Notes: generated from the letters alone by a model not told the origin. DNA of 63,962 bases from Octopus sinensis (GCF_006345805.1 NC_043018.1:1798039-1862000), one strand, 5' to 3'; positions 1 through 63,962 are shown, counted from the stretch's first letter. A program made the numbers and translations.

Positions 1-12
1 TGTTTAATGCTA

Positions 13-222
13 TATACTCTCTTTTAACTCTCTTACTTGTTTCAGTCATTTGACTGAGGCCATGCTGGAGCACCGCCTTTAATCGAGCAACTCGACCCCG
101 GGACTTATTCTTTTGTAAGCCCAGTACTTATTCTATCGGTTTCTTTTGCCGAACCGCTAAGTTACAGGGACATAAACACACCAGCATCGGTTGTCAAGCA
201 ATGCTAGGGGGACAAACACAGA
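13..222 (-). mobile_element. SINE family A, 3' half (split from its 5' half by a nested insertion)
   Basis: Matches the 3' half of the near-complete copies at 2217-2619, 11183-11599 and 35915-36284 (CTCTTTTACTTGTTTCAGTCATTTGACTG...GGGGGACAAACACA). Confidence 0.85.
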
Positions 223-261
223 CACAGACACGCATGTTGATTCGCTAGCCTCTGCACGCAT

Positions 262-465
262 ATTTTTTTCTCTCCTTCTTTCTGGGTTTTTCTCTGTGTA
301 TCTTTCTGTTGAAGAGCGTAGGCTCGAAACGTTAAAGACTTGTTTTATTTATATTTCCTGAGCGCCAAACTAATACAATTGTTTGTTTGTATTCCACCTG
401 CCTTCGTCTTTTGTTTATTTCCGTAAACCTGCCTTCGTCTTTTGTCTATTTTCATAAAGCTTCCC
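262..465 (+). mobile_element. Dispersed repeat family F (about 170-200 bp) carrying a minimal hammerhead-like motif; probable Penelope-like terminal-repeat relic
   Basis: Homologous copies at 29950-30118, 34670-34832 and 56811-56975. Shares CTGTTGAAGAGCGTAGGCTCGAAACGT and the CACCTGYCTTCGTCTTTTG tail, and ends at (TA)n. Confidence 0.75.
301..338 (+). ncRNA. Minimal type I hammerhead ribozyme-like motif (core variant)
   Basis: TCTTT|CTGTTGA|A|GAGC-GTAG-GCTC|GAAA|CGT|T|AAAGA. Stem I is 5 bp, stem II is 4 bp and stem III is the palindrome ACGT. Core position 6 is U rather than A. Confidence 0.55.
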
Positions 466-467
466 GT

Positions 468-503
<36 letters not shown>

Positions 504-552
504 ATAATATATATTATATATATATAATTATACATATATATATATACATATA

Positions 553-717
553 TACGACGGGCTTCTTTTAGTTTCCGTCTACCAAATCCACTCACAAGGC
601 TTTGGTCAGCCCGAGGCTATAGTAGAAGACACTTGCCCAAGGTGCCACGCAGTGGGACTGAACCCGGAACCATGTGGTTGGTAAGCAAGCTACTTACCAC
701 ACAGCCACTCCTGCGCC
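553..717 (-). mobile_element. SINE family A, 5' half (tRNA-like head plus CORE-like segment)
   Basis: Minus strand reads GGCGCAGGAGTGGCTGTGTGGTAAG (A-box-like)...GGTTCAGTCCC (B-box-like)...GGCACCTTGGGCAAGTGTCTT, which resembles the MIR/CORE GTGACCTTGGGCAAGT. Confidence 0.85.
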
Positions 718-734
718 ATTCTTATATTCTTAAA

Positions 735-935
735 TTCTTTTATTCTTTTACTTGTTTCAGTCATTTGACTGCGACGAACACGACAACAACGGTACTGGAG
801 CACCGCCTCTGTCAAACAAATCGACCCCAGGACTTTTTTTTTTGAGAGCCTAGTACTTATTTTAGGGGTTGTTTTTTAAGGCCGAACCGCTAAGCAACGG
901 GGACGTAAACATACCAGCAACGGTTGTCAAGCGAT
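735..935 (-). mobile_element. SINE family A, degenerate 3' half
   Basis: TTTACTTGTTTCAGTCATTTGACTGCG...GCCGAACCGCTAAG...CGGTTGTCAAGCGATG. Confidence 0.75.
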
Positions 936-1509
936 GTTATTTATATAAATATTGGCTGTAAGTGACTTCGAAAGACTGATTTGCTCACTCACAAAATGAT
1001 GGCAGCAGGCAAGCCGAAACTTCGACGTTACTGTCAACGTGATCCCTCTAAACGTTTTATAAAAAATGTACTCTCCCTAAAATGTATTGTCGAACTGAAC
1101 AACAATTATTGTGTGTGCACGTATGTGTATGCGTGCGTGCGTGTGTGTATGTGTGTGTGTGTGTGCGTGTGCGTGTGTGTGTGTTGTGTGGAGTTTAATG
1201 AGCTGCCACCGGTAATCGATCTGGTGGAGTTAGAGCCGTATATGAGGCGTTAAAAGAAAAAAGGAGTTTGAAGAAATAGGAAAAACAACGATAATTAAAG
1301 GGGAAAAAAGGAAAAAATGATCAACAGATAGAATGTGTGCAAACGTTCAAATGGTACTGTATGAGGAGTGGGGCTCTTGCAGGCACTCATCTTCATTATT
1401 ATATAATTCATATTCATTCGTTAAATGTTTTTTGTCACCACTATGGTGTTGTGTCTGTCCTTGTAGTGTCCCCTTTGTGTTAAGTGGCCTGAGTGCCAAA
1501 AGAAAGAAT

Positions 1510-1555
<46 letters not shown>

Positions 1556-1570
1556 ACATGAATAAAACTA

Positions 1571-1712
1571 AACTGGCGTTAGGAAGGGCATCCAGCCGTA
1601 GAAACCTTACCACAAACAGACAATCTGTCAGGACAACTTTGCTAGCCAGCACTGTGTTAAACCGTCCAACCCATACCAGCGTGGAAAGCAGTTGTTAAAC
1701 GATAATGATGAT
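1571..1712 (+). mobile_element. SINE-like 3' fragment with GAT tail
   Basis: GGCGTTAGGAAGGGCATCCAGCCGTAGAAA...AACCGTCCAACCCATACCAGC...GTTAAACGATAATGATGAT. It follows (GT)n and ends in a GAT tail. Confidence 0.55.
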
Positions 1713-1755
1713 AAATACGATTATATTTGTGTGTGTGTGTGTATTTGTATATGTA

Positions 1756-1980
1756 AGAAGGGCGCTAAAACGTTCCTGGCTGTGTGTAACAGAAAATACT
1801 GGAGAATCAGTTATTTATGATTTCATTCAACATGTTCTTTCTCAGATTCACACACTCATTGCAGCGGTCCTTCAGCGGTCCTTCAAAGCTCTGTAAAAGA
1901 ACTCGGACGGTTGGTCCTCCAGCCAGGTCTTTCACGATAGCTTTAAATCCGGGAACATTTCACCACTCCTCAGGTACATA
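1756..1980 (-). mobile_element. mariner-type transposon 3' fragment with one TIR
   Basis: Minus strand reads YLRSGEMFPDLKLS*KTWLEDQPSEFFYRALKDR/CNECVNLR, like the mariner C-terminus WL..QP.EFF....L..RW.KCV. TA is followed by AGAAGGGCGCTAAAACGTTCCTGGCT, a mariner-like TIR. An internal 11-bp duplication is present. Confidence 0.6.
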
Positions 1981-2216
1981 AGAGTCAACGGCTTATGTAT
2001 AACAGACAGAGTCAACGACAATTGTAGACGTTGCCAGAAGCAACGAAAATTTTAAATAAAATGAAGTAAATGAGTGGAAATCGAACCGGTAAGTGTTTTA
2101 ATTAACAAGGCATTAAAACAATACACACACACACACACATATATCTACACATATATATATACATATGGTATATACATATATATATATATTTATTTATATA
2201 TATATGTATATATATA

Positions 2217-2619
2217 CTCTTTTACTCTTTTACTTGTTTCAGTCATTTGACTGCGGCCATGCTGGAGCACCGCCTTTAGCCGAGCAAATCGACCCCGGGA
2301 CTTATTCTTTGTAAGCCCAGTGCTTATTCTATCGGTCTCTTTTGCTGAACCGCTAAGTTACGGGGACCTAAACACACCAGCATCGGTTGTCAAGCAATGC
2401 TAGGGGGACAAACACAGATACACAAACACACACACACACATATACATATATATATACGACAGGCTTCTTTCAGTTTCCGTCTACCAAATCCACTCACAAG
2501 GCATTGGTCGGCCCAGGGCTATAGCAGAAGACACTTGCCCAAGATGCCACGCAGTGGGACTGAACCCGGAACCATGTGGTTGGTTAGCAAGCTACTTACC
2601 ACACAGGCACTCCTGCGCC
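2217..2619 (-). mobile_element. SINE family A, near full length
   Basis: tRNA-like head, CORE-like segment, internal (CA/TA)n and a CTCTTTTA tail repeat. Confidence 0.9.
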
Positions 2620-2623
2620 TATA

Positions 2624-2654
<31 letters not shown>

Positions 2655-2999
2655 GTATATTTATATGTATATATATATAGTTATATATGTGTGTGTGTGT
2701 GTGTGTGTATCTTATAGAGAGTAGCTTATTACATATCCCAAACCATCTTATTCTTATATCAGTTTAGCGAATTGTTTCGCGATATAATCTGTTAGCGACG
2801 ATACATCGTAATTCAGACTTTCATATCGGGTACGTTTCTTTACATGTTATTCGTAGCAAGTAACTTCACCTTCATTCCGGGTGGGATTTCTAAAAGAACG
2901 AAAAATTTGTTTTGTTAGAGGAATCGAGAAATATTTAGTTTTACACGAAGAATCTTTATTTCACTTCTAGGATGGTTTCTGTGTTGTGCCGATCACAAA

Positions 3000-3244
3000 C
3001 TTACCCACAGCCAAAACGATACATGCTCGTATACACACAGGAAACATATACACATGCACATACACATACACACACATATACATCGATATGTTTGCATGGT
3101 GAGTATACACACACTCACACACACCTATACACAGTCACGCACGCATATATGCGTGCGTGTGTATGTACTGGTATTTACATATGGATATATGTATGTTTAT
3201 ATTTACAGGTATTCATGTTTGTATATGTATATATATATGTATAT

Positions 3245-3281
<37 letters not shown>

Positions 3282-3473
3282 AGAGAGACAGGCAGAGAAG
3301 TAGCAACAGAGAAAGAAAAGAAAATGAGTAAACGCATAGCCACATGAATATATATTCATATATAGGTGTATTATATATATATTTATATATAAATATATAT
3401 ATATATATATAGGTGTGTGTGTGTGCGTATATATATATATATAAATATATGCATACGTATATATGTATATATG

Positions 3474-3504
<31 letters not shown>

Positions 3505-3625
3505 TCAGTATATATATATGTGTATATATATATATATATATATTTAATATATATATACGTGTGTGTGTGTATGTATGTTTTTATGCAGATATACATGCTT
3601 TCATATATATAAATACGTATATGTC

Positions 3626-3677
<52 letters not shown>

Positions 3678-3702
3678 TATATATATAGATATATATATAT
3701 AT

Positions 3703-3735
<33 letters not shown>
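3000..3735. repeat. Compound (CA)n/(TA)n/(GA)n microsatellites
   Basis: Direct inspection. Confidence 0.9.
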
Positions 3736-3736
<1 letters not shown>

Positions 3737-4199
3737 ACACCCCCAACACACATATTTACCCACTGAATGAAAAACATTTGCTTTAGTGTAACAGAGTTAT
3801 AATTTTCAACTATTTTAAAATAAAAGAAAGAAAGATTTTTTAAATTCAATTTTAATTCAAGAGAATTGTAAATAAAAACTATTTTTTTAAGCATCTCCAG
3901 GGGTTTTTGTTTTGTCGAAATAAATAATGTGTTTGCTTTTTATTGTTTTATTTATATTTGCTGTGAGAAAATAAACCTGAAAATATTGTCTTGCCACAAG
4001 AGAAGAGAAGAGAGTGGGAGAGATTTGATTCCGGCGAACGTTCTGAAGGTTTGGAACACAATGTGTTGAATGTGAAAAAATATTTTTCCTGAGTTTGAAT
4101 CAGAAACAACAGCTAAGTTTCTCCGCAAATCGAATTTTGTGAGTTGTGAAATTTTGAGACAAAGCGGGGGCGAATCGATTATTAAATCGCCCCAAGTAT

Positions 4200-4217
4200 T
4201 TGATGATGATGATGATT

Positions 4218-4250
<33 letters not shown>

Positions 4251-4670
4251 GTAATGTTGGAGGTGTTAGGGGTGGTGGTGGTGATGGTGGTGGTGGTGGT
4301 GGTGGTGGTGATGGTAGCGGGGATGTTGGTCGTAGTTGTGGTAATGATGATGATGATAATGATTATGATGAGGTGGTTAGATGGTACTGGTACCGATAGT
4401 GATGATGATGATGATGATGTCGATGATCGTGGTGGGTCTGGTGTTGGTGATGGTGGTGGTGGTGGTGGTGGTGGTGATGGTGGCGGTGGCGGTGGTATTG
4501 GTGGTGAGGATCATAAAGATGATGATGATGATGATGATGGTGATGTTGTTGGTAGTGTTGGTAATGGTGCTGCCGCTGCTACTGCTGCTGCTGCTGGTGA
4601 TGATGATGATGATGATGATGATGACAATGACGACGATAATGAGGATGATACGATGACGACGTCGACGGTG
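4200..4670. repeat. (GAT)n/(GGT)n/(GCT)n compound trinucleotide repeat
   Basis: Direct inspection; explains the poly-M/D/G/V ORFs. Confidence 0.95.
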
Positions 4671-5742
4671 ATTCCTGAAGTAAGAAAGGACAAATTGGCC
4701 TCTGCAGGATTTGAACTCACTTTTTAACGTACCTTCATCTTCTTACGACATTAGACTTTTTGCATCTGAAAATAACTGGATTATTTCAGTATTGTTTTCT
4801 TCGATAGTATTTGTTACAAAATCATAAAATTTGAATTTCACTTGTTTCAAAATTAGAAATTATGGAATTAGAATTTGTAAACGAAATATCAATTATGAAA
4901 TGACAATTTCTAATAAGAATGAAATGGCGTTGTATATGTTATTCGGTGTGATAAGGCATTTTAAGGTGTTTTAATGAATAAGCCAATTCTATGAAATCAA
5001 AATTTTGGCAGAATGCCAGCTATTTCGGATAAGGTGTTGAGTTGGAAACATCGACTCCAATGTTCATTTTGTACTTATTTCATTGTCCCCGAAAGGATGA
5101 ACGGGAAGCGATTTTTTTCCTACGAGACTTCTGAACCCCAGTTATGAACTCATTTGCATTCAGCCAATCAGAGCTCAACTATAAAACTAACTTATGAGCG
5201 CAAAACAAGAGATGGGCAATAAGGTTACTTGGGTAAGGAATGATCATGCTTCTTTTCTCTTTCAATAATGCTTGTTGTTCTTGTTCTTGTTCCAACCATG
5301 GCTGCCTCTGCGTAGTTATTTGTGTTGTTGTTAACTTTGTAAAACAGTAAGGGGAGAGGGTTGCTAGCACATCACCCTCTACCCACACTTTTCCCATTCA
5401 CATCTCTACCATGTGGGGCCATAACAAAATCCGATAATAGATATATATGCAAATCTATCTAATTACTCGTCGCCTTCTAAACTCTGGCATAACTTGGCGG
5501 TGATCGGTCGACTTACAACACCGTTCTTCGACTTGACCTTATTTGGTAGAGTGTGTTTGGTAAGCTCTAATTGGCTGTATGCAAATGAGTTCATTACTGG
5601 GGTCTGGAACACTTGTGGGAAAAAACAATTTCGCGAACGGAGAAGTCGGCCTCGGCGGAATTTGAATTCAGAACGTCAAGACGGACGAAATGCCAACCCT
5701 ACACCCTAATAAGTACAACATATCAAATAATGTGTTTCAAAT

Positions 5743-5951
5743 TTTAGCACAAGGCCAGCAATTTCTTGGGGGGAGGGGCTCAAGTCGATTAAATCGACCT
5801 CAATGCTCAAATGATATTTATTTTATCGACCCCGAATGGATGAAAGGTAAAGTCGATCTTGGCGAAGTTTGAACTCCGATCTGTAAAGACGGACGAAATA
5901 TCGCTAAGCCTTGTCCCCATTCTACTAACGATTCTGCCAGCTCGCCGCCTT
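5743..5951 (-). mobile_element. SINE family B (tRNA-derived, Meta-domain-like centre)
   Basis: Minus strand reads AAGGCGGCGAGCTGGCAGAATCGTTAG...GAGTTCAAACTTCGCCAAGATCGACTTTACCTTTCATCCATTCGGGGTCGATAAAATAA. The GCCTTTCATCCTTTCGGGGTCGATAA block resembles the MetaSINE central domain. A partial copy lies at about 5500-5700. Confidence 0.85.
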
Positions 5952-6216
5952 AATAAGCAAAATATATTAATAAAATGAAAAATAAGTATTAGGCTCGATC
6001 CCTTTCGACTAAACTCTTCAAGGGGAACTCTAGCATGGGCGTTGTCCAAATTCTGGAACAAGCAAAAGGGAAGAAATAATAGAACATATTTTTTTGTATT
6101 TTCCTTTTTCGTCGATGTTTAAACTTCAAACTTTTGGTCCGGCCAAGATTTATCCAGATATGACTATTTCCCTTACACGAACTAACCACCGGGGCACATC
6201 ATGAGTTGAGAAAGGG

Positions 6217-6420
6217 AGAAGGCGACGAACTGGCAGAATCATCGCCGCGCCTGGAAAAATTGCTTAGCCTTTCTTCATGTTCTGCGTATAAATTCTGCCG
6301 AGGTCGACTTTGCCTTTCGTCCTTTTGGGATCGACTAAGTAAATCCCAGTTGAACACTGGGGTCGATGAAATCGACTTACTCCCCCCTCTTGAGATTACA
6401 GGCCTTGTGCCAAACTTTAA
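6217..6420 (+). mobile_element. SINE family B
   Basis: AAGGCGACGAACTGGCAGAATC...GAGGTCGACTTTGCCTTTCGTCC...CTGGGGTCGATG. Confidence 0.8.
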
Positions 6421-6469
6421 AAACAATATCCGAACACTAGATTTTCTCATAAACCTGACATTCCATTGG

Positions 6470-6758
6470 CTACGACGACGAAGATTCCAGTTGATCCGAT
6501 CAACGGAACAGCCCACTCCAGAAATTAACGTGCATCTGGTTGAAAAGCCCACAGACATGCTTACCCTTAAAGTAGTTCTTCAGGAGATTCAACGGGACAC
6601 AGAAGTTTGGCCCCTTCGAAATACAAGTACTACTCATTTTCGCCATTAGAGTGAACTGGAGCAATGGGAAGTTAAGAGTTTTGCTCAAGAACACAACGCG
6701 TCGCCAGGAATCGAATGTGCCGCCGAATGCCCTAACCACTGAGCCACGTACCTCCACA
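6470..6758 (-). mobile_element. SINE family C (tRNA-derived), degenerate
   Basis: The 3' end matches 32700-32860 (ACGTTAATTTC...CTGTTCCGTTGATCGGATCAACTGGAA). Head reads GGAGGTACGTGGCTCAGTGGTTAGGG. Confidence 0.75.
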
Positions 6759-7398
6759 TAGACAGAATTGTGAAGGTATAAAGTTGAAAGATGGTCATTT
6801 TAGAGTGTGCGAAATTATTTTTAAAATACCTAAAGTTTTGTCAATAAAATTTCGAATATTCAGCGTGCTTTATTTTATTTTATTTTATTTTATTTTATTT
6901 TGTTTTATTTTAGAATGTGTTTTGTGGTTTCTCTTTCAGGCAGTGTTTAAACATAATAAATCAGTTTTTAAATGAGGGGAAATATTGTATCATTTCTACG
7001 TATTCATGCTTCAATTAAAAAAAATCTGACAACAAAAATAATCCGGCTTTTAAAAGATATTAAATTATTTATAATGTTTACACGCTCCAAAATAGCTTTT
7101 CTACCCGGCTTCTAAAGGCTTCTTCAACTTTTGTTAACATTTATGGAAAGTTTTCAACAACAATCAGCAACTTTGAACTAATGCATTCATGCATTTATAC
7201 AAAATTCACACAGGTTCAAATAATTAAAATTTCATCTTTAGTCAAGCAATATTAAAAGTTCTCTATCTCAAAAGTGGAACCACGGAGTTGGATAAATTTC
7301 ATGGCATTTTTATCTGCTAATTAGTCAATTACGCTTCTATTCATTCTTAATGACTTCTGCCAGATTCAAACGTGAATGTCTGACCGCTGTTGCTTATT

Positions 7399-7489
7399 AG
7401 TGTTGACGAAACACGCGATTCACCGTTATAAGAGGACCCCGAGGAAATTCTGTGTTTCGATCTTATTGCATCTCATCAGTCGAAACACT
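7399..7489 (-). ncRNA. Type I hammerhead ribozyme candidate with canonical core
   Basis: Minus strand: AGTGTT-T-CGA|CTGATGA|GAT-gcaataag-ATC|GAAA|CAC-37 nt loop-GTGT|T|TCG-TC-AACACT. Stem I is 3+6 bp, stem II 3 bp, stem III 4 bp, and the cleavage triplet is GUU. Confidence 0.5.
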
Positions 7490-7852
7490 TCAGTACAACC
7501 CGTGAATGATCAATTTGACAAGCATGTGCATGCATCAGGAAATAATTTACTCTAAAGATGTAGTAGTGGGATCTGATGGGTTAACTTTGACTGAGACACA
7601 GATTGGGGCCAAAATCACACGACGTCTCGAGGCCCCCTTACACCGGTGAATCACGTGTATTTTGAACACACCGCTTCTAAAAGGAGGAGTTGTTCTTCGA
7701 CGACGAAAAACAACAATGATGATATATTCACATTTGAATCTCCTAGAACGCGTTAAATAAGAATATATACGTTACTCTTTCGATTCTCGTTCTCCTGCGT
7801 GAAGTCCATGGATTATTGAAATACTTACATATTAGTTAAACAGACTGATTGA

Positions 7853-8370
7853 GTCACCAACACTGCAGCCCTCAACCACGCCAAGACACCCAGCATACTC
7901 ACTCTGCTCCAACAGAGCCGTCTGAGCTATCTCGGTCACGTATGTCGTATGCCGGACGGGATAATCCCAAAAGACTTCCTGTATGGGAATTTACCATCGG
8001 CAAAAAGGGTCACGAGGACAACCTCACCTTCGTTAGAAGGACATCTGCGGGAGAGGTATCAAGTCAATAGATCTGGACCTCTGGAGATGGAAAGAGATCG
8101 CAAATGATCGCCCCACAATGGAGACGCACTTCGCAACGGAATGGAGCGAGGGGAAGAGAAACTAGTTCTTGCCACCGAAGAAAAGCGCTCTGGAAGGAAG
8201 CAGAATTCAGTAACGACAGGAAAGAGCGTCTTCAAATGCAGCCGCGACATACAACACTGCCACTCCCGTGTGGGCCTATATGGTCGCAGTAGACGCTACA
8301 CCGCCATCAGCAGCTAACACAAAATTCTCAAGGCGTAGATCCATAGTCTTTTGAAACCGACGGATGCCTA
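7853..8370 (+). mobile_element. RTE-clade LINE, 3' fragment (degenerate)
   Basis: VTNTAALNHAKTPSILTLLQQSRLSYLGHVCRMPDGIIPKDFLYG, then a frameshift to GQPHLR*KDICGRGIKSIDLD..WKEIANDR, the RTE post-RT motif RL.WLGHV.RM.D.RIPK.LLYG. An RTE-like 3' end reads CCATAGTC...GACGGATGCCTA. Confidence 0.85.
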
Positions 8371-8569
8371 TCTATATCTATCTATAGTTAAATAACACCA
8401 AAGTATTTAAATCTTTACCACGAGACTACGAAGTCTGATGAATTTCAAAGCAGTTACATATGCTATTTGGCGCGTTCCGGTTTGTATTTGCTATATTTAC
8501 AAATCTTTCACAGCGCTCCTACAAAAAGTACTATCCATACCAACACCACCAATACTACTGCTCCTACTG

Positions 8570-8593
8570 TTACTACTACTACTACTACTACTG

Positions 8594-8625
<32 letters not shown>

Positions 8626-8626
8626 G

Positions 8627-8676
<50 letters not shown>

Positions 8677-8677
8677 G
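8570..8677. repeat. (ACT)n microsatellite
   Basis: Direct inspection. Confidence 0.95.
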
Positions 8678-9220
8678 CTTTCTGCACAAGGTCAAGGCTA
8701 AAGCACATGTGCTCCCTAGGATGGGTATCATATGATAGGGATCCTCCGATCAGTCAGCTGACGCGCAAACCCCTAAGTGGAGGTGCTTTATTGTTTAGTA
8801 TGAAAACTGTGTGATGTCATGAGCGAGATGTCCTTCTTATGTCCAGGAGTCAGCTTGCCAAGACTCTGCATATCCCTCTGTGTTCTGCTGCTGCTGCACG
8901 CATACAATCAGCCAGGCTCTTGGGAACTTTTCCTTTTGAACGGCACTTTGTAACATAATTTCTAGGTAACTAAAAAGTTTTAAACTTCGTATACTGGTAG
9001 AATGTGTTTATAAAACATCATTTTTTCTTCGCTTTATTGAGAAAATTCTATATGTTGTAAGATATTTCGTCTTTAATTTCGAGCATTTCGGCAATTTTAA
9101 CCAATCGCTGACGTCCATTTAGGTAAATAACATTCTGTGCATAATGAATATGTCCCTCCCTTAAGAAACAGATTGGGTTTACTTACATTTGTGAAGAAAA
9201 ACGATACCCTTCCCCAACCT

Positions 9221-9260
9221 CTAACCCTAACCCTAACCCTAACTCTAACCCTAAATCTAA
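9221..9260 (-). repeat. Interstitial telomere-like (CCCTAA)n in the left arm
   Basis: CTAACCCTAACCCTAACCCTAACTCTAACCCTAAATCTAA. Confidence 0.9.
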
Positions 9261-9420
9261 AATAGATTGAAATGCAATAGATCGATACTAGGGTTATAAT
9301 TATGGGTGATAATTTCATACGACACCGCTACGGAAAACGGGATTTTTTTCTAGCGGTGTCGAATGAAAATATCACCCATAATTATAATCCTAGTATCGAT
9401 CTATTGCATTTCAATCTATT

Positions 9421-9460
9421 TTAGATTTAGGGTTAGAGTTAGGGTTAGGGTTAGGGTTAG
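9421..9460 (+). repeat. Interstitial telomere-like (TTAGGG)n in the right arm
   Basis: TTAGATTTAGGGTTAGAGTTAGGGTTAGGGTTAGGGTTAG. Confidence 0.9.
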
Positions 9461-10439
9461 AGGTTGGGGAAGGGTATCGTTTTTCTTCACAAATGTATGT
9501 AAACCCAATCTGTTTCTTAAGGGAGGGACATATTCATTATGCACAGAATGTTATTTACCTAAATGGACGTCAGCGATTGGTTAAAATTGCCGAAATGCTC
9601 GAAATTAAAGACGAAATATCTTACAACATATAGAATTTTCTCAATAAAGCGAAGAAAAAATGATGTTTTATAAACACATTCTACCAGTATACGAAGTTTA
9701 AAACTTTTTAGTTACCTAGAAATTATGTTACAAAGTGCCGTTCAAAAGGAAAAGATCCGGCTCTTGTATCCAGCTCATTCGTCGACGCCACCAGTCCTCA
9801 AAAGTCTTTGACGGTCTCTTACTTGCTTCCTCTCCACACTTCCTCTCAACATGGTTTTGGGCAATGACCCATGGCGCATTGTATGAGCAAAATATGTGGA
9901 CTAGATTCTCAACAACTGATGTCTTTCGACTTTCAGCTTTGCAGCACTTTTTATTCTGTCATTCCAGATTATTCTCTCCAATCTGTGAAACATCCACAAC
10001 ACATCTTAAAGTCATCTATTTCTTTTTACATTTGCTCCGTACACTGTCTTAGTTTCTGACCCGTAGAGGATAGCTGGTATAATATAACAGTTTATTAACC
10101 TCTGTTTCTTGTGCTTTGGAAATGAAGATTTTTTTTCATTCGTATGAACGTAGTGCTTCGCCTGATTTATCCTATAAAGTGAATGCTACACAATGAATTG
10201 TCTTATGTGTTATTTGCCCTAAATACTCGAAGTCCTTTCTGTGATGCGTACTCATTATAACAGTGAGGGAGTCGGAAGGCACCAAACAGATTAGACTGTT
10301 GGAAAAGAAAAGAATCCTTACAACGGGCTACATGTTACCCCAGATGACAAGAACCCTCCTATTGGATTACAGCAAGTAACCTTACATGCCAAGATCCCTC
10401 CTAAATATCCTACCTGTCCCTAATAACACTGTTTTCTTA

Positions 10440-38790: not shown

Positions 38791-40064
38791 CAAAGCATTG
38801 ATCAACCCTGGCATAATATAGAAGTCACTTGCCAAGGTGTTGCAAGGTAGGACTGAACCCCAAACCACATGTGTTGCAAAGCGTGCTTCTGAACTACACA
38901 GCATGATCTGGATGGACAGATCTTGTTTTTTCTTTACATGTGTCAGCTGATCTGACACATCACGTCCAGCGTCCATTGTTTTACTTTCTTGAAGAAGATT
39001 ACGAGAACTTACCTGCAGACTGCCACTTTCTTATATAAGTAACTGATTACAATGTACCTCTCAGGTTGTTTTCCTTTCGGTAGTTTTAGAAATGACAAGA
39101 GAATTTCACTAATGGTGGTCATATGCTTCAGGACACGTGTTCTCCTCATTATCCAGCCTGTCTCTTATCTACGCGTTTCCATCAGAATAGTAATTGTTAA
39201 TTACGTTCAAAATACCCGTTTCGCAAATAACTCCAGATCATTTTGTAAAGTAAATGCACTTAAAAAACTTTCATGGTATAACCTTCCATCGTTCGTTGTA
39301 CAGCTTTTGGCTTTGATGGAAACTGAAAGGAAACAGTCCGACATTCTTGAAATGTTATGCAAGAAAGTTTTTGAGTTACCGATCGTGGTTCGTGCTTAAA
39401 GGCAATTAGTTTAGCTTCGAGTGATTGTCGCCGGCGCTTCCCATAGTTTTAATCATAAATCATAGCGAGCGTTTCGTAAATTTGTTATTCACTTTCTAAC
39501 TAATGAATAAGTTATGGTTCTCCCCTGTCAATTGATGATTATTTATTTATTTATTTATTTTCAAGAGAGGAAGAGAGAGAGGTGATTCATTTTGTGGGTG
39601 TGTTATCATTTTGATCGATCGCTGTTACTTCTATCAATTGACAAATACAATAAGGAATTTAACGTCCAAACAAAAGCTAGAAGTTTAAATTCTTATCTAG
39701 GTGTGTTTTAGCAACGTGATCGACCAAGGATAACATCATGACAGAGGTGGGTGTTCATGTTTTTTTTTTTTTTTTATTTTGTCAAATCGTGTTGTAATCA
39801 CTGAATCATTTGGGTTTCACACACAAAAGTCGATTCTTTTTTTCTGAATTCCTACAGATGTATTTTTCCAAGCTATTTACGAGAATCATAAACATTTATG
39901 AGAGATCTCCAATCTCAAATTCTATATATAATCTCAAATTTTAAAACAACTCATAATTTCCTTGTTTTCTTATACATTCTCTAGAACAATGCTATGTGCA
40001 AAACCAAATATATGGCCCCTTAGGCATAACACCAACGTGAACTTGTAATTTGTTGTCTCTGGGT

Positions 40065-40748
40065 AAAGAAAAGAATGCATGTTCAATTTCATAGGGATGT
40101 TGGAGATAAAACAGAGAGATAAAAAAGATGGATGTGAATGACTAGATTTGATTTATAACCGGAAACGGAGGCTCTAATCCATGCTGCCCAAGAGCAAGCA
40201 CTAAGAACAAACTACCTAAAATACAGAATAGAAAACACAGCAGAAAGTGATAAGTGCAGAATCTGTGGACAAAATAGTGAAACCGTATGGCATATTACCA
40301 GCCAATGTACGTCATTAGCCCAGAAGGAATACAAGAGACGCCACGACAATATAGCAATGCTTGTCCATTGGACACTTTGCAACAAGTATGGACTTGACGG
40401 AGCAAAAAATTGGTACGACCACAAATTTGAAGGCATCGTTGAAAATAGAAATGCAAAGATCCTATGGGATTTTATGATTCAGTGCAAGCATGAGATAGAG
40501 AATAGGAAGCCGGGCATAGTCTTGAGAAAGAAAACAAACTATGCTGGATCATAGATATAGCATGCCCAGCTGACAAAAAGGTATGCGATAAGGAAGAAAG
40601 AAAAGTCGAGAGATATGACAGGTTAGCTTGGGAAGTTAAGCAGTTGTGATCGATGAAAAAGGTAGCAGTAGTACCAATAATTGTCGGAGCCCTGGGAAGA
40701 GTGAGCAAAAATCTCGAGAAGTACGTAGAACAAATAGGGGCTGCATGA
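40065..40748 (+). mobile_element. R4/Dong-like element, CCHC plus RLE region, lineage 1
   Basis: PETEALIHAAQEQALRTNYLK...CRICGQNSETVWHITSQC...RRHDNIAMLVHW...KILWDF...IIDIACPADKKVCDKEERKVERYDRL...VPIIVGALG. Confidence 0.88.
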
Positions 40749-40749
40749 T

Positions 40750-42420
40750 AGACAGTGTTACAGCTCCAGACAAAAAAGGGACCCATAAAAACCAAAGACA
40801 TCCCCGATAGAAGAGAAATATTCCACGGCGACACACTCTCTCTATTCCTTTTCTGCTTGGCATTGACACCTTTATCTAACATGCTAAACAGAACTGGATG
40901 CGGATACAGCTGTTACTGCAAAGCAATCAGCCACCTCTTATATATGGATGATATTCAACTGTACATTACAAATGTTAAAAAAAGCTGGAAGCATTACAAC
41001 AGACAGTACATCGATTTATCAAAGAAAACAAAAATGAAATTTGGCTTAGAAAAATGTACCAAAGCAACCTTGAAAAAAGAGAAAAACTAGTTAAGAGTAG
41101 CAACATCACACTAGATAAAGCAAATGAAATAGGAGAATTAGACCAAAGCCAGACATTCAAATATTTAGGAATCAATGAACTCGATACGATACAACGCAAA
41201 CAAATGAAAGGGAAAATATATAAGGAACACTAGAGACGAGTTAGATTAATACTGAAAACAGAGCTCAATACGGAAAACAAGATAATAGGCATCAACACTC
41301 TAGTGGTACCAGTAATAAGTTACAGCTACAATATTCTTAACTGGACTCTAAATGTTCTTATCAAAATAGACAAGAAAGCAAGAACAATAATGACAGGATT
41401 TAGGATGCACCTCCCAAAATCTGACATAGAAAGGTTACATATACAACGAATCGAAGGTGGTAGAGGCCTTATACAGTTAGAAACTATTACAAAATAACAA
41501 CCACATAGGATTACAGAAATACCCACTTCAGAAGCAAGGAAAGCTAATACAATTAGGCACAAAACACGAAAACAAAAAACTGCTTTCAGTCTTTAAGGAA
41601 GCTGATAAATACATATAACGTAACAACTATGAGGAAAATGAAGAAGCAAGGAAAACTGTAAAACAAATGAAATCCAAACAAAAACTGGAACAGAAATGGA
41701 TCATGATAAAACGAAGGCAAGAAAATCCCCTTCATGGCAAATATTGGGTGAAACGAAACAAAAAAGAAATAGACAAAGGAAAATTCCAAAAATGGCTGAA
41801 GAGCTCAGGACTCAAAGCAGAGACAGAAGGATTTTTAACTGCAGTACAAGACCAAAGCCTCCCCACCAGAAATTACCAAAAACATGTAATGAAAAGAAAT
41901 ATTACAAGTAACTGCAGAATATGTGGAGATGGACAAGAAACAATAAAGCATATTATCTCTGGCTGCCCAGTCCTGGCTAAGAAGTAATATATTCACAGAG
42001 ACGACAGAATTGGGACCTACATACACTGGAATCTATGCTATTACTATGGAATAACAACAGAAAAAGGAGGGTATAGGCACAAGCCATAAAAGGTCACAGA
42101 AAATGAGAAAGCAACCATACTATGGGATATGCCAATATACACAGATAGAGAAATTAAGGAAAATAGGCCAGATATAGGTGTCAGAGATCACCAAGAATGT
42201 ATTGATACATCTATTCGATGTATCAATACCAACAGATGACAAGCAATGTTTCTCAGAAAGAAACAGAAACTTTCAAAATACAAAGATCTGGAAATAGAGG
42301 TAACTCGAATGTGGAGCCTAAAACTAGACACAATTCCTATCAAAGCAGGCACATTAGGTATGATAAAAAAAAATGATTCAGACAAATACATAACAAAAAC
42401 ACTAGGACCTACAAGTATAT
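40750..42420 (+). mobile_element. R4/Dong-like element, RT domains 4-7 through RLE, lineage 2; frameshifted
   Basis: EIFHGDTLSLFLFCLALTPLS...ISHLLYMDDIQLY; MKFGLEKC; FKYLGI; HLPKSDIERLHIQRIEGGRGL; GLKAETEGFLTAVQDQSLPTRNY; CRICGDGQETIKHIISGCPVLA; KLSKYKDLEIEVTRMW. Confidence 0.92.
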
Positions 42421-42446
42421 ACATATACATATACATGTGTACATTT

Positions 42447-42628
42447 GGCGATTTTTTTCCTCTGTATTCCCTTCTCTGGAACTTTCCTTCTCCTATGTTT
42501 ATGACGAAGAGCTCCGCTCGAAACGTTAAACCCTCCTTCTTTCCTTCTTTCCTGAGCGTCCAATAATACTATATTTGTTCCACGTCCTCGCGTTGTTGTG
42601 TTTTCTCTTTGTGTTTTCATGTTTGGAT

Positions 42629-42633
<5 letters not shown>
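42447..42633 (+). mobile_element. Sister of family F with minimal hammerhead-like motif at 42497-42531
   Basis: GTTT|ATGACGA|A|GAGC-TCC-GCTC|GAAA|CGT|T|AAAC, ending in (TA)n. Confidence 0.65.
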
Positions 42634-42665
<32 letters not shown>

Positions 42666-42972
42666 TTTTACATGTATATATATTTTACATCACAGGAACA
42701 TCGTAGTTACATTAACAATTCGTTACTAAGTATACTTTCAAAATTTTTTACTTTATACATATATGCACAATGCATGGGAACTATGTGTGTGTGTGTGTGT
42801 ATGTAGTAAAATAAGGATTCAGATAGAATCAGGTACTTGAAAAGACATGCACCAGGTAGGGCTGGATATACCTGTGCCTCCGTATCAAATAGGATGATGA
42901 GCGCTGACAATTATCCATCGTCTGTTATTATTCATTTGACTCTCTGTGTGTGTATGAGTGTGTGTGTGTATG

Positions 42973-43011
<39 letters not shown>

Positions 43012-43584
43012 GTTCGAGTGTGTGTGTGTGTGTGTACACCGTAAAATGTCATGTGGTATGAGAGATGAATATATTCATTTTACCTGTTGACGTCCCTAGG
43101 AAAATTGTTTCGCAGCCTTCTTCATGTAGTAATAATTTCAGCGTAGAATAGAATTATGTTTACCTGTTTGCATGGATATATTATTCCATGTAATTGCATG
43201 TTCATAAACTGAGGCAAATGATGAAATCTAGCCAATCAGATCACAAGAACATCATGGTTACACTAACGATTTCACTCTATGTATACATTCAAAATTCTCT
43301 CTTTATGTATACATACAATGCATGGAGACCCGGAATTAGCTTGGTTTAGTCAGTGAAAATAAAGATACGTTGTTTCTCATCAAATAAGGCGACAGAAGCA
43401 AGTACTAGGAGTTGACCATCTTTAATGTTGAAAAGAAAACAGAAATCATTTTAAAGAGAGAGTAAAATAATTGGAGTAAATTTCCCCCCCTCAAAAAAAA
43501 TACCTTTAAAAAGAAGAGATAAAATGTAAGTTGGTGCACAAGTCGTAGATCCCCGGTTTTCTCTTTGTGTTTTCATGTTTGGAT

Positions 43585-43624
<40 letters not shown>

Positions 43625-43973
43625 CATTTTTACATTTATATATATTTTACATCACCAGAACATCGTAGTTACACTAACAATTTGTCACTAAGTATACTTT
43701 CAAAAATTTTTTGATCACAAGAACATCATGGTTACACTAACGATTTCACTCTATGTAGACATTCAAAATTCTCTCTTTATGTATACATACAAAGCATGGA
43801 GACCCGGAATTAGCTTGGTTTGGTCAGTGAAAATATAGATACGTTGTTTCTCATCAAATAAGGCGACAGAAGCAAGACAGAGAGTAAAATAATTGGTGTA
43901 AATTTTCCCCAAAAAAATACCTTCAAAAAGAATAGATAAAATGTAAATTGAAGCCCAAGTCGTAGATCCCCGG
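42600..43973 (+). repeat. Local tandem duplication with internal deletions
   Basis: 43557-43712 matches 42601-42749, and 43713-43973 matches 43239-43556 with about 50 bp missing. Confidence 0.85.
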
Positions 43974-44906
43974 TGCTTATAGGTAAGGCAGATGGAGAAA
44001 TAAAACTTACTTCAGGAGTATAAAAGGCGATCAGTTAAGAGTGTTGAGAAGCGATGATTTTGAAACTGAGAATTTCGCTTTGCAAACACAAAGTTTCGAG
44101 TTCAATACTACTATGGCACTTTAAGCAAGTGTCCTCGACTATAGCTCCGATGGGCAAATGAATTGTGAGTGAATTAAGTAAATGGAAACTGTGTGGAAAC
44201 CTGCCGTATATATCTATATATGAGCATGTGTCTGTGCGTGCTTTTGTCACACCCACTACGGCTTAACAACCAGTGTTGGGTTTCTTTCTAGATCCCTTAT
44301 CTAGACCTCTTATCTAAACCCCTTATCTAAGGAGTTCGGGAAAACAGATCGCTAGATAAAGTACCAGGCTTCACAAGCTATGTTATATACTGAGGGCGAT
44401 TTGTTCGACAAAAGCTTGAAAGCGGTGGCCCCAGCATGACCGCAGCCTAGTGACTGAATCGAGTCACAGATAAAAGATTTTTAAAAAGTCGTTGTTGCTT
44501 TACAAATGAAACAGTAGAGATGTGTTTCTAAGTGTTGCTGAAATGTGTTTCAACTAATAACCCAAGACTTTACAACGTCTTAATTTCTCAGTCGATTTTT
44601 CTACGACAACATAATTACGAGACTAAGCTGCCATATTAATTATTAACTAACCGTTCTGAATTTATTATTTTATTGCTTGCTTTCTACTGCTTTGTTTTCC
44701 TTTTGGTCAACGGTGGGGGAGGCGTAATTTTTTTTTATTGATGTACAATTACATCGAATGCATTATGGGTAAACTGGAAACTAGTCTGGCTACGTGTTTG
44801 AGAAAAGTCTAATGCCGTGTATGTTTTTCCCGAAGAAATTTGGATTACCATTTCCCAAGACATTTAGAGATTCATAAAGTTACACAAATCGATACCTGTA
44901 TATATT

Positions 44907-44965
<59 letters not shown>

Positions 44966-45121
44966 CATATACATAATATAGACATGCATATATATATATA
45001 TATATATATGTATGTATATATGTCTGTGCGTGTGCGTGTGAAGATATACACACACACTCTACACACACACATATATATTTATGTCTACAATATATATGCA
45101 CATATAAATACATATACCTAC

Positions 45122-45160
<39 letters not shown>

Positions 45161-46068
45161 TATGTGTGTGAGTGTGTGCGTGCGTGCACGGATGTATTTT
45201 TATATACTGCTGATAATAGTGGTTGTGGTGGTAGAAGAATAAGAACAAATATTAGCTGTTGTTGTTGTTGTTGACGACGACGATGATGATGATGCTCCTG
45301 TTGTTGTTGTAATAGTAATTGCAGTTGTTGTTGCGGTTGTTTACTTAGCTCCGGGTCATTCATGAGAACAAATAAGAGTTCCATTATCAGCCACTTTTAC
45401 AAACACACACAGACACATCAACAAACACACACACACGCATGCACGTACACACACACACGTACACATACTCACACACATACTTATATACATATAGCAGCGT
45501 TCCTCTTTAGAACGTGTCTTAATACATAAGCAACAGATACGACTTGTGTTTCCACCTGATCAATCAACAAACTTTCGTATTTTTTTCCCTATTATATTAT
45601 GTAAGTGTTTCAGTTATTATTCACCACACACTTGTAGCGTAAATGACATCGACAGACATACTCTGCGTGACAAGACTACACGAAAAATATATCGGATCTT
45701 TAGACTTCCAATGCATAGTGCATGGTTTAGATTTAGCTATTATTACTTGCTGATTGGGACACAAATATTTCTTTCATGATTGGAGTTTATGACTGTATTT
45801 CTTGATGGTCAACTAATTTGTTACGAAAAGAGTGACATAATAACTATTATTTATTGTCTTTCTTTATGCCTATAAACCACGTGATTTGGGATTAAGGCCC
45901 ACAGCGCCATACCCTGGGCAAATGTCTTCTACTATAACCTCGATTCGACGAATAACTTAAGAAGGAATTTGGCAAACGGAAGCTGTGTGGAAGCCCGTTG
46001 TATATCTACCTCCCTATCTAGCTATCTGTCTATCTTTCATACTGTGTGTGTGTATGTATGTGTGTGTG

Positions 46069-46134
<66 letters not shown>

Positions 46135-46579
46135 GTGTATCCTTGTGTTTGTGTTTCTATTTGCTCAACCACCACCATCGTTTGATTCCGTCTCCATCAC
46201 TTAGAGATTCAGATAACAGAATGATAGAATAAGTCCCGTTCTTCAAAAACTAAACACTGGGGGTCAATTTGTTAAGGTACAGCATTTAATGTTGTGCTCC
46301 AGCATGGCCACATCGCAATAAGTGAAACAAGCAAAACTAAAAAAAAAACAATACGAGATAATTACGATTTGAATACATTTGATCAATGGTTTAGTTAACC
46401 TTTTTAGCACTGAAACCGTTCATATCAGTCTCAAATATTCCACATGTTTTGTGTGAAATCCGGCCCGATCTGGCCTCTCACACCTACCCTACAATGTCAT
46501 TCTACAAAAGAAGGGGATCACATGATCGAAATCTTGAAGCTATGAGATAATGCGGGCTTCGTTCTAATAATAGATATTA

Positions 46580-47050
46580 TGTGAGGTATACTAGCCATCT
46601 CAATATGGCTAACCACTAAGGGTGGGTGTTATTGTAGCTTGTAGCCCCAGAAGAACATCGTCTCCAGCTGGCTTTAGGCACAATTTCTGTGCCCTTATGT
46701 TCTCCTGGGGCTACAAACTACAGTAACACCCACCCTTAGTGACCTCCCTTAGTGACCTCCCTTATGGTATTTGCAAAGGGAGGTCACTAAGGGTGGGTGT
46801 TACTGTAGCTTGTAGCCCCAGGAGAACATAAGGGCACAGAAATTGTGCCTAAAGCCAGCTGGAGACGATGTTCTCCTGGGGCTACAAGCTACAGTAACAC
46901 CCACCCTTAGTGACCTCCCTTTGCAAATACCATAAGGGCACAGAAATTGTGCCTAAAGCCAGCTGGAGACGTTGTTCTCCTGGGGCTACAAGCTACAGTA
47001 ATACCAACCCTTAGTGGTTAGCCATATTGAGATGGCAAGTATACCTCACA
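46580..47050. mobile_element. TIR-bounded element built of nested inverted and direct modules (MITE/foldback-like)
   Basis: Ends TGTGAGGTATACTAGCCATCTCAATATGGCTAACCACTAAGG and CCTTAGTGGTTAGCCATATTGAGATGGCAAGTATACCTCACA. A 42-bp module occurs 5 times in both orientations, and a related end fragment lies at 57105-57180. Confidence 0.8.
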
Positions 47051-47379
47051 TTGTCGTGCAGTTACTGTTTATACCTCGTTCAGAGATTTATTATTGCTAA
47101 TAAATATTATGTTTGACAGAATAATCAGAAACTCCAAAGGCTAATCAGGGACGAGAATTGACTGCAAGAATCGCAGAAAGAGTGAAAAAAAAATTTTAAA
47201 AAAGAAAGCAATAGTTGCAACGTTTTCGCCATTGTTTATTAGGAATGAGCTGCTGTTGCAATGGATGCGCTGTTGGTCGGATGCTGTGATGTGATTTCAC
47301 GATCGATGTTGTGCTTGCTTCTATCTATGTTGTAAAGAAAGAGCAAAACTAAAACAATAGCATCAGCGACGATTATAAC

Positions 47380-47556
47380 GATGATGATGATGACGATGAT
47401 GATCATGATAATTATGATGATAACGACGACGATGATGATGATGGTGGTGGTGACGACGATGATGATGATGACGACGATGATAATGATGATGACGATGATG
47501 ATGATGGTGGTGGTGGTGGTGGTGATTATAATGATGATGACGATGATGATAACGAC

Positions 47557-47595
<39 letters not shown>

Positions 47596-47678
47596 GGTGA
47601 TGAAGGTGGTGATGATGATGATGATGATGATGATGACGACGACGACGACGACGACGATGACGCTGACGATGATGATGG

Positions 47679-47720
<42 letters not shown>
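47380..47720. repeat. (GAT)n/(GAC)n/(GGT)n compound repeat
   Basis: Direct inspection. Confidence 0.95.
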
Positions 47721-47721
<1 letters not shown>

Positions 47722-47987
47722 CACGAGGGGGAGGAGGCTGATAAAGATTTCTGATATTCTACACTGGAGCTTCAGATGAAGGGCAGGTTTCACTATTTGT
47801 GCGGGTTTGCATGAAAGAAGAAGGAACAGAAAGAGAGGGTAGGAATAAATGAGATTAGCGCATGCGTGAAATAGAAGTATGCAGAGACATGTATCGTGCA
47901 TGGCTGCAGATGGAAGGGATCGTTCGAATTCCAGGGTAACCCTGATAACAAAGGAGAAATATCCTCGCTTAATAAACACAACAACAG

Positions 47988-48086
<99 letters not shown>

Positions 48087-48098
48087 TGATGATGATAT

Positions 48099-48382
48099 AG
48101 ATATGACAGGTTAGCTTAGGAAGTTAAGCAGTTGTCGATGAAAAGGTAGTAGTGGTACCAGTAATTGTCGGAGCCCTGGAACAGTGAGTAAAAATCTTGA
48201 GAAGTATGTGGAACAAATAGGGGTCGCAATAAGGGTGGAGCACTTACAGAAAACAGCACTGCTTGGAACCGCTCGAATACTCCGGAAGGTGCTCGGAAAG
48301 AAAAGAGGTGTTACCTTAGTTCACTGGAAGTGAAGAGCTGACACCATAGTACATCTCAAGCGTTAGAAACTGTGCAAAGACA
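48099..48382 (+). mobile_element. R4/Dong-like 3' end, lineage 1, between (AAT)n and (TAG)n
   Basis: AGATATGACAGGTTAGCTT.GGAAGTTAAGCAGTTGT matches 40612-40745. It continues LQKTALLGTARILRKVL into the 3' UTR. Confidence 0.85.
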
Positions 48383-48410
48383 TAATACTAATAGTAGTAG
48401 TAGTAGTAGT

Positions 48411-48479
<69 letters not shown>

Positions 48480-48955
48480 ATTAATTCTTATATTTTTAAT
48501 AATTAATTCTTTTATAATAATAATAATAACAACAGCAGCAACAACAATAACAATTTCATGCTTATTGCTGTAAATGCGTTGATATGTATTGATGTTCTGC
48601 CTAGTAACAAGAATTTTCGGGTGTAGCGCGTGCTATTTGCCATGCCTCTCTTTGCAAGTATGCTTATATATACATGCAAGCAGACATCACACACATATAC
48701 ACAGGTAAGTATAACCTTAAAGGTGCCTATATATATATACACAAACATGCTTTCACACATATAGAAACACATACACAGAGATATACGGCACATGTACGTG
48801 ATCACACATGTAAATTTATATATGTAGATATACGTATGCACCATATAGAAGTATACATAGGCATCATACATAAACACATACATACATGCAGAGAGAAAGA
48901 CAGACAGATAGATAGATACGTATACACACATGTATATATATATATATATATATAT

Positions 48956-49008
<53 letters not shown>

Positions 49009-49068
49009 CAGATAGATACGCATACGCGCATTATTTATATATATATGCATATATATATAGATAGATAG

Positions 49069-49149
<81 letters not shown>

Positions 49150-49213
49150 TACATATATATATCTAATATATATATATGTGTATATATATATATTATATAT
49201 ATAAATATACATA

Positions 49214-49259
<46 letters not shown>

Positions 49260-49628
49260 ATATATATATAATATGCATTAGAAATGTATGTTTCCTCGTG
49301 GGCATGCGTGCGAATGTGCGTGTGCGTAAGAGTGAGTGCATGTATATGGCTATATATATATATATATTATATATATATAATCTGTCAGGAATAAATACAT
49401 ATAGTGATATGGCTGCCGGCAATCGATCGACCGGTGTGTATAACCGGCGGTAAAGTATGTATCACTTATATTGAACGCCATAAAACTGACGCTAACTACC
49501 AGCTCTTCTGAGCTGAGCTTGAAGGCTTGTTATCATATATATACATACTAAAAGACATAAAAGATACTTCACACTAACACACAGATATGCGAATATATAT
49601 AAATAAATATGTATGTATATGTATATAT

Positions 49629-49664
<36 letters not shown>

Positions 49665-50230
49665 CATATGGTATTATATTATTTATTATGTAGATTGGTG
49701 TAGAAGATTACATGTATGCAATTTGGTGGTGAGATGGGTAGCCTGATTAGTGGTTTGGTAGGTGGGTGTGTCGATTTGCCGGAAAGACAGAGACGGAGGC
49801 TGTGTGGTTAAGACATTCATTTCCTAACCGCGTGTTTTCCGACTTTGATCCCAATACGCAAAGCCTGGAGAAAGTTTTCTTCTGCTTTTCTTCTGCCATA
49901 GCCTCCGGGTTAACTAAAGGAACGCCTCGTGAATATAATTCGGGAAAGACGAAGCTTTGTGTCTATGTCTGTGTGGAAACACATATGTATTTATCAATAT
50001 AGATGTGCGCATCTTTCTTTTAATTGTGTGTGTGTGTTTGTCTGTGTACATGCGTCTATATTTATGTATGTATCTATGTATACATGTAATAATTTATTCA
50101 TAGATACACCCGTTCTGTGCTCAAGTTCAGCTGAAGTCAACTTTATCTTTCGTTCTTTCGGGGTCGACGGAGTCAATATAATCGGCTAGTCCCCTTTCCC
50201 AAAATTTCATGCCTTGCGCCTATAGTAGAA

Positions 50231-50271
<41 letters not shown>

Positions 50272-50296
50272 CATTATTACTATTATTATTATTATT

Positions 50297-50790
50297 GAGT
50301 GTGAGAGCAGTGCATACCATCAAAGTGACACTGGGGTAAAATATACGAAGCCCAATATACCCATCATGACTACCCATCTGATAAGGGTACACCAGGCACA
50401 TGCATCACAACCATATGTGCGCGACATGGTGATCTCATATCAAGATAAACAGCACATGACCTTGCAGGTGGGGCCCAGTTAGAATTTTCTTCAAGTCGAG
50501 TAGCCCATCCCACTCAAAAGGTCCCTGAATAAAGTTTGTTTAATGATGTTGAACGAACCACCCATGTTTCCAGAGGTGAATTATCCAAACCCCCAAAGGA
50601 TTCCTCTCAACACATGGCTATAATGCACCCCATTAATTCTGTTCATGATCAGAAATGGTTATGGTCAAAGAACTGACAAGCAAATCTGTGGTATTGAGCG
50701 GAATATTTGCTGTAGCCCATCTTTTATACCAAGACAAAACAATTAAGATGAGAAGCCATGAGAGCTACTGCCTAGTACTGCATCAGGGCC
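50297..50790 (-). mobile_element. Family H: about 490-bp non-coding repeat flanked by (ATT)n on both sides
   Basis: A second copy of its 3' end lies at 25585-25687. No ORF and no tRNA head are recognised, and the minus strand ends ...CTCACACTC(AAT)n. Confidence 0.7.
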
Positions 50791-50844
50791 TTATTATTAT
50801 TATCATTATTATTATTATTGTTATTATTATTATTATTATATTAT

Positions 50845-50909
<65 letters not shown>

Positions 50910-50910
50910 A

Positions 50911-50954
<44 letters not shown>

Positions 50955-50956
50955 TT

Positions 50957-51178
50957 AAAGCAGTGAGCTGGCAGAATTGTTAGTACGTTGGGCGAAATGC
51001 TTAGCGGTATTTCGCCCATCGTTACGTTTTCAGTTCAAATTCCACTGAGGTCGACTTTGCCTTTTATCTGTTCGTGGTCGATAAATAAATATCAGTGTAT
51101 CACTGGGATCAATGTAATCGATTTGTCCCTTATCCCAAAATTTTAAGCCTTGTGCATCCAGTAGAAAGGATTATTATT
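50957..51178 (+). mobile_element. SINE family B
   Basis: AAAGCAGTGAGCTGGCAGAATTGTTAG..., with an ATT tail. Confidence 0.85.
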
Positions 51179-51534
51179 ATTATTATTATTGTTACTATTA
51201 TTTTGTTTTACTTCTCGAAACTTTGAGATTCGGTTAATCTCAAAGTTTGTGACGGGTGCCAGATAAATGGAAGCTGCGAGGGAGCCTGTGGGATGAATGT
51301 AACCGATAGGTCAAGGTCACGGCCCTAGCACAGCGTTGCAGTGACTCTGCTGGAGAAATAACGTTAAGTGTAAGATGTATGAGCTTCAAAGGAATACTCA
51401 GCCACTTACATGCTAAGGTGGATTAATAGATAAACTAGAGAGTTGGAATTTTAGCAGTTTGGAAGGTAGATAGAAAGATCCGTAGGAATGTAGGTAAATA
51501 GGCATGTTGGTAGATATGTTAGTTTCGAACTTTT

Positions 51535-51722
51535 GCACAAGGCCAGTAATTTTGTGAGAGCGGGGTAAGTCGATTACATCGACCCCAGTGCTTATTTTTT
51601 CGAAACTAAGAGGATGAAAGGTAAAGTCGATCTAGGCGGAATTCGAACTCAGAAAGTAAAGATGTGCGATATACCGCAAAGCAGCTTGCTCGGCGTGCTA
51701 ACGATTCGGCCAACTCCCCGCT
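51535..51722 (-). mobile_element. SINE family B
   Basis: GCACAAGGCC...GGATGAAAGGTAAAGTCGA...CGTGCTAACGATTC. Confidence 0.8.
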
Positions 51723-52571
51723 TGATGTTGGGAGATATAATGTTGGGTGTGTAGGTTTATATGAACACAATTAGCAAAGATAAGGGGTGAAGGGACTTGC
51801 TTCACAGCCACACGAACACGTGAGATATTTTAGTTGATGGAACAATAGTTTGCGCATGCTTAATTTTCAAAGAAAGAACCCATCACAAACACATATACAC
51901 ACGCATACACACACAGCTACACAATGTGCATATATATTATATATATATATATATATATAGATATATATATATATATATAATATATATATATATATATTAT
52001 ATATATATATATCAAAATGGATCTTTCATTAATAGGATTTCCCACAGAAAAATATTAAATAGCAAACAATTAGCTTTACCTTATTGCACAATTAAAATTA
52101 TCTGTATATGGTGTATTGTGTAATAATAATTAACATCGTTAATGATTCTTTAATGATAAAGCAATATTGGAAAATAACACCACCACCAACCCCGATGCCC
52201 TCAACCACACCATTTTAAATTATCGATAACGCTAATATGATAAATTAGGTGTAAGGTGACAGTGAGGAAGCCTGTAATGGGTCGCAAAGAAATTTCCCTG
52301 AAATCACTCTTTTTCAAGAGAATTTTGAGGCTTTATTTTTTGTTTTGTTTCTTTGAAGATAAACATATAGAATGTTATATCTGGTACCGAGTCGGTAATT
52401 TTGAAAAATTGTTAGATCGTTGGACAAAATTCCTGGCAGCCAGCATTTGGTTCAGCTGTTCATGTTTGAAGTTCAAATCCTGAGGAGATTGTTTTTTGGG
52501 GGGGATTTTTCGGATTAATAAAATATCAATCCAGTGACGAATTAGTAGTGTTGTTAATATTTTGATAAAAA

Positions 52572-52795
52572 GGAAGGCGACGAGCTGGCAGAATCGTTAG
52601 CACGCTGGGCGAAATATTTACCGGTATTTCGTCTGTTTTTACGTTCAGAGTTCAAATTCCGCCGAGGTCGACTTTGCCTTTCATCCTTTCGGGGTCGATA
52701 AATTAAGTAGCAGTTGCGTAATGGTATCGATCTAATCGACTGCCCCCCCCCCCATCCACAAAATTTCAGGCTTTGTGCCTAGAGTAGAAAAGAAT
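52572..52795 (+). mobile_element. SINE family B, full length
   Basis: AAGGCGACGAGCTGGCAGAATCGTTAGCACG...GCCTTTCATCCTTTCGGGGTCGATAAATTAAG. Confidence 0.9.
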
Positions 52796-53270
52796 ATTCT
52801 GATAAACGTATGATAAAGTGTCACACCCTATTTGTTCCAAACTCATACGTTGTCATCTTAACATTTGTTTCTCCTGGAGTTAATTAAATATTATCTCAAA
52901 TTAATAGTGTTCCTGGCGCGATGGATAAAATGTTTTTCCTTTATTTTTTTTTCCGGGCATTTATGTTCTGAGTTCAAATATCGCTGGGATCATATTTACA
53001 TCCCATCACTCCACGTTTGGCAAGTAAAATCATCAGACTAGAGATATTTATTGGTGGTGTTGTTAGATAAAGTATCTTCTGTGATTTGTTCTGTCATTTT
53101 TTTGACATCCTGAATTCGAATAACACCAGGATCATCTTTAATTTACATTCTTTCGGGGTTGATGAAGTTAAGTAGCATTCCGATATAGGGATTTGGCGGA
53201 AGTATCGAAACGTTGGACGAAACGGCTTTGTGGTATTTTCACCGTCTCTTCACGTTTAAAGTCCCTGTAT

Positions 53271-53564
53271 TTTTGTTGTTTGTTCCTTCTCGAGCCATGC
53301 CTGGTTCATAAGGGCCGGTTTCCCGGTTTCTTGGCGTATGGGTTCCCAAACTGGACGGGAGGCCGGTCCATCGCAGGTGAACTGCACGATGCAGGAGGAA
53401 AGAGTGAGAGAAAGTTGTGGCGAAATAGTCAGCAGAAGTTTCGCCATTACCTTCTGCCGGAGCCGCGTGGAGCTTAGGTGTTTCGCTAATAAACACACAC
53501 ATTGCCCAGTCTGAGACTCGAACCCGCGAGTCCGCTGATCTAACCATAGGCCACGTGCCTCATC
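53271..53564 (-). mobile_element. tRNA-derived SINE with family C-like 5' half, V-domain-like 3' half and 14-bp TSD
   Basis: TSD TAAAGTCCCTGTAT at 53257-53270 and 53565-53578. Minus strand has GTGGCCTATGGTTAG...GGGTTCGAGTCTC, then GCGATGGACCGGCCTCCCGTCCAG. Confidence 0.8.
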
Positions 53565-54366
53565 TAAAGTCCCTGTATAGCTGGAACAAATTGGTTTGTA
53601 CCTAACTGGCGGAAGATAAAGGGAGACCACTTTCATCTTATATTCTCCCATGAAAATTTTAAGAGAAAGTCAAAGCATTTGACACGGAAGTCTTCCGATG
53701 GACTTCAAGATCAGACTACACAGAATGAAAAAGTCTGATATTAACAATATCTGAGAAGACGGGACTGTCACGGTTGGAATGCTTTTGCTACCTGAGTTTG
53801 CGCGATTAGGGCTAATCTGAGGTTAAGCGTAAACAATAACAATGTACACGCACTGTCAAAGCAAAATTACGGGATGGTCGTCTAAGTCGCAACATATGGC
53901 CAAACTGCAAAAAGACTGGTACTGGACTGCGACGGCAAGATTTATAATAGTTACAAAAATCGTTAAATTGCGTAGCGTGACCTCGCCGTTGGGATGGAAA
54001 CTACAATGCTCTGTTAAAAGTGCTTCTTTAGAGAAAATTTAACAAGAGAGAAATTAATGAGAAACCAGCAGAGTCTTACATCCTTCCCTCAGCTTGCAAC
54101 CAGTGTTTTATAAAAGTCTACTGTCGCTCATTCGTTTCTCTTCTGTCAACTTTTCCCTGAAGACGTCGGATTCTCCACCCATCCCCAGACGCCAAGTTCG
54201 CAACAGTATTTGCATCGATTTACCGAAATTATTTATAACATTATCTGGAACACAACATTGGCACCACGAAGAGCGACTACGAGGTTCCGTTAGGGCTAGA
54301 GGCAACTCCTAATTTAAGCCCATGCAACATACAATCATATAACCATGACTATATACAACACATAGG

Positions 54367-54421
<55 letters not shown>

Positions 54422-54596
54422 ATATATATATATAATATATATATATAATATATATATATATAATATAAAATTGAGGGAGATAAATTAATATTAATTTTAA
54501 TATCAATTTAAAACAGTAGTCCAGCATTCAAAAAATCTGAGGAGTCAGAGAAAATTCAAATATATGTGTATATTGGCAGGGCAGCCCTGCCAATAT

Positions 54597-54658
<62 letters not shown>

Positions 54659-54963
54659 GGGTAGCGAATATTCGTTATAATATCACCACCAGTGGCCCAG
54701 CATGTATAAATAGTCAATAGACAACATATTCATATTTTAAAATAGAAAATTACCCTTTAACAGGTAATTTTTACATGCTAGAAATAGCAACCAACACGGC
54801 CAAAACCACAATTTAATAGCAAATTTCGAAGTAAATAAAAAATAAAAACCTTTACCTTGCTATTTAACGGTAATTACCATGGTTTCGAATTTCGTTAATA
54901 TTACTTGCCATCCTTTAATATATATATATATATATAGCATGTTTATAATATAAATAGCATATA

Positions 54964-56226
54964 CAGGTGTTGGACAAAATAATGGAAAAATCTAAAAATT
55001 TCTAACGAATTTATTTTAATATGAGGTAAGACCACTTTTGGTAGTATTTACATCTTGACTTATACGGGGTATGGACTCGTACAAAGTTTGAATTGCTTCC
55101 AAAGGAATTTTTGTCCATTCTTCAGCTAAAACAGTATCCACTTCTTGTAGTGATGATGGTGGGGGATATTGACTCCTTACTTGTTTTTCTAAAATGCCCC
55201 ATAAATGTTCAATGATATTGAGATCTGGGGACTGTGGTGGCCAGATAAGATGTTCAACTTCACCAGAATGTTCCTCGTGCCATTCTGTAACATCTTTAAC
55301 TGTTTGAATTGGTGAATTATTACCCTGAAAGATTGCGTTTCCCTCCGGAAACAGTTTCGCAGCTATAGAATGAATTTGATCAGATAAAACGCTTAAATAG
55401 GCTTGACTATTAATTCTACCATGAAGGGAAACCATTGGGCTGGCGGACTTCCAAGATATAGCCCCCAGCTCATCACAGATCCCCCGTTATGTATAACAGT
55501 TGGAAGAAGTTAGTCTGGGCCAACTACTTCTTTTGGCTGTCTCCACACGTATACTCAGCCGGTGGCTGGAAATAACGTAAAGAATGACTCGTCTGAGAAA
55601 ATAACATTCTTTCACTGTTCTAGGGACCAATTCGGTAGGTTTTTACTCCACTCTGAACGGTTTGCAACGTTTGTTTTTGAAAGTAGGGGTTTTCTGATTG
55701 CAGCCCTCCCGTGAATTCTGGCTTTTTGCCTCGCCCGGCGAACACTTTTTGAAGAAACTTGATTCTCGAGATGGTCATTAAGCTCTGCAGTAATTTTGGG
55801 AGCTGTACTTTTCTTATCCTTTCTAACAATTCTTGTAGGAGTCCAACGGTCTGTATCTTAAAGTATTGGTTTACTTCTGGAACTTTGTTTCGATAAGGAG
55901 GTTTTTACCTCTTTCTCAAAGGCTGTCATTACTTTCGAGACAATACTTCTTGAAACACCAAACATTTCGACCTTTTACATTATGCTAGCGCCTGCCATAC
56001 GAACACCAACAATTTGACCTCTTTGAAAGTCCGATAGATCTATCAGTTTAATTACCTTTTTCTGATGATATCTGAAAAGAAACAGCAATTTTAGCAAAAC
56101 ATATTAAGCAACACTAATAAAAAATTAAAACACATAAAATTAAACAAGCTTTTGACGGTTTTGATACATATTTCAAAATTATGATGCTATGATGCTAGGT
56201 GTTTCCATTATTTTGTCCAACCCCTG
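54964..56226 (-). mobile_element. Full-length Tc1-type DNA transposon (1263 bp, 25-bp TIRs, TA TSD), DD36E spacing (Incomer-like)
   Basis: TA|CAGGTGTTGGACAAAATAATGGAAA ... TTTCCATTATTTTGTCCAACCCCTG|TA, with 1 mismatch between TIRs. Confidence 0.92.
55016..56046 (-). pseudogene. Tc1-family transposase pseudogene
   Basis: N-terminal DLSDFQRGQIVGVRMAGAS..GVSRSIVSKVMTAF; VIFSDESFF (first D at about 55591); IFQGNNSPI (second D mutated); WPPQSPDLNIIEHLW. Several stops and frameshifts. Confidence 0.9.
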
Positions 56227-56737
56227 TATATACCTTTTTTCTAGTGGTCTCTCATAAGACTGATTCATATTGAAATTGGTCTTGTTATTTGTATTGATTT
56301 ATATATCTGAGGCATGGAACCATTCAGGAATTGCTACAAAAGTTAAGGTCTTTACGTGGTAGCGTAGCCTACAAGAAATGGCAGCCCCTTTTATAAATTA
56401 CACTTCTATGCTTTTAAATTAGAAAGCAATGGATAATATTTTTTCAGATACCCGAAAAATGCGGGATGGACATGGCTGGAAACCATTGATTATAAATAGC
56501 TTCAAACATGGGTGGCCCGGGTTTAAATAACAACAGTAACACCAACGAAGACGCCACCTCTACCACCACCACCAACAACAACAACAACAACAACAGCACC
56601 AACAACAACTGTACCGTCAACAAGAACTACAACAGCAGCAAGATTAGGAAAACACACAAATACAATACACATAGACATAGCGATAACATATCGAATGATT
56701 CACACACATACACACACACGCACGAACACACACACAC

Positions 56738-56809
<72 letters not shown>

Positions 56810-56810
56810 G

Positions 56811-56975
56811 GGAGAGTTTACGAAAAACAACAAAAGACGAAGACAGGTGGTGTACAAAACAAACAGATGTATGAGTATAACGCTCAGGAATAGAAAAAGT
56901 CTTTTACGTTTCGAGCCTACGCTCTTCAACAGAAAGGGACACAGAAAAAACAAGGAGAGAAAAAATGTGTGTAGT
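56811..56975 (-). mobile_element. Family F copy with minimal hammerhead-like motif at 56901-56936, abutting (TA)n
   Basis: Minus strand: CTTT|CTGTTGA|A|GAGC-GTAG-GCTC|GAAA|CGT|A|AAAG. Confidence 0.75.
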
Positions 56976-57017
56976 GGCAACCGATCTATCATAGCGACTG
57001 ATATATATATATATATA

Positions 57018-57179
57018 TTTGGACTCCAAACGGAAATACGGACGAAATGATGCTAAGCATTTTGTCCGGGGTGAAAACGACTCTACCATCTCTCAACTCT
57101 ACCATCTTCCTGGGGCTACAAACTACAGTAGCATCCACCCTTAGGGGTTAGCCATATTCAAATGGCAAATATGCGTCAC

Positions 57180-57210
<31 letters not shown>

Positions 57211-57281
57211 TATAATATATATATATATATAGATATATATTATTATATAGTATATATATCACTATATATATATATACATAT

Positions 57282-57352
<71 letters not shown>

Positions 57353-58070
57353 TCCCAAAATAATTTGGAATACAGCAGCAATGTAGTATGACTACGAATC
57401 AACGCGGTAACGTAGCCTACTGGAAATAACGGCCAACTGTCCCTCATGTTATTACTGGACGTTTAAAGAAACGTTAAATGTGCAATTGTAGATAGACGAT
57501 GCCTGAGATAAGGAGCCGCTAGTTATGACTGAATAATTTCATTTTTATTTCTTTATGCAATGCAGTTAAATGTTGACATTCAAATTTGGTTTTGTTTCCA
57601 TTAAGATTTGATCAAAATTTAATTGAAAGGCAATAAAGCAAAACGAAGAAATGGTGGAAGGAATTAAGCGGCTAAAGATGAGGCAGGTTGCAATACACAG
57701 CCGAACAAATGGCGAGTTTAGCTTGACCGCGATGAAGTTGTTGCGGAGAATGGTCAGCAACACTCAGCTTTCTTGATCAGGATTGATCCGGAGTTAAACA
57801 CCATTCACTACAAAAATAACAACAACAACAACAAAAATCAATAACAACGCTACCACCACCATCAACAATAGCAGCATCAACACATCACCAACAAATATAG
57901 TACTAGATACTCTAAAGGGATGGACACGGCTGGAACTGTCATTGATTCATCAAGGATGAGTTTAGTTACACAGCTTCAAACATGATTTAAGTTGAGAGAT
58001 GGTAGGGTCGTTTGCATCCCGGACAAAATGCTTAGCATAATTTCGTCCGTATTTCCGTTTTGAGTCCAAA
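57018..58070. repeat. Inverted pair of 80-bp SINE-B-head derivatives (57018-57097 and 57991-58070)
   Basis: 75/80 identical as reverse complements by manual alignment. Confidence 0.85.
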
Positions 58071-59239
58071 TTTAGCCCGTTTCGAGTTGGCAATTCATCC
58101 TTTTGGGAGTCGATAAAATAGGGAGCACAGGAGTCAGTGTGATCGGCTTTCGGCTAAGTTCAAATAGAGCTCAAATCCCGCCGAGGTCAACTTTGCCTCT
58201 CGTCCTTTCGAGGTCGACAAAATAAAGTACAAGTCAAGTACCGGGTCGATGTAACCAGCAAACGGCCTCCCCACGCCCCATTGTGCCAAAACTTGAAAGG
58301 ATTATCGACAACCTCTGGGGTTGTATATTTTTGTGAGAAACCAATGATGGGTCCTAAATGTTGGACATTCGTCATACAAGAAATAGCAGCCAAGTCTCTC
58401 TCACATCAGACACACATACGCATGCGCACTCATACAGCAAGACATTTTGGTCCCTTTAGCATTTAGTTTACTGTGTCGAATGTAATGCTTATTAATTCAC
58501 AGAGATTTGAATTAATCCCGTATTATCTCGTAGGTTCAAGAGTTAAGCTTACTTTTAGCACGACATGATAGGGTAAGTGTGAGAGACCGGATCTGGACAT
58601 TTTGGACGTAAAAGACATCGAATAGTTAGGCCTAATATGGCGGTTTTAAATGGTAAAGAATTAAACAAGGAAACGCACATTGAATAATGTAGCCCTAGGT
58701 TTACGATGATTCATTTAAAATAAAAACACAAAGAAAACGTGAAGACAAGGGCTAAACACACGTTTCATCAGATGTTTCGATCAAATCTGAATTCGGACGA
58801 AACAAGGTAAAAACAGTGGCAACGATTCAGAGAAAAGGCAGACATTTTTCTTTTACTTTTTTTCTGTATTTTTCTTTTTTTTCTCTCTATAAAACTCTCT
58901 TCCAACAATTGTAAAGTAATATACATGAAACAGTGTCTGAAACACCATGACCCAGCGGGGTTTGCTTTGTTGCAGCCAGCAGAGGTAGGGTGGGGGGTGT
59001 TCTTTTGAAGGTAAAAAGCTATTTCTTTCTTTATCTCATTTTCTATATTGGTTGTTAGTCAAAGTAATTTAATTTCCGATTAGAAAAATAATTATAACCC
59101 ACTAACAACTATTATTTGATGTAAACAAGTTCTCAGAACTTCAAAATATATCTATCTACCTGTATGTCTGTCTAACTGTATGTCTGCTTGAATGCTTGTA
59201 TTCGTGTTATCTAATAATGTACTTAGGTACTTATCTATA

Positions 59240-59278
<39 letters not shown>

Positions 59279-59703
59279 ATATATATATATATATATATCC
59301 ATCTATCTCTATCTATCTACCTATCTATCTTTGTGTGTCTGCTTGTTTTACTCTAAATCGATCAATTCCTATGTAAATCTATTTAACTGACTGTTTAGTT
59401 TTCTATCTATCTTTCTATCAACGTAACGATTTATAAATCTGGCCATCTATCTATCTTTCTGTCTATTTATCTATCTAGCTCTCTATCTATCCATCTACCT
59501 ACCTACCTACCTACCTACCTAAATACCTAAATACCTACCTATCTATGCATCTATCCATCTATAACTGTGTCTATCTATTTACATATCCATCTACCTACCC
59601 GTTATATCTCTCACTGTTTCTCTCGCTCCTCTCTCTCTCCCTCTCTTCCTCTCTGTATATACATATGCATATTTATATATATGTATGCATATATGTATAT
59701 GTG

Positions 59704-59757
<54 letters not shown>

Positions 59758-59811
59758 CCTACGTACCCACATACATACATACATACATACATACATACAT
59801 ACATACATACA

Positions 59812-59845
<34 letters not shown>

Positions 59846-60426
59846 CATGCACACACACATACATACATACCTAAGTGTCACTCTACCTATCATTCACCGG
59901 AAATAACTTCGGGTGGTATTCGCGTCACTCTATTTCCGCAGTAAATTCGTGTCTGCATTGTTAAATTCATTTACAATTTCTAGACACGTTTTTATATATT
60001 TATGTATTATACTCCATAATGTTTATTAAAGATGTCTTATATGTATAAGATAGAACAAACAATGCGGCGTATTGATGTTGAAAAATAATGTACCTACGCT
60101 GTTCCATTTTTATTTATTGTTTCAAGTTGTATGTTAGTTTAAATTTTTCTATTATGTTTTCCGAGATGTTTGGAACAATGCATGTAAATACCTCAGTTTT
60201 CGGTGCCAAACTATTCCAGTGCATAAAACACATATTTTACATATATAATATTTTTACATTTATAATATGCTCACTGTGTGGCACCTTGGGTAAATATCGT
60301 CTACTAAATGCGTCGGCCCGACCAAGGCCTTATCAGTGGATTTGGTAGACGGAAACTGAAAGAAGCCCGTCGTATATATATATATATATATATAATATAT
60401 TATACTACTTAATATGCTATATATAT

Positions 60427-60459
<33 letters not shown>

Positions 60460-60492
60460 TACACATACATACATACACACACACACACACAT

Positions 60493-60542
<50 letters not shown>

Positions 60543-60694
60543 ACTAACACATATATATATGTATCTATATATGTACATATATACAATATATGTATGCATA
60601 TGTTTGTATATATATACATATATACACATACGATCGATACATACATATATATATGGTCACATATATATCTATAAATATGTGTGTGCATCTATGC

Positions 60695-60890
60695 TCTCTT
60701 TTACTCTTTTGCTTGTTTCAGTCATTTGACTGTGGCCATGCTGGACCACCGCCTTTAGTCGAGCAAATCGACCCCAGGTCTTATTCTTTGTAAGCCTAGT
60801 ACTTATTATATCAGTCTCTCTTGCCGAACAGCTATGTAACGGGGACGTAAATAAACCAGCATCGGTTGTCAAGCGATGTTGGGGGGACAA
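60695..60890 (-). mobile_element. SINE family A, 3' half (5' piece on + strand at about 60270-60380)
   Basis: CTCTTTTACTCTTTTGCTTGTTTCAGTCATTTGACTG...GGGGGGACAAA. Confidence 0.85.
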
Positions 60891-61001
60891 ATTGGTACCA
60901 CATTTCCGTGTTTGTGACCCTATGCTTTTTGTTTTGCTGTTGTTGTTACCGCAGCCAGTGCTGTTCGCACTGCCGGAAGAGTCGCTAGTGTCGCTGTTGT
61001 T

Positions 61002-61032
<31 letters not shown>

Positions 61033-61638
61033 CGTTGTTGTTGTTAAGCAACAAGACGGGTAAGGGCGATTAGGTGATGGTCTAGGGCTTAGGGGCGGGA
61101 GACCCCAGACCTTGGAAAAGAAAAGAAAACTTCGGTCGTCTTGTTGTAGTCGAGGGCTCTTCGTTGACGCCCGACACCACTGGGAGGTGGCCCTCGAAGT
61201 CGCTGGAAATGGAGATCTTCAGGTCCAAATTCCTGAACGGCTACTGCTGCTGCTGGTACCAATTGCCCCCCCCCCCGCCCCACATGTACATGGCCGCAAA
61301 ACCCTTTCGGGAAAAGACGAACGCTAGCCGTGGAACATGAGACCCACATCTCTGAATTTTTAGCTATGTTAATGTATATAGACACAGGATATACTATAGG
61401 TTTTATATATATATATATATATATATATAAAACTTATGATATATTTTGAGCTGAATGTTATTCATATCAATATCTCTGAAGTGACCCTGTTCCCTGTCGA
61501 TAAAGTAAAACCTGAAATGTTATCGAATATGTCAGCATTCTCTTCCCCGACGTTAAAGTATTTGAAAATTAGATATGAATCACAAAGTGAGAGATAGATA
61601 GATAGATGGATATATCGATTGCTGATTTTTAGGTTTTC

Positions 61639-61674
<36 letters not shown>

Positions 61675-62549
61675 TGTGTGTGTGTATACATACATATATA
61701 TGTATATATATGTCTTTATATATATATATATATGTGTGTATCCGTGTCCATATCACACATATTTACATACATGTATATATATGTTGTATATACTGTATGA
61801 ATGTATATTATATATATTTATATGTGTGCATCTGTATACTCACATACACACATATACATATGCTCCTATATATATGTACAAATGTACATTAACCATATGC
61901 CTACGTATGATATATATTTATATATTTATCAATTTTTTTTATATATACACTTATTTTTATATATATATATATATAGGTGTGTGTAGGTATGTATATATAT
62001 ACATGTGTGTGACTCTTGGATAAAAATGTAGATAAGCAGATAGATATATAGATTGATTGATTAACTTTAATGCAAAGTTAAACTAATAATTGATATATTG
62101 AACTTAAAAAGTGTCCATACTTATATTTGGTGGTTAGATATGTATATTGGATATGTGTGTATATGCTTGCTTATGTATATGCATTTGTCACTGAGAGCTT
62201 GCAAAGTTAGTATGAGGATATGTGTATGCAAGCGTGCACAAACAGACACAGAAACACACACATGTATATATGCTACATGTACATATATATGTATAATGTA
62301 GGTCTATATGCTTCTATACAAATGTAGACATATATACTTATATACATGCATACAGGAATACATACATGTACATACAAGAAAGCAGCTTGATTGTACGCAC
62401 ATAAGCATAATGTGTATATGTATATATACCATATAGAATAGATATAACTATGTACATATATATATACATATAAATATATATAAATCATTTATACATATAT
62501 AAATTTAGAACACATATGTTTATATTTATAAACAGAAACTTATATATAC

Positions 62550-62588
<39 letters not shown>

Positions 62589-62766
62589 CATGCATACATA
62601 TTTATATATATACACAAAGATGCATATCAGTGTATACACACACATATTTAAGTTTGTATGTGTGCGTGTATATATATTATATATGTGGTGTATTTAGGTA
62701 TGTATGTATGTATGTATGTATGTATGTATGTATGTATGTATGTATGTATGTATGTATTTATGTATG

Positions 62767-62800
<34 letters not shown>

Positions 62801-63283
62801 TGTATGTTTGTAAATCTCTAAGCGAATTTTTCGTTGATATAGTAATGGAGTTTCACTGAAAAAAATCTCTGTATGTTTAACAGAACGCGAAATTTACTGC
62901 TTCCCAAACCAACGCCCTATGCAAAAGAAATTTTGTTCCTTCAATGTTCCATTTAATGTACCGTAAATATAACTATATATTGACGAATGTTTGTTTTTTT
63001 TCCATAACGGTAGCTACCAGGACAGATTAAAAAGTATGTGGAATCCAGTATATTTCTCTGACATGAAAATTGCTCATTATGCACGAGCAGAATTAGGCAT
63101 ACTTAAAACATATGGGACACTTGACGGTCTACAGATGTCATTGGATCGAAGGCTTTTGTTAAGAAATAATACTGGAGAGGAGGCTTATGTGCATACTTAC
63201 ATCTGAACACATATGCGCGCAGATACACAACACACACCACACACACACACACACACAACACACACATATATATATATTACACA

Positions 63284-63962
<679 letters not shown>

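What the first reader, a model, noticed from the sequence alone, without database searches (positions are those of the whole stretch)
8915..9766. 836-bp foldback element with 8-bp TSD, almost entirely palindromic
Seen: two 408-bp arms about 99% complementary around a 20-bp spacer, with a perfect 8-bp direct repeat GGCTCTTG outside, termini GGAAC/GGATC and no coding capacity. Established: 8-9-bp TSDs with GG-starting TIRs are typical of Merlin (GGNRM termini) and MULE elements, whereas hAT and P TIRs usually start with CA or TA. Inference: a young non-autonomous foldback element. It would extrude a cruciform and, if transcribed, form about 400 bp of dsRNA, a candidate ADAR or siRNA substrate in a lineage known for heavy A-to-I editing.
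Basis: partly seen in the sequence, partly recalled or inferred. Interest (0 to 1): 0.8.

Follow-up and report, generated by a model that had tools for sequence, protein, structure and literature searches.

The report
Octopus Merlin-type foldback transposon copy
This is one copy of a small non-coding "foldback" jumping gene in an octopus genome, most likely moved by a Merlin-type transposase; it is a real and fairly recent insertion, but an ordinary kind of repeat.

Summary
Window 8923-9758 is an 836-bp near-perfect palindrome: two 415-nt arms with 8 mismatches (98.1%) around a 6-nt loop. It is flanked by a perfect 8-bp direct repeat, GGCTCTTG.

The window is Octopus DNA; its SINEs are 90-97% identical to O. 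sinensis and O. vulgaris loci.

A diverged relative lies in O. bimaculoides (L005 5575-6284). It has the same foldback layout and the same GGATCTTT termini, and its own perfect 8-bp TSD, TAACGTTG. So this is a transposon family, not an assembly artefact.

The shared terminal and subterminal block also sits 546 bp downstream of a Merlin (DDE_Tnp_IS1595) transposase gene on that contig, oriented as a 3' end. Four other GG-terminated Octopus elements have perfect 8-bp TSDs: three 8.7-9.05-kb Merlin copies and a 3.1-kb foldback carrying Merlin coding fragments.

Best reading: a non-autonomous Merlin-superfamily foldback MITE, mobilised in trans. No autonomous element with both matching ends was found, so the Merlin assignment is strong but indirect.

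The cruciform, dsRNA and ADAR ideas remain untested. The RNA fold is -703 kcal/mol in silico, but there is no evidence of transcription.

Verdict: a new member of a known kind, of low to moderate interest.

The parts
8915..8922 (.). Left target-site duplication, GGCTCTTG
   Evidence: Identical 8-mer at 9759-9766, directly abutting the arms.
8923..9337 (+). Left arm of the foldback (415 nt), terminus GGAACTTTTCCTTTTGAACGG
   Evidence: 98% complementary to 9344-9758, with 8 mismatches. The outer 200 nt or so are homologous to both arms of the O. bimaculoides foldback at L005 5575-6284.
9338..9343 (.). Central loop CGGGAT. The adjoining 45 nt or so of each arm hold 6 of the 8 arm mismatches.
9344..9758 (-). 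Right arm of the foldback (415 nt), terminus (reverse complement) GGATCTTTTCCTTTTGAACGG. This is the family-typical GGATC end.
   Evidence: GGATCTTT is also the terminus of both ends of the L005 foldback and of the block downstream of the L005 Merlin gene.
9759..9766 (.). Right target-site duplication, GGCTCTTG
8963..9022 (+). Subterminal conserved block (...TAAACTTCGTATACTGGTAGAATGTG...), mirrored at 9659-9718. It is a candidate transposase-binding region.
   Evidence: 68-80% identical to the O. bimaculoides foldback arms in 20-nt windows. The core, CGAAGTTTGAAAGT with at most 2 mismatches, also occurs in the block at L005 4505-4602 downstream of the Merlin gene.
9083..9122 (+). The best-conserved internal block, ATTTCGGCAATTTTAACCAATCGCTGACGTCCATT (a CCAAT-box plus a CRE-like TGACGTC), mirrored at 9559-9598.
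   Evidence: 82-85% identical between the window copy and both O. bimaculoides arms, while its neighbours fall to 35-45%. Its function is inferred only.
9212..9254 (+). Degenerate telomere-like hexamer array, about 7 units of CCCTAA, mirrored as TTAGGG at 9427-9469.
   Evidence: TRF rows. Similar arrays lie in the centre of the L005 foldback and of another inverted-repeat element at L004 7140-7610.

Best explanation
Window 8923-9758 is a single, fairly recent insertion of a non-autonomous foldback DNA transposon, a long-TIR MITE of the Merlin superfamily, in an Octopus genome.

It encodes nothing. It consists of one transposon end duplicated in inverted orientation: a terminal GGATCTTT motif, a subterminal conserved block, an internal CCAAT/CRE-like block and a telomere-like hexamer array.

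Inferred mechanism: a Merlin (DDE_Tnp_IS1595) transposase made elsewhere in the genome binds the identical terminal and subterminal sequences of the two arms and excises the element. It reinserts it through an 8-bp staggered cut, and repair of that cut produced the flanking GGCTCTTG duplication.

The foldback form probably arose from an autonomous or internally deleted Merlin by strand switching during gap repair, or by a similar end duplication. This is inference.

At this locus it has no demonstrated function. As DNA it can extrude a hairpin or cruciform. If transcribed, it would form about 410 bp of near-perfect dsRNA.
For: Shown:
- The palindrome and the perfect 8-bp TSD.
- No coding capacity and no known RNA family.
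- The window is Octopus: its SINE copies are 90-97% identical to O. sinensis GCA_006345805.1 and O. vulgaris GCA_951406725.2 loci.
- A second family member in O. bimaculoides, L005 5575-6284 (710 bp). It is colinear with our element over the outer 215-240 bp or so of both arms, with 73% identity over 164 bp (E = 2e-21). Both ends are GGATCTTTGGGGTTTGACGG, and it has its own perfect 8-bp TSD, TAACGTTG.
- On the same 8-kb contig, a Merlin transposase gene (P0057, PF12762, 3223-4056) is followed 546 bp downstream by a block at 4505-4602. The block ends ...AAAAAAGATCC, is in 3'-end orientation, and is 88% identical over 59 nt to the L005 foldback arm. It shares the terminus and the CGAAGTTTGAAAG core with our arms.
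- A chain of homology. L005 4469-4501, which abuts that block, and a 52-bp piece of the P0057-like coding sequence both occur in each arm of a separate 3112-bp foldback in O. sinensis (L001 161-3272). That foldback has GG termini and a perfect 8-bp TSD, AAAAAAAT.
- Three 99%-identical Merlin copies of 8.7-9.05 kb in O. sinensis and O. vulgaris have GGCGATG.../GGCATAG... termini, TIRs of about 355 bp and perfect 8-bp TSDs.

Literature:
- Merlin is defined by TIRs of 24-462 bp, a conserved 5'-GG and 8-9-bp TSDs, and O. bimaculoides is unusually rich in Merlin, with 191 hits (PMC8101967).
- Among molluscs, Merlin is almost restricted to cephalopods (PMC10294476).
Against: - No autonomous element with both matching ends was recovered. 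The L005 Merlin copy has no matching left end upstream of the gene.
- Its homology to the O. sinensis paralogue in L004 stops at 4232, and microsatellites separate that point from the terminal block. The link between gene and terminus therefore rests on proximity, orientation and the L001 chain.
- Only two family members were seen, in different species and about 27% diverged. Copy number, the range of TSD lengths and the partner in the window's own species are unknown.
- The termini differ from the block at the Merlin 3' end at 2 of the first 11 positions (GGATCTTTTCC against GGATCTTTTTT). That fails Repbase's rule of thumb of 11 positions with at most 1 mismatch (PMC4455052).
- Zisupton and Novosib, also cephalopod-enriched (PMC10294476) and with 8-bp TSDs by my recollection, could not be excluded by their terminal sequences.
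Confidence: 0.75

Rival explanations
1. It is a foldback or MITE derivative of another DNA-transposon superfamily that makes 8-bp TSDs (hAT, P/Galileo-like, MULE/Foldback, Zisupton or Novosib), and its nearness to a Merlin gene in L005 is a coincidence.
For: The 8-bp TSD is shared by several superfamilies. Zisupton and Novosib are reported as cephalopod-enriched (PMC10294476). The link between the Merlin gene and the terminal block in L005 is not closed by a matching left end.
Against: The GG termini do not fit the YARNG start of hAT or the CA start of P elements (established knowledge). Neither TSD (GGCTCTTG, TAACGTTG) fits the hAT nTnnnnAn preference. MULE and FB elements typically give 9-10 bp, whereas all six GG-terminated Octopus insertions examined here have exactly 8 bp. 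Three of them carry a Merlin gene and one carries Merlin coding fragments. Two separate relatives of the element lie within 2.3 kb of a Merlin gene on one 8-kb contig. None was found in about 83 kb of the other Octopus loci, and only the query copy is present in the 64-kb window.
Confidence: 0.12
2. It is an assembly artefact: a chimeric or fold-back long read, or a mis-join, created a palindrome that is not in the genome.
For: Near-perfect palindromes are a known failure mode of long-read libraries. No reads are available here to check.
Against: An artefactual fold-back would not be embedded in colinear unique flanks with a perfect 8-bp TSD on both sides. A homologous element with the same architecture, the same termini and its own 8-bp TSD exists in an independent assembly of another species.
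Confidence: 0.02
3. It is an exapted hairpin-RNA locus (a source of endo-siRNA or piRNA, or an ADAR 'sponge'), kept nearly perfect by selection or gene conversion rather than by youth.
For: The predicted hairpin is extremely stable: -702.8 kcal/mol, z = -79. A CCAAT/CRE-like block is conserved at 82-85% between species while its surroundings decay. Metazoan A-to-I editing mainly targets dsRNA formed from young repeats, O. bimaculoides included (PMC9989829).
Against: There is no evidence of transcription. There is no Rfam match. The O. bimaculoides relative has let its arms decay to about 71%. The conserved blocks are explained equally well as transposase-binding or promoter sites of the parent transposon. 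A single-copy insertion with an intact TSD looks like a neutral young insertion.
Confidence: 0.04
4. It is a non-transposon inverted duplication, for example from replication template switching or break-induced fold-back repair, and the flanking 8-mer repeat is chance or microhomology.
For: Palindromes can arise from fold-back priming at breaks. The mismatches cluster at the centre, as expected around a hairpin tip.
Against: Such events do not produce a direct repeat on both outer sides. The arms are homologous to an independently inserted element elsewhere, which has a different 8-bp TSD. The termini are conserved across species.
Confidence: 0.02

Closest known systems
Merlin superfamily non-autonomous elements (MITEs), as defined by Feschotte 2004 and summarised in PMC8101967
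   Same: 5'-GG termini, an 8-bp TSD, and a TIR length (415 nt) inside the reported 24-462-bp range. The element is non-coding. The host genus is known to be Merlin-rich. The terminal and subterminal block is shared with sequence next to a DDE_Tnp_IS1595 gene.
   Different: Almost the whole element is TIR, with a 6-nt loop, so it is a true foldback rather than short TIRs around an internal region. It carries telomere-like hexamer arrays. No partner with both ends has been identified.
The 8.7-9.05-kb Merlin family of O. sinensis and O. vulgaris found here (L001 4266-12986, L002 3888-12938, L003 4253-12988; transposase P0130)
   Same: Same genus, GG termini, perfect 8-bp TSDs and long TIRs of about 355 bp.
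   Different: No sequence similarity to our element. Its termini are GGCGATG/GGCATAG, not GGATCTT. It is autonomous and very large for a Merlin.
Drosophila Foldback (FB) elements and Arabidopsis FARE (MULE-related foldbacks)
   Same: Long inverted arms make up most of the element, there is little or no coding capacity, and a hairpin or cruciform can form.
   Different: By my knowledge, FB and FARE give 9-bp TSDs and have arms built from tandem subrepeats. Our arms are unique sequence apart from one hexamer array, and the TSD is 8 bp. The 3.1-kb foldback at L001 161-3272 resembles FB more closely in having subrepeats of about 120 bp, yet it too has GG termini and an 8-bp TSD.
Galileo, Kepler and Newton (foldback-like members of the P superfamily, Drosophila; PMC4168063)
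   Same: A cut-and-paste family in which very long TIRs give foldback-like non-autonomous copies.
   Different: A different superfamily. By my knowledge it has 7-bp TSDs and CA-type termini.

Membership tests
Merlin superfamily (DNA/TIR) | Target-site duplication of 8 or 9 bp | tested here: met
   Perfect 8-bp GGCTCTTG at 8915-8922 and 9759-9766. The relative in L005 has a perfect 8-bp TAACGTTG. Criterion taken from PMC8101967.
Merlin superfamily (DNA/TIR) | TIRs begin with a conserved 5'-GG | tested here: met
   GGAAC and GGATC here. GGATC is at both ends of the L005 foldback and at the end of the block by the L005 Merlin gene. Criterion from PMC8101967.
Merlin superfamily (DNA/TIR) | TIR length within the described range (24-462 bp) | tested here: met
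   The arms are 415 nt. The intact Octopus Merlins found here have TIRs of about 355 bp.
Merlin superfamily (DNA/TIR) | Encodes a DDE_Tnp_IS1595 transposase, or shares its termini with an autonomous element that does | tested here: inconclusive
   The element itself is non-coding. A homologous terminal block lies 546 bp downstream of a PF12762 gene in L005, and a chain of homology through the L001 foldback ties it to Merlin coding sequence. No complete element with both ends was found.
Merlin superfamily (DNA/TIR) | Repbase rule for non-autonomous elements: same TSD length, and termini aligned over positions 1-11 with at most 1 mismatch to a classified element (PMC4455052) | tested here: not met
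   GGATCTTTTCC against GGATCTTTTTT (L005 Merlin-adjacent end) gives 2 mismatches. Against the L005 foldback, GGATCTTTGGG gives 3. This is a rule of thumb for annotation, and it was applied across species at about 27% divergence.
MITE / foldback non-autonomous element (structural class) | Short, non-coding, with terminal inverted repeats and a TSD, and present as a family of dispersed copies | tested here: met
   836 bp with no real ORF, plus TIRs and a TSD. A second, independently inserted copy was found in another species. Copy number in the window's own genome was not measurable.
hAT superfamily | 8-bp TSD with an nTnnnnAn preference, and TIRs starting YARNG (CA/TA) | tested here: not met
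   The TSD length fits, but the termini are GG... Both TSDs (GGCTCTTG, TAACGTTG) have G or A at position 2 and T at position 7. The consensus is from my own knowledge.
MULE / Drosophila FB-type foldback | TSD typically 9-10 bp, and FB arms composed of tandem subrepeats | tested here: not met
   The TSD is exactly 8 bp in both family copies. The arms have no tandem subrepeats apart from a 43-bp hexamer array. The typical values are from my own knowledge.
Zisupton / Novosib | 8-bp TSD plus superfamily-specific termini and transposase | not tested
   The TSD length is compatible. Both are reported in cephalopods (PMC10294476).

The most novel reading that the evidence does not exclude
Octopus Merlin foldbacks may not be inert. 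Each arm keeps an inward-facing CCAAT/CRE-like promoter module, conserved at 82-85% between species while the rest of the arm decays. Copies would then drive their own convergent or hairpin transcription and act as dispersed, self-promoted sources of long dsRNA. That dsRNA could feed, or titrate, the exceptionally active cephalopod ADAR system or an siRNA/piRNA pathway. The recurrent telomere-like arrays at foldback centres would be part of that biology, for example by stabilising the hairpin tip or recruiting proteins.
Probability: 0.05. Interest if true: 0.7.

Novelty: new member of a known kind. Interest (0 to 1): 0.25.

Why it matters
The main value is for annotation. It adds a concrete foldback family to the unusually large Merlin complement of octopus genomes, with defined ends (GGATCTTT..., 8-bp TSD).

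It also shows that Merlin, like P/Galileo and MULE/FB, generates long-arm foldback derivatives. Two unrelated examples were seen in about 150 kb of Octopus DNA.

Young, near-perfect 400-bp palindromes matter in practice. They are fragile sites and sources of rearrangement. They are hard to assemble and to amplify. When they lie in transcribed regions, they are exactly the kind of young-repeat dsRNA that dominates metazoan A-to-I hyper-editing (PMC9989829). In a lineage studied for RNA editing, a catalogue of such elements would help separate repeat-driven hyper-editing from site-selective recoding.

Nothing here suggests a new mechanism.

Tried and rejected
- Looked for other copies in the window with blastn (word size 7) and a terminus search allowing 3 mismatches. 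Only the element itself was found.
- Tried to find other copies through spurious ORF calls. Exact look-ups of the 73-aa internal ORF, the 105-aa ORF spanning the right junction and the Tc1 ORF found nothing on record. A homology search with the 73-aa ORF gave no hits.
- Scanned JGI metagenome contigs and GTDB genome contigs for the exact 28-mer terminus: 0 hits. A second metagenome scan, with the conserved CCAAT/CRE 21-mer, gave one contig (L010). It matches only that motif, at or below chance expectation by my rough estimate, and is not a copy.
- Rfam at permissive threshold over 7500-11500, and ARAGORN over the whole window: nothing.
- Tried to identify the organism from the Tc1/mariner fragment. 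The hits were uninformative amphipod, spider and metagenome sequences. The organism was settled instead from SINE identity to Octopus loci.
- Searched for a paralogous or orthologous empty site. The flanks are unique in the window and absent from all fetched Octopus loci.
- Searched for the left end of the L005 Merlin: none found. The O. sinensis paralogue in L004 shares only 3215-4232 and has no ends.
- Fetched Logan and ENA contigs encoding related Merlin transposases (L006-L009). They are not Octopus and have no matching termini.
- Considered the internal GGATCTTTTCC at L005 5792 as the terminus of a nested element. No partner end exists, and it aligns with diverged arm sequence, so I left it as a probable coincidence.
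- Literature searches for cephalopod foldback elements found no prior description.

Full report
**Observation.**
The repeat finder gives arms at 8923-9337 and 9344-9758, 415 nt each, 98% complementary, separated by 6 nt.

A base-by-base comparison finds 8 mismatches, at positions 4, 261, 371, 390, 397 and 409-411 from the terminus. Six of them fall in the innermost 45 nt.

The 8-mer GGCTCTTG abuts the arms on both sides (8915-8922 and 9759-9766) and the repeat does not extend further. The termini read GGAAC... on the left and GGATC... on the right (reverse complement).

The 21-nt terminus occurs only at the two ends of the element, against 0 expected in shuffles. A blastn search with word size 7 finds no other copy or fragment in the 64-kb window.

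Nothing suggests the element encodes anything:
- The longest internal ORF is 73 aa, with no Pfam hit.
- That ORF has no homologue among 5.8 billion proteins.
- There is no Rfam match even at E = 1.
- There is no tRNA-like sequence.

Each arm also carries about seven degenerate telomere-type hexamers, CCCTAA at 9212-9254 and TTAGGG at 9427-9469.

**Context and organism.**
The window is AT-rich at about 37% G+C and saturated with microsatellites, with more than 150 TRF rows. It is full of transposon debris:
- a Tc1/mariner DDE_3 fragment at 55019-55486 (-);
- LINE reverse-transcriptase fragments at 40159-41984;
- several SINE-like families repeated through the window.

The element sits between a LINE-like 3' end with a (TAC)41 tail (7853-8676) and unique sequence. 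The flanks are not repeated in the window.

SINE copies in the window are 90-97% identical to copies in loci from O. sinensis (GCA_006345805.1) and O. vulgaris (GCA_951406725.2).

**Finding relatives.**
No eukaryotic DNA database was available, and the direct routes failed.

The literature gave a way in. Merlin elements are defined by TIRs of 24-462 bp, a conserved 5'-GG and 8-9-bp TSDs. O. bimaculoides is unusually rich in them, with 191 protein hits (PMC8101967). Among molluscs, Merlin, Zisupton and Novosib are almost confined to cephalopods (PMC10294476).

I took an O. bimaculoides Merlin protein from that paper's supplement (KOF79200.1) and used it as a query. This recovered Octopus Merlin proteins present in the assembly collection. 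I then fetched their loci, L001 to L005.

**A second family member.**
Blasting the element against those loci hit only L005, an 8-kb O. bimaculoides contig.

L005 5575-6284 is a 710-bp foldback that is colinear with our element over the outer 215-240 bp or so of both arms. Identity is 73% over 164 bp, E = 2e-21. Both of its ends read GGATCTTTGGGGTTTGACGG. It has telomere-like arrays at its centre. It also has its own perfect 8-bp TSD, TAACGTTG, at 5567-5574 and 6285-6292.

Together with the TSD in the window, it disposes of the assembly-artefact reading, because the architecture recurs in an independent assembly of another species. It also shows that GGATC is the ancestral terminus and that the left GGAAC is a private change in the window copy.

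**Link to Merlin.**
L005 was fetched because it encodes a Merlin transposase (P0057, PF12762, 3223-4056). At 546 bp downstream of its stop codon, in the orientation expected for a 3' end, lies a block at 4505-4602. It reads ...TATACGAAGTTTGAAAGTCTTTCGGTACC...AAAAAAGATCC.

This block is 88% identical over 59 nt to the arm of the L005 foldback. It shares the terminus and the CGAAGTTTGAAAG core with the window's arms.

The link is not closed:
- No matching left end lies upstream of the gene.
- Homology to the O. sinensis paralogue in L004 (82% amino-acid identity) stops at 4232.
- Microsatellites separate that point from the terminal block.

A chain of homology supports the link independently. 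L005 4469-4501 directly abuts the terminal block. It occurs at 94% identity in each arm of a separate foldback in O. sinensis, L001 161-3272. Those arms also contain a 52-bp piece of P0057-like coding sequence at 84.6% identity. That 3112-bp foldback has GGTAAAATTACAG termini, arms of about 950 bp at 95.5% identity, and a perfect 8-bp TSD, AAAAAAAT.

**What intact Octopus Merlins look like.**
Three copies of an 8.7-9.05-kb element carry the P0130 transposase: L001 4266-12986, L002 3888-12938 and L003 4253-12988. They are more than 99% identical to one another. They have TIRs of about 355 bp and termini GGCGATGTTTCG / GGCATAGTTTCG. Their TSDs are perfect 8-mers: GCAAATCT, GAAACTTT and CAAGGCTT.

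So all six GG-terminated insertions examined in this genus have exactly 8-bp TSDs. Four of them carry Merlin coding sequence. The window element shows no sequence similarity to this large family and so belongs to a different Merlin lineage.

**Anatomy and likely mechanism.**
I aligned the four arms (two species, two arms each) together with the Merlin-adjacent end. Three blocks are conserved:
- the terminal 20 nt (8923-8942);
- a subterminal block (8963-9022, 68-80% identity);
- an internal block (9083-9122, 82-85% identity) that reads as a CCAAT box next to a CRE-like TGACGTC.

The inner 200 nt or so are not conserved, apart from the presence of hexamer arrays. Those arrays are in opposite orientation in the two copies, so they are probably independent or fast-evolving.

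My reading is as follows. The first two blocks are the sites recognised by the transposase. The third may be a remnant of the parent element's promoter region. This is inference.

The element is mobilised in trans by cut-and-paste with an 8-bp staggered target cut. The TSD is shown; the mechanism is inferred from what is established for DDE transposases. Its foldback form arose by duplication of one end in inverted orientation during repair, which is also inference.

The 98% arm identity and the intact TSD indicate a fairly recent insertion. The clustering of mismatches at the centre means that some of the divergence may predate insertion, so I give no date.

**Functional speculation.**
As RNA the element folds into a single hairpin of about 410 bp. 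The predicted energy is -702.8 kcal/mol, against a shuffle mean of -171, giving z = -79.

Metazoan A-to-I editing, O. bimaculoides included, mainly targets dsRNA formed by young repeats (PMC9989829). I have no evidence on whether this locus is transcribed, edited or processed into small RNAs.

**Comparison and novelty.**
It works like a Merlin MITE and meets the testable structural criteria: GG termini, an 8-bp TSD and a TIR length in range. The defining feature, a transposase partner with the same termini, is only indirectly supported.

Repbase's rule of 11 positions with at most 1 mismatch (PMC4455052) is missed by one position against the only Merlin-adjacent end available. That end comes from another species.

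It does not fit the other candidates:
- hAT or P, because of the termini;
- FB or MULE, because of the TSD length and the lack of subrepeats in the arms.

Zisupton and Novosib could not be tested. Literature searches found no description of cephalopod or Merlin foldbacks. Automated repeat libraries may still contain this family unnamed.

I rate it a new member of a known kind. It is useful for annotation and for editing studies, but not surprising.

**Scores.**
- Probability that it is a real foldback transposon insertion: about 0.93.
- Probability that it belongs to Merlin specifically: about 0.75.
- Interest: 0.25.

Noticed in passing
window 46579-47051: A second palindromic, inverted-repeat element. 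Arms 46614-46750 and 46776-46912 are 137 nt at 98% with a 25-nt spacer. They are nested in outer arms 46579-46699 and 46931-47051 (95%), with a 104-bp tandem unit. The termini read TGTGAGGTATACTAGCC..., and I saw no obvious TSD. It is unrelated in sequence to the finding.
   Followed up: partly
L001 161-3272 (O. sinensis CM016860.1): A 3112-bp foldback with arms of about 950 bp (95.5%) whose outer parts are tandem subrepeats of about 120 bp. It has GGTAAAATTACAG termini and a perfect 8-bp TSD, AAAAAAAT. Each arm carries a 52-bp fragment of Merlin transposase coding sequence. This is a second, independent Merlin-derived foldback family.
   Followed up: partly
L001 4266-12986, L003 4253-12988 (O. 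sinensis), L002 3888-12938 (O. vulgaris): A recently active Merlin family that is unusually large, 8.7-9.05 kb against the roughly 1.6 kb typical of mollusc Merlins (PMC10294476). The copies are more than 99% identical. They have TIRs of about 355 bp, an internal 344-bp inverted repeat and perfect 8-bp TSDs. Only the 305-aa transposase gene is annotated, so what fills the other 7 kb or so is unknown. A solo copy of its TIR (about 90% identity) interrupts the Merlin gene remnant at L004 10855-11242.
   Followed up: partly
window 9212-9254 and 9427-9469; L005 5886-6020; L004 7392-7487: Degenerate TTAGGG/CCCTAA arrays sit at or near the centre of three different inverted-repeat elements in three Octopus loci. 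They are in opposite orientation relative to the termini in the two homologous foldbacks. I have no explanation for why telomere-like hexamers recur inside these elements.
   Followed up: no
L005 5792-5802: An internal GGATCTTTTCC matches the window element's terminus at 11 of 11 positions. It lies at the inner edge of the left arm of the O. bimaculoides foldback and has no partner end. It is probably chance or a relic of a nested or rearranged copy.
   Followed up: partly
window 10436-10800, with about 12 further copies (for example 5776-5956, 13417-13595, 35466-35703, 52574-52741): A SINE-like unit of about 180 bp, here as a tandem dimer at 87% identity. It is dispersed through the window and present in O. 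sinensis loci at 85-91% identity.
   Followed up: no
window 2195-2627, 11182-11601, 35916-36280, 494-722, 60694-60891: A SINE-like family of about 415 bp, 88-97% identical to copies in O. sinensis and O. vulgaris loci. This was the evidence used to assign the window to Octopus.
   Followed up: partly
window 55019-55904 (-) and 40159-41984 (+): A decayed Tc1/mariner transposase (DDE_3, E = 9e-11; best relatives 70-75% identical in metagenome, amphipod and spider data) and LINE fragments (RVT_1, zf-RVT).
   Followed up: partly
window 7853-8676: A LINE-like 3' coding end (...LSYLGHVCRMPDGIIPKDFLYG...) followed by a (TAC)41 microsatellite tail, about 240 bp upstream of the foldback insertion site.
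   Followed up: no
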